Positions 1-64,000 of a DNA stretch of 64,000 nucleotides are shown one piece after another. Positions within the stretch are counted from its first letter, which is position 1. The number at the start of each line of letters is the position of its first letter. This stretch comes from Escherichia virus TH58. The notes under the pieces were generated by a model. That model was not told the DNA's origin, made no database searches, and saw only the letters and a program-made list of their open reading frames with translations. The translations under genes were made by a program, and so were the position numbers. The DNA lies in sequence record MT446423.1. One strand, written 5' to 3'.

Positions 1-145
1 AGGTGTGTTCGACGATGAGAAAATTACTGAGCTTCTGGTTAAGCTTGGTCGTGAATCACAAGTCGGATTGACTATGCCTCAAGTGTTTGCTCCTGATGGA
101 ACTTCGATCGGTGGCTTTGACCAACTACGAGAATATTTTAAATGA
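1..145 (+). CDS. nrdC: NrdC thioredoxin/glutaredoxin, C-terminal fragment (gene begins upstream of window)
   Basis: Frame open from window edge to TGA 143-145; translation ..GLTMPQVFAPDG..GGFDQLREYFK resembles T4 NrdC C-terminus; position upstream of gene 49 as in T4. Confidence 0.7.
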   Translation, partial: GVFDDEKITELLVKLGRESQVGLTMPQVFAPDGTSIGGFDQLREYFK

Positions 146-489
146 CATATTCATTAAATCTTAAAGATTTCCAAGATGTATACGAAGTTTGTGCCAATGA
201 ACTTGGTCCTGATGCTCCAACTATTATTGAAGTTTTAAATGTGCTCCCTTCATCATTAGCTTACGAAGCCAAATCATGGGGTTGGAACGACACTGTCGTT
301 CGTGATGACCTTTACGTCCTGATGAACGATATGATGGTTAAAAAGCCTGAAACAATGGTTACTATTACTGTTGAAGAATATAATCGCCTGCAAGCCATTG
401 AAGAGCTTCTGTGGAACATTGAATGTGACCTGCCGTCAGGGCTAGAATCCTGGATTGATTATGAAGAGCTCAATAAACTCCGGGGCTAA
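142..489 (+). CDS. hypothetical protein (115 aa)
   Basis: Track ORF; ATG overlaps nrdC stop (ATGA); no recognisable motif. Confidence 0.5.
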   Translation: MTYSLNLKDFQDVYEVCANELGPDAPTIIEVLNVLPSSLAYEAKSWGWNDTVVRDDLYVLMNDMMVKKPETMVTITVEEYNRLQAIEELLWNIECDLPSGLESWIDYEELNKLRG

Positions 490-590
490 ACCGTGGTATT
501 CGGCTCGATGGGAGACAGTCGAGCCAGACGTCGAAACAGTTTACAATGACGAAGAAACGTGTTATGATGAACCTTCAATAAATGAATTAA

Positions 591-788
591 TTGATATGGA
601 AATGGGAAGAGATTATTATGCAAGTTAAATTATTGTACCGTTTATTAAAAAATGGCAAGCATGATTGGTATTTGCTTATTAAAACCGATCCGAATTTTTT
701 CTCTGGACAACCATTTACAGTTCGTCCTACTAAACGTCAGCTTCGCAAAGCTAAACGTTCTCATCGTAACTTTTATAGAGAATATTGA
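591..788 (+). CDS. small basic hypothetical protein (true start may be ATG 618)
   Basis: Track ORF; C-terminal basic tail FTVRPTKRQLRKAKR, shared with ORF 30409-30621. Confidence 0.3.
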   Translation: MIWKWEEIIMQVKLLYRLLKNGKHDWYLLIKTDPNFFSGQPFTVRPTKRQLRKAKRSHRNFYREY

Positions 789-789
789 T

Positions 790-1215
790 ATGAATATTTC
801 TGAAACTCGCGGTAAATGGTTCAAGATTGTTAAAGAAGACGAAGAACTCCAATATAAGTTTCCTGAATTAAAGAAAGATACGATCATCAAGGTAATTGGT
901 ACTACTGCCGAAGATGGTTATGGCGACCATGGAATTATCGAAGTGATGTTGAACACAGGTGAGAAACTTTGCATCTATGACCGTGATACTTCTCTTTGGT
1001 GCTTCTGGGAATCCCATTCAATAGATGAACTCGAAGAAATTGATTCGGCTGATATTGCTGGTGTGCTAGGTAGTAAACTTGGCGAATTCGAAGGTGAACG
1101 TATTTCTTATGCATTAGCTAAATTAGCCGGACAAGAAAATAACGACGGCTATGAAGGTAATCTGATGCAAGCCGCAGCGGAATACATTGAATATTTAGAA
1201 AGACGTTTAAGTTAA
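790..1215 (+). CDS. hypothetical protein (141 aa)
   Basis: Start refined to internal ATG (MNISETRGKWF) of track ORF 652-1215; upstream part of track ORF looks non-coding. Confidence 0.5.
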   Translation: MNISETRGKWFKIVKEDEELQYKFPELKKDTIIKVIGTTAEDGYGDHGIIEVMLNTGEKLCIYDRDTSLWCFWESHSIDELEEIDSADIAGVLGSKLGEFEGERISYALAKLAGQENNDGYEGNLMQAAAEYIEYLERRLS

Positions 1216-1250
1216 TAAATACCCTTATCTATTTAAGGTAAGGGTTTATC

Positions 1251-1724
1251 ATGTTATTATCAGGCGCAAAATATAAAGAAGAAAAACAAAAATTTTATGA
1301 TGCACAGAATGGTAAGTGTCCTATTTGCCACCGTGAATTAGACCCTGATGTTCAAGGTAACCATCTTGACCACGACCACGAATTAAACGGGCCAAAAGCA
1401 GGTAGAGTTCGTGGGTTACTCTGTAATCTGTGCAACGCAGCAGAAGGTCAAATGAAGCATAAGTTCAACCGTTCCGGTCTTAAAGGACGTGATGTTGACT
1501 ACCTCGAATGGCTTGAAGCTCTTCTTGCTTATTTGAAACAAGATTATTCTGATAATAATATCCATCCTAATTTTGTTCCAGACAAAACTAAAGAGTTCTC
1601 AAGACTAGGTAAAGAGGAAATGATGGCTGAGATGCTTCAAAGAGGATTTGAATATAATGAATCTGATACCAAAACACAATTAATAGCTTCATTCAAAAAG
1701 CAGCTTAGAAAGAGTTTAAAATGA
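1251..1724 (+). CDS. 49: endonuclease VII (Holliday-junction resolvase), gene 49
   Basis: 157 aa; CPICHRE..HLDHDH..CNLCN zinc/His motifs; matches T4 endo VII as remembered; adjacent to nrdD as in T4. Confidence 0.88.
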   Translation: MLLSGAKYKEEKQKFYDAQNGKCPICHRELDPDVQGNHLDHDHELNGPKAGRVRGLLCNLCNAAEGQMKHKFNRSGLKGRDVDYLEWLEALLAYLKQDYSDNNIHPNFVPDKTKEFSRLGKEEMMAEMLQRGFEYNESDTKTQLIASFKKQLRKSLK

Positions 1725-2258
1725 AAATTGAAAAAGAAATTGAAGGATTAATTCATAAAACTAATAAAGATCTTTTGAACGAGAATGCTAATAAAGATTC
1801 TCGTGTTTTTCCAACTCAACGGGACCTTATGGCTGGTATTGTGTCTAAGCACATTGCTAGAAATATGGTCCCGTCTTTTATTATGAAAGCACATGAAAGC
1901 GGAATTATCCATTTCCATGATATTGATTATTCCCCTGCTCTTCCGTTTACTAATTGCTGTTTAGTAGATTTAAAAGGAATGCTTGAGAATGGATTTAAAT
2001 TAGGCAATGCTCAAATTGAAACGCCTAAATCTATTGGCGTTGCTACTGCAATTATGGCACAAATTACTGCACAAGTTGCTTCACATCAGTACGGCGGAAC
2101 GACTTTTGCTAATGTAGATAAAGTACTTTCTCCTTATGTTAAACGCACCTATGCAAAACATATTGAGGATGCAGAAAAATGGCAAATCGCTGATGCGTTG
2201 AATTATGCCCAATCTAAAACAGAAAAAGACGTATACGATGCATTCCAAGCTTATGAGT
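1721..2258 (+). CDS. nrdD: anaerobic ribonucleotide reductase NrdD, exon 1
   Basis: N-terminal NrdD sequence; reading frame hits TAA 2264-2266 just inside a group I intron; 5' splice site placed after U2258 by P1 pairing (exon AUGAGU with intron GCUCAU at about 2272-2277). Confidence 0.85.
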
Positions 2259-2469
2259 TAATTTAATTCAGGCTCATGTAAAACCGGTCTAAACGGGGAA
2301 CCTCTCTAGTAGACAATCCCGTGCTAAATGTTCTTTTGAACTAAATGCCTAACGACTAACCGTGATGAATGTAGCGGTGTAGAATAGAAGCTAATGCTAT
2401 TCGAAACGGCCGGCATCGAAAGATGAAGATATAGTCTAATCTGCATGGCGACATGCAGCAGTCATCTTG

Positions 2470-2477
2470 TATAAATA
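2470..2477 (+). promoter_or_regulatory. T4 late-promoter motif TATAAATA upstream of intron ORF
   Basis: Exact TATAAATA about 30 nt upstream of ATG 2507, followed by GAGGTG Shine-Dalgarno. Confidence 0.4.
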
Positions 2478-2506
2478 AGATTATCTTATGAATACGAGGT
2501 GAAACA

Positions 2507-3277
2507 ATGAAATGGATAAAAAGACGTTGTACTAAAATAAAAGATAAAGACGCATTTACATACTTAGTTAAGTTTTCTAATGGCGACATTTATATCGGTT
2601 ATAAAAAATTTAGAACAATTAAAAACAAGCCCACAAACTGGAAAACTTACACAACGTCATCTAAGTATATAAATGAACGCTTAAAAACTGATACACCTAC
2701 TAAATGGATAATTTTAAAAACATTTGATAGTTATAAAGACGCATTAAAACATGAAGAAGAGGTCATACGTAAATATTTTTATAACAAAAAATGTTTAAAT
2801 AAATCCATAGGCGGTAAAAAGTTTTATAAGCATCCGGATACTGAAGAACATATTCAAAAATTAAGAGATGCTCATAAGGGTAAAGTGTTATCCGAATCTC
2901 ATAAAAACAATATAAAATCTTCTGTAGCTGAATATTATGCTAAAAACGGAAGATCTAAGGAACATGTGCAAAATAATATCAATAGTCGAAAAAGTAAAAA
3001 ACAAGTATCGATAAAGCTTAAAAATAAAACTTTTAGAAGTTTTAAAAAAGCGGCGGAATATTTAAATTGCACTGAAAGTGAAGTCGAAACTCATCCTCTT
3101 GTTTTGAGTATTAAGACTACTATTCATAAAGTTCCTGAATATGTGGTTGTTGACGGTATTAAGTATACGTCTTATATAGAAGCAGCTAAAGCGCTAAATT
3201 TTCATCCTAGCACTATAAAAGAACGTTGCATATCTATGGACTATCCAAATTTTGTTGTTTCATATAAACGGGCATGA
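2507..3277 (+). CDS. intron-encoded GIY-YIG homing endonuclease (I-TevII-like)
   Basis: 256 aa within nrdD intron; N-terminal GIY-YIG-like segment (..DIYIGYKK..), repeated NUMOD3-like basic repeats, C-terminal helix-turn-helix (VVDGIKYTSYIEAAKALN). Confidence 0.8.
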   Translation: MKWIKRRCTKIKDKDAFTYLVKFSNGDIYIGYKKFRTIKNKPTNWKTYTTSSKYINERLKTDTPTKWIILKTFDSYKDALKHEEEVIRKYFYNKKCLNKSIGGKKFYKHPDTEEHIQKLRDAHKGKVLSESHKNNIKSSVAEYYAKNGRSKEHVQNNINSRKSKKQVSIKLKNKTFRSFKKAAEYLNCTESEVETHPLVLSIKTTIHKVPEYVVVDGIKYTSYIEAAKALNFHPSTIKERCISMDYPNFVVSYKRA

Positions 3278-3291
3278 ATTTGCGACTCATG

Positions 3292-4583
3292 CTGAATATA
3301 ATGATGAAGTAAATACACTTTTCAGCTCTAATGGACAAACGCCTTTTGTAACAATTACATTTGGAACAGGAACTGACTGGACTGAACGAATGATTCAAAA
3401 AGCAATTCTGAAAAATCGTATTAAAGGTCTTGGACGTGACGGGATAACTCCTATTTTCCCTAAACTTGTTATGTTCGTTGAAGAAGGTGTTAATCTTTAT
3501 AAAGACGACCCGAACTACGATATTAAGCAGCTTGCTCTAGAGTGTGCAAGCAAAAGAATGTATCCTGATATTATTTCGGTTAAGAATAATAAAACTATCA
3601 CCGGTTCTTCAGTTCCTGTTTCTCCAATGGGCTGCCGTAGTTTCTTGAGCGTATGGAAAGATTCGACTGGTAATGAAATTCTTGATGGACGTAATAATCT
3701 TGGCGTTGTAACACTGAATCTTCCTCGTATTGCATTAGATTCTTATATTGGAACACAATTCAATGAACAGAAATTTGTTGAGTTATTTAATGAACGAATG
3801 GATCTGTGTTTTGAAGCCTTGATGTGTAGAATTAGTTCCTTAAAAGGAGTTAAAGCGACTGTTGCTCCTATTCTTTATCAAGAAGGTGCATTTGGGGTTC
3901 GTCTTAAACCTGATGATGACATAATTGAGTTATTTAAAAACGGTAGAAGTTCGGTGTCTTTAGGATACATTGGTATTCATGAATTGAATATTCTTGTCGG
4001 ACGTGATATTGGGCAAGAAATTTTAACTAAAATGAATGCTCGTCTTAAGCAGTGGACTGAAAGAACTGGTTTTGCTTTTAGCTTGTATTCTACTCCCGCT
4101 GAAAACCTTTGTTATCGCTTCTGTAAACTTGATACCGAGAAATATGGAAGTGTAAAAGATGTTACTGATAAAGGCTGGTACACTAATAGTTTCCATGTTT
4201 CAGTAGAAGAAAATATCACTCCGTTTGAAAAGATTTCTCGCGAAGCACCATATCATTTCATTGCGACCGGCGGACACATTTCTTATGTTGAACTTCCTGA
4301 TATGAAAAATAACTTAAAAGGACTTGAGGCTGTATGGGATTATGCCGCACAACATTTAGATTATTTTGGTGTTAATATGCCAGTAGATAAATGTTTTACA
4401 TGTGGAAGTACCCATGAAATGACTCCTACCGAAAACGGATTTGTTTGTTCTATTTGTGGAGAAACTGATCCTAAAAAGATGAACACAATAAGAAGAACAT
4501 GCGGTTATCTCGGAACTCCTAGCGTTGTTCCGTGGAATTTAGGTAAAATGAAAGAAATGGTAAAACGAGTAAAACATGCATAG
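3292..4583 (+). CDS. nrdD: anaerobic ribonucleotide reductase NrdD, exon 2
   Basis: Continues NrdD; zinc site CFTCGS..CSICG and C-terminal glycyl-radical motif RRTCGYLG; spliced protein about 609 aa. Confidence 0.85.
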
Positions 4584-5406
4584 GTATTATATAATTTATA
4601 AAATAACAAATATAATTAATTCAAAGGAATATATCGGTGCGCATAGCACCGATAACATAAATGACGGTTATATGGGGTCAGGAACATTGATTCGTGCCGC
4701 TTTATTAAAATATGGTAGAAAAAATTTTAATAAAGAAATTTTACATGTTTTTGATAATGAAAAACAAATGTATGATAAAGAAGCTGAACTTGTAACCGAA
4801 GAGTATTGTCTAAAAGAAAATACATATAATATTAAACCTGGTGGAAAAGGTGGAACTGCCTATGAACAGACACTTGAACATCGCCGCAAAAATAGTTTAG
4901 CAAATAAAGGTAAAAAGAGAACAGAAGAAACTAAAATAGCTATTTCACGTGCTTTAAAGAAATATAAACGTACGCCAGAGCATCAAGCAAATTTAAATAA
5001 AGCCGTAAGCATAGCTATGAAGCGAAAAGATGTTAGAAGTAAATTAGCTGGAGAGCGGTCTGAGAAAGATAAATTATCTATATCAAACGGTGTTAAAAAA
5101 TATTACAATTCTTTGAGTGAAGAAGAACGCGAACTTCATCGCAAGCGAATTATTGAAGGTAAAAAGAATTCTCCCATGTCATTGGAATCTAGACAAAAGC
5201 TTTCAAAAGCTTTAAAAGGACTTCAAGTTGGTTCAAAAAATCCAATGTATGGAAAAATTTCTCCGACTAGCAAAACCGTTTCAGTTGACGGTATTAAATA
5301 TGATTCAATTAAAAAGTGCTCAAATGCCATAAAAGTTTCTAGACATCTTATACTAAAACGCTGTAATTCTACTGATGAAGCTTGGAAAAATTGGGTATTA
5401 TTATGA
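4576..5406 (+). CDS. free-standing GIY-YIG homing endonuclease (Seg-like)
   Basis: 276 aa; classic YYIIYKITNIINSKEYIGAHST..GYMGSG GIY-YIG motif, NUMOD3 repeats, C-terminal HTH; inserted between nrdD and nrdG with overlapping start/stop. Confidence 0.8.
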   Translation: MHRYYIIYKITNIINSKEYIGAHSTDNINDGYMGSGTLIRAALLKYGRKNFNKEILHVFDNEKQMYDKEAELVTEEYCLKENTYNIKPGGKGGTAYEQTLEHRRKNSLANKGKKRTEETKIAISRALKKYKRTPEHQANLNKAVSIAMKRKDVRSKLAGERSEKDKLSISNGVKKYYNSLSEEERELHRKRIIEGKKNSPMSLESRQKLSKALKGLQVGSKNPMYGKISPTSKTVSVDGIKYDSIKKCSNAIKVSRHLILKRCNSTDEAWKNWVLL

Positions 5407-5873
5407 ATTATGATAGATTTTATCCTTGCGATTTTGTGAATGGTCCTGGTTGCAGGGTTGTTCTTTTCGTTACAGGGTGTTTGCATAAATGCGAAGGGTG
5501 TTATAATAAATCAACATGGAATGCTAGAAATGGTATTCCATTCACTGGTGAAACACTAGAGCAATTAATTGAATGTTTGAATAATGATTATATAGAAGGA
5601 TTAACTATAACTGGAGGAGACCCTCTCTATCCTGATAACCGAGATGTTGTTCATTGCATCGTTCAAACAGTAAAAAATCTTTGTCCCAATAAAAGCATTT
5701 GGTTATGGACAGGATATAAGTTTGAAGATATTAAACAACTAGAAATGCTTAAATATGTTGATGTTATTATTGATGGGAAGTATGAGAAAAATCTTCCGAC
5801 CAAAAAACTGTGGCGAGGATCAGATAATCAGCGACTTTGGTCAAATACCGATGGGGTGTGGAAACATGATTAA
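5403..5873 (+). CDS. nrdG: anaerobic RNR activating enzyme NrdG (radical SAM)
   Basis: Start refined to MNYDRFYPCDF; CLHKCEGC radical-SAM cluster motif; matches T4 NrdG. Confidence 0.9.
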   Translation: MNYDRFYPCDFVNGPGCRVVLFVTGCLHKCEGCYNKSTWNARNGIPFTGETLEQLIECLNNDYIEGLTITGGDPLYPDNRDVVHCIVQTVKNLCPNKSIWLWTGYKFEDIKQLEMLKYVDVIIDGKYEKNLPTKKLWRGSDNQRLWSNTDGVWKHD

Positions 5874-5987
5874 ATTGAATTATATTATGGATACTATAAA
5901 TGATATGATTTTTCATTTTGGTCCAGAATTTTATTCGCAGTATAGTTTGGTGTTTATCAATGTTTGGTTAATCAATTAAGGGTAAAT

Positions 5988-6203
5988 ATGTATAAATTTC
6001 GTAAAGGTTTAGCTGATTTTCTTACAACTGTAACGTTCTTTTTGTTTATGGCAGTTGGAGCTATTTTTCTTATTCCTTTTACTGTTGTATTTTTCGTGAT
6101 TAGTTTAATTTCTCCTGAAAAGGGTTTATCCTCCAGCGAATTCAATGAACGTTTGGACAAAATTACTAATAAACTGAATTCTGTTCTTGATAAAAAGGCT
6201 TAA
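5988..6203 (+). CDS. small membrane protein (71 aa)
   Basis: Internal ATG of track ORF 5964-6203 with AAGGG SD; one long hydrophobic segment. Confidence 0.4.
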   Translation: MYKFRKGLADFLTTVTFFLFMAVGAIFLIPFTVVFFVISLISPEKGLSSSEFNERLDKITNKLNSVLDKKA

Positions 6204-6205
6204 TT

Positions 6206-6517
6206 ATGATTAGATTTGAAGAATATGTTGTAACAAAATGGAATGAATGGGACAAGTTCGGTGATGAATGGTATTTCCATGATTGTGACCTGAACCCAGA
6301 GTTCTTTGTCGGTAAAGAAGACGACCTTAAAGACATCTATGCGTTGTCTGAGATTCATGGTATTAAGCCTACGGTTTATTTCAGCTTCGACGATACCGGA
6401 TTCCTTATCCAGGTTTATGTTCCTTATGAAACCGTTGATGAAGAAGCTGTTTGCGAAGAAGTTCTAAAAACCTGGAACTATCAAGGGGTAATTTCCTGTG
6501 GGTCAAAACTTAATTGA
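6206..6517 (+). CDS. hypothetical protein (103 aa)
   Basis: Track ORF, acidic protein. Confidence 0.5.
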   Translation: MIRFEEYVVTKWNEWDKFGDEWYFHDCDLNPEFFVGKEDDLKDIYALSEIHGIKPTVYFSFDDTGFLIQVYVPYETVDEEAVCEEVLKTWNYQGVISCGSKLN

Positions 6518-6806
6518 AATTTATGGCATCCCTGAAGAAGTAGGACGTTGTCCAGGATGTTATACTGTTACAAAACTTTTAAAGGAGCTCAATGCTCCTT
6601 ATACATTTTATAAAGTCCTCACTAATAATGGTAAGATTGAATATGACCGTCCTTTAATCGTATCTCTTGCTAAACGTGCAGGATTCACTTCACTTAATAT
6701 TCGTTATCCTGTCATATTTTTAAATGGTAAGAAACAAAAGAATATTGCAGAGTTTAAAAAGTCCTTGATTTCATTAGGATACGACTCTGATATCATAGAA
6801 GATTGA
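6498..6806 (+). CDS. nrdH: glutaredoxin-like protein (NrdH-like), apparent GTG start
   Basis: CPGC redox motif near N-terminus; no in-frame ATG before the motif so GTG 6498 is the likely initiator; position near nrd genes. Confidence 0.55.
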   Translation: MGQNLIEIYGIPEEVGRCPGCYTVTKLLKELNAPYTFYKVLTNNGKIEYDRPLIVSLAKRAGFTSLNIRYPVIFLNGKKQKNIAEFKKSLISLGYDSDIIED

Positions 6807-6830
6807 CCAGGTGCCGCCTGGTCTTCTTTA
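6807..6830 (+). terminator. putative rho-independent terminator
   Basis: Hairpin CCAGG-tgccg-CCTGG followed by TCTTCTTTA. Confidence 0.45.
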
Positions 6831-6971
6831 TCCCATTTCTAATATAATCCATTGGAATCTTCATTTCACTATCTCCTTGTGCCCCTCTCAAATCAAAAAT
6901 ATTTTCATAAAACAGTTTACATCCTCAATAGATGTGTTAAGATTAAACCATCTACTATAGAGGAAAACAAA

Positions 6972-7154
6972 ATGACAATTGAAGATAAAGAAATTAAGGT
7001 CGACCAGTACTATTCTGTCAACGGTAATGCAGTACAGATAACCAGAGTTTCAAGCCTGGATGTTTGGTACCGTTCGATCAAACATCCAGAAATTGGTGAA
7101 ATGCTTTGTGACCGTAGTATCTTCTGTTCAATTGCGAAGGAAATTAAGCCATGA
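6972..7154 (+). CDS. hypothetical protein (60 aa)
   Basis: Internal ATG (MTIEDKEIKV) of track ORF 6852-7154 preceded by AGGAAA. Confidence 0.35.
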   Translation: MTIEDKEIKVDQYYSVNGNAVQITRVSSLDVWYRSIKHPEIGEMLCDRSIFCSIAKEIKP

Positions 7155-7399
7155 CTAGTTTAGATTCAAAGAAAGTTGTTCTAACTCTTAATGTAAACAA
7201 CGAACGTCTGATATTCATTACCATTTCCGATTTGAACGTTGAAATTGCTAATGGCGTCCGTACTTATCAAACGTCTAAAACACAATGGGACTATATCCCA
7301 ATGTTGACGCTTACTCAGCGTTTAGAATCAATCGGTCTTAAAGACCTTTCAGTAAGTGAAGTGAATTTTATCAAACGCATTGTATCAATCAACCTCTGA
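7151..7399 (+). CDS. hypothetical protein (82 aa)
   Basis: Track ORF, start overlaps upstream stop. Confidence 0.45.
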   Translation: MTSLDSKKVVLTLNVNNERLIFITISDLNVEIANGVRTYQTSKTQWDYIPMLTLTQRLESIGLKDLSVSEVNFIKRIVSINL

Positions 7400-7406
7400 G
7401 GTACTT

Positions 7407-7700
7407 ATGGGTAAAACGTATCGTCGTAAAGATTTGAAAGTTCGTGATTACGACTATTTTGGTAAACGTAAAGCTCCTGACGGTGTTAGCCACAAAGACA
7501 TGGTTGAAAATATTTTCCGCTCAGATAAATGGAAACGTATGAAAGGTGTTGATTCTGAAGTCAAGAACGAAATGAATCGACAACTTCGCAAAGAAGTTCG
7601 TAAGTTGAAAAAAGATGTTTACAGTAAAGAAGAGTATGATTATAATACTTCTCATACTGAAGCCAAACGTAAAGCTAACGAATGTTATCGTTACAGTTGA
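7407..7700 (+). CDS. hypothetical basic protein (97 aa)
   Basis: Internal ATG (MGKTYRRKD) of track ORF 7380-7700 preceded by GAGG. Confidence 0.45.
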   Translation: MGKTYRRKDLKVRDYDYFGKRKAPDGVSHKDMVENIFRSDKWKRMKGVDSEVKNEMNRQLRKEVRKLKKDVYSKEEYDYNTSHTEAKRKANECYRYS

Positions 7701-7707
7701 GGAAATT

Positions 7708-7842
7708 ATGAATATCAAACGAATGCTTTTTAAGCAGGGATTATATACTTTAAATGTTAATCCAAAGGGTGATACAACTAAATGGTCTGTAAATGACTGG
7801 ATTAAGTTCATCGATGAAAATGGGGCGTGGAACACAAAATGA
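7708..7842 (+). CDS. small hypothetical protein (44 aa)
   Basis: Internal ATG of track ORF 7615-7842 preceded by GAGGAAA. Confidence 0.3.
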   Translation: MNIKRMLFKQGLYTLNVNPKGDTTKWSVNDWIKFIDENGAWNTK

Positions 7843-8039
7843 ATCCTGAAAATATTGTGTCATGGCAACTTCGTGAAGAACGTGCCGAATTCTTTGCCAA
7901 TATGAAACTCAACGGCGTTGAGGACGAAGACTTCTTACGCTGGTTCTGGATTTACAAATACAAAGAATGCCAGCACGCTGTACTACTGACTTGTGCAGTT
8001 ATGTATGAAGGCTGGAAAGGCGCTAAAAAGTTCGGTTAA
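7839..8039 (+). CDS. hypothetical protein (66 aa)
   Basis: ATG overlapping upstream stop (ATGA); Trp-rich small protein. Confidence 0.4.
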   Translation: MNPENIVSWQLREERAEFFANMKLNGVEDEDFLRWFWIYKYKECQHAVLLTCAVMYEGWKGAKKFG

Positions 8040-8050
8040 TAATGTACAAC

Positions 8051-8080
8051 GATAGGAAGATAATAACATGTCTTCCTATC
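8051..8080 (+). other. perfect 10-bp inverted repeat (stem-loop) between genes
   Basis: GATAGGAAGA ..10 nt.. TCTTCCTATC immediately upstream of the RBS of gene 8103; weak T tract. Confidence 0.4.
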
Positions 8081-8102
8081 GTCTTAAAATGAGGAAAATA
8101 TC

Positions 8103-8342
8103 ATGACCCAAGAATTAGATTTTATCAAATTCAAAAAACACCTCGACGTTAAAATTGGGGATTCAAATGTTAGGATTGAGTATGACATTTTAACAGATGC
8201 TATTACTGTTAGTTGTGATGGAAATAGTTTCAGCTTCGATACAACCGAAAACAAATACCCAATCTATAAAGGCATCTTTGATATGGGTGTTGATATTACT
8301 CCACGTGATACAAATTACTTACTTTTCATGCTTAAAAAATAG
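8103..8342 (+). CDS. hypothetical protein (79 aa)
   Basis: Track ORF with AGGAAAATATC ATG. Confidence 0.45.
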   Translation: MTQELDFIKFKKHLDVKIGDSNVRIEYDILTDAITVSCDGNSFSFDTTENKYPIYKGIFDMGVDITPRDTNYLLFMLKK

Positions 8343-8372
8343 TATAACAAACTCTTGAGAGCAGAGTATAAT
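8343..8372 (+). promoter_or_regulatory. early-type promoter (weak -35, -10 TATAAT)
   Basis: aaactcttgagagcagag TATAAT; near-identical copy at 52575-52604. Confidence 0.4.
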
Positions 8373-8411
8373 TCTCTCTCATTGGATAATAAAATAACCG
8401 AGGAAAATAAT

Positions 8412-8744
8412 ATGTCTACTAAAATCAAAAACGTAGTTAATTCTTTCGCTTTCGATAAAGTTGTTGCTCTTCTGGAATCCGGCAATATTGTTACTCCTCA
8501 AGTTCTTGACGCGTGGGAATTCCGTCTTTATGAAAACATGCAAAAACACGATCAGAAAATTGGACGTAATTCTATTCGTGAAATTCTAGTACAATATATT
8601 CTTTCTGAATTTGACGTTGCTGCATTTGGTGTTGAATCTAAAGCTTATCAGAAACATGAAATCTCTGAAAAGACTATCCGTCGTATGAAAAATCAACGTA
8701 AGAAAAAATTCGTTGACCTGAAAATTGTTAAGGCGGTAAAATGA
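8412..8744 (+). CDS. hypothetical protein (110 aa)
   Basis: Internal ATG (MSTKIKNV) of track ORF 8355-8744 preceded by AGGAAAA. Confidence 0.5.
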   Translation: MSTKIKNVVNSFAFDKVVALLESGNIVTPQVLDAWEFRLYENMQKHDQKIGRNSIREILVQYILSEFDVAAFGVESKAYQKHEISEKTIRRMKNQRKKKFVDLKIVKAVK

Positions 8745-8968
8745 GCGTATTAACAGAAGCTTTGATTAATGACCTGCGTCTAGCTGGTTACGAAGTTGGT
8801 ACAAATAGCCTAGGTCTTCCTCAGATTGAAGGTCCTGGATTTATCCTAGAATATGAATTCAAACAATGGTGGTTATATGCTACGGTTGACGATGCGTTGA
8901 ATATTGATTTCGTTGACCAATTTGATTCGCTGGATGCTGCTCTTGAAGCAGCAAAGGAACTAGAATGA
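8741..8968 (+). CDS. hypothetical acidic protein (75 aa)
   Basis: Track ORF, ATGA overlap with upstream gene. Confidence 0.5.
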   Translation: MSVLTEALINDLRLAGYEVGTNSLGLPQIEGPGFILEYEFKQWWLYATVDDALNIDFVDQFDSLDAALEAAKELE

Positions 8969-9124
8969 AACCATCTCGAATCACTATAACCGAATAAAAG
9001 TTTAGGTGAATTTTAAGTCGTCAACTTTATGAAAGTTACGTATCTTTGATAGTATCTCGTGCTTTAAGATAGGTCTCTAAATATTATGATATAATAGACC
9101 TATGAATTGAGCTAAGAGGTACTT

Positions 9125-9682
9125 ATGACTGAACAAAAACCTAAAAATAATTATGTGAATAATAAAGAGCTTCTCGCCGCTATAATCGAGTGGAAAAAGG
9201 AGCTCTTAAATAATAAAGACCCAAACAAAATTATTCGTCAGAATGATACCATCGGTTTAGCAATTATGCTTATCGCCGAAGGCCTGTCCAAACGTTTCAA
9301 CTTTTCAGGATATACCCAGTCTTGGAAGCAGGAGATGATTGCAGATGGGATTGAAGCCTCTATTAAGGGACTTCATAATTTCGACGAAACTAAGTACAAT
9401 AACCCACATGCATACATAACTCGAGCTTGTTTTAATGCTTTTGTCCAACGTATCAAAAAAGAACGTAAGGAAGTTGCAAAGAAATATAGTTACTTCGTTC
9501 ATAATGTCTACGACAGTCATGACGATGATATGGTAGCGTTGGTAGATGAAACGTTTATTCAAGACATCTACGATAAAATGACGCATTATGAAGAATCCGC
9601 TTATAAAGCTCCTGGGGCTGAAAAGAAGGAAGTTGTTAGCGATTCGCCTAGTTTGGATTTTTTATATGAGGATGACAATTGA
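9125..9682 (+). CDS. 55: late-transcription sigma factor gp55
   Basis: 185 aa; sequence (..[50 protein letters not shown]..) matches T4 gp55 as remembered. Confidence 0.92.
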
Positions 9683-9881
9683 CATCTCTAACTACTTAGA
9701 AGAACCTTTTGACGAAGCAATCCCTTATTTGGTAAAACTGTTGGGTCGTGAATTTAAAATTAATTTTGACATCGACCCTTTGAACCCACATGACGTGTCA
9801 TTTTCGATAAATGGGACTCCAGTTGAGTATGAGTTCCGTATTGAAGAGGATGGACGTTTTTATTTTAATTTAATGAGATAA
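9672..9881 (+). CDS. hypothetical protein (69 aa)
   Basis: ATG overlapping end of gene 55; occupies the region where T4 carries alpha-gt. Confidence 0.4.
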
Positions 9882-9882
9882 T

Positions 9883-10206
9883 ATGACTACCGAGATTATT
9901 GAAAATAAAGAAGCAGAAGATGCAGTAGCTAAAATGCTACAAGAAATCCAAAAGAAAAATGAAGCTGAAGCACGTAAAAAATCTGAAAAGATTCTTAAAA
10001 AGAATCGTTTTGAACTAAACCGTCTTTATGCTCATGCTCAAGAAGCAGCAATTCAAAACAACTTCGAAGCTTACGAATATGCTATTAAGAAATCTCGGGA
10101 TATTCTACGACAACCATATAATGACAAGTTAATTAAAATCCAGTGGATTACTACTCGTCAGGCTATTGAGGACATCATTAATGGCGCTAGTTCAAACAAA
10201 GTTTAA
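9883..10206 (+). CDS. hypothetical protein (107 aa)
   Basis: Track ORF, charged helical-looking protein. Confidence 0.5.
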   Translation: MTTEIIENKEAEDAVAKMLQEIQKKNEAEARKKSEKILKKNRFELNRLYAHAQEAAIQNNFEAYEYAIKKSRDILRQPYNDKLIKIQWITTRQAIEDIINGASSNKV

Positions 10207-10387
10207 ACGTCTTAATCTGAACGCAGGATTCTCCCTTAAATTGGGAGGTCCTCTTTGTGTTAAAATCTCTGAAAAGGAATATCACGACGGTTCTATTACA
10301 GAAATTTGTCCGCCTATTGTAAAGGCAGACCCAAAACAACTCGTGTGGGTTGATTCATTTCAAGTTAAGAAATGGTGGAAACGATGA
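10181..10387 (+). CDS. hypothetical protein (68 aa)
   Basis: Internal ATG of track ORF 10166-10387. Confidence 0.35.
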   Translation: MALVQTKFKRLNLNAGFSLKLGGPLCVKISEKEYHDGSITEICPPIVKADPKQLVWVDSFQVKKWWKR

Positions 10388-10426
10388 GAGAAATCGATTT
10401 AGGTATTTTCTGAGAGGTGATTATGC

Positions 10427-10600
10427 ATGACGAACGACCTGACCTCTGAAAATTTCGATAAAATCCGTAAAGGCAAAGCAGAAAGAATGAGACGTTTTAA
10501 AGAGTCTTATGATAAAGCTAAAGCCGAAGGAACTATTACATACAAGCCTATTCGATTTAAAAGTTCAAATGAGCCTCTGTATGGTGTACTATGTGGATAG
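10427..10600 (+). CDS. small hypothetical protein (57 aa)
   Basis: ORF below track cutoff, read by eye; GAGGTGA SD 6 nt upstream; ends at terminator. Confidence 0.3.
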   Translation: MTNDLTSENFDKIRKGKAERMRRFKESYDKAKAEGTITYKPIRFKSSNEPLYGVLCG

Positions 10601-10626
10601 GAACTCTTCGGAGTTCCTTTTTTTTT
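10600..10626 (+). terminator. rho-independent terminator
   Basis: GGAACTC-ttcg-GAGTTCC hairpin followed by nine T. Confidence 0.8.
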
Positions 10627-10650
10627 GCTTTATATTTGGGATGATAAAAT
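10626..10650 (+). promoter_or_regulatory. putative middle (MotA-dependent) promoter upstream of gene 47
   Basis: MotA-box TGCTTTA, 12-nt spacer, -10 TAAAAT. Confidence 0.45.
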
Positions 10651-10673
10651 GAACCAACTAATGAGGAAAACAT

Positions 10674-10817
10674 ATGATTATATTTTTAGGTGTGACTATA
10701 TTGATATTAGCCTTCTATCTATTCACTAGGGCGTGTTGGATAGGTTTCTTTAGTACCCCAGATGGATTAATTTCTATGGTTTTATTTTGCATTGCGATAA
10801 TGGCGTTAGACTTATGA
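10674..10817 (+). CDS. small hydrophobic protein (47 aa)
   Basis: ORF read by eye; GAGGAAAA SD; stop overlaps ATG of gene 47. Confidence 0.35.
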   Translation: MIIFLGVTILILAFYLFTRACWIGFFSTPDGLISMVLFCIAIMALDL

Positions 10818-11833
10818 AAATTTTGCACTTAGGCGACTTCCATATCGGAGTCAAACAAGACGACCCATGGGTTCAAGATATTCAACGTGATGGTATTCGT
10901 CAAGCAATTGAATACTCTAAGAAACATGGGATTAAAACTTGGATTCAGTACGGTGATTGGTTTGACGTCCGTAAAGCAATAACACATCGTACAATGGAAT
11001 TCAATCGTGAAATCGTTGATATGATTTCTAAAGCAGGCATTCACGTTCATGTCACGATAGGAAACCATGACATGGCGTTTAAGAATACAATAACACCTAA
11101 CACTGTTTCTGAATTGTTAACTCAATTTGAAAACTTTACTATTTACGAGCATCCAACTACTGTAGATTTTGACGGATGTCTGATTGATATCGTTCCATGG
11201 ATGTGTGAAGAAAATACAGGTGAAATCTTAGAGCACATCAAGACTTCTTCCGCAGCGTATTGTGTTGGGCACTGGGAACTGAATGGCTTTTATTTCTATA
11301 AAGGAATGAAGTCTCATGGGCTTGAACCTGATTTCTTAAAGACCTATAAACAAGTCTGGTCCGGCCACTTCCACACAATCTCTGAAGCTGCTAACGTCAA
11401 ATATATTGGGACACCATGGACCCTTACTGCAGGCGATGAGAACGACCCTCGAGGATTCTGGGTATTTGACACTGATGTTGAACGTATGGAATTTATTCCT
11501 AATGAAACAACATGGCATCGACGAATCACTTATCCGTTTAAAGGCAAAATCAATTATTCTGATTATACTAATCTAGCCATACGTGTTATAGTATCAGAAA
11601 TTGATTCAGAGTTGACTAAGTTTGAATCTGAACTTGAAAAAGTAGTTCACTCTCTTCGTATGGTTTCTAAAGTTGATAACAGTGTTGAATCTGATGATGA
11701 CCAGGAAATCGAGATTAAATCACTTCAAGATATCATTAAAGAATATATTGACGCGATTCCAGATATCTCAGATGAAGATAGAGAAGCGCTGGTCAAATAT
11801 TCCAACGAACTTTATATTGAGGCAACACAATGA
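10814..11833 (+). CDS. 47: recombination nuclease subunit gp47 (Mre11-like)
   Basis: Start refined to MKILHLGDFHIG; calcineurin-like phosphoesterase motifs (GDFH, GNHD); 339 aa as in T4. Confidence 0.9.
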   Translation: MKILHLGDFHIGVKQDDPWVQDIQRDGIRQAIEYSKKHGIKTWIQYGDWFDVRKAITHRTMEFNREIVDMISKAGIHVHVTIGNHDMAFKNTITPNTVSELLTQFENFTIYEHPTTVDFDGCLIDIVPWMCEENTGEILEHIKTSSAAYCVGHWELNGFYFYKGMKSHGLEPDFLKTYKQVWSGHFHTISEAANVKYIGTPWTLTAGDENDPRGFWVFDTDVERMEFIPNETTWHRRITYPFKGKINYSDYTNLAIRVIVSEIDSELTKFESELEKVVHSLRMVSKVDNSVESDDDQEIEIKSLQDIIKEYIDAIPDISDEDREALVKYSNELYIEATQ

Positions 11834-12087
11834 CTTTAGATGAATTTAACAATGCTGGTCTCAGGCTTGAAGTCGAAATGGACGTTAAAGATGATGATGG
11901 ATTCGAGAACACTATCAAGTATTGGATTGAGCCGTTACGCGTTGAAGGCAATGAAGTTAAAGCAGTTCATGTCTGCACCGACTGGGCTATTGAATTTAGC
12001 TTTAATATAATGGACAACGATACTCCTGGCTCTATTCTTAAAATGGCTGAAGCATGTATTGAGGACGCGTATAATGACGAAGACTGA
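11830..12087 (+). CDS. hypothetical protein (85 aa)
   Basis: Track ORF between genes 47 and 46. Confidence 0.45.
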   Translation: MTLDEFNNAGLRLEVEMDVKDDDGFENTIKYWIEPLRVEGNEVKAVHVCTDWAIEFSFNIMDNDTPGSILKMAEACIEDAYNDED

Positions 12088-12313
12088 TTATGAAATCCAT
12101 CGTCATGAATTTAGTATTGGTGACGGTTATATTGGTGTCGTTGAATGGACTGAGAATTACGAGGAATCAACTCCTCGTTTCTTTGGAACAATGTATGTTA
12201 CCTGTGAGTACGCACCGGGTGTTGTTATGTATGCAGAACTAGATGAATATTTTGCTGATAGAGATGTCATGTTAAAATATGTAGAGGACTTCATTCGAAG
12301 AGAATACATATGA
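12074..12313 (+). CDS. hypothetical protein (79 aa)
   Basis: Internal ATG of track ORF 12059-12313. Confidence 0.4.
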   Translation: MTKTDYEIHRHEFSIGDGYIGVVEWTENYEESTPRFFGTMYVTCEYAPGVVMYAELDEYFADRDVMLKYVEDFIRREYI

Positions 12314-13998
12314 AATCATTTAAATTAAATCGTGTTCGTTATCAAAACATCATGTCGGTAGGTGGGAATCCTATTGATATCCAATTAGATAAAGTCCAAA
12401 AGACATTAATCACTGGTAAAAATGGCGGTGGTAAATCTACGATGTTAGAAGCCATTACTTTCGGACTTTTCGGTAAACCATTTCGTGATGTTAAGAAAGG
12501 GCAAATCATTAATAGCACGAACAAGAAAGAGCTCTTAGTTGAGCTTTGGATGGAATTCGATGGTAAAAAATACTTCATTAAACGTGGCCAAAAGCCCAAT
12601 ATTTTCGAAATCTCCGTTGACGGTGTTCGTCTTGATGAATCTGCCAGCAGTCGTGACTTCCAAGAAGAATTTGAACGTAGCATCGGAATGTCATACGCGT
12701 CTTTTAAACAAATCGTTGTGCTTGGGACGGCAGGGTATACCCCTTTCATGGCTCTTAGCACCCCTGCTCGCAGAAAACTGGTCGAAGACCTTTTAGAAGT
12801 CGGCACACTCGCTGAAATGGATAAAATCAATAAGTCTCTAGTTCGAGAACTTAATTCCCAGGGACAAGTTCTCGATGCCAAGAAAGATGGTGTTATCCAA
12901 CAAATTAAGATTTATAACGAGAATATCGAACGTCAAAAGAAATTATCTGGTGATAATGTAGCGCGTCTACAGAATATGTATGACGACCTAGCCAAAGAAG
13001 CTCGTTCATTAAAAGCAGAAATCGAAGAAGCTAATGAGCGACTACTTAATATCGTTCTTGATGAAGACCCTACTGAGGCATTCAACAAGATCGGACAAGA
13101 AGCATTCTTGATTAAATCTAAAATCGACTCATATAACAAAGTTATTAAGATGTATCATGATGGTGGCACATGTCCTACTTGTGCATCACAGTTGCACCAG
13201 GGTGATCCTATTGTCTCTAAGATTACCGATAAGCTTCACGAATGTAATCACTCATTCGAGCAACTTACATGTCACAGAGATAATCTGAGTGTCCTAGTGG
13301 ACGAATATAGAGCTAATGTTAAGACTAAACATGACCTTGCATCCGATATTCGTACCAAGAAACAAGCAATGATTGCCACTATTGATAAAGCTAAGAAAGT
13401 TAAAGCTGCAATAGAACAAGCCTCAGCTGAATTTATCGACCATGCCGATGAGATAGCTTTGCTTCAAAAAGAACTTGATAAAATCATTAAAACAAAATCT
13501 GATATCGTTCTTGAAAAATACCATCGTGGTATTATCACAGATATGTTAAAAGATTCTGGTATTAAAGGTGCTATCATTAAAAAATATGTGCCTCTGTTCA
13601 ACAAGCAGATTAACCATTATCTTAAAATCATGGAAGCTGATTATGTGTTTTCTATTGACGAAGAATTCAATGAATCTATAAAATCACGTGGTCGTGAAGA
13701 TTTTAGTTATGCTTCATTTAGTCAAGGTGAAAAGGCACGTATCGATATCGCATTGTTGTTTACATGGCGAGATATTGCTGAAAAGGTCTCTGGTGTTAGA
13801 ATCAATACATTAATTATGGACGAAGTCATGGATTCCGCTACTGATTCTGAAGGTATTAAAGCTATTTCAACAATTCTTAACTCTCTAACCGATGCAAACG
13901 TGTTTATAATTAGTCATAGAGACCATGACCCACAAGCTTATGGACAACATCTTCAAATGAGCAAAGTTGGACGATTTACAGTAATGACTGTTTCATAA
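12310..13998 (+). CDS. 46: recombination nuclease subunit gp46 (Rad50/SbcC-like ATPase)
   Basis: 562 aa; Walker A GKNGGGKST, central coiled coil with CPTCASQL zinc hook, C-terminal signature/Walker B region. Confidence 0.92.
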   Translation: MKSFKLNRVRYQNIMSVGGNPIDIQLDKVQKTLITGKNGGGKSTMLEAITFGLFGKPFRDVKKGQIINSTNKKELLVELWMEFDGKKYFIKRGQKPNIFEISVDGVRLDESASSRDFQEEFERSIGMSYASFKQIVVLGTAGYTPFMALSTPARRKLVEDLLEVGTLAEMDKINKSLVRELNSQGQVLDAKKDGVIQQIKIYNENIERQKKLSGDNVARLQNMYDDLAKEARSLKAEIEEANERLLNIVLDEDPTEAFNKIGQEAFLIKSKIDSYNKVIKMYHDGGTCPTCASQLHQGDPIVSKITDKLHECNHSFEQLTCHRDNLSVLVDEYRANVKTKHDLASDIRTKKQAMIATIDKAKKVKAAIEQASAEFIDHADEIALLQKELDKIIKTKSDIVLEKYHRGIITDMLKDSGIKGAIIKKYVPLFNKQINHYLKIMEADYVFSIDEEFNESIKSRGREDFSYASFSQGEKARIDIALLFTWRDIAEKVSGVRINTLIMDEVMDSATDSEGIKAISTILNSLTDANVFIISHRDHDPQAYGQHLQMSKVGRFTVMTVS

Positions 13999-14052
13999 AC
14001 GCTTTAACACGATGTGGTTATAATGACCACATCAAATTAAATGGAGAACAAC

Positions 14053-14241
14053 ATGGAGTATTCAACCGGCCAACATCTTCTCGTTGTCCCTGAAATTAAA
14101 AAATATGTTTTGACCAATACTTTTTCAGGTGAAGAACATATTGTTACTGAACAAATGCTCAAATCTGCTTTTAAAGATGAGTATAATAAAATAATGTCTA
14201 ATCGCAATTCCGCATGGACAGTTACCGACTTCTACGAATAA
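14053..14241 (+). CDS. hypothetical protein (62 aa), at the T4 45.2 position
   Basis: Internal ATG of track ORF 14041-14241; size and position only. Confidence 0.35.
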   Translation: MEYSTGQHLLVVPEIKKYVLTNTFSGEEHIVTEQMLKSAFKDEYNKIMSNRNSAWTVTDFYE

Positions 14242-14253
14242 GAGAGAAATAAT

Positions 14254-14670
14254 ATGTTTACTACTGCTAAAGGTTTCACTGCTGCTGATCTGAAAGTTAC
14301 TTCTATCCGTACTGACGCTAACCCACATAACCATAATCGTGTTCGTAAAGCATGGGTCCTGCATTGTGATGACGCAAGTGCTAAAAAACTCCAATCTTTG
14401 CCACAAGAAACTCGTTTTATGATTTATGGTTTTATTGATAACGATGTATCTGATATGTGGATTCATCTGATGCGTAAGCACTATAAAGATTCTATTGAAG
14501 CCGGCGGAAAAATCGTTCTTGATAAAGATGGTTCTGAGCGTCTGGAAGATTTCTACTGTGTTGATGCAGACGAACAACTAATTGCAGCCGGCGAAATTGT
14601 TGCTTCTAAAATTCCAGAATATATTGAATCACTGCCTGAAGCTATTAAAAAGCAGATGGTTTCTGCTTAA
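14254..14670 (+). CDS. hypothetical protein at the T4 rpbA position (138 aa)
   Basis: Track ORF immediately upstream of gene 45; assignment by synteny only. Confidence 0.4.
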   Translation: MFTTAKGFTAADLKVTSIRTDANPHNHNRVRKAWVLHCDDASAKKLQSLPQETRFMIYGFIDNDVSDMWIHLMRKHYKDSIEAGGKIVLDKDGSERLEDFYCVDADEQLIAAGEIVASKIPEYIESLPEAIKKQMVSA

Positions 14671-14712
14671 TAAATTTGTTATAAACTTTGAATTGTCTTG
14701 AAAGGAAATAAA

Positions 14713-15399
14713 ATGAAACTGTCTAAAGATACTATCGCTATTCTGAAAAACTTTGCCTCTATTAACTCCGGCATTCTGCTGAGTCAAGGTAAATTTATTA
14801 TGACTCGTGCAGTTAATGGCACCACTTATGCGGAAGCAAATATCTCTGATGAAATTGATTTTGACGTAGCACTTTATGATTTGAATAGCTTCTTAAGCAT
14901 TTTGAGTCTAGTGTCTGATGATGCTGAAATTTCAATGCACACCGATGGCAATATTAAAATTGCAGATACACGTTCCACGGTTTATTGGCCTGCCGCTGAC
15001 AAGAGCACCATTGTTTTTCCTAATAAGCCAATTCAATTCCCAGTGGCTTCTGTGATTACTGAAATTAAAGCTGAAGACCTTCAACAATTGCTTCGAGTTT
15101 CACGTGGACTTCAGATTGATACAATTGCTATTACAAATAAAGATGGCAAAATTGTTATCAATGGTTATAATAAAGTTGAAGATTCTGGACTAACTCGTCC
15201 TAAGTATTCTTTGACTCTTACCGATTATGATGGTTCTAACAATTTTAACTTCGTAATCAATATGGCTAATATGAAAATCCAGCCAGGTAACTATAAAGTA
15301 ATGTTGTGGGGAGCTGGTGATAAAGTTGCAGCCAAGTTTGAAAGCTCTCAAGTAAGTTATGTTATTGCGATGGAAGCTGATTCTACTCACGACTTCTAA
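14713..15399 (+). CDS. 45: sliding clamp gp45
   Basis: Start refined to MKLSKDTIAILKNF; 228 aa; matches T4 gp45 throughout. Confidence 0.92.
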   Translation: MKLSKDTIAILKNFASINSGILLSQGKFIMTRAVNGTTYAEANISDEIDFDVALYDLNSFLSILSLVSDDAEISMHTDGNIKIADTRSTVYWPAADKSTIVFPNKPIQFPVASVITEIKAEDLQQLLRVSRGLQIDTIAITNKDGKIVINGYNKVEDSGLTRPKYSLTLTDYDGSNNFNFVINMANMKIQPGNYKVMLWGAGDKVAAKFESSQVSYVIAMEADSTHDF

Positions 15400-15474
15400 G
15401 TCAAAGCTTTACGTTTAATGTAGTACTATTATGGAGGAGAAATCCTCCAGTTTAATGATAATGAGGAAAATTAC

Positions 15475-16437
15475 ATGATTACTATCAATTCCAAAGAACA
15501 CATTCTAGAACAGAAATATCGTCCTTCTTCCATTGACGAATGTATTCTGCCTGCGTATGACCATGAAACATTCAAGTCTTTAGTATCTAAAGGAAAACTT
15601 CCTCATATTATTTTACACTCTCCATCTCCTGGTACAGGTAAAACAACCGTAGCAAAAGCATTATGTAACGATATCAACGCCGAAATGATGTTCGTCAACG
15701 GTTCTGATTGTAAAATTGATTTTGTACGCGGCCCGTTAACCGCATTCGCTCGTTCAGTCTCAATGGAAGGCAAGCCGAAAGTTATCGTTATCGATGAATT
15801 TGACCGTAGTGGCCTTGCTGAATCACAACGGCACCTTCGTACATTCATGGAAGAATTCTCTAGTAACTGTTCTATTATTATTACTGCTAACAACATCGAT
15901 GGAATTATTGAACCATTACGTAGTCGTTGTCGAGTTATCGAATTCGGACGTCCAACCGAAGAAGATAAAATCTCGATGATGAAGAAGATGATTCATCGTA
16001 TGGTTGAAATCTGTAAGAACGAAAATATCGAAATCGCTGATATGAAAGTTGTTGCAGCTCTGGTTAAAAAGAACTTCCCGGACTTTCGTCGTACAATTGG
16101 TCAATTAGACCGGTACTCGTCTAAAGGTGTTCTTGATGCAGGTATTTTGTCGATTGTAACCAATGATCGTGGCACGGTAGATGATGTCATAGAAGCAATG
16201 AAAAATAAAGATATCAAACAGCTTCGTGCATTAGCTCCAAAATACGCCGCAGATTATTCATGGTTCATCGATAAATTAGTTTCAGAATGTTATGACAAAG
16301 TTGCACCTGGTAAAAGTATTATTTCACTTTACGAAATTGCAGGCGAAAACAATAAGTTTCATGGATTAGCAAGTAATATTGAATTACATGTTATGTATAT
16401 GCTTCTTCAACTAACCTGCGAACTGACTTGGAAATAA
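15475..16437 (+). CDS. 44: clamp loader large subunit gp44 (AAA+)
   Basis: Walker [11 protein letters not shown], Walker [12 protein letters not shown] motif; 320 aa. Confidence 0.92.
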
Positions 16438-16438
16438 T

Positions 16439-17002
16439 ATGAACTTATTCGATGATGACGTCCGGCTTAACGAGCACCAAATTGCATGGAAGTCTAATGA
16501 CGCTGATGCGATTCAAAAATGTGCTGATATGTTTAAAGAAAAACCTGAGAATGAATTCTTTAAAATCATTAATGCTATTAATGAAAAGAAATCTATGTCA
16601 ATTGCTCAGGTCGACTACTCAAAATTTATGGTTGAGAACTCATTATCCCAGTTCCCAGAATGTATGCCAGCTGTTTACATGATGAACTTAGTCGGTTCTG
16701 AATTAAGTGATGAAGCGCACTTCAACTATATGATGGCGGCAATTCCGCGTGGTCGTCGATTCTCTAAATGGGCTAAACTAGTCGAAGACACTTCAGAGTT
16801 ACTAGTTATCAAACTGTTGATGAAACATTACACAATCAACATGAATGATGCTACCGAGTATAAGCGGCTCCTTGAAAAAAATAACAAGTTGCCAATAGTC
16901 CTTAAAGAACTGAAGGCCATGGTCACTGATGAGTTTCTCAAAGAAGTTACAAAAAATGTGAAAGAACAAAAACAATTTAAAAAAATAGCATTGGAATGGT
17001 AA
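16439..17002 (+). CDS. 62: clamp loader small subunit gp62
   Basis: 187 aa immediately after gene 44, T4 synteny and size. Confidence 0.88.
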
Positions 17003-17004
17003 AA

Positions 17005-17373
17005 ATGATTGAAATTAAATTGAAGAACCCTGAAGATTTTCTGAAAGTCAAAGAGACTTTGACCCGTATGGGCATCGCTAATAACAAGGATAAAGTCCTT
17101 TACCAGTCTTGTCATATCCTCCAAAAGCAAGGTAAGTACTATATCGTCCACTTTAAAGAAATGTTGCGTATGGATGGACGTCAGGTTGATATTGACGGTG
17201 AAGATTATCAGAGACGTGATTCGATTGCCCAGTTGCTTGAAGACTGGGGATTGATTGTTATTGAAGACTCTGCTCGTGAAGATCTATTTAGCCTGACTAA
17301 TAACTTCCGAGTTATCTCTTTTAAACAGAAAGATGTCTGGACTTTGAAAGCAAAATATACAATTGGTAATTAA
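17005..17373 (+). CDS. regA: translational repressor RegA
   Basis: Start refined to MIEIKLKNPEDFLKVKETLTRMGIANNKDKVLYQSCHILQK; 122 aa as in T4. Confidence 0.92.
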   Translation: MIEIKLKNPEDFLKVKETLTRMGIANNKDKVLYQSCHILQKQGKYYIVHFKEMLRMDGRQVDIDGEDYQRRDSIAQLLEDWGLIVIEDSAREDLFSLTNNFRVISFKQKDVWTLKAKYTIGN

Positions 17374-17377
17374 AGCA

Positions 17378-17395
17378 ATGGGACTTCGGTCCCAT
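17378..17395 (+). promoter_or_regulatory. UUCG-loop hairpin between regA and gene 43 (terminator and/or gp43 translational operator candidate)
   Basis: ATGGGAC-ttcg-GTCCCAT then TTTGGAGTATAAT; lies about 60 nt upstream of gene 43 ATG. Confidence 0.4.
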
Positions 17396-17455
17396 TTGGA
17401 GTATAATAAGTTCCATCAACAAACAAAAGACAATAACTCGTCTAAAGGAAATTAA

Positions 17456-20167
17456 ATGAAAGAATTTTACCTAACGGTTGAACAGATTGGTGATTCAATT
17501 TTTGAACGTTACATCGATTCTAATGGCTGTGAACGTACTCGTGAAGTAGAGTATAAGCCATCATTGTTTGCACATTGTCCTGAAAGTCAGGCCACGAAAT
17601 ATTTTGATATCTACGGTAAACCTTGTACTCGTAAACTGTTCGCTAACATGCGTGATGCCTCCCAATGGATTAAACGCATGGAAGATATCGGACTTGAAGC
17701 ACTTGGTATGGACGATTTCAAATTGGCGTATTTGTCTGACACTTATAACTATGAAATCAAATACGACCATACAAAAATTCGTGTGGCTAACTTCGACATC
17801 GAAGTAACATCTCCGGATGGGTTCCCTGAGCCGTCGCAAGCAAAACATCCGATTGATGCTATCACCCATTATGACTCAATTGACGACAGGTTCTACGTAT
17901 TTGATCTATTGAATTCTCCATATGGTAATGTGGAAGAATGGTCTATCGAAATTGCAGCTAAGCTTCAAGAACAAGGTGGTGATGAAGTTCCATCCGAAAT
18001 TATCGACAAAATCGTTTATATGCCGTTCGATAACGAAAAAGAATTGTTGATGGAATATCTCAACTTCTGGCAACAGAAAACTCCTGTCATTTTGACTGGA
18101 TGGAACGTTGAGTCATTTGATATTCCATATGTGTATAACCGAATCAAGAATATTTTTGGCGAATCTACTGCGAAACGTTTATCACCACATCGTAAAACTC
18201 GTGTTAAAGTTATCGAAAACATGTATGGTTCTCGTGAAATCATTACATTGTTCGGTATCTCTGTTCTTGATTACATTGACCTTTACAAAAAATTCTCTTT
18301 TACCAATCAACCGTCGTATTCTCTGGATTACATTTCAGAATTTGAATTGAACGTTGGTAAACTGAAATATGACGGCCCTATTTCTAAGCTTCGTGAAAGC
18401 AATCACCAACGATATATTTCTTATAACATTATCGACGTGTATCGTGTATTGCAAATTGATGCTAAGCGTCAGTTCATCAACTTGAGTTTGGACATGGGTT
18501 ATTATGCTAAGATACAGATTCAATCTGTGTTTAGTCCAATTAAAACATGGGATGCTATTATTTTTAATAGCCTTAAAGAGCAGAACAAGGTGATTCCACA
18601 AGGTCGTTCTCATCCGGTTCAACCTTATCCTGGCGCTTTTGTTAAGGAACCTATTCCAAATCGATACAAATATGTAATGAGTTTCGACCTTACATCTCTG
18701 TATCCAAGTATTATTCGCCAAGTGAATATTAGCCCAGAAACAATAGCAGGAACGTTTAAAGTAGCTCCATTGCATGATTATATTAACGCTGTTGCTGAAC
18801 GTCCTTCTGATGTGTACAGTTGTTCTCCTAACGGCATGATGTATTATAAAGACCGTGATGGTGTAGTTCCAACTGAAATCACTAAAGTCTTTAATCAACG
18901 TAAAGAACATAAAGGTTACATGCTTGCAGCTCAACGTAATGGTGAAATAATTAAAGAGGCATTGCATAATCCTAATCTTTCTGTCGACGAACCATTAGAT
19001 GTTGATTATCGTTTCGACTTCAGTGATGAGATTAAAGAAAAGATTAAAAAGTTGTCTGCTAAATCTCTTAATGAAATGTTGTTTAGAGCTCAACGTACTG
19101 AAGTTGCAGGTATGACTGCCCAAATTAACCGTAAATTGCTTATCAACTCACTTTATGGTGCACTTGGCAACGTTTGGTTCCGTTATTATGATTTGCGTAA
19201 TGCTACCGCAATCACAACATTTGGTCAAATGGCTTTACAGTGGATTGAACGTAAAGTTAATGAATATCTGAATGAAGTTTGTGGTACAGAAGGTGAAGCT
19301 TTCGTTCTATATGGTGATACAGACTCTATTTACGTATCTGCTGATAAAATTATCGATAAGGTTGGTGAATCTAAATTCCGTGATACCAACCATTGGGTAG
19401 ACTTCTTAGATAAGTTTGCACGTGAACGTATGGAACCAGCTATTGATAGAGGTTTCCGTGAAATGTGTGAATACATGAACAATAAACAACACTTAATGTT
19501 CATGGACCGAGAAGCTATCGCTGGTCCTCCGCTCGGTTCTAAAGGTATTGGTGGATTCTGGACTGGTAAGAAACGTTATGCATTAAACGTGTGGGACATG
19601 GAAGGTACTCGTTACGCTGAGCCTAAACTCAAAATAATGGGTCTAGAGACTCAGAAATCTTCGACTCCTAAAGCAGTACAGAAAGCTCTTAAAGAATGTA
19701 TTCGTCGTATGCTTCAAGAAGGTGAAGAATCATTACAAGAATATTTTAAAGAGTTTGAAAAAGAATTCCGTCAATTGAATTATATTAGCATCGCGTCGGT
19801 ATCTTCTGCGAATAACATTGCTAAATATGAAGTAGGTGGATTCCCGGGTCCTAAATGCCCGTTCCATATTCGTGGAATTCTGACGTATAACCGGGCTATC
19901 AAAGGTAATATCGATGCACCGCAAGTTGTAGAAGGTGAAAAAGTATATGTTCTGCCTTTACGTGAAGGAAACCCATTCGGTGATAAATGTATCGCATGGC
20001 CTTCTGGTACTGAAATCACAGATTTAATTAAAGACGACGTACTTCATTGGATGGACTACACTGTTCTCCTTGAGAAGACATTTATTAAACCACTTGAAGG
20101 ATTCACATCAGCAGCGAAACTCGATTACGAGAAGAAAGCATCTCTGTTCGATATGTTCGATTTTTGA
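17456..20167 (+). CDS. 43: DNA polymerase gp43 (family B)
   Basis: 903 aa; exonuclease motif FDIEV, polymerase motifs DLTSLYPSII and YGDTDSIYV; sequence matches RB69 gp43 as remembered. Confidence 0.97.
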   Translation: MKEFYLTVEQIGDSIFERYIDSNGCERTREVEYKPSLFAHCPESQATKYFDIYGKPCTRKLFANMRDASQWIKRMEDIGLEALGMDDFKLAYLSDTYNYEIKYDHTKIRVANFDIEVTSPDGFPEPSQAKHPIDAITHYDSIDDRFYVFDLLNSPYGNVEEWSIEIAAKLQEQGGDEVPSEIIDKIVYMPFDNEKELLMEYLNFWQQKTPVILTGWNVESFDIPYVYNRIKNIFGESTAKRLSPHRKTRVKVIENMYGSREIITLFGISVLDYIDLYKKFSFTNQPSYSLDYISEFELNVGKLKYDGPISKLRESNHQRYISYNIIDVYRVLQIDAKRQFINLSLDMGYYAKIQIQSVFSPIKTWDAIIFNSLKEQNKVIPQGRSHPVQPYPGAFVKEPIPNRYKYVMSFDLTSLYPSIIRQVNISPETIAGTFKVAPLHDYINAVAERPSDVYSCSPNGMMYYKDRDGVVPTEITKVFNQRKEHKGYMLAAQRNGEIIKEALHNPNLSVDEPLDVDYRFDFSDEIKEKIKKLSAKSLNEMLFRAQRTEVAGMTAQINRKLLINSLYGALGNVWFRYYDLRNATAITTFGQMALQWIERKVNEYLNEVCGTEGEAFVLYGDTDSIYVSADKIIDKVGESKFRDTNHWVDFLDKFARERMEPAIDRGFREMCEYMNNKQHLMFMDREAIAGPPLGSKGIGGFWTGKKRYALNVWDMEGTRYAEPKLKIMGLETQKSSTPKAVQKALKECIRRMLQEGEESLQEYFKEFEKEFRQLNYISIASVSSANNIAKYEVGGFPGPKCPFHIRGILTYNRAIKGNIDAPQVVEGEKVYVLPLREGNPFGDKCIAWPSGTEITDLIKDDVLHWMDYTVLLEKTFIKPLEGFTSAAKLDYEKKASLFDMFDF

Positions 20168-20207
20168 TATAATGACATGGACGGTAAACTAATTAAATGA
20201 GAGAAAT

Positions 20208-20843
20208 ATGAAAACTACTCCTATTACTATCGCTATTGACGCAATCATAAAACAAGCTTCTTCTTTGGCCGCTATGGCCAAAGTAATTAGTCAAAACCCT
20301 GCTCGTTATAATGCTATTCTAGAAACTCTTCGACGCCCAGGACTTAGTAATTATGAAAGTCGTGTAATTATTACAGGTGTTGGTAAGAACGCTAATATCG
20401 CAACTAAAGCTTCTGAGACTTTTGCTTCATTAGGTATTCCTAGCATGTATTTGAACACCGGGCATTATTCTCACGGCGATGCAGGATTCATTGCGCCTAA
20501 TGATGTGTTGATTCATATTAGTCGTTCTGGTAAAACTGAAGAAATGATAGGCGTGGCTAAGCATCTTAAAATGATTCGTCCGAACGTCAAACAGATTCTG
20601 TTGCATTGTAACCCAGACATTCCACAAGAAAATGAAGCCCTTTTTGATTACTCTTTCTGTACAGGCATCGCAGTAGAGGTTGATGAGAATTCTCTGGCTC
20701 CGACTATGTCCACTACATTGTTGTTAGCGCTTATCGATACGTTTGCTATCAACCTTTCGTCTGAACGTGGATTTACCTCTAATGACTTCCTTAAGTTCCA
20801 CCCTGGTGGTGCACTAGGTGCCATGTTACGAGGCGAACAATGA
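20208..20843 (+). CDS. SIS-domain sugar-phosphate isomerase, arabinose-5-phosphate isomerase-like (no CBS domains)
   Basis: GVGKNANIATKASETFASLGIPSMYL..HGDAGFIAPNDVLIHISRSGKTEE matches the KdsD/KpsF/GutQ SIS signature; not found at this locus in T4. Confidence 0.8.
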   Translation: MKTTPITIAIDAIIKQASSLAAMAKVISQNPARYNAILETLRRPGLSNYESRVIITGVGKNANIATKASETFASLGIPSMYLNTGHYSHGDAGFIAPNDVLIHISRSGKTEEMIGVAKHLKMIRPNVKQILLHCNPDIPQENEALFDYSFCTGIAVEVDENSLAPTMSTTLLLALIDTFAINLSSERGFTSNDFLKFHPGGALGAMLRGEQ

Positions 20844-20983
20844 AAGCAATAACAATAGGACTTTTACTATTGATGCTTGTCATGACTATCTACTGGAGCT
20901 TAACGGCTCCAGTAATGATTCCAACACTTGTAATCGGATGGATTATGATTGGACTACAAGCAAAGTATGAATGCTTTAACTAG
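20840..20983 (+). CDS. small hydrophobic protein (47 aa)
   Basis: ORF read by eye; ATG overlaps stop of the SIS gene; two predicted TM segments. Confidence 0.3.
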   Translation: MKAITIGLLLLMLVMTIYWSLTAPVMIPTLVIGWIMIGLQAKYECFN

Positions 20984-20996
20984 AATAGTGTACAAT
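20970..20996 (+). promoter_or_regulatory. putative middle promoter upstream of nucleotidyltransferase-kinase gene
   Basis: MotA-box aaTGCTTTA, 12-nt spacer, -10 TACAAT. Confidence 0.45.
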
Positions 20997-21024
20997 ACTC
21001 CTACTTACCAATGAGGACCACAAC

Positions 21025-22710
21025 ATGAAAAAAGCTGTTATTCTTGGTGCTGGACTGGCAACTCGTTTGTATCCAATAACGCATCATATTCCTAAGGTGC
21101 TTGTTAACTATAAACAAGACACTATTCTGAGCAATTTGTATACAATTTATTCTGACCTTGGCGCAGATGAAATTATTGTAGTAGTTCATTCAAAATTTGC
21201 TGAAACCGTTCGAGCTTATTGTGAGCAAGAAGGGTTCAATGTGACTATTCGTACAGTTGATGAAGCATATGGTTCTGCTTATGCTCTTGCTAAATTGCAC
21301 AAAGATTTAGACGGTCATAATGTAATTGTTAACTGGTGTGATATTATTCCCGATTTTGGTTCATGGTCTTGGAATGTTAACGCAATCTATGTTAAGGGTG
21401 ACGAATGTCGATATAATTTCGACGGTGAAAATATCACTAACGTAGGTTCAACAGGTGGTAATGTTGTAGGAATTTATCAGTTCAAAGACTGGGAATTCTA
21501 TATGGGTTCTACTGATGAGGAAATTCATGAATACTGCAAAGGACGTGATTTCGTAGAATTCCTTTACGGCAGCGCATTCAATAAATCAGAGCTTATGAAT
21601 CTAATTGATTTAGGTGATATGCCTAAACTTGAAAAGGCTCATGAAGTTCGTGAACTTAATCGTAGTTTTAATGCGGTTGAAATTGGTGAAGAAACTGTAA
21701 CTAAATTCGCATTAACCGAACAGGGCCGATCTCTTCAGAAAGATGAGATTTCATGGTATCTTAAAGTGAAATCAGATTCAGTTCCTCAGTTAGTTTCTGT
21801 TAATGAAAATAACTTTGAAATGGAACGCATTAAAGGTAAGCCGGCATTTGAATATATTAAATCCAAATCGAGTCTTGCTCGTCCACAAATTGTTGATGCA
21901 ATTTTAGATGCACTGAAATTCAGCACAGACACTTATTTTGTAAGTCCTGAAACTGTTCGTCGTGATTTCACTAAAGAATTCTATACTAAAGTCATCGATC
22001 GTTGTGAAAGTATTCAACCATTGATTGATTCATTTGGTAAAATCACACATGTGAACTACACTAAGATTGGACGTCTGAAGCCAATGTTGAAACAAGCTTT
22101 AGAACACCTTATTCGTTATCATAACCGTTCTCAGGGACAGTACTCTGTTATTCATGGTGACCCGAACTTCAGTAATACTATGATTACTGATAATGGTGAA
22201 GTAAAGTTTATCGACCCTCGTGGATATTTTGGTGAAACCAAGATTTACGGGCCAAAATTGTATGACGAAGCTAAAGTGCTTTACGCTGTTTCAGGTTATG
22301 ATGAATTCAACGCCAATCCGACCTGGGGACAGTTTACTATTGATGAAATAACCTGTAATGTGACTATTAACATCAATCCATTAGTTTACAAATATGGAAA
22401 GATGAGTTCGTTTAACGTGTATCATCATTTGGCAGTGGCAATTATCTGGATTGCATTAGGTGGTTATTTCAAGAATAATCCACTTAAAGCGGTAGCCGCA
22501 TATTATAAAGGTATGGAACTTCTGACTAAGCAATTACGTAACATGGGCCGTGTACTTCAGGACGGCACTATTAGTTATGATGTAGCAGAACCTGTAACGG
22601 CTACTCTGATTACAAAAAATCCTGGTAAATGGGTACTAACTGATAAAGAAACTGGTGTTTCTTATCGTCCAATCGGTGGCGATAACACTCATCAATGGGA
22701 ACGAATCTAA
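21025..22710 (+). CDS. bifunctional sugar-1-phosphate nucleotidyltransferase / sugar kinase (561 aa)
   Basis: N-terminal GAGLATRL nucleotidyltransferase signature; C-terminal choline-kinase/APH-like kinase fold with HGDPNFSN catalytic loop and FIDPRGYF. Confidence 0.75.
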   Translation: MKKAVILGAGLATRLYPITHHIPKVLVNYKQDTILSNLYTIYSDLGADEIIVVVHSKFAETVRAYCEQEGFNVTIRTVDEAYGSAYALAKLHKDLDGHNVIVNWCDIIPDFGSWSWNVNAIYVKGDECRYNFDGENITNVGSTGGNVVGIYQFKDWEFYMGSTDEEIHEYCKGRDFVEFLYGSAFNKSELMNLIDLGDMPKLEKAHEVRELNRSFNAVEIGEETVTKFALTEQGRSLQKDEISWYLKVKSDSVPQLVSVNENNFEMERIKGKPAFEYIKSKSSLARPQIVDAILDALKFSTDTYFVSPETVRRDFTKEFYTKVIDRCESIQPLIDSFGKITHVNYTKIGRLKPMLKQALEHLIRYHNRSQGQYSVIHGDPNFSNTMITDNGEVKFIDPRGYFGETKIYGPKLYDEAKVLYAVSGYDEFNANPTWGQFTIDEITCNVTININPLVYKYGKMSSFNVYHHLAVAIIWIALGGYFKNNPLKAVAAYYKGMELLTKQLRNMGRVLQDGTISYDVAEPVTATLITKNPGKWVLTDKETGVSYRPIGGDNTHQWERI

Positions 22711-23096
22711 TGCACCGTGTAAAAAACATGCTTAATCTTTGTTTTGACGTCGATGATTGTATAACAGAGTGGAATAACAATCGTGATTACGTGAACTTCA
22801 AACCGGACGTCGAAATGGTGTCTGCCATTAATGCCCTGTATGATGCAGGGCATACCATAACGCTTTACACTGCTCGCGGTATGAAGTCAGTCGGTCCTGG
22901 TCGTATAGCAATTGACATTCTCCCAAGTCTGATTCAGAACTTGGCAAACATTGGATTGAAGTACCATAATTTGCTAACACATAAACCAGTATATGATTGG
23001 ATTATCGACGACAAAGCTATGCGTCCTGACGAATTCAAAGCTCTTATGAATAAAGGCGAATTCGAAACATTTAAATCATATAAACCGAATCTATAA
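22710..23096 (+). CDS. HAD-superfamily phosphatase (128 aa)
   Basis: HAD motif I FDVDDCIT, motif II LYTARG, motif IV IIDDKA; start may instead be ATG 22695. Confidence 0.65.
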   Translation: MHRVKNMLNLCFDVDDCITEWNNNRDYVNFKPDVEMVSAINALYDAGHTITLYTARGMKSVGPGRIAIDILPSLIQNLANIGLKYHNLLTHKPVYDWIIDDKAMRPDEFKALMNKGEFETFKSYKPNL

Positions 23097-23150
23097 TAAT
23101 TTAAGTAAGACCTGCAAAAACCATCGCAACAATTAACGCGAGATGCAAAA

Positions 23151-24311
23151 ATGAATACCTTTAAAATCGGAACGAATTTTGATTTAGCTCTTCTTGATAA
23201 AATCGTAGAGCTCAATAAAACTTATCCTAATAGCTTGATAAACGAAGTATACGGCTCTACAAGAGAAATGGCTTTTGTAGCAGCCAGACCTGATTTTAGG
23301 CTTCCTGACGTTGACAAAAAGATGTTAGAAGATTACGTTAAACGTTGTAACGAATTAGGTATTTGCTTTAACTATACACTCAACACGATAAATCCTGGTT
23401 CAAAAAGAGAACTAGTTGAGTGGAAGAAGAAAGCTATTCAGGATTATGTTCAGTATCTTTGGTCAATAGGTGTATGGCGTATTACTATCGCTAACCCTGT
23501 TGTTATGGAAATTGTTCGTGAAGTCAATAAAGACATTGAGATTGAAGTTTCAACAATTCTACATGTCGATGCTGTAACTCAAATCAAATACTTGCATGAC
23601 CAATATAATATCAAAAAGGTCTGCTGTGGAATTCACAAGAACCGTTCAGTTTCTTTCCTGAAGCGTGCAGCAGAGTTTTGCAATAAGAACAATATAATAT
23701 TTGAAGTTCTTGTAAATGAGTTCTGTTCTAATGCTGGTAAAGGGTATACAACACATTGTAGTTATCGTGACTCTTGCTATATTTTCCATAGCACCGATGT
23801 TACAGTAGATGATGCCAAATCCTTAAATGGATATCCAATGCAACACTGTATTAAAGCTCGTGATACAGATCCATTTAACTGGTTGAGAACTCGTTTTGTT
23901 CGTCCTCAAGATTTGAAACTTTATAATGATATTGGTATCACTCAATTCAAAGTTTCAGGACGTACAGGTAGCACAGACTACATTTTGAAAGTTCTTGAAG
24001 CATACGCTTCTGAAAAGTTTGAAGGTAATTTGTTAGAACTGTGGAAGCCTTTAGAGACTATTTTCACTCTTGAAAACGAAACTGAGTTTTCACATACAGT
24101 AAATATTGAAACCTCTTTGTTAGATGGCTTTTTAGAAAAAAGGTGGTTCAAACATCCAGATTTCGATTGTGCTAATGAAATCTGCGGGACGACGTGTACA
24201 TATTGTGAAAGATATTATAAACGTCAGTTATCTAAAAATGGGTTATCAGAAAACTCTATATCTATTATTGATATAACTAACTCTGACGACGCTTTGAGGT
24301 ACCCAGAATGA
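23151..24311 (+). CDS. Cys-rich enzyme of unknown function, possibly TIM-barrel / peptidase-U32-like (386 aa)
   Basis: Alternating beta-strand/helix pattern and EVLVNEFCSNAGKGYTTHC segment loosely resemble U32-family proteins; C-terminal CANEICGTTCTYC cysteine cluster; assignment uncertain. Confidence 0.55.
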   Translation: MNTFKIGTNFDLALLDKIVELNKTYPNSLINEVYGSTREMAFVAARPDFRLPDVDKKMLEDYVKRCNELGICFNYTLNTINPGSKRELVEWKKKAIQDYVQYLWSIGVWRITIANPVVMEIVREVNKDIEIEVSTILHVDAVTQIKYLHDQYNIKKVCCGIHKNRSVSFLKRAAEFCNKNNIIFEVLVNEFCSNAGKGYTTHCSYRDSCYIFHSTDVTVDDAKSLNGYPMQHCIKARDTDPFNWLRTRFVRPQDLKLYNDIGITQFKVSGRTGSTDYILKVLEAYASEKFEGNLLELWKPLETIFTLENETEFSHTVNIETSLLDGFLEKRWFKHPDFDCANEICGTTCTYCERYYKRQLSKNGLSENSISIIDITNSDDALRYPE

Positions 24312-24589
24312 TTTCTAGAAAAACTTTTAACCACCAACTTAATGAAGAGATTTTGACTACGAAAATTAACAGCAACGAACAAATTCTTAAAAAGGCCCTT
24401 ATTGGCCTGTTTGAAACTAAAGCGGCTAAAGTGATTAAAGAACCTGTTCAATTGTAATACTACGCTGATGCATTTCTTCATAGTGTTCTTGGAAATATCG
24501 ATGCTGAAGCTTTACGTTATATCAACACCGCTAAGAAATTCAAATAAGCTTTATGAATTGAGTATATAATAAATTGTATTGAGGTAAAC

Positions 24590-25306
24590 ATGGGAAAACA
24601 TAACACAATGAAATATATTAAAGCCGCAGATTTTCAATCCGCATTTAAAGCTGTCAATCGTGAAATTTTAGAAAACCCGGAATTCGTTACTGATTCTCGT
24701 ATTGGACGTTGTAATGAAATTGGGTCTATGACAGTAGTTGTTGACACTCCATCATCATTCAAAATGACCGACCCACGTATTAACCGCATCTCTTATGAAT
24801 ATGCTGAAGATTTCTGGAAGTTTATGATTTCTGGCGGTACCGACGCAGAAGAAGCATTTAAGGCATATCCTAATGTCGCTAAATTTATTTCTAAACCAAA
24901 ATCAGATGCTTTGCCTGCGAACTTCAACACTTTCTATGGTCCACGAATTGCGGCCCAGTTACCAGCTCTTCTCAAAGAACTTAAAGAGAAACCTAATTCA
25001 CGAAGAGTTGTGTTCCAAATTCTAGAAAGTTCAGATCAGGCTTTGCTTGATTCGGACGAAACACTTGAATATCCATGTACTGACTCAGTGACTTATTATA
25101 TTCGTGATGGTAAGCTTTATACCCACTGTCATATGCGTTCTCAGAACTGTGCTGTTGTTATGCAGTTGGATTTTTATCTCCAAGGAAAATTACTTCATTA
25201 TATCGCTAACGAATGTGGTGTAGAAGTTGGTGATTATACTCATACCATGGTAAGTGCCCATGTGTTTGAACGTGATTTTGATTATGTTAAAGGATTCCTT
25301 GACTAA
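24590..25306 (+). CDS. 42: dCMP hydroxymethylase gp42 (thymidylate-synthase fold)
   Basis: 238 aa; TS-family active-site region PCTDSVTYYIRDGKLYTHCHMRSQNCAVVMQLDF; position between gene 43 and uvsX. Confidence 0.82.
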   Translation: MGKHNTMKYIKAADFQSAFKAVNREILENPEFVTDSRIGRCNEIGSMTVVVDTPSSFKMTDPRINRISYEYAEDFWKFMISGGTDAEEAFKAYPNVAKFISKPKSDALPANFNTFYGPRIAAQLPALLKELKEKPNSRRVVFQILESSDQALLDSDETLEYPCTDSVTYYIRDGKLYTHCHMRSQNCAVVMQLDFYLQGKLLHYIANECGVEVGDYTHTMVSAHVFERDFDYVKGFLD

Positions 25307-26205
25307 TGGCTATTTTCCGCGTACCTATCTTGAGTATGCGGTCTTATGAAACTGGTCAGTATGCTATCCTTAAGGATGGTAACTTCCAACTTCATTTGCA
25401 CCGTGCTAATCCAGGTGATGTGATTACATATCCACGTAATGCATCTGATATTAAAGAATGTGAACGTCTTTTCCCAGAATTTAAGTTTGTTCCATTATGG
25501 TATAAAGATAACGCGTATAACACTCGTAAATATTTCTGGTCTGAAAATGAATTTGTGGTTGATTCATTAATTGCTTATTATGATTGTGATTTTCTAATCA
25601 CAGATATCACTGGATATGACGGCGCTTTTGATGTGGAATTCAATTTCAATATCACTGCAGACCCTAATAAACCGCGTTTTTATATTGACGAATTCTTAAA
25701 AACCGACATGTTGTCGGTTAATCGTTCACTTCAAACTACTGTGTTGAATGAACGTCAAAAGGAAGTGCTGGTTAACGCTGGTGCGGATGGTAATAAGATT
25801 ATCGTAACGCAGAAAGTTATACGTCCTTCCATCATGCAGCGTCTTGTAGGTGATTTGGCTCCTATTCATCTAGATGGTATTTTTCATCCATTTCGAATTA
25901 GTGACCCGTGCTATCGTTTTGAACAAGTGGTTGAATGTGCAATTCAATTAGGTCAACCGCTTTATATAACCGATCCAAATAATAGCTTCGACAGAAATAA
26001 GTATCCTGAAGAAGCGCTGATTCGAATTTTTAAACCAACTAAAACTGAGTACTATCAAATTCTTAAAGGTCGGCCGAAGATTCAATATTTCGAAAATCCT
26101 GAAGAAGTATTCCATCCAGGTCTTGGCGAGTTCATCTACTTTAACGCTTTAATTTCTTCGCCGTATAATATACCTAAATATGAAGATGTCGTAATCGAGG
26201 AATAA
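25306..26205 (+). CDS. putative glycosyltransferase at the beta-gt locus (candidate hmC-DNA arabinosyltransferase), 299 aa
   Basis: Occupies the T4 beta-gt position but is unrelated to beta-gt; C-terminal FEQVVECAIQLGQPLYITD resembles a GT-B donor-binding segment; function inferred. Confidence 0.5.
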   Translation: MAIFRVPILSMRSYETGQYAILKDGNFQLHLHRANPGDVITYPRNASDIKECERLFPEFKFVPLWYKDNAYNTRKYFWSENEFVVDSLIAYYDCDFLITDITGYDGAFDVEFNFNITADPNKPRFYIDEFLKTDMLSVNRSLQTTVLNERQKEVLVNAGADGNKIIVTQKVIRPSIMQRLVGDLAPIHLDGIFHPFRISDPCYRFEQVVECAIQLGQPLYITDPNNSFDRNKYPEEALIRIFKPTKTEYYQILKGRPKIQYFENPEEVFHPGLGEFIYFNALISSPYNIPKYEDVVIEE

Positions 26206-26206
26206 A

Positions 26207-26755
26207 ATGGCTAAAATTATTTTAGTAGATGGCCCGGATAATGCTGGTAAAACAACTTTCATTAATGACATAATGGAAATTAGTGAAAGATATGTAAAGA
26301 TTGATTTCCCTAAACGAACAGTTGACGGACGTTTCGATGTTAAGTCTCGAAATGAAGTTGGTTGTTTCGAAACGATGTTGAATTATTTAGATCCTACTAA
26401 GATTTATCTGTTAGACCGTGGATATATTAGTAACTGGGTTTATGGACGTATTCGTCAAGATGCTGACTCGGTTCTTGACGTTTATGAACAGGATTATGTT
26501 CGTCTTTGCCAAAACCACGATGTGTTCACAATTATTTTAACACGTAACGAAATGACTGAAAGTTTTGAAGACGACCTTATTACTTTGTCTTCATTCGGTT
26601 TTAATACAGTAATTTCATATTTTGAAGAGTTTGCAATCCATAACGAAATCCAAACGTATCAATTACTTAATCATGATGGTGCTAACAAAGTTATAGGATT
26701 TAATGCAAGCGAACGTAATAATTTGATTACAGAAATTATCAAATGGGCTCGTTAA
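26207..26755 (+). CDS. P-loop kinase, nucleotide-kinase-like (182 aa)
   Basis: Walker A ILVDGPDNAGKTT at N-terminus, LDRGYISN downstream; thymidylate/deoxynucleotide-kinase-like architecture. Confidence 0.6.
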   Translation: MAKIILVDGPDNAGKTTFINDIMEISERYVKIDFPKRTVDGRFDVKSRNEVGCFETMLNYLDPTKIYLLDRGYISNWVYGRIRQDADSVLDVYEQDYVRLCQNHDVFTIILTRNEMTESFEDDLITLSSFGFNTVISYFEEFAIHNEIQTYQLLNHDGANKVIGFNASERNNLITEIIKWAR

Positions 26756-26854
26756 GAGCCTGTTTAAAGTTTTAAATGCTGTATAACCCTTAGTATATAA
26801 TCGTCTTATCTTTTAAACATGAGTAAAATATAATGATGCCTATGGAAAAATACA

Positions 26855-28027
26855 ATGTCTGATTTAAAATCTCGTCTGATTAAAGCTTCTACTTCTAAAA
26901 TGACTGCAGACTTGACTAAGTCTAAGTTGTTTAATAATCGTGATGAAGTCCCTACTCGTATTCCGATGTTGAATATTGCATTAGGTGGTGCACTGAATGC
27001 TGGGTTGCAATCAGGCTTAACTATTTTTGCTGCTCCTTCTAAACACTTTAAAACGTTGTTTGGACTGACCATGGTTGCAGCATATATGAAGAAATATAAA
27101 GATGCAATTTGTTTGTTCTATGATTCAGAATTTGGTGCTTCAGAATCTTATTTTCGTTCAATGGGTGTTGATTTAGACCGTGTAGTTCATACTCCTATTC
27201 AATCTGTCGAACAACTTAAAGTTGATATGACTAATCAGCTTGACGCGATTGAACGCGGTGATAAAGTTATTATCTTTATCGATTCAATCGGTAATACTGC
27301 ATCTAAGAAAGAAACTGAAGATGCATTGAACGAGAAAGTCGTAGGTGATATGTCTCGTGCTAAGGCACTTAAATCTCTTTTCCGCATTGTGACTCCTTAT
27401 CTGACTATTAAAGATATTCCGTGTGTTGCAATTAACCATACCGCAATGGAAATCGGTGGATTGTATCCTAAAGAGATTATGGGTGGTGGTACAGGTATTC
27501 TTTACTCTGCTAACACTGTATTCTTTATCTCTAAACGTCAGGTTAAAGAAGGTACAGAATTGACGGGTTATGACTTCACGTTGAAAGCAGAAAAATCTCG
27601 CACCGTTAAAGAAAAATCTACTTTCCCAATCACGGTTAATTTTGATGGCGGTATTGACCCATTCAGTGGCTTGTTAGAAATGGCAACTGAAATTGGTTTT
27701 GTAGTTAAGCCTAAAGCTGGTTGGTATGCTCGTGAATTCCTTGACGAAGAAACAGGCGAAATGATTCGTGAAGAGAAATCGTGGCGTGCTAAAGCTACTG
27801 ATTGTGTAGAATTCTGGGGACCATTGTTTAAACACAAACCTTTCCGAGATGCAATTGAAACTAAATATAAACTAGGTGCTATCTCTTCTATTAAAGAAGT
27901 TGATGATGCTGTTAACGACCTTATTAATTGCAAAGCAACAACTAAAGTTCCGGTTAAAACTTCTGATGCTCCGTCTGCAGCAGATATTGAAAACGACCTT
28001 GACGAAATGGAAGATTTCGATGAATAA
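26855..28027 (+). CDS. uvsX: recombinase UvsX (RecA-like)
   Basis: 390 aa; Walker A APSKHFKT; acidic C-terminal tail; T4 synteny. Confidence 0.95.
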   Translation: MSDLKSRLIKASTSKMTADLTKSKLFNNRDEVPTRIPMLNIALGGALNAGLQSGLTIFAAPSKHFKTLFGLTMVAAYMKKYKDAICLFYDSEFGASESYFRSMGVDLDRVVHTPIQSVEQLKVDMTNQLDAIERGDKVIIFIDSIGNTASKKETEDALNEKVVGDMSRAKALKSLFRIVTPYLTIKDIPCVAINHTAMEIGGLYPKEIMGGGTGILYSANTVFFISKRQVKEGTELTGYDFTLKAEKSRTVKEKSTFPITVNFDGGIDPFSGLLEMATEIGFVVKPKAGWYAREFLDEETGEMIREEKSWRAKATDCVEFWGPLFKHKPFRDAIETKYKLGAISSIKEVDDAVNDLINCKATTKVPVKTSDAPSAADIENDLDEMEDFDE

Positions 28028-28361
28028 TCTCGATGATTTGAATCTAGAAATCGTTGATGAATCCCCTTCTTCGGAAGGGGAAGACATTCGCAAAGAACGA
28101 GTGTTTAATGAATCTCTTAAAATTATCCGTTCAGCAATGGAAAATGTCATTCAAGAGATTCTGATTACACTTGAAGACGGTTCCCATCATATAGTCTATA
28201 TTACAAAACTAGACTGGGTTGATGGTAAAATCGTAATGGACTTTGCAGTTCTTGACCAGGACAGAAAAGCAGAACTTGCACCACATGTTGAAAAATGTGT
28301 TACAATGCAAGTACAACAAGCTTTTAATGAACGGACCAAGAAAAAATTTAAATTCTTTTAA
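28020..28361 (+). CDS. 40: head vertex assembly chaperone gp40
   Basis: ATG overlapping uvsX stop; 113 aa; position between uvsX and 41. Confidence 0.7.
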   Translation: MNNLDDLNLEIVDESPSSEGEDIRKERVFNESLKIIRSAMENVIQEILITLEDGSHHIVYITKLDWVDGKIVMDFAVLDQDRKAELAPHVEKCVTMQVQQAFNERTKKKFKFF

Positions 28362-28370
28362 GGAGTTATC

Positions 28371-29813
28371 GTGGTAGAAATTATTTTGTCTCATCTAGTA
28401 TATGACCAGGCTTATTTTTCTAAGGTCTGGCCTTATATGGATTCTGAGTATTTTGAGCGTGGACCGGCAAAAAATGTCTTTAAAATTATAAAGAGCCACG
28501 TTAACGAATATAATGCAATGCCATCTATTAATGCGTTAAAGGTGGCTTTAGATAACAGTTCTTTAACTGAAGCCGAATACAAAGGAACTTCAGACCTAAT
28601 TGAAAAATTGGCTGATACTCCTGAAGACCACGAATGGTTGGTTAAAGAAACTGAGAAATATGTCCAGCAAAAAGCGATGTATAATGCTACATCCAAAATC
28701 ATTGAGATTCAGTCTAATGCTGAACTACCTCCAGAACAACGTAACAAGAAAATGCCTGACGTAGGAGCTATTCCTGATATTATGCGTCAAGCACTTTCAA
28801 TTTCGTTTGATAGTTATGTTGGGCATGACTGGATGGAAGACTACGAAGCACGCTGGCTTTCTTATCTAAATAAAGCACGTAAGGTCCCGTTCAAATTAAA
28901 CATTCTGAATAAAATCACTAAAGGTGGTGCTGAAACCGGTACGCTGAATGTTTTAATGGCCGGTGTTAACGTTGGTAAATCTTTAGGCCTTTGTTCACTT
29001 GCTGCAGATTATCTTCAAACAGGTCATAATGTTCTTTATATTTCCATGGAAATGGCCGAAGAAGTTTGTGCTAAGCGTATAGATGCAAACATGCTTGACG
29101 TATCACTCGATGATATCGATGATGGTAACGTATCTTATGCTGAATATAAAGCTAAGATGGAAAAATGGCGTTCAAAATCCACATTAGGACGTTTAGTAGT
29201 TAAACAGTATCCTACTGGCGGAGCTAATGCTAATACATTCCGTGCGTTGCTTAATGAATTGAAACTCAAGAAGAACTTTGTGCCATCTGTAATCATGGTT
29301 GATTACTTAGGTATTTGTGGGTCTTGTCGTATCAGAGTTTACACTGAAAATAGCTACACATTAGTTAAAGCTATCGCAGAAGAACTTCGTGCATTAGCAG
29401 TAGAATCTGAAACAGTTCTATGGACTGCAGCTCAAGTAGGACGTGCAGCATGGGATGCTTCAGACATGAACATGAGCGATATTGCAGAATCAGCAGGTTT
29501 ACCAGCAACTGCAGATTTCATGTTGGCCGTAATTGAAACCGAAGAACTTGCACAAGCTGAACAACAACTTATCAAACAAATCAAATCACGATACGGTGAT
29601 AAGAATAAGTGGAATAAATTCCTGATGGGTGTACGCAAAGGCAACCAGAAATGGGTTGAGATTGAGCAAGAAGGCATGAACACACCTAACACAGTAAATG
29701 AAAACGCAGGTGCTCAGATGCGTCAGGCAGAGGTGAATCGTACGGAACGCGTAGGTAAAGCCAAAGCAACACGTGCTGACCTAGATAGCTTAGCCAATGA
29801 GTTAAAATTTTAA
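28371..29813 (+). CDS. 41: replicative DNA helicase gp41 (DnaB-like), GTG start
   Basis: 480 aa starting VEIILSHL; Walker A AGVNVGKSLGL; matches T4 gp41 as remembered, which also begins MVEIIL. Confidence 0.95.
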   Translation: MVEIILSHLVYDQAYFSKVWPYMDSEYFERGPAKNVFKIIKSHVNEYNAMPSINALKVALDNSSLTEAEYKGTSDLIEKLADTPEDHEWLVKETEKYVQQKAMYNATSKIIEIQSNAELPPEQRNKKMPDVGAIPDIMRQALSISFDSYVGHDWMEDYEARWLSYLNKARKVPFKLNILNKITKGGAETGTLNVLMAGVNVGKSLGLCSLAADYLQTGHNVLYISMEMAEEVCAKRIDANMLDVSLDDIDDGNVSYAEYKAKMEKWRSKSTLGRLVVKQYPTGGANANTFRALLNELKLKKNFVPSVIMVDYLGICGSCRIRVYTENSYTLVKAIAEELRALAVESETVLWTAAQVGRAAWDASDMNMSDIAESAGLPATADFMLAVIETEELAQAEQQLIKQIKSRYGDKNKWNKFLMGVRKGNQKWVEIEQEGMNTPNTVNENAGAQMRQAEVNRTERVGKAKATRADLDSLANELKF

Positions 29814-29819
29814 TAAAAA

Positions 29820-29838
29820 GGAGACTTCGGTCTCCTTT
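29820..29838 (+). terminator. putative terminator hairpin after gene 41
   Basis: GGAGAC-ttcg-GTCTCC followed by TTTCGGGGTTT. Confidence 0.4.
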
Positions 29839-29842
29839 CGGG

Positions 29843-29872
29843 GTTTACATCTTCCTCTAGGCATGGTATGAT
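29843..29872 (+). promoter_or_regulatory. early promoter (-35 GTTTAC, -10 TATGAT)
   Basis: GTTTAC, about 18-nt spacer, TATGAT. Confidence 0.5.
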
Positions 29873-29901
29873 AGACTTACACCAACCAAGAGGAGAACAA
29901 A

Positions 29902-30219
29902 ATGAAAACCATCGATTGTAAAGCAGAATTTAAGATTTTTTATCACGGTTCAAGTAGTTCAGCTAACATCGAAAACATGCTTTGCCCTCCTGAAGAAACA
30001 GGAGTTCTGTCTGAAACTGGACGTAAGAAAAACTTGGATCGTGTATTCTTTACTGAAGATATCGGTTTAGCAAAGATTTATGCAGGACGAGCAGCACGCT
30101 CTTATGGAGGTGAACCACGTCTCTATCGAGTAATTTCTCCGGTGGACGTAGTTCAAATGAATAATACTAAAGGTGCTACAGTTTATCACGCTGAATGGGC
30201 ATTTTGCGAGGAAATATGA
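29902..30219 (+). CDS. hypothetical protein (105 aa)
   Basis: Track ORF with AGAGGAGAA SD. Confidence 0.5.
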   Translation: MKTIDCKAEFKIFYHGSSSSANIENMLCPPEETGVLSETGRKKNLDRVFFTEDIGLAKIYAGRAARSYGGEPRLYRVISPVDVVQMNNTKGATVYHAEWAFCEEI

Positions 30220-30407
30220 GCAAATTAACTAAAGTTACTTTTATCGGTTGGTTTAAAAGCGGCGAGATGTTCACTAAAGATATCATGTTATCAGGTGATC
30301 GCGAAGAAATCGAGTGGGTTGCGGTACAACTTGCTGAAGTGAACAACGCATTAGTTAAAGCATTTGTTAATGACGAGAAAGTTTTTGAAGCTGATTTCAG
30401 AGGATAA
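30216..30407 (+). CDS. dmd: Dmd-like antitoxin (discriminator of mRNA degradation)
   Basis: Internal ATG (MSKLTKVTFIGWFKSGEMFTKDI..) of track ORF 30195-30407; about 63 aa; resembles T4 Dmd as remembered; position between 41 and sp. Confidence 0.6.
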   Translation: MSKLTKVTFIGWFKSGEMFTKDIMLSGDREEIEWVAVQLAEVNNALVKAFVNDEKVFEADFRG

Positions 30408-30408
30408 T

Positions 30409-30621
30409 ATGTATTCAACTGTGTTTAAACCATCAACATACGAATTTGCATCAACTACACAATGGAAAGCTCTTATTCTGGAAGGATGGGAACTAATGAT
30501 GGACTGTGAAGCATCTGAAAAGTTTCCACACGGCAAAGTGGACTTCGTTAAATTTGCTGTACGTCCGACTAAACGACAGATTCGTCAAGAAAAACGCAAA
30601 TTTCGCAAAAGTTTAAAATAA
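30409..30621 (+). CDS. small basic hypothetical protein (70 aa)
   Basis: Internal ATG of track ORF 30364-30621; basic tail FAVRPTKRQIRQEKRKFRK, shared with ORF 591-788. Confidence 0.45.
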   Translation: MYSTVFKPSTYEFASTTQWKALILEGWELMMDCEASEKFPHGKVDFVKFAVRPTKRQIRQEKRKFRKSLK

Positions 30622-30623
30622 CT

Positions 30624-30653
30624 GTTTACAAGCATCGCATACTGTGTTACTAT
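30624..30653 (+). promoter_or_regulatory. early promoter (-35 GTTTAC, -10 TACTAT)
   Basis: GTTTAC, about 18-nt spacer, TACTAT; upstream of lipoprotein gene. Confidence 0.5.
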
Positions 30654-30681
30654 CTTTCTATCAACTACAGAGGAAATTGAA

Positions 30682-31050
30682 ATGAAAAAATTAATCGCTT
30701 TAGCAATGGTATTTGGATTAACCGGATGTGGTGCCCATGGCTTTATCCCTAATAACGTTGGCCAACTGATTTACAATCCGAATGTTAAACAGTATGACCA
30801 ACCTAAAGTTGAAGTGGAAGACCCGGTTACTGTAGGTAATCGAATGATTCAAGCTGATGCTCATGCTCAACGTTATCGTGACTCTGATACTGTAGCATTG
30901 TCAAAAGAACAACGCGTTAAAGAACATTGTCTACAGGCTACTGAAATCGCATTCATTCGCTATGTTGAAACAACTGGTAAAGAGCCTACCCAGAAACAAA
31001 TCGCGAATAACTACGTCCAGTGTATTGAACGTTTAAACAAATTTAATTAA
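30682..31050 (+). CDS. lipoprotein (122 aa)
   Basis: Signal peptide with lipobox LTGC (MKKLIALAMVFGLTGCG). Confidence 0.6.
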   Translation: MKKLIALAMVFGLTGCGAHGFIPNNVGQLIYNPNVKQYDQPKVEVEDPVTVGNRMIQADAHAQRYRDSDTVALSKEQRVKEHCLQATEIAFIRYVETTGKEPTQKQIANNYVQCIERLNKFN

Positions 31051-31053
31051 TTG

Positions 31054-31083
31054 GTTTACACCAAAGTTAAAATAAGATATTAT
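31054..31083 (+). promoter_or_regulatory. early promoter (-35 GTTTAC, -10 TATTAT)
   Basis: GTTTAC, about 18-nt spacer, TATTAT. Confidence 0.5.
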
Positions 31084-31111
31084 AAACATAACAAATCAAG
31101 AGGAAATTAAC

Positions 31112-31360
31112 ATGGAATTATTCGTAGCTAGTTCAGTAGCAGTTTTAATCGCAGGTATTGGTTCAATCATCATTTACATGTTGCCTTGGGTAATCGCACT
31201 TATTCGTGGCACAAAAAGCACAACAGCAATCTTCTTTGTATCTTTACTCTTTAACTGGACGATGATTGGTTGGATTGGAACTTTAATTTGGTCTATCGTT
31301 GCCGAAAAGAAATCTGCTCAGCAGCCTCAACAAGTAATTATTATTCGCGAAAAAGAATAA
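31112..31360 (+). CDS. imm: superinfection-immunity (Imm-family) membrane protein (82 aa)
   Basis: Two TM segments with IALIRGTKSTTAIFFVSLLFNWTMIGWIGTLIW, resembling the Imm superinfection-immunity family; not at the T4 imm locus. Confidence 0.55.
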   Translation: MELFVASSVAVLIAGIGSIIIYMLPWVIALIRGTKSTTAIFFVSLLFNWTMIGWIGTLIWSIVAEKKSAQQPQQVIIIREKE

Positions 31361-31363
31361 ACT

Positions 31364-31393
31364 TGTTTACATTATAGATGGACTATGGTATAG
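31364..31393 (+). promoter_or_regulatory. early promoter (-35 GTTTAC, -10 TATAGT)
   Basis: GTTTAC, about 18-nt spacer, TATAGT then AGTCCTATC. Confidence 0.5.
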
Positions 31394-31423
31394 TAGTCCT
31401 ATCAAATCAACTAAGGAGTTAAA

Positions 31424-31717
31424 ATGAAAAAGTTATCATTGGCAGCAATCTTACTTGCAGTATCATGTGCACCAGCTCCAGTTACGGCAGGTTATGATAA
31501 AGACCTCTGTGAGTGGTCAATGACTGCAAATCAAGAAGATGTTGAACAACAAATCTTCTCTGATATCATGAACATCACTAAACGAGACCGTCCTAATATG
31601 GTTAATAAAGTTGTTGGACAACTTAAGTCTGGCGGTATCATGCAGTACAACTATGTTTTGTATTGTGACCCTAATTTCGATAACAAAGATATCGTAACCG
31701 AAATCACAGGTGAATAA
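31424..31717 (+). CDS. sp: spackle periplasmic protein Sp (superinfection exclusion / lysis inhibition)
   Basis: 97 aa with signal peptide; GYDKDLCEWSMTA..SGGIMQYNYVLYCDPNF matches T4 Sp as remembered. Confidence 0.85.
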   Translation: MKKLSLAAILLAVSCAPAPVTAGYDKDLCEWSMTANQEDVEQQIFSDIMNITKRDRPNMVNKVVGQLKSGGIMQYNYVLYCDPNFDNKDIVTEITGE

Positions 31718-31718
31718 T

Positions 31719-32369
31719 ATGATTTATTATATGCACAAAAATGCACCGTTTAAATATGGTAAATTTCCTAATGCACAATGTTATAATATAACGCCGAATG
31801 AAAATAATAACGGATATCATATTGGTGTAATTTTTGTAATTGTTAAAGATAACGAAATCGTTGCCTGGGCAGATTTTAAAGGTACAACATATGATGTTAA
31901 TCCTGTGCCTTTCACATATTACAATATAATGGATTTGGCATATGATTATAATTGGTTTACTCATGACACGTTGGATCATATTGAAGGTGTAGGATTTGAC
32001 ATCTCTTATTCTAGCTATTCATTATGTCCTATGAGCCGAGCTCACGGTAAAGATGTATCATATCTTTCAATTCGGAAACGTGTAAACTTCAAACGTAGTA
32101 CAGAGTATGTTGGTGGTCTCTTTGTTAAAGATAATAAAATAACCCGTATTAGTTATCCTTTAAGTGTAGGTCAAAAAGATGTTGATGTTGATTTAGACTT
32201 AACTGAAAGTAACATTAATCGTATTGCTTCTGTATATTTTGATATCGATGAAAAAATTGTAGTGTGTGGATACGAATTACCACCTGAAGAAAAGGCTGAA
32301 ACAATTGAAGTCGAATTAGAAATTTCTGTTGATGACCAAATATTTAATGCATTTATGAATCGAGGTTAA
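31719..32369 (+). CDS. hypothetical protein (216 aa)
   Basis: Track ORF 31710-32369, start refined to first ATG. Confidence 0.5.
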   Translation: MIYYMHKNAPFKYGKFPNAQCYNITPNENNNGYHIGVIFVIVKDNEIVAWADFKGTTYDVNPVPFTYYNIMDLAYDYNWFTHDTLDHIEGVGFDISYSSYSLCPMSRAHGKDVSYLSIRKRVNFKRSTEYVGGLFVKDNKITRISYPLSVGQKDVDVDLDLTESNINRIASVYFDIDEKIVVCGYELPPEEKAETIEVELEISVDDQIFNAFMNRG

Positions 32370-32370
32370 A

Positions 32371-32568
32371 ATGACTACTGCAATTTGCACTGGTTCTAAA
32401 ATTAGTGTTTTTACAAGTTTTGAAGATTATGAAGTTGTTTCAAAACACCAATGCCATATTAGCGTAAAAGCTAATGATGGTGTAATTTGGAATATTCCAC
32501 ACTATGAAGACACTACATATGAAGTCACAGATGCGAACGGTGATAAAGCGATCTTTGTGATTGATTAA
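32371..32568 (+). CDS. hypothetical protein (65 aa)
   Basis: Track ORF. Confidence 0.4.
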   Translation: MTTAICTGSKISVFTSFEDYEVVSKHQCHISVKANDGVIWNIPHYEDTTYEVTDANGDKAIFVID

Positions 32569-32587
32569 ATATACTCAGGAGGTACCT

Positions 32588-33055
32588 ATGGGTATTATTA
32601 ACACTGCAATAGATTCTGTTTATGCATATAAGTTTATTCGACTAATGCAAAAACCTTTTACCGAATGGAAAGCATACGAAGCCAAAATCATCGATGAACG
32701 TGGAAGTGTTCTTAAACGCCCTTCCACTCCCGAAGAGAAAGCTGCGTATACACCTTTTCATGCTTCAGTTCGTTCAATGAAGCGAATGATGAGCACTATT
32801 CCAGGTCTTAATGGAATGGCCTCAATGATGTCTGCCTGGAGTGCTGTAGCTTCACGCTATAACATTACGGAAGAACAACAGAAAGAAATATTTAAAGAAC
32901 TCCCTTTATTTGAGGATATGGTTGCTGGTGATTCAGGTGGCAGCCCTCAAGCTATTGCATCAGGAACAACTACAGGTGCAGTCGTAAATAAAGGTCCAGA
33001 AAAAATTCCTTCCAAGAAAAGAAAGCGAATTAAAGTAAATATTAATAAGTTGTGA
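32588..33055 (+). CDS. hypothetical protein (155 aa)
   Basis: Internal ATG of track ORF 32561-33055 preceded by CAGGAGGT. Confidence 0.5.
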   Translation: MGIINTAIDSVYAYKFIRLMQKPFTEWKAYEAKIIDERGSVLKRPSTPEEKAAYTPFHASVRSMKRMMSTIPGLNGMASMMSAWSAVASRYNITEEQQKEIFKELPLFEDMVAGDSGGSPQAIASGTTTGAVVNKGPEKIPSKKRKRIKVNINKL

Positions 33056-33094
33056 TATGATGGCCTTATTAATTTAAGGCCTCTGGAGAATACT

Positions 33095-34117
33095 ATGGCT
33101 GAATGGATAGATAATGAATTTGCTTATCGTGCGTTTTCTCACCTACCTCGTTTTAGACAAATCAATAATTCAAGCACATTTAAATTAACATTTCGATGCC
33201 CAGTTTGTGGCGACTCCCAGACAGATGCAATGAAAGCTCGCGGATGGTATTATGGCGGTACTCCAGGTAATGTGCATTGCTATAACTGTCAATATCATAA
33301 TACGATTTCCGGATACTTAAAAGAGTATGACGAAGAGCTTTATCGTGAATATCTAATGGAAGTTCGTAAAGAAAAAGCTAGAATGGAACCAAAGATTGAA
33401 AAGGTTCCTGAACATAAACCAGAACCGGAGAAAAAGACTATAAATTCTTTGCCGTCTTGTTCTCGTCTGGACAAGTTGCCTGAAGAGCATCCTATTGTGA
33501 AATATGTTAAGTCTCGGTGTATTCCTAAAGAATCATGGAACAGATTATGGTTCACATTAGAATGGCCTAAATTGGTCAACAAGATTCAACCAGGCACGTA
33601 TAAGAAAGAGATTCCAGAACCGCGTTTAGTGATTCCTATTTTTAATAAAGACGGGAAGGCTGAGTCATTTCAAGGACGTGCACTTCGCAAAGATGCTCCT
33701 CAGAAATATATCACTATTAAAGCGTTTGAGTCTGCAACAAAAATTTATGGTGTTGAACGTGTTAAGGAAGGAGACGTCTGGGTAATGGAAGGCCCTATTG
33801 ATAGTTTATTCATACCCAATGCAATCGCTATTACAGGCGGCTCAATAGATTTAGATGTGGTACCATTTAAAGAACGTCGGGTATGGGTGATGGATAATGA
33901 ACCTAGGCATCCGGATACTATAGCTCGTATGAAGCGATTAGTAGATGCAGGCGAACGTGTTATGTTCTGGGATAGAGCTCCATGGAGTTCAAAGGATGTG
34001 AATGATATGGTAATGAAAGAAAATGCAACACCACAAGAAATTTTAGAATATATGAAACAGAATATTTCAAGTGGGTTGCATGCTAAAATGAGATTATCTC
34101 GTTATTCGAAGATTTAA
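33095..34117 (+). CDS. 61: DNA primase gp61
   Basis: 340 aa; N-terminal zinc ribbon CPVCGDS..CYNC; WIDNEFAYRAF..NNSSTFKL start matches T4 primase as remembered. Confidence 0.92.
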   Translation: MAEWIDNEFAYRAFSHLPRFRQINNSSTFKLTFRCPVCGDSQTDAMKARGWYYGGTPGNVHCYNCQYHNTISGYLKEYDEELYREYLMEVRKEKARMEPKIEKVPEHKPEPEKKTINSLPSCSRLDKLPEEHPIVKYVKSRCIPKESWNRLWFTLEWPKLVNKIQPGTYKKEIPEPRLVIPIFNKDGKAESFQGRALRKDAPQKYITIKAFESATKIYGVERVKEGDVWVMEGPIDSLFIPNAIAITGGSIDLDVVPFKERRVWVMDNEPRHPDTIARMKRLVDAGERVMFWDRAPWSSKDVNDMVMKENATPQEILEYMKQNISSGLHAKMRLSRYSKI

Positions 34118-34311
34118 ACAAGCCCTATAATAGCAAAGGCCAAATCAACTACAGTATCCAAAGGAACAGAAGGAACCATAACACCATGGGCAACTAACAA
34201 TGGTGCAATCCCGAAGTTCCATGAAATAATGCCACCTACAACTATTGCAGCGATAGCAGTTTTCTTTTTATTGCCTTTAATAGCGTTGATTAACGATGGA
34301 AGTTTAAACAT
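34114..34311 (-). CDS. small membrane protein on the opposite strand (65 aa)
   Basis: Track ORF; AAGGAG SD 5 nt upstream of ATG on - strand; hydrophobic TM-rich sequence; convergent with gene 61. Confidence 0.5.
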   Translation of the reverse strand: MFKLPSLINAIKGNKKKTAIAAIVVGGIISWNFGIAPLLVAHGVMVPSVPLDTVVDLAFAIIGLV

Positions 34312-34401
34312 AATATCTCCTTAGTTACCTTATTATTTATTACGCTTTATAAAATTAATGTTAGAATTAACTTCTCTTATACTGAATTGAAAGGAAAAAT
34401 A

Positions 34402-34923
34402 ATGGCGCACTTTAATGAATGTTCACAACTTATTTCTGGTGTTGATAAAGCAGAAGAAGCTTATTTTAATGCTCTGATTCACGAAGATAAAGACCCACTT
34501 CAGGTAATGCTTGATATGCAGAAATCTTTACAGGTTCGTCTGGCAAATGACAAGCCTGATCATAACAAACATCCTGATGAATTGGCCACTGCCGGCGATG
34601 TTGTTGATTGGTTGCGTAATCAGAAAGATTATATTGATGATGAATTCCGTGAACTGCTGACTTCACTTGGTGGTATGTCCAACGGTGAAAAAGCCGCTAG
34701 CTCTGTATGGAAGCCATGGAAAGCACAACATGCTGAATATCGAAATCGTCGTATCGATGAACTGTCTCCTGAAGACCAGCTTGAAATTAAATTCGAGATG
34801 ATTGATATCCTCCACTTTGTTCTGAATATGTTCCAAGGTCTGGGACTTTCCGCTGAAGAAATCTTTAAACTGTATTACTTGAAGAATGCTGAAAACTTCG
34901 CTCGCCAAAACCGAGGTTACTAA
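34402..34923 (+). CDS. 56: dCTP pyrophosphatase gp56 (MazG-like)
   Basis: Start refined to MAHFNEC; 173 aa; matches T4 gp56 as remembered. Confidence 0.9.
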   Translation: MAHFNECSQLISGVDKAEEAYFNALIHEDKDPLQVMLDMQKSLQVRLANDKPDHNKHPDELATAGDVVDWLRNQKDYIDDEFRELLTSLGGMSNGEKAASSVWKPWKAQHAEYRNRRIDELSPEDQLEIKFEMIDILHFVLNMFQGLGLSAEEIFKLYYLKNAENFARQNRGY

Positions 34924-35096
34924 TGGCTCGTTTAAATAAACGACAGCTTAAGAAAGCCCACAAGAAACGTATTGACCAGCTATTTAAAAATGATAACAGT
35001 GAGCTTATTTGTAAGCTCCTGTCTAATCAGCTTCAGCATGTTAGTCAATTATCAGACCATCTACATATGGTTGATTGGGTTGCAAATGAAACTTGA
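34923..35096 (+). CDS. small basic hypothetical protein (57 aa)
   Basis: ORF below track cutoff; ATG overlaps gene 56 stop (TAATG). Confidence 0.25.
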   Translation: MARLNKRQLKKAHKKRIDQLFKNDNSELICKLLSNQLQHVSQLSDHLHMVDWVANET

Positions 35097-35310
35097 TTTT
35101 TATGCATGGCAAAAAGCCGGGAGACCGGCTAATAAAGCATTCGGCTCTGATGGATATAGTACTAGACTCCACTGGAAATTTAATACTCCGGATGATTATT
35201 CTCCGGTAATAATTAACGGTGATGTTGTTATATTAGCTAAATTCGGATATTTTATTGTCCCGAAGAAATTTATTATAAATACACCTGTAATTAAACAACA
35301 AAGGAGTTAA
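35086..35310 (+). CDS. hypothetical protein (74 aa)
   Basis: Internal ATG (MKLDFYAWQKAG) of track ORF 34972-35310; contains the soc late promoter near its 3' end. Confidence 0.35.
   Translation: MKLDFYAWQKAGRPANKAFGSDGYSTRLHWKFNTPDDYSPVIINGDVVILAKFGYFIVPKKFIINTPVIKQQRS
35274..35281 (+). promoter_or_regulatory. late promoter TATAAATA for soc
   Basis: Exact TATAAATA about 32 nt upstream of soc ATG, followed by AAGGAG SD. Confidence 0.55.
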
Positions 35311-35312
35311 TT

Positions 35313-35549
35313 ATGGGTGGTTATGTAAACATCAAAACCTTTACGCATCCTGCTGGTGAAGGTAAAGAAGTTAAAGGCATGGAAGTTTCTGTACCGTTTG
35401 AGATTTATTCAAACGAACACCGGATTGCAGATTCTCATTACCAAATCTTTCCATCAGAAAAGGCAGCATATTCTACTGTAGTTTCTGATGCAGCTGATTG
35501 GAAAACTAAGAATGCTGCAATGTTTACGCCTACACCAGTAAGTGGTTAA
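35313..35549 (+). CDS. soc: small outer capsid protein Soc
   Basis: 78 aa; YVNIKTF..HYQIFPSEKAAYSTV matches T4 Soc as remembered. Confidence 0.88.
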   Translation: MGGYVNIKTFTHPAGEGKEVKGMEVSVPFEIYSNEHRIADSHYQIFPSEKAAYSTVVSDAADWKTKNAAMFTPTPVSG

Positions 35550-35557
35550 ATAATTTA

Positions 35558-35583
35558 AGGAATCCTTCGGGATTCCTTTTTTT
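35558..35583 (+). terminator. rho-independent terminator
   Basis: AGGAATCC-ttcg-GGATTCCT followed by TTTTTT. Confidence 0.85.
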
Positions 35584-35592
35584 GTTTCTACG

Positions 35593-35622
35593 GTTTACAA
35601 CCACTAAAAACTGTGTTAAGAT
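35593..35622 (+). promoter_or_regulatory. early promoter (-35 GTTTAC, -10 TAAGAT)
   Basis: GTTTAC, 18-nt spacer, TAAGAT. Confidence 0.45.
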
Positions 35623-35650
35623 ATTCTTACTTACTCAAGAGGAGAACAAT

Positions 35651-35878
35651 ATGTTAAATCGTTGGATTAAACCTAATAACACATTAGGTGCTTTGATTGC
35701 TCAAGAAGTTTCGTTGAAATACGGCCTTGGATATTATGATGATGTAGTCGTACACTCATTCATGATGGATGGTGAAGACGTCAAATTTAATGCCGAAATT
35801 CGTTGGGATGATGGTGGTGTTCGTTTTGTTCGAGGAACAATTAATGCTTACGATGCTGAAGAAGTTGTTTGCTGTTAA
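35651..35878 (+). CDS. hypothetical protein (75 aa)
   Basis: Internal ATG of track ORF 35582-35878 with AGAGGAGAA SD. Confidence 0.45.
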   Translation: MLNRWIKPNNTLGALIAQEVSLKYGLGYYDDVVVHSFMMDGEDVKFNAEIRWDDGGVRFVRGTINAYDAEEVVCC

Positions 35879-35891
35879 ACCAGGCGAAGGT

Positions 35892-36092
35892 ATGATGCCT
35901 ATTCCTGATACACACGAAAAAAGTTGGGAATATATCGGTGACGGAATGATGGAAGAAGTTGTTCGTCCAAAAGCAAAACATGTTAATGCTTCAAGCTCTT
36001 CCGATTATAATCATTCATACGTATCGTCTTGGCCTGGTGATTCTGGGCCAAGTTATTCTGATTGTGGTTCAAGCTCAGGGAGCTGCGAATGA
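35892..36092 (+). CDS. hypothetical Ser-rich protein (66 aa)
   Basis: Internal ATG of track ORF 35769-36092 preceded by GAAGG. Confidence 0.4.
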   Translation: MMPIPDTHEKSWEYIGDGMMEEVVRPKAKHVNASSSSDYNHSYVSSWPGDSGPSYSDCGSSSGSCE

Positions 36093-36268
36093 ACAAGATA
36101 GTTAAATGGTTTAAAAGCTGGAATGATGGAGTCGGTCCGGAAGATTGGCTGGATGTTCTTGAAGAGAATATGGCTAAAGAATTCCAGAAACACGAAGAGA
36201 AGCTCGTCGAAGATGAAGGCGAACGTATTGTAAAACTTTATATGGGTGAACCATCGAGGAAATTATAA
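36089..36268 (+). CDS. hypothetical protein (59 aa)
   Basis: Internal ATG of track ORF 36062-36268. Confidence 0.4.
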   Translation: MNKIVKWFKSWNDGVGPEDWLDVLEENMAKEFQKHEEKLVEDEGERIVKLYMGEPSRKL

Positions 36269-36732
36269 TGGATGCTATGTTATTTAAAATGTATTTGCTT
36301 GAAGCCAAGTCGTTTAAACATATACCAGTAGAAGATAAGACTCCACTGGAAATAGCTATTCTCATTAACAAAAGTCTAAATAACCCGCAATATATCGTAG
36401 AAGAATTCTGCAAATTGCAGATTCCTAAAGGTTACAAAATTCGTGTAGAGCGAGTTGGAGCTATTACTCGTTCTAAAAATTCTCCGTTTAGTCTTGAAGA
36501 AGGCATAAAGGACTTAGGTTATGAATCTACGGAAAATGCCGTTTATGTGAATCCTGAAAAGCGTTTAGACTTGTTTGAAAAGCGAGACCATAAGTATTTT
36601 GCCAAAAAATACTTTATTACATCATTAGCAGATTTAACCCATTTGCAACGAGCTATTTGGAAATTTTTTAAGACAAAAGGTGTAGCACTAGAAACATTCT
36701 CTGAACCTGCTAGTTTTTATCTCGGTGAATAA
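36268..36732 (+). CDS. hypothetical protein (154 aa)
   Basis: Track ORF, TAATG overlap with upstream ORF. Confidence 0.55.
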   Translation: MDAMLFKMYLLEAKSFKHIPVEDKTPLEIAILINKSLNNPQYIVEEFCKLQIPKGYKIRVERVGAITRSKNSPFSLEEGIKDLGYESTENAVYVNPEKRLDLFEKRDHKYFAKKYFITSLADLTHLQRAIWKFFKTKGVALETFSEPASFYLGE

Positions 36733-36733
36733 T

Positions 36734-36913
36734 ATGGACTTGATGAGTATGTTTGATGAGCCCGAAGTTGAGGCTCCTAAAGTGCATCGTAGTGAACTTG
36801 TTGATGAACTAGATAGTATTATAAAACGACACGGCTTTAGTTTACCTGTCGAAGCCCTGAAAGATCTTGCCTCTTATTATGACGACCCTCCACCATGGAG
36901 TCCTTGGAAATGA
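36734..36913 (+). CDS. hypothetical acidic protein (59 aa)
   Basis: First ATG of track ORF 36725-36913. Confidence 0.4.
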   Translation: MDLMSMFDEPEVEAPKVHRSELVDELDSIIKRHGFSLPVEALKDLASYYDDPPPWSPWK

Positions 36914-37074
36914 AAGAGAAATTTAAAGAGAAATTCTTACTAGAAATCAAGGAAAAAGACTTTGAGACATGGTATCGAATGGTGAAAGGGTTGACATTGC
37001 TTTTTAAAGCATCATTATTCATGCTAGAACAACCTGGACCTGACGGACCTTTAGTAGGAAAGCTTAAAAAGTAG
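36910..37074 (+). CDS. small hypothetical protein (54 aa)
   Basis: ORF below track cutoff; ATGA overlap with upstream stop. Confidence 0.3.
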   Translation: MKEKFKEKFLLEIKEKDFETWYRMVKGLTLLFKASLFMLEQPGPDGPLVGKLKK

Positions 37075-37102
37075 TTTACATTCCCTCCTCTCGTGTTATG
37101 AT
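37074..37102 (+). promoter_or_regulatory. early promoter (-35 GTTTAC, -10 TATGAT)
   Basis: GTTTAC, 17-nt spacer, TATGAT. Confidence 0.5.
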
Positions 37103-37129
37103 AGGCTTATCTTTAAATGGAGGTCTATC

Positions 37130-37711
37130 ATGACATGTCAATCTGAACTTCAAGAACGTGAATACCTAACAAATCTGATTGATAGCAAATTCACCCGCCA
37201 AGAACAAAACATTCTCTGGGCTTGCACTGATTCTAAGGAAGACCCGGATTTCCACTATGAATTAGACCATCTTGTTCGTAAGCATATGACTTCTACAGTA
37301 CCAGTAGAACTCTACCGTGGTGTAACTCCAGAAGAAGTAGAACGTCTTTCCCTTCTTTCTGTTGGATGTCATTGGTCTCCTGGACGAGTAACATCGTTCA
37401 CAACTGATTTCAGTACAGCTCGTCAATTCTCCGGGAGTTGGGAGTATCAGACGTACACTATTCTTAGTCTCAGGAATGCTCCATTCATTTTTGATTACTA
37501 CCAAAACATGATTAACATTGTACTTGCCGGAAAGAACCCTAAGCATGTTATGGAAGAAAAACGTGTTGACGTCCTAGATATGATTGAATCTGAACAAGAG
37601 TACATGGTCTCAGGTATCTCTAGATTTGAGATTGTGGAAATTGAAGACTTAGAATATGACCCTTTATCTCGATTATACAAAATCATTCATTTAAAAATGT
37701 TGAATTTTTAG
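37130..37711 (+). CDS. modB: ADP-ribosyltransferase, ModA/ModB family (193 aa)
   Basis: Arg (ELYRGV), Ser-rich segment (TSFTT) and EQE (ExE) catalytic motif; paralog of next gene; symbol assigned only from T4 gene order. Confidence 0.55.
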   Translation: MTCQSELQEREYLTNLIDSKFTRQEQNILWACTDSKEDPDFHYELDHLVRKHMTSTVPVELYRGVTPEEVERLSLLSVGCHWSPGRVTSFTTDFSTARQFSGSWEYQTYTILSLRNAPFIFDYYQNMINIVLAGKNPKHVMEEKRVDVLDMIESEQEYMVSGISRFEIVEIEDLEYDPLSRLYKIIHLKMLNF

Positions 37712-37740
37712 TGTACAAACTCTTCCGACGATGATACTAT
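37711..37740 (+). promoter_or_regulatory. early promoter (-35 GTGTAC, -10 TACTAT)
   Basis: GTGTAC, 18-nt spacer, TACTAT. Confidence 0.4.
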
Positions 37741-37768
37741 ACTTTTATCAACCACAGGAGAAACCTAA

Positions 37769-38377
37769 ATGTTTATGCCGTATAACGAGTGTGAAATTGA
37801 AGAAATGGTTCGTCGTGCTCAATGCCCGGATTATCAAGATATGCTTCAGTACAAAATCGATGAGCAATTCAGCGACATTGAACAAAGTGTACTATGGCAG
37901 TGTATGGAAAACAAGCCAGACAGCATCCAACAAGATTTAAGTGCAATTGTTCGTAGAAATTGGTCTTCTTCAGTTCCTGAGACAATGTATCGTGGAATCT
38001 CTAAGAAAACTATGGCCACACTTGATGATAAAGGCATAGGTAGTATTATTAAATTTGACAGAGTAATGAGCTTTAGTCCGGTGTTCGGTGTAGCACGTAA
38101 CTTCGCTTCATATAATTTTTACGGAACATTTAATATGTTCTGCATCAAAGATGCACCATTTGCTTTCAACTTCCGTGAACATATGCTTAACATGATTCTG
38201 GCTGCGCCATCTTGTGAGTTCAATGGAGCTTTCCCTGAAGCGACAAGACGGTCTAATGCTAGACTTATATCTGACGAATGTGAATTTATGCTCCCTATAG
38301 GGACTACACTGCGTGTAGATTCTATTATTCAAGATGGACGTTATACAATCTGGAATCTGTCTATTATCGGTTACTGA
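37769..38377 (+). CDS. modA: ADP-ribosyltransferase, ModA/ModB family (202 aa)
   Basis: Arg (TMYRGIS), ECE (ExE) motif aligned with upstream paralog; symbol assigned only from T4 gene order. Confidence 0.55.
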   Translation: MFMPYNECEIEEMVRRAQCPDYQDMLQYKIDEQFSDIEQSVLWQCMENKPDSIQQDLSAIVRRNWSSSVPETMYRGISKKTMATLDDKGIGSIIKFDRVMSFSPVFGVARNFASYNFYGTFNMFCIKDAPFAFNFREHMLNMILAAPSCEFNGAFPEATRRSNARLISDECEFMLPIGTTLRVDSIIQDGRYTIWNLSIIGY

Positions 38378-38451
38378 CTGGATTGGAATAACCGGATGGA
38401 ACTCAGAACCATTATAACACATAAAAAATTAAAGCATTTTACGAAAAAAGT

Positions 38452-38480
38452 GTGTACACTACCTGAGGGCGTGATATTAT
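38452..38480 (+). promoter_or_regulatory. early promoter (-35 GTGTAC, -10 TATTAT)
   Basis: GTGTAC, 17-nt spacer, TATTAT then AGACCTATCA. Confidence 0.4.
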
Positions 38481-38530
38481 AGACCTATCAGCTAAATGAC
38501 CTTAACGTCCGTAAGACAGAGGAAAATATT

Positions 38531-39277
38531 ATGTTATCAAATAATAAAATTAACAAAATCAATCGTCGTCTTGACCACACCAGAGCTTCTGCGAAGAGAC
38601 GCTCTAAGGATTTTAACTTAGACTTTAATTACCTTAAAAACATTCTTGATCAAAAGGTCTGCGCTTACTCAGGTGAATCTTTCAATAACTCTGTTGAAGG
38701 TGAGAAATTATCCTTAGAACGTTTTAATAACGATATCGGCTACATTAAAGGTAATGTTATCCCAGTTAAGAAAAAATATAACACGGCTCGTTCTGATTTA
38801 ACATTAGAAGAACTTATTGAGAAACGTGATGCCATTGCAAGACGTATCGCTAATCCTTCTGCCCGTAAAGTAGAGAAACTTAATCTCGACGAGAAGAAAT
38901 GGGCCCAAATTAAAAAGGTTTATGATACTATTTTAAAAATCCGAGCAAAACGTGAAAATCGTGTTAAGCATATGGCGAACATGATGAAAAATCAACCTTT
39001 ATCTAACGAATCTAAACTTAAAATTGTTGCTTTGAAAGCACGCATTAATGGCTCACATCAAGCAGAAGGCCATGAACTTACTAAACTCAACGTTCTTCTT
39101 AAAGGCTCTGACTGGAAAACTAAAACTAAATTAACTGACGCTGAATCGCTTTTCGATACATATGATAAAGTTATCAAAGGTCTGCAACGTTTTGAAAAGA
39201 TCGGTTTCATTGGTAAATTAAAATTGAAACGTGGCTTACCACTTAGCGCATCATTATTCCAACTGATTAAAGGTTAA
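38531..39277 (+). CDS. hypothetical basic protein at the T4 srd position (248 aa)
   Basis: Track ORF between mod genes and dda; Srd assignment is by synteny and size only. Confidence 0.45.
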   Translation: MLSNNKINKINRRLDHTRASAKRRSKDFNLDFNYLKNILDQKVCAYSGESFNNSVEGEKLSLERFNNDIGYIKGNVIPVKKKYNTARSDLTLEELIEKRDAIARRIANPSARKVEKLNLDEKKWAQIKKVYDTILKIRAKRENRVKHMANMMKNQPLSNESKLKIVALKARINGSHQAEGHELTKLNVLLKGSDWKTKTKLTDAESLFDTYDKVIKGLQRFEKIGFIGKLKLKRGLPLSASLFQLIKG

Positions 39278-39279
39278 TT

Positions 39280-39591
39280 ATGGTTTATGTATATGCAATA
39301 GTTTATCGAGATATGGAAGGATTTACTGTCCCGGTTCCACTCGATGAGCATCGTCCTGCAGTATTTTTTAGAAAGGATATTGCAGATAAAGTTTTCGATA
39401 CTTTGAAAACCCAGTATAAAACAGATTTAAAAATGGGAGCTCTAAGAATGGTCGAAACTCCGCGTAAGTTCTGGTTTAATAAGCTTGAAATGAAACACAT
39501 TAAACTAGATGCGGAGACGCAAAAATTGTATCAACGAATCCTGGATACAGGCCGTATTGTTAGTATTCCAATTGCAGGGACTTTACGATGA
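39280..39591 (+). CDS. hypothetical protein (103 aa)
   Basis: Track ORF immediately upstream of dda. Confidence 0.5.
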   Translation: MVYVYAIVYRDMEGFTVPVPLDEHRPAVFFRKDIADKVFDTLKTQYKTDLKMGALRMVETPRKFWFNKLEMKHIKLDAETQKLYQRILDTGRIVSIPIAGTLR

Positions 39592-40901
39592 CATTTGATG
39601 ATTTGACTGAAGGCCAGAAAAACGCCTTCAACGTTGTTATGAACGCTATTAAAGAAAAGAAACATCATGTAACTATTAATGGGCCTGCTGGTACAGGTAA
39701 AACAACCCTTACTAGATTCATCGTTGAAGCCCTTATTTCTTCTGGAGAATCAGGTATTATTTTAGCAGCCCCTACACATGCTGCTAAAAAGGTTCTAAGC
39801 AAACTTGCGGGTCAAGAAGCATCGACTATTCATAGCATTCTTAAAATCAACCCAACTACATACGAAGAAAACGTATTGTTTGAACAGAAAAAGGTTCCCG
39901 ACTTAGCCTTGTGTCGTGTACTGTTATTTGATGAAGCGTCAATGTGCGACCGTTCTCTGTTTAAAATAATGTTAGCTAGTATCCCTAAATGGTGTACAGT
40001 AATTGGAATCGGCGACAGATGCCAGATTCGTCCGGTAGACCCAGGCGAATCAACTGCGTATCTAAGTCCTTTCTTCACTCACAAAGACTTCGTGCAATGC
40101 AACCTTACAGAAGTTAAACGTAGCAATGCACCAATTATTGATGTTGCTACTGATATTCGTAATGGCAAATGGATCTACGATAAAGTAGTTGATGGGCACG
40201 GTGTTCATGGATATACAGACCTTAAATCGTATATGATGAACTATTTTAACGTCGTTAAAACTCCTGAAGACCTTTTCGAAAATCGAATGATGGCATTCAC
40301 AAATAAGTCGGTGGACAAGTTAAATTCAATTATTCGCCGAAAACTTCTTGAAACAGAAAAACCATTTATTAAAGACGAAGTCATTGTTCTACAGGAGCCA
40401 TTTACTAAGACATATAAGCTAGATGGTAAAAATATGACCGAAATGCTTTTCAATAACGGCCAATTCGTTCGTATTCGAGATGCTGTAGAAACGTCTACAT
40501 TCGTTAAAGCACGTGGTGTTTCAGGCGAATATATGATACGATACTGGAATCTTACAGTAGAAACATATGGGGATGATGAAGAATATATCCGTGAAGATAT
40601 AAAGGTTATTTCTTCTGAAGAAGAGCTTTATAAATTTAATTTGTTTTTAGCTAAGACCGCAGAAACATACAAATTTTGGAATAAAGGTGGTAAAGCTCCA
40701 TGGAGCGAATTCTGGGATGCTAAACGTATGTTCACTAAGGTGAAGGCACTACCAGTATCAACTTTCCATAAGGCCCAGGGTATGTCTGTTGACACGGCCT
40801 TTGTTTATACACCGTGTATCCATTATGCTGATTCAGAATTAGCTAAACAGTTATTGTATGTCGGCACAACTCGTGGTCGTTTTGACGTCCATTTTATTTG
40901 A
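39588..40901 (+). CDS. dda: DNA helicase Dda (SF1B)
   Basis: 437 aa; MTFDDLTEGQKNAFN start; Walker A GPAGTGKTT; matches T4 Dda as remembered. Confidence 0.95.
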   Translation: MTFDDLTEGQKNAFNVVMNAIKEKKHHVTINGPAGTGKTTLTRFIVEALISSGESGIILAAPTHAAKKVLSKLAGQEASTIHSILKINPTTYEENVLFEQKKVPDLALCRVLLFDEASMCDRSLFKIMLASIPKWCTVIGIGDRCQIRPVDPGESTAYLSPFFTHKDFVQCNLTEVKRSNAPIIDVATDIRNGKWIYDKVVDGHGVHGYTDLKSYMMNYFNVVKTPEDLFENRMMAFTNKSVDKLNSIIRRKLLETEKPFIKDEVIVLQEPFTKTYKLDGKNMTEMLFNNGQFVRIRDAVETSTFVKARGVSGEYMIRYWNLTVETYGDDEEYIREDIKVISSEEELYKFNLFLAKTAETYKFWNKGGKAPWSEFWDAKRMFTKVKALPVSTFHKAQGMSVDTAFVYTPCIHYADSELAKQLLYVGTTRGRFDVHFI

Positions 40902-40910
40902 GAGAAAATT

Positions 40911-41588
40911 ATGAGCACTGATGTTATTATAGATTTTGAAACATTCGGCAATACATCAAAAGCGGCTGTTATTGACCTTGCGGTTATTGCATATAATTCC
41001 GACCCTGAAGTTGTTGAATCATTTGAAGAACTTGTTCAACGAGGTAAGCGAATTAAATTTAATCTAGCTTCTCAGAAAGGGAAGCGAGTTTTCGCTAAAT
41101 CCACTATGAAATGGTGGAAAGAGCAATCGGCTGAAGCACGTAAAAACTTGGCTCCATCTGAAGACGATGTCACTACGCTTGAAGGCATTAAAATCTTTTT
41201 AGACTATTGCCGAGCTAATAAAGTTGACCAATGGAAATCACAGATGTGGTGCCGTGGTATGAGCTTTGACTTCCCGATCTTGGTCGATTTGATTCGTGAC
41301 CTCTATCGTGATGAAGGTGTTCTTGAACCGGATATTGATACTGATAAATTAGAACCGGTTAAATTCTGGGCTCAACGTGATATTCGTACGGCAATCGAAG
41401 CTTACTCGTTGACACGAGGATTAAGTATGTGTCCATTACCGATGGGTACACTAAAAGGATTCGTTGCCCATGATAGTATTCATGATTGTGCTAAAGATAT
41501 TTTGATGTTAAAATATGCTCAGCGTTATGCGCTTGGTCTTGAAGATGTCCCTGAGAATCCTGACCCGTTAAGTGTAAAACAGCGATAA
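40911..41588 (+). CDS. dexA: exonuclease A DexA (DEDD 3'-5' exonuclease)
   Basis: 225 aa; N-terminal IIDFETFG exonuclease motif; follows dda as in T4. Confidence 0.88.
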   Translation: MSTDVIIDFETFGNTSKAAVIDLAVIAYNSDPEVVESFEELVQRGKRIKFNLASQKGKRVFAKSTMKWWKEQSAEARKNLAPSEDDVTTLEGIKIFLDYCRANKVDQWKSQMWCRGMSFDFPILVDLIRDLYRDEGVLEPDIDTDKLEPVKFWAQRDIRTAIEAYSLTRGLSMCPLPMGTLKGFVAHDSIHDCAKDILMLKYAQRYALGLEDVPENPDPLSVKQR

Positions 41589-41593
41589 AACCA

Positions 41594-41623
41594 GTTTACA
41601 ACCAAGGATGGTTGGAGTATAAT
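41594..41623 (+). promoter_or_regulatory. early promoter (-35 GTTTAC, -10 TATAAT)
   Basis: GTTTAC-aaccaaggatggttggag-TATAAT; near-duplicate of promoter at 42151. Confidence 0.55.
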
Positions 41624-41653
41624 CTTTCTATCTTAACCAAACAGGAAAACATT

Positions 41654-42148
41654 ATGAACATCAATACTACGGCTACTTACATCCTGAAAGACGAAAAACA
41701 AATCAACTGGTACGGTGCTTCAGTGCGAGCTTATGAAAAGTTTTGTGAAATTTTAGGTGCCACTCAAGGTAATAGTTTCACTATTGTTAACTTCATCAAA
41801 CAAGCTGAAGGTCCTTGGTTATTCTTAGAAATTAAAAATTCATATGGTACAATTTCTACTACCGCCCTTCCAAGCACCGACTTTGAACTGTTGATTGAAG
41901 AAGCACCTGTTAAAGATGGTCTCCACTTTGATATGGATATCGCTTGTATGTACGGTACTCTGATTAAGCCTATTGAGCCTACTGATTTGTTGTGTAAAGC
42001 TGTTTCGATTCGTCGTCCGTTTGCAGGTCCAGTGAGTGGATGGGTAACTGATCAGTGGATTGAAGACGGCGTTGAACTTCTGAACGTTGTTCATGCAGGT
42101 GATTTTAGTGTAGTTCCACGTAGTGCTGTGGTTAATATCCTTAATTAA
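41654..42148 (+). CDS. hypothetical protein, tandem paralog 1 of 3 (164 aa)
   Basis: Internal ATG of track ORF 41612-42148; C-terminal domain ..GWVTDQWIEDGVELLNVVHAGDFSVVP shared with next two genes. Confidence 0.5.
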   Translation: MNINTTATYILKDEKQINWYGASVRAYEKFCEILGATQGNSFTIVNFIKQAEGPWLFLEIKNSYGTISTTALPSTDFELLIEEAPVKDGLHFDMDIACMYGTLIKPIEPTDLLCKAVSIRRPFAGPVSGWVTDQWIEDGVELLNVVHAGDFSVVPRSAVVNILN

Positions 42149-42150
42149 TG

Positions 42151-42180
42151 TTGTACATCCAAGGATGGATGGAGTATAGT
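42151..42180 (+). promoter_or_regulatory. early promoter (-35 TTGTAC, -10 TATAGT)
   Basis: TTGTAC-atccaaggatggatggag-TATAGT. Confidence 0.5.
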
Positions 42181-42210
42181 GAATTCAATTTAAACAAAGA
42201 GAGAGAAATT

Positions 42211-42708
42211 ATGATTACTATTGGTGAAATCCTTCGTGTATCTCCTGCTTCTCGTTCTAAAGCTGCAGGTCGTCTGGTTGAAGTAGCAGGGCTTCGTACT
42301 AACGGCATGGGACGTGTTAAAGAAGTTAAAGTTCGAATCATGCCCAGTTTTGGCGGACAAGAGGCCCAGTATGCTTACGTAAGTCCTAAATTCCTGGAAA
42401 AACATATACGAGTCCAATTTGCTTCAAGCGAAGAAGTTGCACCTGCACACTTTGCTTCAAACGATATCGTTGAGCCTACTACACAGTTCAAATGGGCCCT
42501 TTGCAAAGGCGTTGAATTTATAACCGATAAAGAATTTGATTACATCGACGAATACGGTTATCCAAGCAAAACTGATATTATGTGCGGCTTCATTAGTGAC
42601 CAATGGGTTGAAGATGGTAAAAAGTTATACAATATTGTATTTTTAGGTGACTTCCGAGTTGTTGAAGAATCTGAAATCACTCGCTATGTTTCTCCTCGTA
42701 AAGCTTAA
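42211..42708 (+). CDS. hypothetical protein, tandem paralog 2 of 3 (165 aa)
   Basis: Internal ATG of track ORF 42148-42708; N-terminal SPASRSKAAGRLVEV and C-terminal GFISDQWVEDGKKLYNIVFLGDFRVV shared with paralog 3. Confidence 0.5.
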   Translation: MITIGEILRVSPASRSKAAGRLVEVAGLRTNGMGRVKEVKVRIMPSFGGQEAQYAYVSPKFLEKHIRVQFASSEEVAPAHFASNDIVEPTTQFKWALCKGVEFITDKEFDYIDEYGYPSKTDIMCGFISDQWVEDGKKLYNIVFLGDFRVVEESEITRYVSPRKA

Positions 42709-42717
42709 GGAATTATT

Positions 42718-43137
42718 ATGAATATTGCAAATCTCTCTATTGGTGATTATGTACACGTATCAGATGCTTCTCGCTCTAAAGTTGTCGGGAAGTTGGTCGA
42801 AGTTCTTTCTGTGAGTGATCCGGTTTTTGGACGTAACGAAGTTAAAGTTCGTGACGCTGATGGTAACATTGGTTACGTTAAAAGCCAATTCATTGAACCA
42901 GAAGAAAAAGCGTTCAAATGGAAACTGTGCAGATCGGTTTTAGTTGTAAAAGACCATGAATTTACTATTGCTGCTGCAACTGACGGGTCTCCATGGAAAA
43001 CTAAGCAAATAGCCGGATTTATTAGCGACCGTTGGGTAGAAGATGGTGTTAAGCTTTATAACATCGTTTTCGCTGGGCAGTTCATGGTAGTTCCTGAGTT
43101 CCAAATCAAAAAATATTGTCCAGCATCTTTTGCATAA
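42718..43137 (+). CDS. hypothetical protein, tandem paralog 3 of 3 (139 aa)
   Basis: Track ORF; N-terminal SDASRSKVVGKLVEV and C-terminal GFISDRWVEDGVKLYNIVFAGQFMVV. Confidence 0.5.
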   Translation: MNIANLSIGDYVHVSDASRSKVVGKLVEVLSVSDPVFGRNEVKVRDADGNIGYVKSQFIEPEEKAFKWKLCRSVLVVKDHEFTIAAATDGSPWKTKQIAGFISDRWVEDGVKLYNIVFAGQFMVVPEFQIKKYCPASFA

Positions 43138-43141
43138 AGTT

Positions 43142-43170
43142 GTTTACTTCTCCTCTAGATGTGTTACTAT
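43142..43170 (+). promoter_or_regulatory. early promoter (-35 GTTTAC, -10 TACTAT)
   Basis: GTTTAC, 17-nt spacer, TACTAT then AGACCTATCA. Confidence 0.5.
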
Positions 43171-43198
43171 AGACCTATCAAAACAAGAGGAGAATATT

Positions 43199-43426
43199 AT
43201 GAAACGTCAAATCATTAAAAATGTAACTACTGATTCAAACATCGATGAGTTTGAAGATGTTCTGTTTAATCCTGATTTAGTTGTTGTACAGAAAAACTGG
43301 ACCGAATTTTTATGCTACACCGAAGTGGTTTACGTTTACGAAAAACTCGGTGATGAAATGCCTATCTACGGTATCTTCCGTGAAATCACTGAAAACGGTA
43401 CAACTTATTGGAAGGAAACTTACTAA
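43199..43426 (+). CDS. hypothetical protein (75 aa)
   Basis: Internal ATG of track ORF 43130-43426 with AGAGGAGAA SD. Confidence 0.45.
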
Positions 43427-43836
43427 TGGCTAATAAATTCCGCGTTAACTCATGGTACCAATTTATAGATAAACGTGCCCAAGAAGAGTTTATTAAAGAC
43501 CACACTGATAATGGGATTTATGCACGACGTCTTGGCATGGAACCATTTAAAGTATTAGATGTTGACCATCTTGGTCGTCCTACTAAAATTGTGACATCTA
43601 CTGGCATGGTTGGATATGCAACAGGCGGTGATATCCTTGATGAAAACTTTATCTGGCTCTCCACGAATGAAGCAGAGTTCTTTGAAGAAGTTGGAAATCC
43701 ATATCAAGCGTCTGAAGAGCAAGATTCTGGTGAACTTGACGAATTGTCTGAATTTCCTGTGATGACGATTACTATCGAAAATAATGACCAGGCATGGTCT
43801 TTGTATCAAATGTTGAAAGCACATTTTAAGGAATAA
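43426..43836 (+). CDS. hypothetical protein (136 aa)
   Basis: Internal ATG of track ORF 43408-43836. Confidence 0.5.
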
Positions 43837-43838
43837 TA

Positions 43839-44018
43839 ATGCCGTTATACGACTATAAATGCCAATCTGAAGATTGTGGTCATGAATATGAAAAAATTAA
43901 AAGGATTTCTGAACGAGAAAACGATGTTTGCCCTGAATGTCATCGTCTGTCTACTCGTCGGGTTTCTGCTCCTAAACATGTGAACGGTGGTTTTTACGAC
44001 TTACTTAAGAAGGGTTAA
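43839..44018 (+). CDS. small zinc-ribbon protein (59 aa)
   Basis: ORF below track cutoff; YDYKCQSEDCGHEYE .. CPECH two CxxC pairs; ATG just after upstream stop. Confidence 0.4.
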   Translation: MPLYDYKCQSEDCGHEYEKIKRISERENDVCPECHRLSTRRVSAPKHVNGGFYDLLKKG

Positions 44019-44020
44019 TT

Positions 44021-44446
44021 ATGGCTTTTAAAGGTTTTGAAGTTGGTAAGAAATATCGTATTATCAAAGGACAGGAAGATAATTTCTTGAGACTTCTTAA
44101 TACGACTGGTAAACGTCTTAATACTAATCTGCATACTACTTTATTGTCCAAAGATTTTATTGTGGAAAAGATGATTGGTTACGGTGTTTCTGTGATTGCT
44201 GTAGAAGCCGTAGGCGATTATGGCCGAACTATTCATAGTATGCAAGGTGATATTCTGCTTTATGGTGCAGAATTTAAATTCTTTGAAGAAGTTCCGGAAC
44301 CAGATACAGCTGTCGATTTCAAAAAAGGCTCTGTAGAATTTGTTGATGGTTCGGTGATCGTATCAGGTGATGTGGTCATTACAGTTAAAAGTGAACAAGG
44401 GCGTTTGGCTGCAATTGATGCACTTCAGAAAATTAAATTTAAATAA
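44021..44446 (+). CDS. hypothetical protein (141 aa)
   Basis: Track ORF. Confidence 0.5.
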   Translation: MAFKGFEVGKKYRIIKGQEDNFLRLLNTTGKRLNTNLHTTLLSKDFIVEKMIGYGVSVIAVEAVGDYGRTIHSMQGDILLYGAEFKFFEEVPEPDTAVDFKKGSVEFVDGSVIVSGDVVITVKSEQGRLAAIDALQKIKFK

Positions 44447-44468
44447 GGGCTTCGGCCCTTTTTGCTTT
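44445..44468 (+). terminator. rho-independent terminator
   Basis: GGGC-ttcg-GCCC followed by TTTTTGCTTT. Confidence 0.7.
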
Positions 44469-44487
44469 AGATTTCGGATGATAGAAT
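44463..44487 (+). promoter_or_regulatory. putative middle promoter for gene 39
   Basis: MotA-box TGCTTTA overlapping terminator T tract, 12-nt spacer, -10 TAGAAT. Confidence 0.4.
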
Positions 44488-44509
44488 ACCTTCATAACGA
44501 GGAGACAAC

Positions 44510-46330
44510 ATGATTAAAAATGAAATTAAGGTATTGTCAGACGTAGAACATATTAAGAAACGTAGTGGCATGTATATTGGTTCTTCGGCCAAAGAAGCCC
44601 ACGAGCGTTTTTTGTTTGGTAAATATCAACAAGTTGAATATGTTCCTGGTCTGGTTAAATTAATCGATGAGATTATTGACAACTCGGTTGATGAAGCTAT
44701 TCGTACATCATTTAAGTTTGCAAATAAAATTGATGTGCAAATTAAAAATAATCAAGTTTCTGTTGAAGATAACGGACGTGGTATTCCTCAAGGTTTAGTT
44801 ACCGACCAAACAGGTGAACAAATTCCTGGGCCTGTAGCAGCCTGGACTATTCCAAAGGCTGGCGGTAACTTTGGTGATGACTCTGAACGTAAGACTGGTG
44901 GTATGAATGGCGTCGGTAGTAGTTTAACTAATATCTTCTCTACGTTGTTTACAGGCATCACGTCAGATGGTGAAAATGAAATCACTGTTAACTGTTCAAA
45001 TGGAATGGAAAACAAATCATGGACTTCTAAGAAATCTAAAGGTAAAGGCACTAAAGTAATCTTCACTCCTGATTTCTCTTCATTCGAAGAGCATAATTTA
45101 TCTCAAATTTATTTAGATATTACTTTAGACCGACTTCAAACATTGGCAGTCGTTTATCCTGATATCAAGTTCACATTTAATGGTAAAAAGGTTGATGGTA
45201 ATTTTAAACGATTTGCTAAACAATTTGGCGAAGATAACATCATTCAAGAAAATGATAAAGTCTCTATAGCATTCACAACATCACCAGACGGCTTCCGTCA
45301 TTTAACTTATGTGAATAACATCCATACCAAAAATGGCGGTCATCATGTTGAATGTGTAATGGATGATATCTGCGAACATCTTTTGCCGGGTATTAAAAAG
45401 AAATATAAGGGTATTGAAGTCACTAAAGCTCGTGTTAAAGAATGTCTCACAATGTTGATGTTTATTAGAGACATGAGCAACATGCGTTTTGATTCTCAGA
45501 CTAAAGAACGTTTAACGTCAACGTATGGTGATATTCGTAATCATATCCAATTGGATGCTAAGAAAATTGCTCAGGCACTTCTTAAAAACGAAGCCTTGAT
45601 TATGCCTATTGTTGAAGCAGCATTAGCTCGTAAATTGGCAGCAGAAAAGGCTGCAGAAACTAAAGCAGCTAAAAAGGCAACTAAAGCTAAGGTTCATAAG
45701 CATATTAAAGCTAACCAATGTGGTAAAGATGCAGATACGACATTGTTTTTAACAGAAGGTGATTCGGCAATTGGTTATCTCATTGATGTTCGTGACCGTG
45801 AACTACACGGCGGATTCCCATTACGTGGTAAGGTGATGAATAGCTGGGGTATGTCATATGCTGATATGATGAAGAACAAAGAGCTCTTTGATATCTGTGC
45901 TATCACAGGTCTTATTCTTGGTGAAAAGGCAGAGAATACAAACTATCGTAATATTGCAATTATGACCGATGCCGATCATGACGGTCTTGGAAGTATTTAC
46001 CCGGCTTTGCTTGCTTTCTTTAGTAATTGGCCTGAATTGTTTGAACAAGGACGTATTCGCTTTGTTAAAACACCTGTAATTATTGCACAAATTGGCAAAA
46101 CTCAAAAATGGTTTTATACTGTAGCTGAGTATGAAGAAGCCAAAGATACACTGCCTAAGCATAGTATTCGATACATCAAGGGATTGGGCTCACTTCAGCG
46201 GGATGAATATAAAGAAATGATTCAAAACCCTGTGTACGATGTAGTTAAACTTCCTGAAAATTGGAAAGAACTATTTGAAATGCTCATGGGTAACGACCCT
46301 GAACTCCGTAAAGACTGGATGCTTGGTTAA
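44510..46330 (+). CDS. 39: DNA topoisomerase II large subunit (gp39 and gp60 as one continuous ORF)
   Basis: 606 aa; GHKL ATPase (IDNSVDEA), Toprim (LFLTEGDSA, IMTDADHDG); covers both the T4 gp39 and gp60 regions in a single frame. Confidence 0.9.
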   Translation: MIKNEIKVLSDVEHIKKRSGMYIGSSAKEAHERFLFGKYQQVEYVPGLVKLIDEIIDNSVDEAIRTSFKFANKIDVQIKNNQVSVEDNGRGIPQGLVTDQTGEQIPGPVAAWTIPKAGGNFGDDSERKTGGMNGVGSSLTNIFSTLFTGITSDGENEITVNCSNGMENKSWTSKKSKGKGTKVIFTPDFSSFEEHNLSQIYLDITLDRLQTLAVVYPDIKFTFNGKKVDGNFKRFAKQFGEDNIIQENDKVSIAFTTSPDGFRHLTYVNNIHTKNGGHHVECVMDDICEHLLPGIKKKYKGIEVTKARVKECLTMLMFIRDMSNMRFDSQTKERLTSTYGDIRNHIQLDAKKIAQALLKNEALIMPIVEAALARKLAAEKAAETKAAKKATKAKVHKHIKANQCGKDADTTLFLTEGDSAIGYLIDVRDRELHGGFPLRGKVMNSWGMSYADMMKNKELFDICAITGLILGEKAENTNYRNIAIMTDADHDGLGSIYPALLAFFSNWPELFEQGRIRFVKTPVIIAQIGKTQKWFYTVAEYEEAKDTLPKHSIRYIKGLGSLQRDEYKEMIQNPVYDVVKLPENWKELFEMLMGNDPELRKDWMLG

Positions 46331-46344
46331 TTGATAGATGTCCT

Positions 46345-46376
46345 AAGCTCCTGAAGGAGCTTCATTTTAATTTTTA
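46345..46376 (+). terminator. putative terminator
   Basis: AAGCTCC-tgaa-GGAGCTT followed by CATTTTAATTTTT. Confidence 0.5.
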
Positions 46377-46389
46377 ATAAGGCTTAATT

Positions 46390-47490
46390 ATGAAAGTTAT
46401 GTTTATCCCATCTCGTGCGGTCCCATTTAATCCTGACCGTGTACAAGGTGGCCTTGAAGCAGTACATTTAAATGTGTTGAAATATTTAGTTTCTATTGGT
46501 GCTGATATTGATTATATCGGTTTTGATAATGACACGTTTGGTGACTGGAAAGTTACACACCATCCTGTTGGTCATCTGACTAAATTCAGTCTAGGTATGA
46601 GTTATACTATGGCTCGTAAGATTGTTGAACTAGCCGGCATCCATGAATACGATTTTGTTGTTACTATGGAACCGACTAAACTAACCGTTCAGGCAATTAA
46701 AGACGCAGGTCTCTCTAAAGTTCATAAGAATTTTATGGCAACACCATTTGAACCGGTATCTCGTGGCATTGTTCAAATTTGGGACCAGACTATTCAAATT
46801 CATAAGAATGGTGGTAAGAGTTATGCTCCTACTAAAGCCTTCCGTGAATTTGAACGTAAATATTGTTATATGACTTCAGGTCTGACTGACAAAATTGATT
46901 ATGATTATTGGCGAGCAAATCCGTTGTTTGAAGCCGAAGATTATCCGGTTATTTGTTTGAATGAGAAACCTGAAGTTCTTCCGGCGACTGATTTGATTAT
47001 TAGTGCACAACGTTATGACACTAAAATGCGTCGTACTGATGTTGCTCTTGAAGCGATTAAAGCACTAGGCGAAAATGGTGTAGGATATTGTCCAAGCAAA
47101 TGGGCACCACCAGCTAAATATCCTGTTATTATTGATGCTCAACATAGTGAAATCATGGAACGTCTTAAAACAGCTAAAGCACTTATTAATACGTGTCCTG
47201 ACACAGGTACGGTAGAGAATAGTTCTATTGAAGCCATCTCTAAAGGTGTCCCTGTAATCCAGTTAGTTTTTAAGGATTATCCTCATGCGACATTCGAATA
47301 CGACCCAGATACTGTGCGTGTAGAAATTGATTCCTCTACTCCTAAGAAAGAAGTAGTTGCGCTTTACACAAAAGCTGTATTAGAATTCACTGACACATAC
47401 GAAGCTCGAGTTAAACGTGCTGAAGCAGTATGGAAGAAGTATAATCGAGATGCAGTTGTTGCGATGTGGGATAAAATCTTCACAGCGTAA
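46390..47490 (+). CDS. GT-B-fold glycosyltransferase (GT1/GT4-like), 366 aa; second candidate DNA-modifying glycosyltransferase
   Basis: N-terminal MKVMFIPSRAV..GGLEAVHLNV and C-terminal GTVENSSIEAISKGVPVI resemble GT-B donor-binding motifs; absent from T4 at this locus. Confidence 0.6.
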   Translation: MKVMFIPSRAVPFNPDRVQGGLEAVHLNVLKYLVSIGADIDYIGFDNDTFGDWKVTHHPVGHLTKFSLGMSYTMARKIVELAGIHEYDFVVTMEPTKLTVQAIKDAGLSKVHKNFMATPFEPVSRGIVQIWDQTIQIHKNGGKSYAPTKAFREFERKYCYMTSGLTDKIDYDYWRANPLFEAEDYPVICLNEKPEVLPATDLIISAQRYDTKMRRTDVALEAIKALGENGVGYCPSKWAPPAKYPVIIDAQHSEIMERLKTAKALINTCPDTGTVENSSIEAISKGVPVIQLVFKDYPHATFEYDPDTVRVEIDSSTPKKEVVALYTKAVLEFTDTYEARVKRAEAVWKKYNRDAVVAMWDKIFTA

Positions 47491-47506
47491 ATCCTGAATA
47501 GCCTGA

Positions 47507-47557
47507 GGCACTATTACACATAAGATGATAAATTATATGGTCTTTAGTAATAGTGCC
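47507..47557 (+). repeat. perfect 11-bp inverted repeat with 29-nt loop
   Basis: GGCACTATTAC ..29 nt.. GTAATAGTGCC between glycosyltransferase gene and ORF 47583. Confidence 0.5.
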
Positions 47558-47582
47558 CTAGCAATCTACTGAAGAGAATATT

Positions 47583-47783
47583 ATGAGAACGTATAACGTA
47601 GACTTGGAACTTTTTGATAAAGCAGTGCTCCGGGAATTCCGGCTTATCCAAAGATTTTTTGATATCGAATCAGCTGAAGCCTTTAAAGAACGCTTTAAGG
47701 AAATTCGATATAAAATACAAAACGATACAGCTACTAAAGAAGAACTTCTTGAAGTAGCAGAAATTTTTAAACGTAACTTGTGA
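47583..47783 (+). CDS. hypothetical protein (66 aa) upstream of rIIA
   Basis: Track ORF with GAAGAGAA SD. Confidence 0.5.
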   Translation: MRTYNVDLELFDKAVLREFRLIQRFFDIESAEAFKERFKEIRYKIQNDTATKEELLEVAEIFKRNL

Positions 47784-47795
47784 TGAGAGAAAAAT

Positions 47796-50009
47796 ATGAT
47801 TATTGAAACGGCTAAAGAAACGATTATTGGTTCAGGCGGTAAGAGCACAGCATTTACTATTCAAGGCAATAGCAAAGTTTATAAGATTTTGTCTAATGAC
47901 CTTTATACAAACAAAGAATTGGCTTGTGTACGTGAATTAATCACAAACTGTATCGATGGACAAATTCTTAACGGTTGCACTGATAAGTTTATTGTTCAGG
48001 CTCCAGGTCGTTTAGACCCGCGTTTTGTAGTTCGAGACTTTGGTCCTGGTATGAGTGATTTCACCATTCGAGGTAATGACGAAGAGCCAGGAATCTATAA
48101 CTCATATTTTGCTTCAACTAAAACATCGAGTAACGATTTCATTGGTGGATTCGGACTCGGCTCTAAAGCTCCACTAGCATATACCGATACGTTTAACCTT
48201 ACGTCTTATCACAACGGTGAAGTTCGTGGTTATGTAATTTATCAAGATGACAGTGGTCCACAAATTAAGCCAACCTTTGTAGATAAGATGGGCCCTGATG
48301 ACCGGACTGGCGTTGAAGTAGTTGTGCCTGTTAACCCAGAAGATTTTGAAAAGTTCGCATCTGAAATTGCATATGTTATGCGTCCTCTAGGTGATATTGC
48401 AGAAGTTCGTGGTGTTAAAGATATCAAATACTTCCCTGAATTTGACGATGTATATTTGGCCAAGGAAGCTCCATGGGGTGAACGCGGTAATATCATGGCT
48501 GTTTATGGCGGTATTGTATATCCAATCGGAAGTGTTATTAAAGAACAAACGTGGATGATGACGCGATGCACTACAGCTTATATTAAATTCCCTATGGGTG
48601 AACTAGATGTAGCTCCGTCTCGTGAAGCATTGTCATTTGATAAACGTACAGTAGCAAATATCCATAAACGTGTTGCAGAAATCGATGCTAAATTGTTCGC
48701 TGAAGATTCTAAGAAATGGATTGATTGTAAATACCCACGTCATGTGTTCCGTGAAATTGATTCTCTTGGCTATACCGCTCGTAAATACATGGAAAAGGCC
48801 GGGTCTAATATTGAATCACTGAAATACTCTAAAGAACAACTAACTTATTCTGAGTTGTACAAACGTTTTAAAATGGGGCCTGAGTGGTGTAATCTTGGTG
48901 TCGTATACGATATCGTTGAATCCCCTCGTCTTCGTCGTATTCGTGAAAGCGGTAGCTCAACGGCAACCATTTCAATTAACAGTCTGATTGGCATTAACAT
49001 TAAAAATGTTGAAATTGTTATTGACGACGTTAAGGGACGCGTTCCATTAATGCGAGCTCTTAATTCAATTGAAATGTCTAAAGACGAGGTTAAATTAACC
49101 GGTAAAGTTCCACGCGGTTTTGGTAAAAGCGTACTATTCGTTGACCCTACAGACGAAGATGCAATGAAACTTCTGGAACGCCTTAAAGTTATCTTTGATG
49201 GCGACAACATTAACATGTACAAGACTTCAGAGCTTTTACAAATCGTTAAGCCATGGATTGAAGTCAGGAAACGGACTAATGAGCCTCGTCCTAAATCGCC
49301 AAGTGCTCATCGATTCTTTAAGAATGAAAACGATGTTTGGGTATCAGAAGACCTCTTTATTCCGGCAAGTGAAGCAGATGAAATCCAAGGTTATGCTATA
49401 GTTCGTAATCGTTCTAATGCTGAATGTCTTGACGCAGATAAAGGTTGGTTGAACTATGACTCCAATTTCTTAACCCGTATTGCTGATTTGTCAGGTATTA
49501 AAGAGTTCACTGTAGTTCGTCCACAGATTGCTAAGAAAGTTCGTAAACTTGGTGAAGTAGAATGCTTGTTCGAAAAATCAATTAATGACTATATTACGCT
49601 AATCGATAAAGTGGATTATGATGAGTATGTATCACCAAGTCGTAGAGCACAGCCTTATTTGAATCATATTACTCGTAATGAAGAGCTTAACTTCCTTAGT
49701 AAGTATTTTAGCTCTAAGAACAAAGAAATCAGTAAAGACTTTGCAAAGCTCTCAACAGTAAATAATCGTTGGGGATGGAATCGATTCGCAGGTGCTACTA
49801 ATACAGACCTGAATAAGAAGTTAGAATTGTGTGCTAAAATTTTCGATAAGCTTAAAGATAATGCTTACGATAATGATGATAAAATGGTTATTGAATTTGA
49901 AACCAATTATCATATTGTGTCAGAATACATGGGACGACGTGGTACTCTTTCTAAAGAACAGGTCGCTCAAATCGTTAAATTCATGAAGGCCGTGGAAGCG
50001 GCCAAATAA
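47796..50009 (+). CDS. rIIA: rIIA protein
   Basis: 737 aa; N-terminal GHKL-like ATPase region; followed by rIIB as in T4. Confidence 0.9.
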   Translation: MIIETAKETIIGSGGKSTAFTIQGNSKVYKILSNDLYTNKELACVRELITNCIDGQILNGCTDKFIVQAPGRLDPRFVVRDFGPGMSDFTIRGNDEEPGIYNSYFASTKTSSNDFIGGFGLGSKAPLAYTDTFNLTSYHNGEVRGYVIYQDDSGPQIKPTFVDKMGPDDRTGVEVVVPVNPEDFEKFASEIAYVMRPLGDIAEVRGVKDIKYFPEFDDVYLAKEAPWGERGNIMAVYGGIVYPIGSVIKEQTWMMTRCTTAYIKFPMGELDVAPSREALSFDKRTVANIHKRVAEIDAKLFAEDSKKWIDCKYPRHVFREIDSLGYTARKYMEKAGSNIESLKYSKEQLTYSELYKRFKMGPEWCNLGVVYDIVESPRLRRIRESGSSTATISINSLIGINIKNVEIVIDDVKGRVPLMRALNSIEMSKDEVKLTGKVPRGFGKSVLFVDPTDEDAMKLLERLKVIFDGDNINMYKTSELLQIVKPWIEVRKRTNEPRPKSPSAHRFFKNENDVWVSEDLFIPASEADEIQGYAIVRNRSNAECLDADKGWLNYDSNFLTRIADLSGIKEFTVVRPQIAKKVRKLGEVECLFEKSINDYITLIDKVDYDEYVSPSRRAQPYLNHITRNEELNFLSKYFSSKNKEISKDFAKLSTVNNRWGWNRFAGATNTDLNKKLELCAKIFDKLKDNAYDNDDKMVIEFETNYHIVSEYMGRRGTLSKEQVAQIVKFMKAVEAAK

Positions 50010-50018
50010 GGAAACATT

Positions 50019-50966
50019 ATGTACAATATCAAATGCTTGTCCCAAGAAGAACAGTTAGAAGCTTACGGCCTGGTTGAATCAGGCAAATGGACTCGTAAAG
50101 AAATTGCTGATTACTTCGACATTTCAACAGATACTCTTCGTAAGATTGTTAAGAATTTTAAAGCTGAAGGCGTTGTCCCTGAAGCAAACGATGCCTCTTA
50201 TGTAATCGAAGAAGTTCCAGAAAATAATGAACCTATTATTACAGGTCACCGTCCAGAAATAGTATGGAACGCGTCATCTAAATTTATTTCAATCATTGAA
50301 GGACGCGTAGCATACAATGCGACCCCATCAAGTCATGCAAATTTTGAAGAAATTAAAGCTAATTTGGTCGCAGGAAACCTTAGTAAAGCTGTCGAACTTA
50401 TTAACATCAAGAAAGCTATTAGTAAGTTTGTTGACGGTAATGTTGTTATTGAAGGTGGTAGTTTATTTTATCAAGGTATAGAGATTCGTTCTGGTCTGGT
50501 TAATCGTATTATTGATTCTATGGAAAAAGGCGAAGACTTTAAATTCTATCTACCGTTCCTTGAAAACCTGTTAGAAAACCCAAGCGAAAAAGCTGTACAA
50601 CGTTTATTCGACTTCTTGGTTGCAAATGATATTGAAATCACTGAAGATGGGCATTTCTACGCGTGGAAAGTAGTTCGTAAAGATTATTTAGATTGCTATA
50701 GCGGTACATTTGATAACTCACCAGGTAAAGTTGTTTCAATGCCTCGTACTCGTGTTAACGATGATGATACACAAACCTGCTCCCGTGGTCTACATGTTTG
50801 CGCTAAATCGTATATTCGTTACTTTGGTTCTAGCTCAGATAAAGTTGTTAAGGTTAAAGTTCATCCACGTGATGTTGTGTCCATCCCAGTTGACTATGGC
50901 GATGCTAAGATGCGTACTTGTCGTTATGAAGTAATTTCAGACGTTACTGAATTATTTGCAGAATAA
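50019..50966 (+). CDS. rIIB: rIIB protein
   Basis: 315 aa directly downstream of rIIA; T4 size and synteny. Confidence 0.88.
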   Translation: MYNIKCLSQEEQLEAYGLVESGKWTRKEIADYFDISTDTLRKIVKNFKAEGVVPEANDASYVIEEVPENNEPIITGHRPEIVWNASSKFISIIEGRVAYNATPSSHANFEEIKANLVAGNLSKAVELINIKKAISKFVDGNVVIEGGSLFYQGIEIRSGLVNRIIDSMEKGEDFKFYLPFLENLLENPSEKAVQRLFDFLVANDIEITEDGHFYAWKVVRKDYLDCYSGTFDNSPGKVVSMPRTRVNDDDTQTCSRGLHVCAKSYIRYFGSSSDKVVKVKVHPRDVVSIPVDYGDAKMRTCRYEVISDVTELFAE

Positions 50967-50971
50967 TAATT

Positions 50972-50994
50972 GGGGACTTCGGTCCCCTTTTTTT
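50972..50994 (+). terminator. rho-independent terminator
   Basis: GGGGAC-ttcg-GTCCCC followed by seven T. Confidence 0.85.
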
Positions 50995-51008
50995 CTTTAG
51001 GGGTAATT

Positions 51009-51296
51009 ATGATTCATCCATTTGACGTATCAGAATCCAAAATTGCTAATCTTCGTGGTCATCATAAGTGTAAATCAGTTTATTGTGCTAAATTGGTAAA
51101 ACATCCTGGCGATGCACACTACGGTTGGTTAGAATGCGACGAAGTTGTTATTGAAATCCCACCGGTAGATGCAGAATATCTTGAAGAAGGTGACCGCATT
51201 TATTTTGGCGAACTACACATCAGAGGTATCTATGGTAAAGACGAACTTGGGACTGTTGAGACTGAAGAATCTTCCGACATTTATCCTGTCGAATGA
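51009..51296 (+). CDS. hypothetical protein (95 aa)
   Basis: Internal ATG (MIHPFDV) of track ORF 50970-51296; the track start lies inside the terminator. Confidence 0.45.
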   Translation: MIHPFDVSESKIANLRGHHKCKSVYCAKLVKHPGDAHYGWLECDEVVIEIPPVDAEYLEEGDRIYFGELHIRGIYGKDELGTVETEESSDIYPVE

Positions 51297-51312
51297 GTTT
51301 TTGACTAGTGAA

Positions 51313-51789
51313 ATGAAGGTGAAGATTGCTGACACTGCTCGGTATTCCCTGAGCCAAAATCCTGACCAAAACAAAGAAGATGTAGTTCGACGTTGTAAGG
51401 TTGCGGTCTTTGCAGAGTATGTAGTAGCAAATTGGCTAGACGGATATGTTAATAAAGGTATTGAAGATGTAGAAGACCCGTACACGTATGCATGGGACGT
51501 GTTAGCCCATCCCAAATATTGTGGAATTCGTGTAGAAGTCAAGACACACCAGATAGATTCTAAATGGATTTCTGTTACCACAGGATACAGTGGTGATTAT
51601 CCGGGTGGCAACGGAATCAATATAGGGCCCTTCTTGAACCATCGAGTCGCAGATTGCATTATTATATTAGATGTCAAAGAAACCTCACCTGACGTCTTCT
51701 CTTATTCTATAAAGTTCGTGGGAGACCATGAAGACCTAAAGAAAATCGTCCGCAAGAGCAACTACAATGGGTGGTATCTTCAACTTTAA
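51313..51789 (+). CDS. hypothetical protein (158 aa), at the T4 denB position
   Basis: First non-overlapping ATG of track ORF 51169-51789; start uncertain; no endonuclease motif recognised. Confidence 0.4.
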   Translation: MKVKIADTARYSLSQNPDQNKEDVVRRCKVAVFAEYVVANWLDGYVNKGIEDVEDPYTYAWDVLAHPKYCGIRVEVKTHQIDSKWISVTTGYSGDYPGGNGINIGPFLNHRVADCIIILDVKETSPDVFSYSIKFVGDHEDLKKIVRKSNYNGWYLQL

Positions 51790-51801
51790 TTTCATAAAAG
51801 T

Positions 51802-51831
51802 GTTTACAACTAAGTAGGACTATGATATAGT
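51802..51831 (+). promoter_or_regulatory. early promoter (-35 GTTTAC, -10 TATAGT)
   Basis: GTTTAC, 18-nt spacer, TATAGT then AGTCCTATC. Confidence 0.55.
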
Positions 51832-51857
51832 AGTCCTATCTAAAAGAGGATAACATC

Positions 51858-52121
51858 ATGAAATTTAAATTTTTCTACGCAAAACATAAAGTAACAGGCG
51901 AATTTGTTTCAATGTACAACACTGCAGATGACGAAGGGATGATTTATACCCATTTGGGACTATCTCATTGGGACTCAGACGTGCCTTATATGTCATCTGA
52001 AGCCGAAATAACTCGTCTGGTTAATGGACATATGAACGACCATTTTAGTGTTATTCTTTCTAAAGACCTTAAAGAGGTTATCAACAAAGGATATATGGAA
52101 CTCGCGGAAGTTGAGATATGA
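51858..52121 (+). CDS. hypothetical protein (87 aa)
   Basis: Track ORF with AGAGGA SD. Confidence 0.5.
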   Translation: MKFKFFYAKHKVTGEFVSMYNTADDEGMIYTHLGLSHWDSDVPYMSSEAEITRLVNGHMNDHFSVILSKDLKEVINKGYMELAEVEI

Positions 52122-52204
52122 GCTCTAAAATGTGGATCGGAATATGGTTGCTTAGTATCCCTATGATTTGTATAATATTTTCAATTGCATTGAGGTACTT
52201 ATGA
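52118..52204 (+). CDS. small hydrophobic peptide (28 aa)
   Basis: ORF read by eye; ATGA overlap with upstream stop; single TM-like segment. Confidence 0.25.
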   Translation: MSSKMWIGIWLLSIPMICIIFSIALRYL

Positions 52205-52311
52205 AAAATGCACTTCTTATTGTACTAAGAACAATTTGCGATACAGGTTTTTACATCGCATGTTCGTTCACCGGAACATGGTTGGCTTTAACATATTTTA
52301 ATGTAATTTAA
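52201..52311 (+). CDS. small hydrophobic peptide (36 aa)
   Basis: ORF read by eye; GAGG SD 6 nt upstream of ATG. Confidence 0.3.
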   Translation: MKNALLIVLRTICDTGFYIACSFTGTWLALTYFNVI

Positions 52312-52313
52312 TT

Positions 52314-52343
52314 GTTTACATCAAGGTAGGATTATGGTATAGT
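52314..52343 (+). promoter_or_regulatory. early promoter (-35 GTTTAC, -10 TATAGT)
   Basis: GTTTAC, 18-nt spacer, TATAGT then AGTCCTAC. Confidence 0.55.
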
Positions 52344-52371
52344 AGTCCTACTGAAACATGAGGAACACAAA

Positions 52372-52572
52372 ATGGCTAAGCTTTTTAAAGATGTTGAAAT
52401 TGGTGAAAAATTTGTTCTGAATAATGGTCAGCAGCTTATTCGTGTAGCTTCTATCGCCGGACAAACTCATAACTGTATCGCCCCAACGTGTTGGACTCGA
52501 TTCTTTATTGAAGATGATACTGAATGTTTAACTGTTGAAGAGCTTTTTGAACGTTCTGATATGGCCGAATAA
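52372..52572 (+). CDS. hypothetical protein (66 aa)
   Basis: Track ORF with GAGGAA SD. Confidence 0.45.
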   Translation: MAKLFKDVEIGEKFVLNNGQQLIRVASIAGQTHNCIAPTCWTRFFIEDDTECLTVEELFERSDMAE

Positions 52573-52574
52573 AA

Positions 52575-52604
52575 TTGTACAAACTCTTGAGAGCAGAGTA
52601 TAAT
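52575..52604 (+). promoter_or_regulatory. early promoter (-35 TTGTAC, -10 TATAAT) with -10 inside a short hairpin
   Basis: TTGTAC-aaactcttgagagcagag-TATAAT; TGAGAGCA..TGCTCTCA inverted repeat spans the -10; near-identical copy at 8343. Confidence 0.5.
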
Positions 52605-52648
52605 GCTCTCATGGATTACAAAAACATTAATCAATTGAGGAAATTAGC

Positions 52649-53095
52649 ATGTCCAAATATTTAACTCGTAAAGACCTTCTGGCAGTTGGCGGTGAAGTTG
52701 TTGCAGTAGTTCGTAATGGCGAATACGGTTCTGAAGTTTCTAAAGAGTTTCGTTCTCGTGAAGGTTTTTACTTCTTTGTTAAAGGTTCATCTGATTGGCG
52801 TCAAGTAGCAGCACGATTCTTTGTAGGACGTCAACGTTCTAAACAAGGGTTGGATGCAATTCTTTCTCACATTCGTCAAGGCCGTTCGCAACTAGCCCGT
52901 ACCATGGGCACTAACAATATTGAATATGATGTAATCTTTGTTGCAGCTAAGAACATGAAACCACTGACTACTGGTTATGGTAAAGGACAATTGGCTCTAG
53001 CATTCACTCGCAATCATACATCAGAATATCAAACACTCACTGAAATGAACCGTCTTCTGGCAGATAATTTCAAATTCATTCTGCAGAGTTACTAA
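52649..53095 (+). CDS. ndd: nucleoid disruption protein Ndd
   Basis: 148 aa; ..[61 protein letters not shown] matches T4 Ndd as remembered. Confidence 0.85.
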
Positions 53096-53102
53096 TTTAT
53101 AC

Positions 53103-53136
53103 GGGCCTATTAAGTTGGCCCTTTAATTTATTTTTT
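53103..53136 (+). terminator. rho-independent terminator
   Basis: GGGCC-9 nt loop-GGCCC followed by TTTAATTTATTTTTT. Confidence 0.6.
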
Positions 53137-53148
53137 GAGGTAATTAAA

Positions 53149-53295
53149 ATGGTAACATGGATTATTGCATTGCTGTGTTGGACGTTTTTATTCGTTAACA
53201 CTTTAGTTACAGGCGAAACAACAGTATTTCAACAGGCGGTGTCACAAGGTACTTTAGCGGTCTTAGCTCTTTTTAACGTATTAAAAGGCGAGTAA
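53149..53295 (+). CDS. small membrane protein (48 aa), possible ac-like
   Basis: ORF read by eye between ndd and gene 52; hydrophobic; T4 carries ac and stp here. Confidence 0.35.
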   Translation: MVTWIIALLCWTFLFVNTLVTGETTVFQQAVSQGTLAVLALFNVLKGE

Positions 53296-53435
53296 TGATT
53301 AAGAAAATCTTAGCAGGAGCCTTCGGGCTCTTGTTGTTGCTTATGGTTCTGTACTATGGTGTGATGTTTGGACTAATCCAAGTAGTGCTTTTCATTTCAG
53401 ATGTTATAATGACTATTCGTTCATTAATATGGTGA
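53295..53435 (+). CDS. small membrane protein (46 aa)
   Basis: ORF read by eye; TAATG overlap with previous small ORF; hydrophobic. Confidence 0.35.
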   Translation: MIKKILAGAFGLLLLLMVLYYGVMFGLIQVVLFISDVIMTIRSLIW

Positions 53436-53439
53436 AAAT

Positions 53440-54765
53440 ATGCAATTGAATTCTCGTAATCTAAAAAGTATTATTGATAACGAAGCCTTAGCATATGCTA
53501 TGTACACCGTTGAAAACCGTGCAATCCCAAACATGATTGATGGATTTAAGCCGGTTCAACGTTTTGTAGTTCATCGTGCATTAGATTTGGCTCGTGGTAA
53601 TAAAGAAAAATTTCATAAACTTGCGTCAATTGCAGGTGGTGTAGCAGACCTTGGATATCATCATGGTGAAATCTCTGCGCAAGACGCAGGTGCTTTGATG
53701 GCTAATACTTGGAATAATAACTTTCCTCTGTTAGATGGTCAAGGAAACTTTGGTTCTAGAACAGTCCAAAAAGCTGCAGCATCTCGTTATATTTTTGCTC
53801 GTGTAAGTAAAAATTTCTATAACGTATATAAAGATACTGAATATGCTCCAGCTCATGAAGATAAAGAACACGTTCCACCAAAATTCTATCTTCCTATTAT
53901 TCCGACAGTTCTTTTGAATGGTGTCTCCGGTATTGCAACCGGTTATGCAACAAATATTCTGCCTCATAGTTTTAAATCGGTCAAAAAGGCGGTATTACAA
54001 GCTCTTCAAGGTAAAAATGTCACTAAGCCAAAAGTTGAATTCCCAGAATTCCGTGGTGAAGTGCATGAAGTTGATGGGCGTTATGAGATTCACGGAACAT
54101 ACAAGTTCACATCTCGTACTCAAATGCAGATAACTGAAATCCCATATAAATTCGACCGTGAAACGTATGTGAGTAAGGTTCTTGACCCGTTGGAAGACAA
54201 AGGTCTAATCTCATGGGAAGATGATTGTGGTGAACACGGCTTTGGGTTTAAGGTGAAGTTCCGTAAAGAGTACTCGCTTCCTGATGATGAAGAGCTACGT
54301 CATGAAAAAATCATGAAAGATTTTAGTCTCATCGAACGTCGCTCACAAAACATCACAGTGATTAATGAAAAGGGTAAATTAGCGGTCTACGATAACGTAG
54401 TGGACTTAATCAAAGATTTTGTTGAAGTCCGTAAGACTTACGTTCAGAAACGTATTGACAACAAAATCCTTGAATCTGAAAAAGCATTTAAACTGGCTTT
54501 TGCTAAGGCACACTTCATCAAAAAAGTTATCAGTGGCGAAATTGTGATTCAAGGCAAGACCCGTAAAGCTTTGACTGAAGAGCTAGCACAAATCGAAATG
54601 TACAAAGAACATGTCGATAAACTGGTGGGTCTTAACATCTTCCATATCACTTCTGACGAAGCACGTAAACTGGCAGAAGAAGCTAAAGCTAAGAAAGAAG
54701 AAAATGAGTATTGGAAGTCTACTGATGTTGTGACAGAGTACACTAAAGACTTGGAGGCGCTTTGA
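53440..54765 (+). CDS. 52: DNA topoisomerase II medium subunit gp52 (GyrA-like)
   Basis: 441 aa; N-terminal ..TVENRAIPNMIDGFKPVQRFV.. topo IIA DNA-cleavage domain. Confidence 0.9.
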   Translation: MQLNSRNLKSIIDNEALAYAMYTVENRAIPNMIDGFKPVQRFVVHRALDLARGNKEKFHKLASIAGGVADLGYHHGEISAQDAGALMANTWNNNFPLLDGQGNFGSRTVQKAAASRYIFARVSKNFYNVYKDTEYAPAHEDKEHVPPKFYLPIIPTVLLNGVSGIATGYATNILPHSFKSVKKAVLQALQGKNVTKPKVEFPEFRGEVHEVDGRYEIHGTYKFTSRTQMQITEIPYKFDRETYVSKVLDPLEDKGLISWEDDCGEHGFGFKVKFRKEYSLPDDEELRHEKIMKDFSLIERRSQNITVINEKGKLAVYDNVVDLIKDFVEVRKTYVQKRIDNKILESEKAFKLAFAKAHFIKKVISGEIVIQGKTRKALTEELAQIEMYKEHVDKLVGLNIFHITSDEARKLAEEAKAKKEENEYWKSTDVVTEYTKDLEAL

Positions 54766-54841
54766 GTGCCCTAGCCTTAGGATTTCTCGGTGCAATAGCT
54801 GCACTAGTGATTTGGCTGTATTGGTTAGACAAACATGATTA

Positions 54842-54861
54842 GGGAGCTTCGGCTCCCTTTT
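54842..54861 (+). terminator. rho-independent terminator
   Basis: GGGAGC-ttcg-GCTCCC followed by TTTTGTGCATTTTTTT. Confidence 0.8.
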
Positions 54862-54884
54862 GTGCATTTTTTTCTCACAAAACA

Positions 54885-54913
54885 GTTTACATGTGCTTCA
54901 AACATGATATTAT
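54885..54913 (+). promoter_or_regulatory. early promoter for motA (-35 GTTTAC, -10 TATTAT)
   Basis: GTTTAC, 17-nt spacer, TATTAT then AGACCTATCA. Confidence 0.55.
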
Positions 54914-54952
54914 AGACCTATCAAAACAAAACAACCAAATTGGAGAAATAAA

Positions 54953-55585
54953 ATGTCTAAAGTTACTTACATCATCAAAGCTTCTGAAAACGCTCTGAAT
55001 GAAAAAACTGCTGCAATAATGGTTTATATCATTAAGAACAACTTCACCACTGCTGCCAATGTCCGTGAAGCTCTGGAAGCAGAATACAATGCATCAGTTG
55101 TTAACTCTAACATTGGTGTATTGATTAAGAAAGGTTTAGTCGAAAAATCAGGTGATGGACTTGTAGCAACAGGCGAAGCAATGGATATTATCCAAAAAGC
55201 CGCAGACCTCTTTGCCCAAGAAAATGCTCCAGAACTTCTTCAGAAACGTAACACCAGAAAAGCACGTGGAGTTACTCCTGAAATGCATGAATTAGCAAAC
55301 TTTGTTTTTGAAAATATTAAAGATAAAGTTGAAGTTAAAGAAATTGGCGAAAACCGTAGTAACTTAGAAGTTCGATTTGCAAAACGAGTTCTAGGTATTC
55401 GCCAGATCGAAATTCGTCGAGATGGTTCTCTTAGAATCTTTGCGTACAACATGTCAGAAACTGAATCAAAGCTGTTTACTTCTCTTGAAAATGATGTTAA
55501 GATTAAAATCGGTGGTAAATATACTTACATTGACTTCCCTAATGTGTCCAAAGAAATCATTACCCTTGTAACTAACGTACTGTGA
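54953..55585 (+). CDS. motA: middle-transcription activator MotA
   Basis: 210 aa; MSKVTYIIKAS..NSNIGVLIKKGLVEKSGDGL..QENAPELL matches T4 MotA as remembered. Confidence 0.9.
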   Translation: MSKVTYIIKASENALNEKTAAIMVYIIKNNFTTAANVREALEAEYNASVVNSNIGVLIKKGLVEKSGDGLVATGEAMDIIQKAADLFAQENAPELLQKRNTRKARGVTPEMHELANFVFENIKDKVEVKEIGENRSNLEVRFAKRVLGIRQIEIRRDGSLRIFAYNMSETESKLFTSLENDVKIKIGGKYTYIDFPNVSKEIITLVTNVL

Positions 55586-55595
55586 GGAATACATA

Positions 55596-55925
55596 ATGAA
55601 TAAGCTGAATATTATTAACGAACTTCGTAAATGCGCAGAACCTACTCAGGAAGGATGGGATATTTGGTACCACGGAGCTTATCTTGGAACTATTGTAAAG
55701 ATTAAGACTGGTAAATACATGATTATTCGTGAATGTAAAGATGCTCCAGTAGGTATTCGCAATAATTTCATGGCAGCGATAAGTTCCTTTACAGATTCAG
55801 CTTACGAAATTTACCTTGCTGATTATAAAGAATTCCAGGAATCTCAACCAGTTATTCGCTCAATTGGTGTTAACAAAGCTCAACAGAAAACTTTGTGGCA
55901 ACGTATTAAAGGATGGTTTAAATGA
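55596..55925 (+). CDS. hypothetical protein (109 aa)
   Basis: Track ORF with GAGGAA SD. Confidence 0.5.
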   Translation: MNKLNIINELRKCAEPTQEGWDIWYHGAYLGTIVKIKTGKYMIIRECKDAPVGIRNNFMAAISSFTDSAYEIYLADYKEFQESQPVIRSIGVNKAQQKTLWQRIKGWFK

Positions 55926-56215
55926 ATATAAAGACAATCGAAGAGCAGTATAAAGATTACTCTAAGTTGGTTCATTCAGTAAAAACAATCAGCATTATTA
56001 ATCTTCAGGTTAATAATTTAACTCTTAATTTTGGTAATGAACTGGCTAAATATTGTTGTATTATTAATACAAATCTAACACCAGTTGATATGTATGGTTC
56101 ACGCCAAACTGCTGATATCAAGATTTCAGGTGAATCACTGAATGATGTATTAGATACCGCCGCCAAGATTCGAGCTTTCTGTGCAGTTAACAATTATGAG
56201 GCCTTAATCAAATGA
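55922..56215 (+). CDS. hypothetical protein (97 aa)
   Basis: Track ORF, ATGA overlap. Confidence 0.5.
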
Positions 56216-56673
56216 AAACTTTTAAAGAGCGCCTTGAACTTTTAGACCAGGCTTTATCGCGTGAGACTCCTGAAAGCCTAGCAGCTAAATTACAGTCCTA
56301 TGGTTATAATTATTCTGCTGATGATGTAATGAATGAAGTTCCTGAAATCTGTTGGCAAACGTGCTATTGGAATAATGACCAAAAAGTTCAACGTGTTATA
56401 GTATGTGCAGCTAATAGGTTTAAATTGAAGAGTGGTGGAACTCTGGTTATTCCTGGAGTTCGTCATTACTCTAAAGATATGGCTGAAGTACTTGATATAG
56501 TTGGTCCTCAATTAGTCTCGCAACAAGTTTGTGGTGACGACCAAGGCTTTATCGATCAATACTCTAATTACTGGACTCGTGAAGAAGCAATGATTATTGC
56601 AACGTATGCTGGACAGGTACGTATTGAACGTGGCGGAAGTGAGAAAGAACTTTATTCAGAGGACCTTTATTAA
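56212..56673 (+). CDS. hypothetical protein (153 aa)
   Basis: Track ORF, ATGA overlap; no motif recognised. Confidence 0.5.
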
Positions 56674-56954
56674 TGAATATTAAACAACTGCAGAAAGATG
56701 CTATTGAATCACGTATCCAAGATATCAAACGTCTTAATCATATGATGGAAGAAAACTATGGTATGTATGCTAATCAGCCTGGTTGGGATGCTTTAGACCA
56801 TCCTTATTTGGTTAATTTATGTAAAGGTGATACGTTAGCAATTATTCGTGATGGGTTAAAACCTTTCTTGCGTGACATGTATATTAAAATGAACGAAGAA
56901 ATTATTAGCTCGTTGCAATATCAATTAAGGAAATTAGATGATGAGAATAATTGA
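56673..56954 (+). CDS. hypothetical protein (93 aa)
   Basis: Track ORF, TAATG overlap. Confidence 0.5.
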   Translation: MNIKQLQKDAIESRIQDIKRLNHMMEENYGMYANQPGWDALDHPYLVNLCKGDTLAIIRDGLKPFLRDMYIKMNEEIISSLQYQLRKLDDENN

Positions 56955-57156
56955 TTCTAAAGCAGATTATTTTAATTCTGTTAATGATAAGAATAAAGCT
57001 TTAATTCGTCACTTTATTACTGAGATGGGATATACCGACTCTAAAGATTTGAAAGAGCACATTGTCGAATGTTCTGTGGCTAAAAAGTTTTCTTTCACAG
57101 ACAAATGTTTAAACGAGGTTATAAATCATTATGAACAATCTTGTAGCAAAACATGA
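56938..57156 (+). CDS. hypothetical protein (72 aa)
   Basis: Track ORF overlapping upstream gene end. Confidence 0.4.
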   Translation: MMRIIDSKADYFNSVNDKNKALIRHFITEMGYTDSKDLKEHIVECSVAKKFSFTDKCLNEVINHYEQSCSKT

Positions 57157-57239
57157 TTTCAATAAGGCTTCCGTCCATAAGGACAAGAAGAAATCAGAAC
57201 TTCAATCTAAACGTAAACAAAAACATAAGGGTAAAGACT

Positions 57240-57539
57240 ATGCTTACTAAAATCAAAGAAAATCCTGCCACTGAACTTGTTATTCGATGTGAAGAACTTG
57301 CAGAGCTTTATCAGGTTAACCGAGAAGTGTATCGTAGTGTTGTTGCAGATATGGCAGACGAAGTATGTTCTCGTATTCCTTTTAGTGTCGATTTCAATCA
57401 CATGAAGCCTGGTGAAATCACTATCGTCTTTGGTTCTGACTATACTGAAGAACGGGCTCTTAATGCCCTAGAATATGAAATGTCATTCTTTGACATACAG
57501 GACTATATTGATAGTTATAAGGAACGATATGAGTCATAA
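57240..57539 (+). CDS. hypothetical acidic protein (99 aa), at the T4 arn region
   Basis: Internal ATG of track ORF 57153-57539 preceded by AAGGG; acidic composition; Arn identity not verifiable by eye. Confidence 0.4.
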   Translation: MLTKIKENPATELVIRCEELAELYQVNREVYRSVVADMADEVCSRIPFSVDFNHMKPGEITIVFGSDYTEERALNALEYEMSFFDIQDYIDSYKERYES

Positions 57540-57693
57540 TCTTCAGAACGTAGTAGAGGCCGAACGTGAGCGTGAGGCTTTAGTCTATAATGAACTATTA
57601 GTTCCGTTCTTGGCCTTACACTCGTACGAACAAGAAGACTACATTGATTACGTTAAAAGCGTAGAAAAAGCCGTTTACAATCAACACCGATAA
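57529..57693 (+). CDS. small hypothetical protein (54 aa)
   Basis: Internal ATG of track ORF 57475-57693 overlapping upstream stop. Confidence 0.3.
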   Translation: MSHNLQNVVEAEREREALVYNELLVPFLALHSYEQEDYIDYVKSVEKAVYNQHR

Positions 57694-57736
57694 TGGTACT
57701 ATATCCATATCAACTAAGTGGAATGAATAAAACGTT

Positions 57737-58009
57737 ATGAATAAAGATATTGAAATCGTGCGTGAAATTATTACTATTGCTTCTATTTTGATTAAATTCT
57801 CTAGGGAAGATATTGTTGAAGACCGAGCAAGTTTCATCGGATTCTTGAATGAGATTGGAATTAAAAAAGATGGTCGGCAGCTAAATCAGAATTCGTTCAG
57901 AAAACTAATTACAAATTTAACTGCCGAAGAAAAGAAAACACTGATTAGTGAATTCAATGAAGGTTTTGAAAATATTTATCGTCATTTAGCGATGTATTCT
58001 AACAACTAA
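57737..58009 (+). CDS. asiA: anti-sigma70 factor AsiA
   Basis: 90 aa; ..VREIITIASILIKFSREDIVE.RA.FI.FLNEIG..NQNSFRK..EFNEGFE.IYR matches T4 AsiA as remembered. Confidence 0.92.
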   Translation: MNKDIEIVREIITIASILIKFSREDIVEDRASFIGFLNEIGIKKDGRQLNQNSFRKLITNLTAEEKKTLISEFNEGFENIYRHLAMYSNN

Positions 58010-58669
58010 TTATTTAGCCCTTCCTAGTATTCGGACCGCTTGGTTGCATATAGCCGCTAAGCGATCCTCCTCAAGTATATTACTCCCCTTATACCAATAC
58101 ATCGTCACAGTTCCAGCATAGATGTTATCCAAATTAAAGTATGGGCAACTATACATATAAGAAAGTTCGGCAGTCTTAGATTTTGTAGGCAAAAATGCAA
58201 ATTCTGATTTAGATGAGAAATGACGGCCACTTAAATGAATTATATATTCATTAGCCGTTTTATCCACCGGGAATCCGCCAAGGGACTTTTCAGAAATTGT
58301 GCTAGGTAGTTTGCCTTCATAAGCTATAAGGTCGACGAAATAATTTAAGTTTTTAGGTCTGAAAGAATACACAGCACTAAAATCTGCACCAGATGAGATA
58401 TGAACTATTTGCAGTTGTTCTAGAGCCGCAGATTCAAAACGTAAAGCTCGTTCTTTTTGGATTACTTCAGTATAAGTATCATACTTAGCTCTTACATAAT
58501 AATCCAGCAAAATACTTCCTTTGTACCATATTAGTGCCATTAGGAACAAAAGAATAATTACCGCTACTCGGGATATTAAGACTTTCCCAGTAGCGTTATC
58601 TTTGAAAATACGATCTAGCAACCCAAATAGAATATCACTAGGCGAAAATGATACTTTTGGTGTTGCCAT
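58010..58669 (-). CDS. t: holin T (lysis inhibition holin)
   Basis: 219 aa; single N-terminal TM segment plus large periplasmic domain; matches T4 T as remembered; GAGGAGG SD. Confidence 0.92.
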   Translation of the reverse strand: MATPKVSFSPSDILFGLLDRIFKDNATGKVLISRVAVIILLFLMALIWYKGSILLDYYVRAKYDTYTEVIQKERALRFESAALEQLQIVHISSGADFSAVYSFRPKNLNYFVDLIAYEGKLPSTISEKSLGGFPVDKTANEYIIHLSGRHFSSKSEFAFLPTKSKTAELSYMYSCPYFNLDNIYAGTVTMYWYKGSNILEEDRLAAICNQAVRILGRAK

Positions 58670-58678
58670 AATACCTCC

Positions 58679-59230
58679 TCACTTAAAGATATTTATAATC
58701 GCTTTAATAATAGATTTGTTTTCAAGGTCAGGGAATTTAGGGAACTCGCCGCCAAGATGCTTGTGTTTTTCTAAAAGGGCAAAGAATTTTTTGAGCTCTT
58801 TAAATTTTTGTTTTTCTTCTCTATTAGCAACCTCAGCATCAATAAGAGAACTTAAAACACTGAATAATTTATAGAGTTCACGAATTTTCTTATCGCGTTG
58901 AACTGTGCGCTTATACACTTCATCTTCCTTCCATCCGTTGCCTGTCCAAAGGTCAAATTCACCCGGTTCTTCTGTGGTGACATTTTGAAGAGGGCCCAGA
59001 GTGTCAATAACAATTTTTTGCTTATCATAAGTCCATACTGTTTTTCCACGATGGTCTTCGATGTATTCCCAGTCCTTTTCACGTTCATTAAAAATAACAG
59101 CGTATCCATCTTTAGGTTCTAAAGGTGGTATTTCCGAGGAGTGTGCCGGTAATCCTAATCCCGGGATTACCGTATGGTCGGTTTCTTTATAAAATTCAAA
59201 TGTGTCATAATAATAGTGATAAATTTTCAT
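58679..59230 (-). CDS. 38: long tail fibre assembly/adhesin protein gp38
   Basis: 183 aa; MKIYHYYYDTFEFYKE..GLGLPAHS..EPGEFD.WT..GWKEDE..FFALLEKH.HLGGEFP matches T4 gp38 as remembered. Confidence 0.9.
   Translation of the reverse strand: MKIYHYYYDTFEFYKETDHTVIPGLGLPAHSSEIPPLEPKDGYAVIFNEREKDWEYIEDHRGKTVWTYDKQKIVIDTLGPLQNVTTEEPGEFDLWTGNGWKEDEVYKRTVQRDKKIRELYKLFSVLSSLIDAEVANREEKQKFKELKKFFALLEKHKHLGGEFPKFPDLENKSIIKAIINIFK
58690..58697 (-). promoter_or_regulatory. late promoter TATAAATA for holin t
   Basis: TATAAATA on - strand about 20 nt upstream of t ATG, inside the 3' end of gene 38. Confidence 0.5.
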
Positions 59231-59256
59231 AATTAAAGGGGCTAACGCCCCTCTCC
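59231..59256 (-). promoter_or_regulatory. hairpin-interrupted ribosome binding site of gene 38
   Basis: mRNA reads UAA-GGAGA-GGGGC-guua-GCCCC-UUUAAUU-AUG: SD about 22 nt from AUG with an intervening 5-bp stem-loop. Confidence 0.55.
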
Positions 59257-62200
59257 TTAGGCTAAGCGAACGATATAGTTAAAAGCAATGTTTTTAACAG
59301 TGTTTTCGGTGTTACCGGTGCTGTTAACAGTAATTGTATGGCCATGAGCAGCAATAGAAAACGTGTGAGTATGTGAACCTATAGCCACTGTATGGTTATG
59401 TGTACCGATATCAGTATAGTGACTATGTTCTGGAGCGACTGATGTAGTACCTGACCACGTGTGTGAGTGTAGACCATCCTCGTTAGTCCATGTCGTTGCT
59501 GTCTGACCGGAACTGGATGCTGCAAATCTACCGGACTGAACGTTAGCGTTGTTACCAAGTGAAGCAGTGTGTGCGTGCCTACCGTCAGTACTCGTTGTAC
59601 CGGATACTGTATGAGTATGTGCACCAGCGGTGTTAGTATGTTTACGGCCTAGATCTGTTGTACTAACAGTTTTAGTCCCTAAATCAGTAGCGCTTGTAGT
59701 ACCAGACAAAGCAGTAGTGGATGCAGAAGCAATATGGGTATGGGACTTAATACCATCAGCTTCAGCACTCAACACTGCGCGACCGCTCGGTTTACCCTTA
59801 ATAGTCTGCCCTCGCATATCAGGAATTACGCCACTAGGATACGCAACAGCTAGCTTTGGATATGCAGACTTATCAAAGGTCTGGCCTTCCATTAAAGCAA
59901 ATCCGGCTGGAACTGAATCACTCGGCCATGGAATCGGAGCACCGACCGGATAAGGTATCTGGGCATCAGAATACATCATATACACTTGTCCGAGTATATG
60001 GCCTGCAGGTAATTCTTCTACTGGTGTTTGGGCGCCGCTGTTAATCCCAACAACTGACACGGTGGAGTTGGCTGAGCACTCATATTCAACCACCAACGAG
60101 TTTGCATAGGCCCCAACATATACATAAACATCATACACATCACCGGAGGTATTCATGGTAGCAATATTAGTGAAACCCTTATCGGTACGAGACCATAAAG
60201 TAGCGTTAATGGCTTTAGGATTATTATTGCCTGTACGAAGAACAATTTCTGTAATAGTAGCTTGTTCCGGAGAATTGGCATTAAATCCACTACCACCCAT
60301 TACTTTAAAGCTTGCAGTCCCTACAGATTGTGGAATATTTACTGTAGCAAATTTATACCATCCAGCGCTTGCGCCTGCGGCACTCCAACCACCCGTATTA
60401 ACCTTACGGTCTAAAGTGGTGTTCAAGTTAGAAAAGTTACCAGTACCGCCAGTAATATTACCATCAGTTCCTAATTTAGTATTTCCTATTTTAAGAGGCT
60501 TAGTAATATCGACAGTATCAGAGTTTAATGCAATACCATGGGCGTAGGTGTAATTATGCATACGAACAATGTTTCCACCATCACCAATACCTACATACCA
60601 TTTTGTAACATCTGCTTTGCGTCCTTGGATGAAGTTAGAAGACTCTTGTGTTGGAGCATTTATTCTAATAGCATCGGCGGCAGTATTAACTGTTATACGC
60701 TGAGATGCTGTAGTACCTGATGTATCTACTTTAAACTTGCCCGCACCAATATCAACAACGTGATTCATAGAAACTGCGCCGGTGCCTAACTCAATACTAA
60801 ACGGGCGAAGGTTGTTTATTTCACCATTTTCCCCTTCATTTTCGTTAGTTGGGATAATATGTAATGATGTTTCTGAGCGTCGGAAAATGGCACCATAACG
60901 AGAGTTCCAAATTCTTAATGCATTGATGATGCCACCGATTTTAACTGGTCCATTTGCAGTTAAATTGTTGGTAAGTAAATTACCAAATGTCACAGTTTGA
61001 CCTTCACCGACGCCAAGGTTATTACGGGCAGCAGCTACAGAAGTCGCTCCAGTACCACCTAAATTAATCGGTTGAACACCAGATACAACTTCCTGCCATG
61101 CAGTCCACGATCCGCCTTGTCCGTAGCGAACATATACGCCTAAAGCATTACCGCTCTTTGTAGTAAAGGTCTGCTTACATGACCAGTCGCTATCGGAAAC
61201 TTTACGCAAAGACAGAACTTCGAGAACAAAGTTTCCATCAGAGGTAGGTTTGTTCAATATATTAGAACCACCACCAGAAGATGTACATTTATACAGCTTA
61301 CGAGTACCTAAATCTGAACGTCTAATAATCAGGCTATTAAGGTCAATAGTCTGGTCAGTAATATCAACTGCTTCTTCAACACCACGGTAAGTTTGCTTAA
61401 AAACTAAATCACCTTCTACTTCAAGACCGTTAGGTTTAATTAGAATATACTTACTAGGAGATGGAGTAACAACTGTAGGTTGATAACCAAATTGCACGTG
61501 TCCTTCAGGAGTAATTTTAAGCATTGCTACACCAGCGCCATCTCCAATTTTACGAGCAAGAGTTAATCTGCTATACTTATCAGATTCCTCTGAACCTAAA
61601 TCAACAAACGTTCCGTTGGTGTTTTCGACTTTTAAGTTAGCGTTAATAGTCAAGTTACCGGTCATGGTATCGCCGGTTTTACTTACTTTCTTATTATCAC
61701 CAGCAACAATGTCATTTTTAATAGAAGTCAAATAGTTGTTAAGGTTACCACCAAACAATGAACCTGACGTAATGTTACCGTCTTTGGTTAGCATCGCAGC
61801 CCCGCCGATTTTAACTGCTACAGGAACCTCAAATTGGCCATCAGAGCGGAAACTGTACTCGCCGGCAGAAACACCACCTGTGGTTTTTGCCCGAATACGT
61901 ACAGTGCCTAGGTCTGAGGTGTTTGGAGTAGCCCAAATCACACCACGTTCTATACCATTGTTATTTTCAAACCAAACATGTGTATTCGCATCGACATCTG
62001 GAGCACGAGCATAATAAGAACCAGACCGAGCATAATAAGTTGTTGCAATTATAGCGGCTCCAGAATTAATACCGCCCGTGGTATTAATACCAGCTAGAGT
62101 CTGAACATACGCACCATTTAATGTTAATTTACCGTTGATAGTCACATCACCATCGACTTGCCCACCTTTAGCGAAGCCAAGGTCGATAATTTGACCTGCA

Positions 62201-62328
62201 TCATCTTTAGTAAAAATTGTTCTATCTTTTAAGTTTATAGCCAATTCACCTTCGGCTAATACTGAAGCAGCAGGACGTGCACCTGCGGTTTTGCTTCTTT
62301 TAAATTGTATTTGTTTTAAAGTAGCCAT
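59257..62328 (-). CDS. 37: long tail fibre distal subunit gp37 (receptor-binding)
   Basis: 1023 aa; C-terminal HxH repeat region (HTHTVSG, HAHTAS, HSHTWSG, HNHTV, HTHTFS, HGHTI) and terminal NYIVRLA. Confidence 0.92.
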
Positions 62329-62336
62329 AAGTCCTC

Positions 62337-63002
62337 TTAATAATAGCCGAAATCTTGAACAGAATCCTTAATTACGATTTGGTCAAATCGTGGAACATGC
62401 GAAGGTTGAGATGCAGGATTCTGTGAGAAAAAGTTTGGCGCTGTTAAGTTACCTGTCATGGTATCACCTGACCGTAGCACCCTGGAATTTGCGTTATCTG
62501 TAACAATATTTATTCGTCCATCAACGTAATCTTTTCTTGTGAGATCATTCGCTGCTATAGGAGCAGTCGCATCACTTCTTACTTGACCAGCTGCCGACAC
62601 AACACCTTTTGTATTAATATCACCATTACGTGCATTAATTACAACAGTTCGGGCTGCTGAACCCTGTGATGATTTAAAACCAATGCCATTCCACGAAACA
62701 ATATCGATATTTGCTACAGCAAAAGTAGCATTATCACCGTTACCTGGATAAATACCACATGGGTTTGTATTGTTTACAGCATATGGTACTTGAACACCAG
62801 CATTAAATGTTACCTTTGATGCATAAGTACCGCCATTAGCTTTAGAAACGAAATCGTTATCAGCAGCTTGTGGTTTATTATATTCTGAATAAAGTTTAAA
62901 CGTTTTATACAGGACGTCATCACCTGCCGGCATTAAAGGGAAATTACCTTGATGCCATATAACGGCACCACCAGCTGTACTACCAGCTTTTAAATCGGCC
63001 AT
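62337..63002 (-). CDS. 36: long tail fibre distal connector gp36
   Basis: 221 aa directly upstream of gene 37; AAGGAGA SD. Confidence 0.88.
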
Positions 63003-63026
63003 AGTTGTCTCCTTATATGTATACCA

Positions 63027-63034
63027 TATTTATA
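63027..63034 (-). promoter_or_regulatory. late promoter TATAAATA for genes 36-37-38
   Basis: TATAAATA on - strand about 25 nt upstream of gene 36 ATG, immediately after the gene 35 terminator. Confidence 0.55.
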
Positions 63035-63035
63035 C

Positions 63036-63059
63036 AAAAATGGGAGACCGAAGTCTCCC
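63036..63059 (-). terminator. rho-independent terminator after gene 35
   Basis: On - strand GGGAGAC-uucg-GUCUCCC followed by AUUUUUG. Confidence 0.7.
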
Positions 63060-63064
63060 TAAAT

Positions 63065-64000
63065 TTATTCTGATGCTTCTTTAAATTCTTGTCCAAATAC
63101 CTTACCAGTATCAGTTGAAGATTGAGTAGGTAATGTCATTATGTCTGGGGCACTTAAAGATTCTGAAACATAATTTACACGAATACCATTTATACCAAAC
63201 TCAGCAGGTTTTGAAACGCTTCCATTACCTGATACTTCAGTGAATATAATGTTTCTTAATCCGCCTTGTCCTATTGGAGCTGTACGATAACAATAAATCG
63301 TGAACCCGTCAGCACCAGCAGGAATTTCTATGTAGTCTTCATATATCTTCCATTCACCTGCGGCCCCATCAAAGTTTATATCCTTAAATGAAATAGGTGA
63401 AGTAGAAGGAGATTTAAAGAAACGAATAGAAAGACGTGTCGTTCCTTGTGCTAACAAATCAGCATCTGCCGTTAGTTGGAATTTCGTATAAAGGAAATTT
63501 CCGGGCTTCAATTTGTACCCAGCGAGAGGTGTAATAAGGGATGTTGTAGGCATCCTTTTAATTTCGTTATTAGTACCTCCAACAGCAGATAAAAATGTGT
63601 CTATCGATTCATACATACGTCTAGGGAAGCCAGTAGCACCAATATCATCAATCGTGTCATACACAACGTCAAGTGGTGTACTATAGTCAGTTGAAGTTTT
63701 CTTATTACTGTACTTAATATGTTCTAATGCTATAGCATTCTTACCGGAAATATAAAATGCTGAATAAGAAATGTCCACTATATTTAAAACTTGTTGTGCT
63801 AATGGAATAACAGAACTCCCGACTTTAGTAAACCATGCAAGAACTTCAGGAGGAAAGTTTGTTTTAGCATTAGTAACAAGGGCAAATATAAAATTAGAAG
63901 CATATGTGTCCATGTAAGTAACGAATGCACTCGACGTGGCGTCATTTACAGTAGAGAAATTATATGACTTAGATTCAACTACCGCACCTGTTGTAGGATT
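63065..64000 (-). CDS. 35: long tail fibre hinge protein gp35, 3' portion (gene continues beyond window end)
   Basis: Frame open on - strand from stop at 63065 to the window edge; the track ATG at 63913 is internal; position upstream of gene 36. Confidence 0.75.
   Translation of the reverse strand, partial: NPTTGAVVESKSYNFSTVNDATSSAFVTYMDTYASNFIFALVTNAKTNFPPEVLAWFTKVGSSVIPLAQQVLNIVDISYSAFYISGKNAIALEHIKYSNKKTSTDYSTPLDVVYDTIDDIGATGFPRRMYESIDTFLSAVGGTNNEIKRMPTTSLITPLAGYKLKPGNFLYTKFQLTADADLLAQGTTRLSIRFFKSPSTSPISFKDINFDGAAGEWKIYEDYIEIPAGADGFTIYCYRTAPIGQGGLRNIIFTEVSGNGSVSKPAEFGINGIRVNYVSESLSAPDIMTLPTQSSTDTGKVFGQEFKEASE

Follow-up and report, generated by a model that had tools for sequence, protein, structure and literature searches.

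A conserved predicted RNA hairpin between a putative DNA arabinosyltransferase gene and rIIA.1 in Mosigvirus phages

The stretch of DNA analysed here (64,000 nt from Escherichia virus TH58, record MT446423.1; hereafter the window) comes from a Mosigvirus, i.e., an RB69/HX01-like T-even phage, and the 1.7 kb around the site of interest match 163 phage records at 90-99% identity. By the annotation of RB69, the gene order on the + strand is gene 39 (large subunit of topoisomerase II), RB69ORF003c, rIIA.1, rIIA, and rIIB, such that all genes flanking the hairpin described below lie on the + strand (Table 1). ORF003c was proposed to be the RB69 arabinosyltransferase (PMC6024577); RB69p003 is listed as a putative "beta-arabinosyltransferase 2" in Table 1 of a 2026 study (PMC13326640), and the BASEL record labels ORF003c likewise. 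Elsewhere in the window, positions 21025-22710 hold a 561-aa ORF of the size of ORF53_52c homologues (545-573 aa); from this ORF and its neighbours, the main RB69 arabinosylation cluster also appears to be present in this region, in which case the window would contain both the cluster and a separately located transferase.

A gap of 92 nt separates the transferase ORF (46390-47490) from the next ORF (47583-47783). An earlier note on this DNA had described a perfect 11-bp inverted repeat with a 29-nt loop in this gap, between a glycosyltransferase gene and ORF 47583 and upstream of the rIIA region. The repeat is an exact match in the sequence and the placement is correct, ORF 47583-47783 being rIIA.1 by the RB69 annotation (several records name this gene "rIIA lysis inhibitor"). 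The hairpin into which the repeat is predicted to fold begins 11 nt past the stop codon of the transferase gene and ends 8 nt before the Shine-Dalgarno sequence of rIIA.1, and the 20 nt from its end to the rIIA.1 ATG are invariant in 18 sequences. In AV109 (474-704) and AV115 (478-708), rIIA.1 is annotated 30 nt longer, with a GTG start inside the 3' arm of the repeat; this is probably an annotation artefact, since all other records use the ATG.

Table 1. Coordinates of the features at and around the hairpin in the window
Feature	Position	Strand	Basis or remark
MotA-box middle promoter, TTTGCTTTA-N12-TAGAAT, upstream of gene 39	44463-44487	+	Nearest upstream canonical promoter motif
Sigma-70-like site, TTGGCA-17-TATACT, 10/12	46092-46120		3' end, inside gene 39; generic sigma-70 scan
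Weak terminator-like hairpin, AAGCTCCTGAAGGAGCTT + CATTTTAATT	46345-46362	+	Left edge of insert; terminator scan
RB69ORF003c homologue, putative DNA arabinosyltransferase, 366 aa	46390-47490	+	RB69 and BASEL annotation; literature
Full predicted RNA hairpin	47502-47562	+	Folding of window and relatives
Outer stem, 5' half, CCUGA	47502-47506	+	Predicted to pair with 47558-47562
5' arm, GGCACTATTAC	47507-47517	+	Read directly; one variant in 18 relatives
Upper hairpin	47522-47544	+	Folding
AAGAU/GUCUU helix	47522-47526 with 47540-47544	+	Folding
AUA/UAU helix	47528-47530 with 47536-47538	+	Folding
Apical loop	47531-47535	+	Folding
3' arm, GTAATAGTGCC	47547-47557	+	Read directly; variants in RB69 and ESCO47
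Shine-Dalgarno-like GAAGAGA and ATG of rIIA.1	47571-47585	+	Unpaired in MFE structure
rIIA.1, 66 aa	47583-47783	+	RB69 annotation
rIIA	47796-50009	+	Downstream of rIIA.1
Sigma-70-like site upstream of rIIB	49897-49926		Generic sigma-70 scan
rIIB	50019-50966	+	Downstream of rIIA
First strong downstream intrinsic terminator, GGGGACTTCGGTCCCC + TTTTTTT	50972-50987	+	Terminator scan; after rIIB

The two arms, of which the 3' arm is the exact reverse complement of the 5' arm (read directly and found again by search), are parted by a 29-nt spacer (47518-47546). Folding places this repeat at the core of a larger predicted hairpin of ~61 nt and ~23 base pairs (4+11+5+3 by segment), which from its base upward consists of an outer stem, a 1x1 A.C mismatch, the 11-bp core stem, a 4x2 internal loop, a 5-bp helix, a 1x1 G.G mismatch, a 3-bp helix, and a 5-nt apical loop. 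The core stem contains 5 G-C pairs, and the 29-nt "loop" is itself predicted to form a second, AU-rich helix. The version in the window folds at -25.2 kcal/mol (z = -5.8 over 69 nt, against shuffles), the common Mosigvirus variants (9 of 18 aligned sequences) at -27.6 to -28.5 kcal/mol, and the versions in AV109/AV115 and Shf125875, in which the lower stem reaches 16 contiguous pairs, at -35.3 and -35.1 kcal/mol, respectively; across versions, the full structure has z values of -5.2 to -8.6 relative to shuffles. In a local-fold scan of the whole window, the hairpin is the most stable + strand fold of all intergenic gaps and about ninth overall, comparably stable folds arising by chance in the G+C-richer coding sequence of the window.

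How much weight the repeat itself can bear depends on how often such repeats arise. A search for perfect inverted repeats with arms of 11 bp or longer and loops of 3-40 nt returns 4 loci (6 k-mer hits) in the window, compared to a mean of 1.07 in dinucleotide shuffles, of which 1% reach 6; the class is thus enriched, yet chance alone should produce about one of them in 64 kb, and the match between the arms alone is therefore no proof of function. What goes beyond chance is the self-pairing of the spacer, the additional pairs in the outer flanks, the rank of the fold in stability, and the constraint seen in relatives. Other strong folds are present in the window. The most stable local RNA fold (-32.2 kcal/mol) is at 1819-1875 within ORF 1721-2266 and derives from an imperfect inverted repeat (25 nt, gap of 6 nt); the intergenic gap 8040-8102 holds a perfect 12-bp inverted repeat at 8049-8082 (ACGATAGGAAGA ... 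TCTTCCTATCGT, 10-nt loop) with no T-run after it, i.e., another intergenic hairpin with neither promoter nor U-tract.

Regarding transcription, the early promoters of this phage have the form GTTTACA-N17-TATAGT/TATGAT/TATAAT, and those nearest to the hairpin are at 41595 and 51803; motif scans detected no early, middle, or late promoter motif from the MotA-box promoter upstream of gene 39 (44463-44487) to 51803. A generic sigma-70 scan does return the two further sites in Table 1, of which the one at 46092-46120, 270 nt before the transferase start, might serve the cassette as a promoter of its own. The first strong intrinsic terminator downstream follows rIIB and is likely the end of the operon that holds the hairpin. 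Given the middle promoter upstream, the lack of a canonical promoter motif any nearer, and this terminator at 50972, the hairpin would be internal to a predicted polycistronic message. We found no published transcript maps for Mosigvirus in the literature, and the AV110 preprint inferred early genes from T4 synteny alone.

A promoter at the hairpin itself, on either strand, was rejected, as the gap (47491-47582, scanned for sigma-70 sites; T-even early motif sought as GTTTACA-N17-TATAGT) has no sigma-70-like, T-even early, MotA-box middle, or TATAAATA late motif; a - strand TATAAT lies inside the hairpin loop but is without a usable -35. A hairpin masking the rIIA.1 translation-initiation region was likewise rejected, for the hairpin ends at 47562 and the Shine-Dalgarno sequence (~47571-47577) and the AUG (47583) are unpaired in the MFE structure. 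Like the hairpins of T4 genes e, soc, and 25 (PMC3014915), the element is a conserved RNA structure that immediately precedes a start codon; it differs from them in that its helix includes neither the Shine-Dalgarno sequence nor the AUG of rIIA.1, both of which are predicted to stay unpaired.

The history of the gap is suggested by comparison with other T-even genera. Homology to Tequatrovirus resumes at ~47574, at the rIIA.1 ribosome-binding site and 12 nt past the end of the hairpin, and in phage T2 the gap between gene 39 and rIIA.1 is only 54 nt (1459-1512 of the T2 stretch) and holds a textbook early promoter (GTTTAC...TGGTATAAT) directly upstream of rIIA.1. These homology limits and the T2 gap delimit a Mosigvirus-specific insert of 1.2 kb (46331-47573), of which the hairpin is the right-hand end. 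The insert carries the arabinosyltransferase gene and, judging from this comparison, displaced the early promoter which T2 has in its gap. The slot between gene 39 and rIIA.1 is hyperplastic, its cargo differing among Tequatrovirus, Gaprivervirus, Dhakavirus, Gelderlandvirus, and Mosigvirus; in Gaprivervirus, Dhakavirus, and Gelderlandvirus, small ORFs (one to three) occupy it together with terminator-plus-promoter units. At the Mosigvirus insert's left edge, i.e., at the junction of gene 39 and the transferase gene, phage G2285 annotates a putative terminator at the site of the weak terminator-like hairpin 46345-46362.

Slots of this kind bring to mind the PeSLs of the T4 group, in which an early sigma-70-type promoter (TTTACW-N17-TAYWAT) is joined to a stem-loop (PMC4122927), and the presence in the window of promoter-in-stem-loop motifs with vaguely similar arms prompted this reading of our site. 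As in the PeSLs described (PMC2839356, PMC4122927), the hairpin is a stem-loop of a T4-type genome, situated in an intergenic gap of a hyperplastic slot and bordering a gene specific to the lineage, and genuine promoter-in-stem-loop motifs occur in the same window (31366, 41595, 51803, 52315). Unlike a PeSL, it has no TTTACW-N17-TAYWAT (none exists between 41595 and 51803), is unrepeated and single-copy, and possesses a long, AU-rich stem rather than a short G/C one. A PeSL or decayed PeSL was thus rejected, there being neither an early promoter nor any sequence shared with other intergenic regions. The promoter-in-stem-loop sites are worth recording in their own right: early promoters lie inside stem-loops, with arms to either side of the -10 box or overlapping it, at 31366-31399, 51803-51840, 52315-52352, and 41595-41623, with further sites at 9051-9124, 8359-8378, and 52590-52609. 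One example reads TAGGACTA-TGGTAT-AGTAGTCCTA, and together they constitute a PeSL-like family in a Mosigvirus; the two PeSL papers (PMC2839356, PMC4122927) do not cover RB69.

The distribution of the hairpin follows that of the gene beside it. A 73-nt element spanning the hairpin is found once per record in 154 Mosigvirus records at 93-99% identity, and comparison at the junction, as the earlier note had proposed, finds the repeat in 154 of the 154 records that carry this junction. Nothing beyond chance-level fragments was detected elsewhere in 50,697 phage records, no match to the element was found in 5,426 E. coli genomes, a search of the window for a second copy returned no significant similarity (chance 9-12-mers only), and loop-anchored scans of metagenomes and viral contigs for divergent copies recovered known variants only. 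With one copy per genome and no E. coli match, a dispersed repeat, a MITE-like element, and a host REP were each rejected. The transferase is present at 95% identity or more in 155 records, a distribution that matches that of the hairpin; no transferase homologues were found between 99% and 43% identity, and the next ones (~42% identical) belong to Acinetobacter phages, which have them at another locus, with an unrelated tetraloop hairpin after them. In Acinetobacter phage Apostate, two tandem transferase paralogues (~42% to ORF003c) are parted at about 2333-2348 by GGAGCCTTCGGGCTCC, a tetraloop hairpin that is likewise without a T-run.

Variation was examined in 18 aligned copies of the hairpin (11 distinct) out of ~154 Mosigvirus genomes. 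Nineteen of 24 pairs never vary among these copies, all 8 pairs of the upper helices are invariant, and the sole variable position of the upper hairpin is 47531 (A/G), the first nucleotide of the apical loop; with this little variation, covariation does not exceed that of shuffle controls. Most changes in the arms retain or improve pairing in the + strand. In HY126, A->G at 47510 in the 5' arm yields a G.U pair, as does C->T at 47556 in the 3' arm of ESCO47; the A.C mismatch 47506/47558 has been closed independently to A-U in AV109/AV115 and to G-C in Shf125875, with the neighbouring G.U also becoming G-C in AV109/AV115. The C->A at 47558 in ESCO47 leaves a mismatch a mismatch, and three changes are located in loops. 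Pairs are broken by T->C at 47554 in RB69, which interrupts the core stem halfway with an A.C mismatch, and by the window's own G->C at 47562, which weakens the outer stem; perfect pairing is thus not essential. Metagenome contig OCHD01000040.1 is the sole other examined copy with both this G->C at 47562 and an A at 47531.

To place this variation on a scale, 12 genomes chosen by overall identity were compared at the hairpin and at four-fold-degenerate sites in both flanking genes. Variable columns number 7 of 61 in the hairpin and 44 of 107 at the four-fold-degenerate sites (Fisher p=3e-5), i.e., the hairpin varies ~3.5-fold less than its neighbours. Across the whole gap, 8 of 92 columns vary (p=9e-8 vs four-fold-degenerate sites), and upon addition of the most divergent hairpins found, the counts become 10/61 vs 48/107 (p=1e-4). 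These comparisons indicate that the intergenic spacer is under purifying selection. Since loop and flank sequence is also conserved, selection may target sequence as well as structure, and sequence-specific recognition is possible.

This constraint bears directly on whether the hairpin does anything at present. It might instead be a junction relic of cassette insertion, e.g., a donor terminator that has lost its U-tract, with its low variability stemming from the short evolutionary depth of Mosigvirus or from overlapping signals such as the rIIA.1 translation-initiation region. The chance expectation of one perfect 11-bp repeat per window fits such a relic, as do the lack of significant covariation (19 of 24 pairs being invariant), the pair-breaking changes borne by RB69 and by the window, the position of the hairpin 12 nt before Tequatrovirus homology resumes, and the 93-99% identity of all known copies. 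However, a ~3.5-fold deficit of variation relative to adjacent four-fold-degenerate sites in the same genomes is not expected of a neutral relic, most arm changes keep or improve + strand pairing, and the fold lies well outside its shuffles. We therefore consider a functionless relic unlikely. The earlier note had suggested the remnant of a mobile-element boundary, a proposal that proved half right: the hairpin does sit at the right edge of a Mosigvirus-specific insert, but it is single-copy, has neither a partner repeat nor a PeSL-type promoter, and is under a purifying selection that argues against a neutral scar.

Should the hairpin be functional, it could act as DNA or as RNA. Acting as DNA, it would be a palindromic binding site for a phage or host protein, or else it would mark the cassette boundary as a cruciform or as a hot-spot of recombination. 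The arms do constitute a perfect palindrome, arm and apical sequences are nearly invariant, the site is an insertion boundary in a slot with different cargo per genus, and an inverted repeat is symmetric by nature, such that the sequence by itself cannot separate a DNA role from an RNA role. Against this, the centres of the half-sites lie 40 bp apart, and a 29-nt spacer disfavours cruciform extrusion. Moreover, the native G.U pairs (47505.47559 and 47526.47540) and those created by the changes in HY126 and ESCO47 are mismatches in DNA and pairs only in + strand RNA, and the + strand fold is more stable than that of the - strand in 11 of 11 distinct variants (mean -28.8 vs -22.8 kcal/mol). No second copy is available as a recombination partner, nor does the site coincide with a known T4 origin; a T4-type replication origin was rejected in its own right, given that oriA maps near soc and not 39/rIIA (PMC3016281). 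A DNA-level role thus seems very improbable, and we infer that RNA, rather than DNA, would be the active form.

As RNA, the hairpin could in principle end, cut, or protect the message. The earlier note held that the site lacks a downstream T tract and is not a typical terminator, and this is borne out: the repeat is followed by CCCTAGCAATCTACTG on the + strand and by CTCAGGCTATTCAGG on the - strand, with no T-run on either, and the terminator scan is silent at the site. Nor is the stem of the short, G+C-rich, small-loop kind, consisting instead of an 11-bp core topped by a composite spacer helix. True terminators in the window (44445-44460, 50972-50987) have 6-bp GC-rich stems, UUCG tetraloops, and T-runs; the hairpin shares with T-even intrinsic terminators a position just downstream of a stop codon, and differs from their 6-bp stems, 4-nt loops, and T-runs in its 61-nt composite stem without a T-run. 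An intrinsic terminator was accordingly rejected.

A less conventional form of termination can still be envisaged, in which the hairpin serves as an attenuator, a pause site, or a factor-dependent terminator that insulates the transferase cassette by reducing read-through into the rII genes, much like the stem-loop half of a PeSL. The site belongs to a hyperplastic slot and adjoins the 3' end of an acquired gene, it brackets the cassette together with the weak terminator-like hairpin at 46345-46362, and PeSL stem-loops alone strongly reduced lacZ read-through in RB49/phi1 (PMC2839356). On the other hand, the absence of a U-tract on both strands and the silent terminator scan weigh against this role, as does the contrast with the window's real terminators at 44445 and 50972. 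Efficient termination would also starve rIIA.1 and rIIA of transcripts, no promoter motif being present between the hairpin and these genes. Attenuation is for us a rather improbable function, and less likely than a post-transcriptional one.

Among post-transcriptional roles, the RegB-type site suggested by the earlier note is excluded. RegB cuts GGAG/GGAU, usually in a Shine-Dalgarno sequence, according to the RegB passages of a review on T4 post-transcriptional control (PMC3014915), and neither GGAG nor GGAU is present in 47491-47582; indeed, the + strand has no GGAG from 46360 to 51721. Taken as a whole, then, the earlier interpretation is partly supported: a hairpin-forming repeat that is not a typical terminator stands, the RegB component falls, the mobile-element component survives in half, and the RNase III site and protein-binding site that the note also proposed stay candidates.

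More difficult to dismiss is cleavage by a double-strand-specific enzyme. The RNase III sites of T7 early mRNA have a general architecture of a ~two-turn helix interrupted by an internal loop. Were host RNase III or a phage factor to cut the ~23-bp helix at its internal loop, it would part the 39/transferase message from that of rIIA.1-rIIA-rIIB. The predicted helix is ~two turns long, broken by a 4x2 internal loop as well as two 1x1 mismatches, and fits the ~20 bp or more of double-stranded RNA typical of such a substrate, and the element is intercistronic, inside a long transcript, and conserved under constraint. It thus resembles T7 R1.1-type sites as a predicted intercistronic hairpin of about two turns, with an internal loop, in a long early transcript; the likeness is one of predicted structure, without sequence homology or an Rfam match (best overlapping match 15.6 bits against a gathering threshold of 82, E = 8.6). 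That two lineages extend the lower stem to 16 perfect pairs while RB69 opens it shows that both are tolerated and carries little weight either way. RNase III itself has 0 occurrences in the T4 post-transcriptional review (PMC3014915), whose passages on the nucleases acting on T-even mRNA cite other enzymes. On balance, RNase III-type processing appears unlikely, if somewhat less so than attenuation.

What those passages of the review do document for T4 mRNA is the action of RNase E and of the 3' exonucleases RNase II, RNase R, and PNPase, with T-even mRNA turnover driven by RNase E, RegB, and 3' exonucleases (PMC3014915). These known T-even nucleases, considered alongside an intercistronic helix without a U-tract, lead us to favour a decay barrier or processing boundary over the other readings. 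We thus tentatively propose, as a possibility that retains considerable doubt, that the element may be a conserved intercistronic RNA hairpin of the sense strand that serves as an mRNA stability or processing boundary in the gene 39-to-rIIB transcript.

Stable intercistronic helices without a U-tract are a classical route to differing lifetimes of operon segments, as exemplified by the REP-type stabilisers of E. coli; REP-type intercistronic stem-loops, e.g., that of malE-malF, stabilise the upstream mRNA by acting as a barrier to 3' exonucleases and thereby allow differential expression within an operon. The Mosigvirus hairpin is similarly a stable imperfect palindrome without a U-tract, located between cistrons and shortly after a stop codon. 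The likeness is by predicted structure alone, for the hairpin has no REP sequence and no E. coli match, is single-copy rather than dispersed, and is longer (~23 pairs) with an internal loop.

Under our proposed stability boundary, the hairpin would sit between cistrons of one long early/middle transcript encompassing gene 39, the arabinosyltransferase gene, rIIA.1, rIIA, and rIIB, as part of an acquired 1.2-kb segment that would have replaced the early promoter upstream of rIIA.1. It would act post-transcriptionally as a segmental boundary for mRNA stability and processing. Following endonuclease cuts downstream, 3'-to-5' exonucleases entering the message would be blocked at the hairpin, thus protecting the 39/transferase part. 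The rIIA.1 ribosome-binding site, 8 nt further on, would in turn stay free of structure, with a stable helix on its 5' side. Message lifetimes could thereby differ between the acquired gene and the rII genes despite shared promoters.

A more specialised alternative is that the hairpin is a dedicated recognition element, e.g., one at which RNase III or a phage RNA-binding protein specifically cleaves or binds, and that it originated with the displacement of the rIIA.1 early promoter by the arabinosyltransferase cassette. We regard this as rather doubtful; were it true, the hairpin would set the ratio and timing of a DNA-modification enzyme versus the rII proteins from one transcript, and the locus would exemplify a T-even phage re-wiring an operon after gaining a counter-defence gene.

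Ultimately, the element is of a well-known kind, namely an intercistronic mRNA structure, and represents no new class of biology. Should our preferred reading of a stability or processing boundary be correct, it would show how a T-even phage accommodated a horizontally acquired gene for DNA hypermodification (RB69 gp3): the gene would have entered an essential early operon at a point where relatives carry a promoter, and a constrained RNA hairpin, which the cassette either brought along or evolved, would have taken the place of that promoter. This would matter for the engineering of RB69-type phages at this junction and for the expression of ORF003c, because deletion of the spacer may alter the expression of the rII genes or of the transferase.

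Follow-up and report, generated by a model that had tools for sequence, protein, structure and literature searches.

The tiny hydrophobic open reading frames (ORFs) near topoisomerase gene 52 of Escherichia virus TH58 are real, conserved and already catalogued genes for small membrane proteins, together with one genus-specific gene. We analyzed a window of 64,000 nucleotides (MT446423.1) from this RB69-like T-even phage (Mosigvirus), which is ∼98% identical to many GenBank genomes. The best explanation of the set as a whole, to which we assign a probability of roughly 85%, is that these ORFs are true genes, expressed early, whose products are very small inner-membrane proteins of the T-even accessory repertoire. 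On sequence comparison, three of the four ORFs on the gene 52 side proved to be orthologues of T4 ndd.6, ac, and 52.1, with their order kept between denB and gene 52. The observation holds but is unremarkable, being already known: T4 annotates ndd.6, ac, 52.1, and 47.1, and five of the six ORFs are annotated in phage 55, the exception being the 47.1 insert, which is absent there. The ORFs are, in other words, not new candidates.

All six proposed ORFs were found with exactly the proposed boundaries (Table 1), and a purine-rich Shine-Dalgarno-like motif lies 5-13 nt 5' of each start, bearing out the claim of plausible ribosome-binding sequences. The best 19-residue Kyte-Doolittle means were 2.49, 1.56, 2.07, and 2.37 for the ORFs starting at 52118, 52201, 53149, and 53295, and 2.21 and 2.17 for those starting at 10674 and 20840. 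Single or double transmembrane segments, as had been suggested, were recovered for five of the six, which are clearly transmembrane-like by this measure; the 36-aa ORF is borderline and contains R10 and D14. The ORFs had also been placed in intergenic spaces; we found them instead packed onto their neighbors via ATGA or TAATG start/stop overlaps.

Table 1. Features of the window discussed in the text (aa, amino acids; SD, Shine-Dalgarno-like motif)
Feature	Coordinates	Strand	Details
Gene 47.1 homologue, 47 aa, two hydrophobic segments	10674..10817	+	phrog_6693; 72% identity to T4 47.1
47-aa ORF, two hydrophobic segments	20840..20983	+	phrog_3610; "putative transmembrane protein" in phage 55
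Early sigma-70 promoter, PeSL-type	51785..51838	+	TTTACA-17-TATAGT at 51803-51831 (promoter scan)
orf87, 87-aa soluble early ORF	51858..52121	+	phrog_2390; first gene of module
ndd.6 homologue, 28 aa, one transmembrane helix	52118..52204	+	phrog_8851, E = 1.9e-10; SD GGAAG/GAG
orf36, Mosigvirus-specific, 36 aa, weakly hydrophobic	52201..52311	+	phrog_18561; T4 ndd.5 slot; SD GAGG
Second PeSL-type early promoter/stem-loop	52297..52350	+	TTTACA-17-TATAGT at 52315-52343; dG -13.6 kcal/mol, z -4.5
Terminator-like hairpin between ndd and ac	53103..53136	+	GGGCC-N9-GGCCC + T-run; fold weak, z -1.6
ac homologue, 48 aa, two predicted helices (residues 2-21, 24-46)	53149..53295	+	phrog_2501, E = 1.1e-21; SD GAGG
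52.1 homologue, 46 aa, one long hydrophobic helix	53295..53435	+	Pfam DUF7396 (PF24129), phrog_3595; SD AAGGCGAG
Stable hairpin, UUCG loop, in 5' part of 52.1	53311..53336	+	dG -16.5 kcal/mol, z -3.0
Predicted MotA-dependent middle promoter P52, in codons 31-39 of 52.1	53383..53410	+	MotA box TAGTGCTTTT, 12-nt spacer, -10 TATAAT

Hydrophobicity alone did not lift these ORFs above chance. We counted ∼18 equally hydrophobic ATG-initiated ORFs out of frame inside the large genes of this 37% G+C genome, and the chance openness of a 28-48 codon frame, calculated from G+C content, is ∼0.03-0.14. Shuffled sequence yielded ∼0 ORFs combining hydrophobicity with a Shine-Dalgarno motif versus five observed; we gave this test little weight because real out-of-frame sequence yields many hydrophobic ORFs. 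The ORFs rise above chance because all six match PHROG profiles (E = 1e-10 to 1e-29) and because their frames are retained across genera. Conservation of the reading frames in relatives had been named beforehand as a test, and it holds: between genera, synonymous sites are saturated and amino-acid change is low, with the support weakest for the 36-codon ORF. Measured on fetched GenBank phage loci, not by tblastn, the breadth is seven genera for 52.1 and four each for ndd.6 and ac. These GenBank records were taken instead of IMG/VR, where a scan with the Ndd protein for syntenic loci gave three loci only. Pfam searches returned no family for the 28-, 36-, and 48-aa ORFs.

The 28-aa ORF belongs to the Ndd.6 family by its profile match, its length (28-29 aa in the family), its MSSxxW...SIPxIC motif, and its position 3' of denB, the last three of which it shares with T4 Ndd.6. 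The T4 protein matches the same PHROG and is 50% identical over all 28 residues (pN 0.29). A fuller pattern, MSSxxWxxxWxxxIPxICxxF, recurs in Mosigvirus, T4, Dhakavirus, and Gelderlandvirus, with SIP in three of the four genera and CIP in Dhakavirus. pN/pS was 0.10 within the genus, versus 0.20 in the alternative frame where this could be scored, and ∼0.3 between genera. The window copy differs from that of T4 in appearing translationally coupled to orf87, whose stop overlaps its start and whose within-genus pN/pS is 0.05. T4 has no such ORF at this position, whereas Dhakavirus is arranged like the window: in Dhakavirus NC-G, an orf87 homologue is directly followed by an ndd.6-like ORF.

This small module is bracketed by two early promoters. 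The first carries its -10 element inside a stem-loop (stem dG -13.2 kcal/mol, z -3.6), and the second is a 54-nt direct repeat of the first cassette, 81% identical to it, which is predicted to close the module and to drive ndd.1. The pairing of an early promoter consensus and a stable stem-loop, recurring at both edges of a variable small-ORF module, identifies both as members of the PeSL (promoter-early stem-loop) cassettes of T4-type phages (PMC2839356, PMC4122927). They share with these the TTTAC(A/T)-N17-TAnnnT early promoter, the stem-loop, and the repetition flanking small variable ORF modules; they differ in that the stem spans the -10 element itself.

The 48-aa ORF is the homologue of T4 ac. 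T4 Ac (51 aa) falls in the same PHROG (E = 2.2e-25), blastp aligned the two proteins with 37% identity over a 35-residue match (E = 2.4e-7; 32% over the full alignment), and many records carry the annotation "acridine resistance". The gene lies between ndd and 52.1 on the same strand, as in T4, and the order is the same in Dhakavirus and Gelderlandvirus. Both proteins are of similar length and predicted to form two helices with a break after ∼21-25 residues (joined at D26-A27 in T4 Ac), and they share the motifs W, SV.xQA, and QG. Among the shared residues is the glycine hit by the resistant T4 substitution G38R, with window G34 aligning to T4 G38; this glycine is not conserved in the Ac homologues of Dhakavirus and Gelderlandvirus. 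The AlphaFold2 model of the window protein has a mean pLDDT of 79. pN against T4 was 0.43, and within-genus pN/pS was 0.21 in frame versus 0.81 in the other frame scored. The window copy is three residues shorter than that of T4 and follows a terminator-like hairpin, not stp; phage NBG1 has a terminator annotated at the equivalent position. The proposal that the ORFs are homologues of T4 small membrane peptides near gene 52 thus stood for ac and fell for stp, which has no homologue in the window. tblastn of T4 Stp (phrog_6763) against the window gave an 8-residue chance match only (E = 0.95), and the ndd-ac gap, the stp slot in which a 26-aa Stp-like ORF was sought, measures 53 nt. Dhakavirus NC-G does have a Stp-like ORF. 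Stp itself is not a hydrophobic peptide.

In T4, Ac causes infected cells to accumulate acridines, the wild-type ac gene giving sensitivity and its loss resistance; phages lacking ac can plate on acriflavine, and expressing Ac by itself sensitizes E. coli, a phenotype known for T4 and T2 only (bioRxiv 10.1101/2025.06.30.662393). A 2025 preprint proposes that Ac blocks AcrAB-TolC efflux (bioRxiv 10.1101/2025.06.30.662393; PMC13250531). Ac is the only microprotein of the set with a phenotype, now proposed to disable a multidrug efflux pump, and its homologue and neighbors are reasonable candidates for small phage peptides targeting host membrane machinery. AcrZ of E. coli is a 49-aa single-helix protein that binds AcrB and supports the pump. 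Its likeness to Ac, a ∼50-aa inner-membrane helix proposed to act on AcrAB-TolC, is a functional analogy only: AcrZ supports the pump, whereas Ac is its proposed inhibitor, and the Ac-like ORF had no Pfam match at E <= 1, to AcrZ or to any other family.

The 46-aa ORF matched Pfam DUF7396 over residues 1-46 of 46 with 78.7 bits (cut-off 27), and AlphaFold2 modeled it as a single helix of residues 2-45 (pLDDT 96). It is 72% identical to T4 gp52.1, a "conserved hypothetical predicted membrane protein" that shares its length, its position 4 nt upstream of gene 52, and the embedded P52. The window gene ends in W-stop at 53435, the gene 52 ATG follows at 53440, and 52.1 is directly upstream of gene 52 in all seven genera. 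A tblastn search with 52.1 returned 150 records at E near 1e-4, an undercount caused by low-complexity filtering and by the shortness of the query. Against T4, pS was 0.75 and pN 0.18, below the value for Ndd itself (pN 0.29); the within-genus pN/pS of 0.46 does not separate frames.

The most conserved stretch of 52.1, VLFISDVIM, is also conserved as DNA because it carries P52. The MotA promoter consensus is (w)(w)(w)TGCTTtA, a 12 +/- 1 bp spacer, and a -10 TAtaaT (PMC2988021). The P52 DNA is nearly invariant across six genera, synonymous sites included (pS 0.33 versus 0.75-0.80 in codons 6-30). Pattern matching predicted a start near 53417; the mapped T4 P52 start site, 165227, lies 23 nt upstream of the gene 52 ATG, and the geometry in the window is the same. 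Part of the conservation of 52.1 thus comes from the embedded promoter and not from the peptide, a caution for conservation scans that meet such a tiny ORF. The N-terminal third of 52.1 differs from that of T4: there the window genus encodes an RNA-level UUCG hairpin that T4 lacks, its stem invariant in 11 Mosigvirus genomes and annotated as a terminator in NBG1, and the T4 codons differ across the matching segment.

Two ORFs lie elsewhere in the window. The 47.1 homologue, with counterparts in 601 phage records, is placed between the gene 47 Shine-Dalgarno motif and middle promoter (a MotA-type promoter at 10624) and the gene 47 ATG. In phage 55, which has no 47.1, the gene 47 ATG comes right after the same Shine-Dalgarno motif, and gene 47 therefore does not need 47.1. 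The ORF at 20840 has a T4 homologue at 26227-26376, between imm and 42 (53% identity, pS 0.64, pN 0.26).

We weighed two other readings of the whole set. The ORFs could be chance open frames in T-rich DNA whose apparent conservation comes from overlapping regulatory DNA (promoters, stem-loops, the next gene's Shine-Dalgarno motif) and not from selection on the peptide. Such an origin would suit the ease with which hydrophobic ORFs arise by chance in this genome, the openness calculated above, and the coincidence of the most conserved 52.1 block with P52; the terminal TGG-stop of 52.1 also overlaps the gene 52 Shine-Dalgarno motif, and the orf36 3' end overlaps the second PeSL repeat. Outside the promoter block, however, 52.1 keeps YYG and G26 in codons 20-30 at pS 0.80 and pN 0.25, and in four genera ndd.6 and ac are preserved in length, position, and motifs at pS 0.6-0.8. 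The alternative frames of the ndd.6-like gene, orf36, and ac, where scorable, have a higher pN/pS than the annotated ones, and the T4 ac phenotype maps to single codons (bioRxiv 10.1101/2025.06.30.662393); we consider chance frames highly improbable. Alternatively, only the act of translation might matter, the ORFs serving as leaders that deliver ribosomes downstream on long early transcripts (from 52.1 to 52, from 47.1 to 47, and from the ORF at 20840 to the next gene). As one would expect of leaders, these ORFs either overlap the downstream gene at the stop/start or end 4 nt short of it, and each such ORF sits directly 5' of a larger gene, beside or around a MotA-type promoter that bypasses it. 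Yet the amino-acid conservation exceeds the needs of coupling, phage 55 lacks 47.1 and has the Shine-Dalgarno motif next to the gene 47 ATG, and both ac and the ndd.6-like ORF precede another tiny ORF rather than a major gene, which together make a pure leader role improbable as well.

A separate doubt concerns orf36 only. Its ATG lies inside a longer TTG-started ORF beginning at 52168. T4 Ndd.5 (32 aa) shares its slot, the ATGA overlap with the ndd.6 stop, and an early promoter after it; we rejected orf36 as a diverged Ndd.5 protein, because orf36 matches phrog_18561 only and T4 Ndd.5 phrog_5011, with no blastp match at E <= 10. orf36 might be a remnant that is decaying or has no function, such as an ndd.5 with a scrambled frame, and be called a gene only because chance has left it open in a young, closely related genus. 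Its DNA aligns to T4 ndd.5 marginally (global z = 3.2, 1 of 2000 shuffles; local z = 2.3) and with gaps that are not multiples of three and break the frame. Its variable sites fall 6/3/6 by codon position, with no third-position excess, and make nine distinct proteins among 11 genomes; it has the lowest hydrophobicity of the set. Neither tblastn nor a search of 1.84 billion representatives, in which orf36 formed a single cluster, found a homologue outside the genus, and a 1-nt deletion frameshifts it in phage PECP20. PECP20 is, however, the only one of the 152 phage records matched by tblastn (named Escherichia, Shigella, Enterobacteria, or Mosigvirus) in which the match is split, in two pieces; the other 151 are continuous, at 91.7-100% amino-acid identity. 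Moreover, within-genus pN/pS is 0.26 in frame versus 1.09 and 1.56 in the other frames, the only indel in more than one genome is an in-frame codon deletion, and the gene has a good GAGG Shine-Dalgarno motif with an ATGA coupling overlap. We consider a remnant less likely than not. On a more speculative reading, which we think rather unlikely, orf36 would be a microprotein gene of recent origin, confined to the genus and derived from a frame-scrambled ancestral ndd.5 slot in the cassette-bracketed module. The denB-ndd.1 and ndd-52 slots would then act as nurseries in which tiny transmembrane genes arise, change frame, and are exchanged, with neighboring DNA signals such as P52 in 52.1 pinning parts of them in place.

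If the set consists of genuine early genes, as we favor, host RNA polymerase would transcribe them in the first minutes of infection: orf87, the ndd.6-like gene, and orf36 from the PeSL-type stem-loop promoter at 51803-51831, and ac and 52.1 from the ndd promoter at 52576-52604, by transcription that reads through the weak terminator. In T4 omics data, the transcripts of 52.1, ac, and ndd.2-ndd.6 are classed as early; none of the small proteins appeared in the T4 proteome study (Class_P = NA). Judging from the ATGA and TAATG overlaps, each ORF may be translationally coupled to the gene before it, and each product would form one or two hydrophobic helices inserting into the host cytoplasmic membrane. 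The window Ac may act as T4 Ac does, by homology with that protein only. The ndd.6-like, orf36, and 52.1 products may likewise bind and modulate host inner-membrane proteins and would be dispensable in the laboratory; the role of "membrane-active effector" is one that we infer for all ORFs but Ac. The 3' third of 52.1 serves in addition, as DNA, as the middle promoter from which MotA activates topoisomerase gene 52. Our literature search on T4 ribosome profiling and small proteins found no relevant paper, and searches by gene name (ndd.4, ndd.5, ndd.6, gp52.1) returned only neurodevelopmental-disorder papers.

The practical value lies mostly in annotation quality, four genes being called inconsistently across ∼150 near-identical genomes. 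The ORFs had been said to fall at or below usual gene-calling thresholds, and the records agree: among nine annotated near-identical genomes, the 28-aa ORF was called in one, the 36-aa ORF in seven, ac in nine, and 52.1 in six. The T4 reference has a gap of its own, in that the conserved 49-aa hydrophobic homologue of the ORF at 20840, between imm and 42, is annotated in neither T4 record checked (NC_000866.4, AF158101.6). The phrog_8851 label "outer membrane protein" goes back to an old prediction in the T4 annotation; for a lone hydrophobic helix of 28 residues, the inner membrane is the more plausible location.

The initial annotation had pointed out six tiny hydrophobic ORFs from the sequence alone, and all were found at exactly those positions (see the table). 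We conclude that they are already-known genes and that orf36, the 36-aa ORF, is an already-annotated genus-specific gene; the observation is confirmed and its interpretation in part supported. Each of the six ORFs gave a full-length match to a PHROG family (E-values 1e-10 to 1e-29), and T4 counterparts share the families of three of the four main ORFs. The 52.1 homologue (46 aa) also scored 78.7 bits against Pfam DUF7396 (cut-off 27). Of the two T4 homologues proposed, ac proved right but stp did not: a search of the window with T4 Stp found nothing, and the ndd-ac gap is just 53 nt. Coding sequences and ribosome-binding sites for all four main ORFs are annotated in phage 55 (OQ599310). The remark that such ORFs fall at or below gene-calling thresholds was correct, as calls were inconsistent among nine annotated near-identical genomes (28-aa ORF 1/9, orf36 7/9, ac 9/9, 52.1 6/9).

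Features of the window, with T4 matches where found
Feature	Coordinates	Strand	T4 counterpart	PHROG family	Identity to T4
ORF, 71 aa	5988-6203			phrog_1930	
47.1 homologue	10674-10817		gene 47.1		72%
ORF at 20840	20840-20983		26227-26376 (complement)		53%
ORF, 31 aa	34229-34324				
ORF, 33 aa	43882-43983				
rIIB	50019-50966	+			
denB.1-like ORF	between rIIB and denB	+			
denB	end at 51789	+			
54-nt direct repeat, first copy	51785-51838				
Early promoter 1	51803-51831				
orf87 (87 aa)	51858-52121	+			
ndd.6-like ORF (28 aa)	52118-52204	+	Ndd.6	phrog_8851	50% over all 28 residues
orf36 (36 aa)	52201-52311	+		phrog_18561	
54-nt direct repeat, second copy	52297-52350				
Early promoter 2	52315-52343				
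ndd.1	52372-52572	+			
ORF, 29 aa, TTG start	52575-52664				
Early promoter 3	52576-52604				
ndd	52649-53095	+			
Weak terminator-like hairpin	53103-53136				
ac homologue (48 aa)	53149-53295	+	Ac	phrog_2501	37% over 35-residue match
52.1 homologue (46 aa)	53295-53435	+	gp52.1	phrog_3595	72% over 46 residues
UUCG-loop hairpin	53311-53336				
MotA-dependent promoter pattern	53383-53410				
Topoisomerase gene 52	53440-54765	+			
ORF, 26 aa, TTG start	54762-54842			weak match (E = 0.07)	
motA	54953-55585	+			

Plausible Shine-Dalgarno sequences had been claimed, and motifs of this kind were indeed seen upstream of all four main ORFs (GGAAG/GAG for the ndd.6-like ORF, GAGG at -10 for orf36, GAGG at -13 for ac and AAGGCGAG for 52.1). 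The description of the ORFs as lying in intergenic spaces did not hold; they are tightly packed genes, because their starts and stops overlap their neighbours. Of the four main ORFs, all but ac start in an overlap with the stop of the gene before (ATGA for the ndd.6-like ORF and orf36, TAATG for 52.1). A 4-nt overlap of this kind is also seen for the ORF at 20840, and the 10674 ORF ends in a stop that overlaps the gene 47 ATG. The best 19-residue hydropathy was 2.49 for the ndd.6-like ORF, 2.07 for ac and 2.37 for 52.1, in agreement with the transmembrane segments proposed; orf36, at 1.56, is borderline. Hydrophobicity alone is weak evidence here, because in this genome, with a G+C content of 37%, ~18 ATG ORFs of similar hydropathy lie out of frame within large genes. 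The chance probability of an open frame of 28-48 codons, calculated from base composition, is roughly 0.14-0.03.

We therefore turn to the reading frames themselves, comparing the denB-to-52 regions of T4, Dhakavirus, Winklervirus, Marfavirus, Gelderlandvirus, Karamvirus, Jiaodavirus, an Acinetobacter phage and Krischvirus. Seven genera have 52.1 directly upstream of gene 52; the count is four for ndd.6 and likewise four for ac. Relative to T4, pS and pN were 0.75 (saturated) and 0.18 for 52.1, 0.59 and 0.29 for ndd.6, and 0.62 and 0.43 for ac, with Ndd as a comparison at 0.66 and 0.29. Within Mosigvirus (11 genomes), the annotated frames had pN/pS values of 0.10 (ndd.6-like ORF), 0.26 (orf36), 0.21 (ac) and 0.46 (52.1). 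The alternative frames gave 1.09 and 1.56 for orf36, and the single scorable one gave 0.81 for ac and 0.20 for the ndd.6-like ORF; substitutions in 52.1 were too few to tell frames apart. Frame conservation in relatives had been set as a test that could refute the proposal. The comparisons, between genera for ndd.6, ac and 52.1 and within Mosigvirus, indicate purifying selection on the reading frames, and the proposal therefore stands.

Selection on the protein is not the sole constraint on 52.1. In a codon alignment of six genera, the DNA of codons 31-39 (VLFISDVIM) was nearly invariant, synonymous sites included (GTG CTT TTC ATT TCN GAT GTT ATA/T), with a pS of 0.33 vs 0.75-0.80 in codons 6-30. 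This block coincides with a MotA-dependent middle promoter pattern (TAGTGCTTTT, 12 nt, TATAAT; consensus from PMC2988021). A T4 review table places the start of P52, the middle promoter of gene 52, at 165227 (printed as 65227 and read here as 165227), which is 7 nt 3' of the equivalent -10 element and 23 nt 5' of the gene 52 ATG; the same geometry is seen here. Because the low-pS block coincides with a MotA-type promoter, mapped as P52 in T4, the alignment argues that the most conserved peptide part of 52.1 is constrained by the promoter. Protein-level selection is still visible, on the same alignment, in codons 20-30, where YYG and G26 are retained through several different codons (pS 0.80, pN 0.25). 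An AlphaFold2 model without an alignment predicted a single helix at residues 2-45 (pLDDT 96). The 5' part of 52.1 also holds a UUCG-loop hairpin (dG -16.5 kcal/mol, z -3.0) followed by a T-rich run, which some Mosigvirus records label a terminator. Within the genus its stem does not vary, and the T4 codons for the segment differ. The hairpin may act as an attenuator of early transcription shortly before P52.

Further upstream, a stable stem-loop spans the -10 element of each of three early sigma-70 promoters (z-scores -3.6 to -4.5). The first two are contained in 54-nt direct repeats (81% identical) flanking a three-gene module of orf87, the ndd.6-like ORF and orf36. These repeat promoters and stem-loops agree with the promoter-early stem-loop (PeSL) cassettes of T4-type phages (PMC2839356, PMC4122927); 52588-52611 is also listed with PeSL-type cassettes, and the GGACTATGGTATAGTAGTCC stem recurs at another promoter near 31365 (about 31365-31405). 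A weak terminator-like hairpin follows ndd, and pattern scans of the ndd-ac gap found no promoter-like site and no MotA box, so ac and 52.1 would presumably be reached by read-through. The T4 genes 52.1, ac, stp and ndd.2-ndd.6 have transcripts of the early class, and none of their proteins was detected by mass spectrometry.

The weakest case among the four is orf36, because its variable sites number 6/3/6 at the three codon positions, it is frameshifted in PECP20, and its matches are confined to 152 records and a single cluster. The PECP20 frameshift is a 1-nt deletion (equivalent of window 52245) in one genome, which may reflect either natural loss or an error in sequencing. All 152 tblastn matches are in records named Escherichia, Shigella or Enterobacteria phage, or Mosigvirus, with a single continuous match in 151 (91.7-100% amino-acid identity); the protein forms one cluster among 1.84 billion representative proteins. 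T4 Ndd.5, in the same slot, belongs to phrog_5011, and the two proteins are unrelated. The orf36 DNA (52208-52311) nevertheless aligns to T4 ndd.5 better than shuffled sequence (global z 3.2), although only when frame-breaking gaps are allowed. Both may have descended from a single ancestor by frame scrambling.

Of the four, the ac homologue alone has a T4 counterpart with a known function. T4 ac-null and point mutants, G38R included, plate on acriflavine ~10^4-fold above wild type, Ac expression by itself sensitises E. coli ~10^3-fold, and Ac is proposed to block AcrAB-TolC efflux (bioRxiv 10.1101/2025.06.30.662393), a proposal cited by a 2026 paper (PMC13250531). Our AlphaFold2 model of the homologue, made without an alignment (helices 2-21 and 24-46, pLDDT 79), agrees with the two-helix ESMfold model of T4 Ac (bioRxiv 10.1101/2025.06.30.662393). 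G34 of the homologue aligns with T4 G38, although the Ac proteins of Dhakavirus and Gelderlandvirus do not keep this glycine. For the ndd.6-like ORF, orf36 and 52.1, we infer only a putative role as host inner-membrane modulators.

Bases 51800-53500 matched 162 GenBank phage records, 153 of them at 95-99% identity; those whose taxonomy was inspected are Mosigvirus (RB69-like T-even phages of E. coli and Shigella). The gene order is that of T4 (rIIB-denB-ndd.x-ndd-(stp)-ac-52.1-52-motA), with two tiny hydrophobic ORFs between denB and ndd.1 vs seven in T4. Every Tevenvirinae genus sampled has one to four such ORFs back to back, of several families, between ndd and gene 52, and 52.1 is always the nearest to gene 52. 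The set in the window is a minimal version of this known hyperplastic region. The 750 nt that precede gene 52 in other genera hold, between ndd and 52, extra tiny transmembrane families without a counterpart here, one of 57-61 aa ending in G[VI][IY]K and one of ~52 aa with the motif GAWVPS; a Stp-like ORF is present in Dhakavirus NC-G.

More small hydrophobic ORFs, absent from the initial annotation, lie in inter-gene gaps (71, 31, 33 and 26 aa, the last at the gene 52 end); the 31-aa and 33-aa ORFs had no PHROG match. The 29-aa ORF, annotated as a CDS in the NHEP11 and NicPhage records, overlaps the ndd promoter and start, had no PHROG match and is probably a spurious call.

The 47.1 homologue matched 601 records and is a 140-nt insertion that separates the Shine-Dalgarno motif of gene 47 precisely from its ATG; phage 55 is without it, a presence/absence polymorphism. 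It appears rare in Mosigvirus, judging from the matches, because 585/601 are only 60-80% identical (a T4-like level) and just 5 exceed 90%. The ORF at 20840 is a "putative transmembrane protein" in phage 55. Its T4 homologue (NC_000866.4), between imm and gene 42, is a conserved hydrophobic ORF of 49 aa (pS 0.64 and pN 0.26 against the window ORF), matches phrog_3610 and has no annotation in NC_000866.4 or AF158101.6. Its start overlaps the imm stop (ATGA), and the mapped P42 start (26320) lies within it.

Follow-up and report, generated by a model that had tools for sequence, protein, structure and literature searches.

A repeated, predicted early promoter with a stem-loop over its -10 element in Escherichia virus TH58: two probable copies of a PeSL-type cassette

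Introduction

The genome of Escherichia virus TH58 (MT446423.1) carries the same promoter-like sequence at two distant loci, and at one of them the -10 element is embedded in an inverted repeat. Are these ordinary early promoters that happen to be alike, or copies of a recurring element, and what might the inverted repeat be for? We addressed these questions in a stretch of 64,000 nucleotides of this genome, referred to here as the window. It is ~98% identical to the Mosigvirus genomes ST0, PNJ-6, APCEc01 and JS09, which are RB69-like relatives of T4.

Elements that combine a promoter and a stem-loop are known in T4-like phages, where 'promoter-early stem-loop' (PeSL) cassettes were described by Arbiol et al. 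2010 (PMC2839356) and Comeau et al. 2014 (PMC4122927). In PeSLs the stem-loop is found between the -35 and -10 boxes or over the -10, and the SD sequence and the ATG lie at the 3′ end. The T-even consensus is TTTACW-N17-TAYWAT, with stems of the form 'AGNA-loop-TCNT' for T4/PST. PeSLs recur in hyperplastic regions and have been implicated in indels and in mini-circles, and the ndd region is among the published examples (PMC2839356, PMC4122927).

Results

Two promoter-like copies in two intergenic spacers

The 25-mer CAAACTCTTGAGAGCAGAGTATAAT occurs exactly twice in the window, at 8348-8372 and 52580-52604, both times on the + strand, and 100 dinucleotide-preserving shuffles yielded 0 matches even with three mismatches allowed. 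The original prediction of near-identical promoter copies at two loci therefore stands, with an exact repeat and with the first coordinate corrected by one base, from 8349 to 8348. A longer form of 32 nt with one mismatch covers 8347-8378 and 52579-52610 (family D18), and beyond it the likeness of the two sites runs on, with a small indel, through a common GGAT-A-rich box.

The second copy (site 2) belongs to a cassette at 52573-52648 on the + strand, which makes up the entire spacer between the ndd.1 homolog (52372-52572) and ndd (52649-53095) and matches the family profile in nhmmer with E = 6e-15. The gene order on the + strand is rIIB, denB, an ORF, ndd.1, site 2, ndd, ac and 52; a relocation of ndd.1 relative to ndd between T4 and RB69 was considered and rejected, as the T4 annotation has the same order. 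By promoter scan the -10 hexamer TATAAT is at 52599-52604 and the -35 hexamer TGTACA, of the T4-early type (consensus TTTACA), at 52576-52581 (10/12 matches, 17-bp spacer), and the standard 7-nt distance places the predicted +1 at ~52611. As had been claimed, an inverted repeat flanks the -10. Its 5′ arm TGAGAGCA (52588-52595), loop GAGTATAA (52596-52603) and 3′ arm TGCTCTCA (52604-52611) form a predicted hairpin at 52588-52611, with the -10 lying within the loop and the first base of the 3′ arm, and the site folds at -12.6 kcal/mol (z = -3.7 vs shuffles). Past the hairpin are the box GGATTACAAAA (52613-52623), which is RegB/S1-like by sequence, and the ndd SD GAGG (52637-52640) and ATG (52649-52651).

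The first copy (site 1) is located in a cluster of small ORFs 5′ of the late sigma gene 55. Its cassette (8343-8411, + strand; nhmmer E = 1.7e-9) is the spacer between the homolog of RB69ORF075c (8103-8342) and that of gene 55.2 (ATG 8412, stop 8744), which is annotated in JS09 as 'gp55.2'. The promoter scan placed the -10 hexamer TATAAT at 8367-8372. The -35 elements of the two sites differ, in agreement with what was first noted: at the same 17-bp spacing site 1 has ATAACA (8344-8349), which fits only 4/6 consensus positions and is weakened by a 1-nt insertion compared with TGTACA, TATACA or TTTACA of its relatives. The hairpin at 8356-8381, TGAGAG(C)AGAGT / ATTCTCTCTCA, is imperfect, with a bulged C and, in the 3′ arm, a G>T change plus a 2-nt TC insertion relative to other members (-10.6 kcal/mol, z = -3.15). 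It is followed by the box GGATAATAAAA (8384-8394), a full fit to the RegB-type consensus with U at position 4, and by the SD GAGG (8400-8403) and ATG (8412-8414) of the 55.2 homolog. Both sites thus end in GAGG-N8-ATG (52637-52651 and 8400-8414).

Candidate early promoters in the window

An AT-rich tract precedes the -35 at both sites (AATAAAAT at site 2, TTAAAAAATAG at site 1), and both resemble sigma-70 type T4 early promoters, as was originally suggested: -35/N17/TATAAT, intergenic, on the early-gene strand, with an SD and ATG 38-40 nt downstream. Readings as middle or late promoters were ruled out on sequence. The MotA box of T4 middle promoters has the consensus (a/t)(a/t)(a/t)TGCTTtA, centred at -30 (PMC1524935); from -35 to -25 the sites have TGTACAAACTC or ATAACAAACTC, and TGCTT is absent from both. 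The T4 late promoter TATAAATA is absent at the -10, which reads TATAATGC or TATAATTC, and the downstream boxes TACAAAAA and AATAAAAT do not match it either. A scan of 51500-53200 against 4227 Rfam covariance models gave no match at E <= 1.

RB69 carries an identical ndd copy inside Pe:165022 (164972-165022, HMM score 18.2), predicted as an early promoter by Nolan et al. 2006 (PMC1524935), and the record annotation of the T4/fPS-90 homolog reads 'predicted early promoter'. The RB69 element has the sequence of site 2 and agrees with the consensus of a GTTTAC-type -35 and a TATAAT -10, with the C-rich -3 to -1 positions noted for RB69. The promoter description, however, ignores the hairpin, and with its TGTACA -35 and no TGn this is a lower-scoring Pe (18.2 vs 38-40 for its neighbours).

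The window contains 23 candidate early promoters of the GTTTACA ... TATAAT-like kind, several of which have an inverted repeat between the -35 and -10 or over the -10. Seven of the 23 fold with z < -2, compared with 4/60 random segments (Mann-Whitney p = 0.002), and three PeSL-like promoters lie in the 800 bp 5′ of ndd. A second cassette family, with a strong GTTTACA -35 and TGnTATAGT, is found at 31348-31401, 51785-51838 and 52297-52350; its stem TAGGACTA/TAGTCCTA (or the shifted GTAGGA/TCCTAC) spans the -10. The two copies less than 800 bp 5′ of site 2 are Pe:165795 and Pe:165283 of RB69 (scores 40.3 and 37.9). In the paralogous cassettes 41595-41657 and 42152-42214, the latter preceding the motB homolog, the stem sits between the -35 and -10, and the stems CAACCA-agga-TGGTTG and CATCCA-agga-TGGATG, respectively, are one compensatory A>T / T>A pair apart. 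A promoter-like TTTAAG...TATAAT, enclosed by the 8-bp stem ATAGGTCT/AGACCTAT, is present 5′ of gene 55, the late sigma factor gene (9063-9105), and is unchanged in all four aligned mosigviruses.

The hairpin precedes the predicted transcription start

One element of the original prediction failed, namely that the 5′ end of the transcript could fold. At site 2 the 5′ arm (52588-52595) comes before the -10, and the last base of the 3′ arm coincides with the predicted +1 (~52611), which leaves RNA made from this promoter with at most one base of the hairpin. That the hairpin stabilises or regulates the RNA of its own promoter, at the 5′ end of that RNA, is highly improbable. The inverted repeat is present, but nothing further speaks for this reading: its 5′ arm occupies -24 to -17 relative to the predicted start and would go untranscribed from that promoter, and between +1 and the ATG the RNA folds no better than its shuffles do (z = 0.33 and 0.00). 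Since the 5′ arm precedes the start site, hairpin formation is restricted to single-stranded DNA and to RNA that reads through from upstream promoters. Upstream promoters able to supply read-through at site 2 include the two TAGGACTA-type cassettes (51803 and 52315).

The cassette family in T4-like phages

BLAST searches with 60-mers located the element at 3-4 places per mosigvirus genome. T4 and other tequatroviruses gave one ~80% match each, which in T4 corresponds to the promoter region of motB (AGTTTACAAACTCTTGGGACCAGAGTATAATGGTCCCGTGGAGTATAAAA). Searched with a profile, the complete ST0 genome gave four copies, 5′ of ndd, 55.2, gp241 and gp156. The members in the window are the ndd and 55.2 copies, plus a half-copy at 37710 that has only the -35 and AAACTCTT in common with them. 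This half-copy (37710-37760) precedes an ADP-ribosylase (modA/modB-like) gene; its AGTGTACAAACTCTT agrees with the family at every base of the -35 and at spacer bases 1-8, then gives way to a different spacer and the -10 TACTAT, and it may be a chimeric cassette. The motB gene of mosigviruses is preceded by a different cassette, with the stem CATCCA/TGGATG between the boxes.

We scanned IMG/VR with the pattern AAACTCTT-N7-GAGTATAAT, which leaves the 5′ arm free and does not extend to the 3′ arm, and obtained 31 unique contexts. The flanks and loop are fixed by this pattern, and their conservation is therefore partly by construction, while the 3′ arm and the box are unconstrained. Three distant contexts that fit the pattern and lack a clear stem (L016, L020 and L028 among them) were excluded from the family. 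For orthologs of site 1, an IMG/VR scan on the SD region gave only two loci, and BLAST against phage records was more useful. Genes of seven unrelated PHROG families, in at least four T4-like lineages, lie downstream of family members: 55.2 (phrog_1475), MotB (phrog_1671), Ndd (phrog_1102), phrog_4482, phrog_1203, phrog_10053 and phrog_2364.

The stem arms co-vary

Across phages the promoter boxes are fixed while the stem arms co-vary. The paired arm variants in IMG/VR are GAGAGCA/TGCTCTC, GGGAGCA/TGCTCC(C/T), GGGACCA/TGGTCC(C/T), GGGGTCA/TGACCCC, GGGGCCA/TGGTCCC, GGGATCA/TGGTCCT and GAGAGA/TCTCTC. Among 16 unique variants 98.4% of the cells are paired, a value reached by 0/500 shuffles; changes on both sides (compensatory) affect four of the eight stem pairs, and sliding the stem register lowers the pairing to 35-53%. 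RNAalifold independently predicted the same helix. T4 conserves neither the two extra pairs that it proposed nor the outer helix UUGUA/UACAA seen when 52 nt of site 2 are folded.

The wobble cells comprise ~17 G.U/U.G on the + strand vs 1 C.A, a count of sequences and not of independent events, part of which could be due to mutation bias. Nearly all half-changed pairs being G.U on the sense strand, the hairpin appears to be selected, and most likely it acts in read-through RNA from the upstream genes. Judged from the aligned sequences, the wobble pattern is the one expected for a hairpin of the sense strand, in RNA or in sense single-stranded DNA.

A RegB-like box follows the stem

Strong intergenic RegB/S1 sites have the consensus GG*AGRAYARAA; RegB cuts in GGAG/U, and the GGA must be unpaired (PMC3014915). 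The cut leaves a 3′-phosphate end, open to RNase II or RNase R (PMC3014915). Every family member has such a box 1-3 nt past the stem, for example GGAGTATAAAA at T4 motB, GGAGAATAAAC at L006 and GGAGCACAAAA at L013. Both focal boxes agree with the sequence rule for these sites (GGAG/U followed by RAYARAA, intergenic, in an early transcript): site 1 (GGAUAAUAAAA) is a full fit, and site 2 (GGAUUACAAAA) deviates only at position 5, where it has U. In the short hairpin folds the GGA triplet stays unpaired; in longer folds and in RNAalifold it is touched by weak outer pairs. The motif GGAKNAYARAA is modestly enriched in the window, with 5 occurrences vs 1.8 expected (3/100 shuffles reach 5), all on the + strand; the three matches outside our two sites are at 10639-10649, 29892-29902 and 44476-44486, also on this early-gene strand. 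ST0 encodes a regB-like endoribonuclease at the regB position.

The conserved box may be a RegB/S1 cleavage site, although its conservation could come from shared ancestry or from promoter-proximal constraint instead. It resembles known targets in having G or U and then an A-rich tract after a GGA that is unpaired in the short folds, in the purine/pyrimidine pattern, and in its intergenic position in early mRNA. In contrast to most known strong sites, which overlap the SD, the focal box is ~15-25 nt 5′ of it; the mosigvirus copies have GGAU and not GGAG. The spacer between ndd.1 and ndd in T4 (L053 1242-1301, minus strand) has no recognisable promoter and carries GGCCG-N12-CGGCC followed by GGAGTAGAAAATAA, a near-consensus RegB-type box with GGAG. 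This arrangement suggests that the hairpin plus box is an RNA module in its own right.

Probable cassette exchange and copy decay

It had also been suggested that dispersed identical promoters are substrates for recombination. Participation of the cassettes in recombination is backed by the published PeSL work, by an indel in phage AV109 and by the seven downstream gene families. A direct intragenomic crossover is not: an identity of 25-32 bp at sites 44 kb apart is a poor substrate, and crossover between the window copies would cost the phage 44 kb of essential genes; the realistic outcomes are gene conversion or, between co-infecting genomes, exchange. Three of the ST0 copies have an identical core, including the stem sequence, and orthologs in other genera differ. 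Promoter function places no constraint on the stem sequence, and its identity here is consistent with gene conversion or with a recent spread of these copies.

Phage AV109 lacks the entire ORF075c homolog (window 8040-8350 vs L047 930-1000). In its place is a single cassette, made up of the spacer and hairpin of site 1 preceded by a 5′ flank and a -35 that are those of the upstream cassette (window 8043-8048), and the indel ends at the T(G/T)TACAA boxes (-35) of the two flanking cassettes. The junction, as read from the alignment, fits a PeSL-mediated excision or insertion. A 183-nt difference between 55.1 and gene 55 (9043/9044) was examined as another such event and was rejected, as the deletion is not cassette-bounded. 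GADS24 and JS09 have 183 nt there, internal to the RB69ORF072c homolog, that are missing from the window and AV109, and the remnant of this gene contains a stop codon.

The cassette upstream of the RB69ORF075c homolog (8043-8105) has a 12-bp stem, ACGATAGGAAGA/TCTTCCTATCGT (8049-8060 / 8071-8082). Its 10-nt loop TAATAACATG (8061-8070) is the exact reverse complement of the GADS24 loop CATGTTATTA and, but for one base, the reverse complement of CGTGTTATTA in JS09. With the GADS24 orientation, TGTACA-N17-TATTAT makes a promoter on the + strand; the window has its TATTAT on the minus strand, and the canonical promoter of the ORF075c homolog is therefore lost or flipped. Since both orientations are present among database records (~14-23 as in the window, ~91 opposite), this is a natural hairpin-loop inversion polymorphism that carries the -10 box.

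Conservation differs between the two focal copies: for site 2, 143 records are at least 99% identical, while the best database identity of the site 1 66-mer is only 93.9%. With the 1-nt insertion that turned TGTACA/TATACA into ATAACA, and with the G>T and TC changes in the 3′ arm, site 1 in TH58 is a derived, decaying copy with a weakened -35 and a bulged stem, and its promoter may be weak or inactive in this phage.

Discussion

Our analysis places the two sites among the known PeSL / T4 early-promoter class as new Mosigvirus members. By sequence, both show every PeSL feature. Each extends from a stop codon to the next ATG on the early-gene strand. Each has an AT-rich tract and a promoter of the T-even type (TGTACA-N17-TATAAT at site 2, ATAACA-N17-TATAAT at site 1), a stem-loop over the -10 with significant folding (z = -3.7 and -3.15) and covariation, and the SD and start codon of the next gene at the 3′ end. 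Repetition and plasticity are seen in the four ST0 copies, the indel at ORF075c in AV109 and the seven downstream families. Like published PeSLs, the cassettes are intergenic, with 17-bp-spaced sigma-70 boxes, and are repeated in plastic regions beside small ORFs and tied to indels; their purine-rich 5′ and pyrimidine-rich 3′ arms fit the T4/PST 'AGNA-loop-TCNT' type. They differ in that the published cases are from RB49/phi1, PST/T4 and nt-1/KVP40 and not from mosigviruses, and in having neither a G/C-tract stem nor a U-tract. The focal family also keeps its spacer and loop across genera with co-varying arms, which the PeSL papers did not report, and it adds the conserved GGAK-A-rich box and a longer 5′ UTR than the neighbouring PeSLs of the window. 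That both sites are copies of one PeSL-type cassette family of T4-like phages is the best joint explanation of these data, and we consider it probable. As copies of a known kind of T4-like cassette, the sites are a real but essentially ordinary finding, and the RB69 counterpart of the ndd promoter had been predicted before. Modest additions are the covariation across genera, the signature of sense-strand pairing and the RegB-like box.

Other readings of the stem-loop were also considered. The sites could be plain early promoters whose inverted repeat is a functionless accident of ancestry between recently duplicated or converted copies. Within the window alone the hairpin could indeed be inherited baggage, as the two copies are identical over the 5′ arm and loop, and a significant hairpin is missing from about two thirds of the candidate early promoters in the window. 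Across genera, however, the arms change compensatingly while the promoter boxes stay fixed, and the T4 ndd spacer retains a hairpin without any promoter; the covariation largely refutes this explanation, which we regard as unlikely. About equally unlikely is an element acting in DNA, either a cruciform that exposes the -10 as single strand (supercoiling-tuned melting) or a palindromic operator at which a dimeric phage repressor would shut off early transcription. Arms of 8 bp with an 8-bp spacer centred on the -10 have classic operator geometry, and T4 early promoters are switched off within minutes (PMC2988021). A cruciform requires pairing on both strands, so the bias of half-changed pairs toward + strand G.T, which is A.C on the other strand (~17 to 1), counts against it, and an 8-bp stem with an 8-nt loop makes a poor cruciform. 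The operator is disfavoured by arms that differ within the ST0 genome (GAGAGCA vs GGGAGCA) and by the unrelated arms of other PeSLs in the window (TAGGACTA, CAACCA). Promoters linked to DNA hairpins do exist in phage N4 and in the single-strand promoter Frpo of the F plasmid, but there the hairpin itself is the recognised promoter structure, used by a dedicated polymerase or on single-stranded DNA, whereas the focal promoter is of the ordinary sigma-70 kind, used as duplex DNA, and a role in DNA is at odds with the wobble pattern.

Termination or attenuation of upstream transcription, insulating each small early gene, was proposed by the PeSL authors and is a possibility that we hold with some doubt. 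The stem-loop of the RB49 PeSL211/210 cut lacZ read-through about as much as rrnB T1 (PMC2839356), and both the position right after a stop codon and the sense-strand selection fit. As in intrinsic terminators and REP-like 3′ stabiliser hairpins, a stable sense-strand hairpin directly follows the stop codon. Unlike these, the focal element has a short stem, overlaps a promoter and has no U-tract past the stem (AUGGAUUACAAAAAC); a G+C-rich stem with a direct U-tract, as in Rho-independent terminators, is not found at either site, where the tails are ATGGATTA and TTGGATAA. Neither site was flagged in the intrinsic-terminator scan, no TransTerm entry exists at the corresponding RB69 position, and the stem of just 8 bp with 4 G-C pairs is unlike the tested polyG/polyC stems. 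Moreover, downstream genes without promoters in these phages rely on read-through. With no U-tract and no terminator flag, the activity of one G/C-rich RB49 PeSL is not simply transferable to the focal family.

A related possibility, held as tentatively as termination, is a three-layer 'insulator' of ~50 nt, in which the promoter restarts transcription while the hairpin that carries the -10 in read-through RNA forms, together with the GGA(G/U)-A-rich box, a RegB/S1 processing module. A cut 3′ of the hairpin would leave the upstream cistron stem-capped and the downstream cistron open to 5′-end-dependent decay, and after the first minutes the expression of ndd, 55.2 or motB would rest solely on the promoter within the cassette. 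In the T4 ndd spacer, where hairpin and GGAG box occur and a promoter does not, the RNA module would then be present minus its DNA layer. The literature that we could search contained no mapped transcription start, 3′ end or cleavage site for any family member, and nothing usable on a start site or 3′ end at T4 motB or ndd.

Within the PeSL-type reading that we prefer, several signals would be overlaid in one cassette of ~75 nt that fills the intergenic spacer. The analysis shows the repeat, the promoter consensus and context, selection for sense-strand pairing, multi-copy spread before unrelated genes and an indel ending at -35 boxes; we infer promoter activity in vivo, the role of the hairpin in RNA and cleavage by RegB. 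The sigma-70 early promoter (AT-rich tract, T[G/T]TACA, 17 bp, TATAAT) would fire on the injected genome, driving ndd from site 2 and 55.2 from site 1. The 8-bp hairpin, whose arms lie in the promoter spacer and the discriminator with the -10 in the loop, would in read-through RNA most likely mark or shield the 3′ limit of the upstream message, either attenuating transcription or blocking 3′ exonucleases. A possible RegB/S1 cut in the GGA(G/U)-A-rich box 1-3 nt past the hairpin would part the fates of the upstream and downstream cistrons. As a working model, then, the hairpin may protect or define the 3′ end of the upstream message beside a RegB cut. Being dispersed repeats, the cassettes may in addition offer short stretches of homology at which gene conversion and modular exchange take place.

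For annotation, the dispersed 25-mer is to be read as one of a few cassette families that punctuate T4-like early regions, and not as a mobile element or an artefact of assembly. The original PeSL papers inferred selection from presence only, and the cross-genus covariation adds direct evolutionary evidence that sense-strand pairing of a PeSL stem-loop is selected. The RegB-like box offers a concrete and cheap hypothesis for the role of a stem-loop without a U-tract. For phage engineering the cassettes are compact, portable drivers of early genes, and they bear on how host-takeover genes such as ndd, 55.2 and motB get shuffled among therapeutic coliphages.

Follow-up and report, generated by a model that had tools for sequence, protein, structure and literature searches.

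A probable split ribosome binding site with a GUUA-loop hairpin at the gene 37/38 junction of a Mosigvirus-like T-even phage

In the 64-kb stretch of phage DNA analyzed here (64,000 nt, hereafter the window), which comes from a Mosigvirus-like T-even phage, the gap between genes 37 and 38 probably contains an ortholog of the split ribosome binding site known from T4 gene 38. An effect of this site on the translation of gene 38 is suggested by analogy with the T4 literature. While split sites of this type are already known, the allele found here, in which a GUUA loop is carried by a complete stem of five G-C or C-G pairs, is new. The junction combines an SD that is distant from the start codon (22 nt, i.e., more than about 15 nt), no alternative SD, an interposed stable stem-loop and orthology to the T4 junction.

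Both genes are encoded on the minus strand. Gene 37 (59257..62328) encodes the distal long tail fibre subunit of 1023 aa and was identified from the ORF list and its Pfam domains gp37_trimer and Collar; gene 38 (58679..59230, AUG at 59230-59228) encodes a T4-type tail fibre assembly chaperone of 183 aa with the Pfam domain Caudo_TAP. The next ORF matched T holin and the one upstream matched Phage_T4_gp36. The UAA stop codon of gene 37 (59259-59257) provides the first three bases of an extended SD element, UAAGGAG (59253..59259, with the core GGAG at 59256-59253), which is followed, again on the minus strand, by a single A (59252), the core hairpin GGGGC-GUUA-GCCCC (59238..59251; 5' arm 59251-59247, loop 59246-59243, 3' arm 59242-59238) and the U/A-rich spacer UUUAAUU (59231..59237), which is free of SD sequences and at the same time forms a weak U tail like that of a terminator. 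The 26-nt gap from the gene 37 stop to the gene 38 AUG is thus GGAG-A-GGGGC-GUUA-GCCCC-UUUAAUU on the minus strand. A preliminary description of this DNA had given the same mRNA sequence, exact letter for letter and with the strand unstated. It had also placed the SD about 22 nt from the start codon, and 22 nt were counted between the last G of GGAG and the A of AUG. Its proposal that the stem-loop would restore normal spacing holds as geometry, since removal of the 14-nt hairpin leaves 8 nt, and the likeness that it saw to the initiation region of T4 gene 38 was borne out by the T4 junction, which is orthologous and has equal gap and spacing lengths (26 and 22 nt).

No other SD-like sequence was found in the gene 38 spacer in a scan for SD cores 4-12 nt upstream of the AUG. 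An earlier in-frame start was excluded, as the first ATG, GTG or TTG after the stop codon in the ORF list is the AUG at 59230. Support for a function on the plus strand was not found either: the hairpin GGGGC-UAAC-GCCCC on that strand has no T-run after it and the overlapping ORFs are only short and unsupported. A search of positions 58000-60500 with Rfam covariance models gave zero matches at E-values up to 10.

In T4 gene 38, a structure between the SD and the AUG has been described to cut their spacing from 22 nt to 5 nt (PMC3014915), and sites of this kind have been termed "noncontiguous or split" ribosome binding sites (PMC7297116, citing Gold 1988 for the T4 gene 38 region). A positive effect of the structure at T4 gene 38 "was suggested" (PMC7297116), and it has been stated, in general terms, that mutations destabilising the intervening sequence reduce initiation (PMC3014915). 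The T4 junction reads UAA GGAG A GGGGC UUCG GCCC UUCUAAAU AUG, with a gap of 26 nt and an SD-to-AUG distance of 22 nt, and resembles the window in its position, in both of these lengths, in the UAAGGAGA prefix, the GGGGC 5' arm, the C-G closing pair, the 4-nt loop and the U/A-rich 7-nt tail. It differs in the loop, which is the extra-stable UUCG in T4 and GUUA in the window, and in the 3' arm, which is GCCC-U with a basal G-U pair in T4 but GCCCC in the window, where all five pairs are G-C or C-G. In the T4 record (AF158101.6, locus 343-368), GCCC-U in place of the GCCCC of most relatives results in a gap of 26 nt rather than 27 nt. The GUUA loop departs from the UUCG of the extra-stable C(UUCG)G tetraloop and keeps its C-G closing pair; a GNRA loop does not fit either, because the third base is U.

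A second split site in T4 is that of gene 25, where 27 nt are brought to 11 nt according to reporter and DMS-probing evidence (PMC3014915, citing Nivinskas 1999 and Malys and Nivinskas 2009). There, as at gene 38, a stable stem-loop lies between SD and AUG and brings them to a functional spacing (PMC3014915), and the layout is reported to be found in close T-even phages and absent in distant ones (Malys and Nivinskas, as cited in PMC3014915), which is likewise the case for gene 38. By comparison, the gene 25 site is at the 26/25 junction, outside this window.

Structure prediction gave the five core stem pairs probabilities of 0.999-1.0 in both 190-nt and 390-nt contexts, and an energy of -10.0 kcal/mol for the isolated hairpin. 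The MFE structure was longer, an 8-bp helix (AGAGGGGC/GCCCCUUU) that incorporates the "AG" of GGAG and ends 4 nt short of the AUG, so that the 5-bp stem represents the securely predicted part of the helix and not all of it. In this possible extended helix (59235..59254, minus strand), AGA (59254-59252) is paired with UUU (59237-59235) in the MFE structures. The fold of the 55-nt region had a z-score of only -2.0, with 8 out of 200 shuffled sequences folding equally well, so that energy alone is modest evidence and the case is carried by position and conservation. Two hairpins with an all-GC 5-bp stem and a 4-nt loop were observed in the 64 kb, compared to 0.07 expected from first-order Markov simulations, and the count of hairpins with 4 or more G-C pairs in the window was eight versus 1.4 expected. 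Of all the ORFs of 60 aa or more that begin with ATG on either strand of the 64 kb, only gene 38 showed the order SD-hairpin-AUG without a canonical SD.

Further analysis of related phages showed that a 121-nt stretch over the junction has 81-88% identity to T4, VR7 and other T-even-type phages, about 210 phage records in all. The comparison below is based on about 25 sampled GenBank phage regions out of these approximately 210 matching records, together with loci from IMG/VR and metagenomes; the IMG/VR, metagenome and genome collections contributed 1-3 gp38 loci apiece, or none. Seventeen distinct gene 37/38 gaps were obtained, 15 of which, from Tequatrovirus, Mosigvirus, Gaprivervirus and Dhakavirus, are of the split type, with the layout UAA-GGAG-A(A)-stem-loop-stem-U/A spacer-AUG. 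UAAGGAG was invariant in 15/15 split-type relatives. In the alignment of the 17 distinct junctions, stem pair 4 was GC in 9, AU in 6 and CG in 2, and unpaired in none. Three of the other core pairs were invariant and the pair at the base of the stem was G-C in 16 junctions and G-U in T4, leaving one of the five core pairs as covarying. Overall, 95.6% of the cells were paired, versus 33-78% when the partner was slid by 1-3 columns; as the 17 junction sequences are related to one another, the shuffle control overstates the significance. Judged from this alignment, the stem appears to have been maintained in evolution through compensatory change.

The loop was 4 nt long in all junctions; its sequence was UUCG in most, UUCU or UUAU in others, and GUUA in this window only. 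The fact that the loop sequence varies while the stem is kept suggests selection on the stem and on loop length, rather than on the UUCG sequence. None of the 50,697 phage records shared a 28-nt word with the 45 nt around the window hairpin, and the 19-mer GGAGAGGGGCGTTAGCCCC was absent from IMG/VR. In all 15 split-type junctions, the pyrimidines that follow the core stem are able to pair with the purine stretch GGAGA(A), covering 1-4 bases of the SD. The AUG is always 3-6 nt away from the helix extended in this way, even though the length of the gap ranges from 26 to 31 nt; for comparison, the spacing between the canonical SD of Moon and CkP1 and the AUG is 5 nt. The window, with 8 bp in the extended helix and 4 nt from there to the AUG, agrees with the reduction from 22 nt to 5 nt described for T4 (PMC3014915).

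The N-terminus of the gene 38 product, MKIYHY, is conserved, and the protein as a whole has 84% aa identity to that of AV117 and 59% to T4 gp38. The rIIA gene of the window is 98.6% identical to that of Mosigvirus phages such as FP43, and gene 37 is a mosaic, its best identity being 88%, to Tequatrovirus BCH953P4. At the DNA level gene 38 reaches at most about 86% identity to any record, and the host-range cassette formed by the two genes (59257-62328 and 58679-59230, minus strand) is mosaic relative to the Mosigvirus backbone. An island conserved across genera extends from approximately 60 nt before the end of gene 37, through the junction, to approximately 40 nt into gene 38.

With regard to transcription, a pattern search for the T4-type late promoter TATAAATA identified exact matches on the minus strand at only two places, upstream of gene 36 (63034-63027) and within the 3' end of gene 38 (58697-58690), upstream of the holin gene t, which was assigned by the Pfam match to T holin. 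An own late promoter for gene 38 was searched for and rejected, as there was no exact match and the one-mismatch TATAAATA-like sites were only found in genes 36 and 37. Since the only exact promoter upstream of gene 38 in the 36-37-38 block is that before gene 36, we infer that gene 38 is translated from a 36-37-38 late message. Cleavage of this message by RegB at GGAG was considered as well and is unlikely, because late transcripts have all been reported, in a review, to resist RegB, and secondary structure to protect against it.

The main function of the hairpin might be to attenuate transcription between the cistrons, or to block 3' decay of the late message of genes 36 and 37, with the upstream position of the SD as an accommodation to it. 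Such a role can coexist with a split site and, as a second role of the hairpin, that of a terminator or stabiliser is plausible; as the main function under selection, however, we consider it unlikely. In its favor, the tail UUUAAUU scored 3.01 against a 95th percentile of 2.36 for the genome as a whole (five of the eight bases of UUUAAUUA are U), Mosigvirus relatives with UUUUUAUAAU scored 4.16, and the WFbE185 record annotates its copy of the hairpin as an ARNOLD terminator. Yet the tail scores were low in T4 (1.54), Moon (1.40) and CkP1 (1.73), so that conservation of the hairpin does not extend to the U tract, and a terminator scan of the window did not list the gene 37/38 hairpin. Moreover, with no exact promoter for gene 38 after it, the hairpin cannot be an efficient terminator. 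A role as attenuator or barrier also leaves unexplained why the helix-to-AUG spacing keeps to 3-6 nt while the gap length varies.

The order of elements at other hairpins provides the remaining support for such a role, and also bears on the origin of the layout. Six other GC tetraloop hairpins are found in the window, all of them C(UUCG)G, located just after stop codons and mostly followed by U-rich runs. Five follow the stops of plus-strand genes (17380-17393, 44446-44459, 50973-50986, 53317-53330 and 54843-54856), and the sixth, the 7-bp hairpin GGGAGAC-UUCG-GUCUCCC (63042-63059, minus strand), follows the stop of a gene 35-like ORF at the gene 35/36 junction. Wherever the next start is visible, the SD of the next gene is downstream of these six hairpins. 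The hairpin at 63042-63059 is followed by AUUUUUG, the late promoter, the SD AAGGAG and the start codon of gene 36 (63002); this normal order of stop, hairpin, promoter, SD and AUG contrasts with that at the gene 37/38 junction. The gene 38 hairpin resembles the T4-type intercistronic C(UUCG)G hairpins and intrinsic terminators in its short GC stem, C-G closing pair, tetraloop, position after a stop codon and U-rich tail; it differs in that the SD of gene 38 precedes it, the loop is not UUCG and only three U are consecutive.

At the gene 37/38 junction of the Citrobacter phages Moon (Moonvirus) and CkP1 (Karamvirus), a GGGGC/GGGCC-UUCG hairpin directly follows the gene 37 stop, and a canonical SD, GAGG or GGAG, follows the hairpin, 5 nt before the AUG. 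The presence of this hairpin together with a normal SD suggests that the hairpin is older than the split layout and that it is conserved for some reason besides bridging. Of 121 GGGGCUUCGGCCCC contexts sampled from IMG/VR without selection, 70 had an SD and a start codon after the hairpin and only 3 had GGAG within 8 nt upstream of it. Taken together, the window hairpins, Moon and CkP1, and the IMG/VR sample indicate that the normal order is stop-hairpin-SD-AUG. From these comparisons it is plausible that the gene 38 layout of T-even phages is a rare derived state with the SD on the far side of an older hairpin, i.e., that the hairpin, an intercistronic one of the ordinary kind, is the older element and that the SD moved to its upstream side later, within the T-even clade. 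The split-layout hairpin also occurs before the tail tubular protein gene in T7-like marine contigs, which again favors an attenuator or barrier, as this is the position of the T-phi terminator in T7.

The extension of the helix allows a different reading, which we regard as improbable. The U-run could zip onto the purines of GGAGA, hide the SD and hold the translation of gene 38 below that of gene 37; in the predicted fold of the free RNA, the paired "AG" of GGAG could thus inhibit rather than help. Three pairs (A-U, G-U and A-U, with probabilities of 0.96-0.99, 0.74-0.92 and 0.53-0.55) are added by the extension, and the last two bases of GGAG are mostly paired in both the MFE structure and the ensemble (predicted P unpaired 0.04-0.13). 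The coverage of 1-4 SD bases in 15/15 split-type relatives points in the same direction, as does the function of gp38, a non-structural chaperone in T4 tail fibre assembly, of which less than of gp37 should be needed. The extension is weak, however, with A-U and G-U pairs worth about 3.6 kcal/mol. The predicted duplex with the 16S 3' end has -7.8 kcal/mol for UAAGGAG, -5.2 kcal/mol for GGAG and up to -9.0 kcal/mol for UAAGGAG(A), and a 30S subunit should therefore be able to open the extension, with the GC core kept folded. In addition, as gene 38 has no other SD, a spacing of 22 nt that is not bridged would itself be near non-functional, and destabilising mutations in sites of this class reduce initiation according to a review (PMC3014915).

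Least probable of all is reinitiation, in which ribosomes terminating at the gene 37 UAA would restart 26 nt downstream, with the SD serving only as a tether and the hairpin irrelevant: the stop codon does lie within the SD (UAAGGAG) in every split-type relative, and the lambda and P1-like stf/tfa homologues have TAATG overlaps, the classic layout for coupling, but a gap of 26-31 nt with a very stable hairpin is untypical of coupling, the compensatory change keeps the stem, and coupling would tie the output of gp38 to that of the abundant gp37. The 26-nt gap in the window differs from the TAATG/ATGA type of stop/start overlap seen in translational coupling. The lambda stf/tfa and P1-like junctions are formed by a homologous gene pair, with the same fibre C-terminus (11 residues) followed by a Caudo_TAP chaperone, and differ in having the TAATG overlap in place of an intergenic gap, SD and hairpin. 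These overlaps are located near 215-222 in lambda and near 215-221 in the P1-like phage Ro157c2YLVW (positions in the fetched regions).

Under the split-site reading, gene 38 would be expressed as part of a polycistronic late mRNA that covers genes 36, 37 and 38 and is initiated from the promoter at 63034-63027. The only SD available to it, UAAGGAG, overlaps the gene 37 stop and would hold the 30S subunit 22 nt from the AUG. The GC hairpin, which is predicted to fold with near certainty, would loop out 14-20 nt, such that the SD-held 30S subunit could reach the AUG over an effective distance of about 4-8 nt; the weak A-U/G-U extension into the SD would have to open for the SD:anti-SD pairing. 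The hairpin is probably derived from the common type of intercistronic hairpin found after stop codons in these phages and may still be a partial terminator or 3' decay barrier for the gene 36-37 message, resulting in less gp38 than gp37. Partial attenuation or a decay barrier would fit a situation in which less of the chaperone gp38 is needed than of the structural protein gp37.

IMG/VR was searched with the pattern UAAGGAGA(N)GGGNC-NNNN-GNCCC. The free stem pair was complementary in 76 out of the 87 matches, compared to about 37% by chance, and the loops among these matches were mostly UUCG or GAAA. A start codon of an ORF of at least 50 aa was found 3-14 nt after the hairpin, with no SD between, in 27/53 distinct UAAGGAGA-preceded contexts versus 15/119 unselected contexts (Fisher p = 2e-7, IMG/VR). 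The genes downstream represent about 10 unrelated families, including podovirus tail tubular protein, head closure protein and a T4-like free-standing endonuclease, with starts 4-13 nt after the hairpin and no intervening SD. The split layout thus recurs outside T4 genes 38 and 25, even though it is rare, at about 1 in 121 unselected IMG/VR hairpins.

Four T4-like IMG/VR contigs of 165-173 kb carry an endonuclease ORF of 136-137 aa (phrog_1111, MKDIANEF...) after UAAGGAGA-GGGCC-UUCG-GGCCC-UUCUGUU-AUG; this represents a second split-type site in T4-like genomes, and phage LF82-41 has the identical stem at its gene 37/38 junction. In one IMG/VR contig and about 25 similar ones, and in three more, all of them marine or metagenomic phage contigs, the layout precedes a tail or tail tubular protein gene (phrog_394/phrog_9239), a head closure gene (phrog_578) or genes with no assigned function, with spacers of 5-13 nt. 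We tentatively propose that the order of stop/SD, GC tetraloop hairpin and AUG could be a recurrent intercistronic module that evolved independently in unrelated phages, arising where a terminator or stabiliser hairpin already exists and the SD of the next gene comes to lie upstream of it. If this is true, a single element would determine the ratio of the transcripts as well as the translation of the downstream gene, and the GUUA allele of the window would add that the loop sequence is dispensable.

The gene 37/38 junction represents a documented type of non-canonical initiation site that can be recognised from raw sequence. The GUUA allele, along with the G-C, A-U and C-G variants of the stem, provides a natural mutant series on the importance of the stem versus that of the UUCG loop. 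Rules based on SD spacing, in turn, can miss or misplace gene 38 starts in T-even phages, for example in NC_041863. In this record (NC_041863.1, E. coli O157 typing phage 3, locus 356-374), the annotated gene 38 ATG is located inside the hairpin, where it is formed from the loop UUAU and the G that follows; this start is probably mis-annotated, and the conserved MKLYHYY start is found 18 nt downstream.
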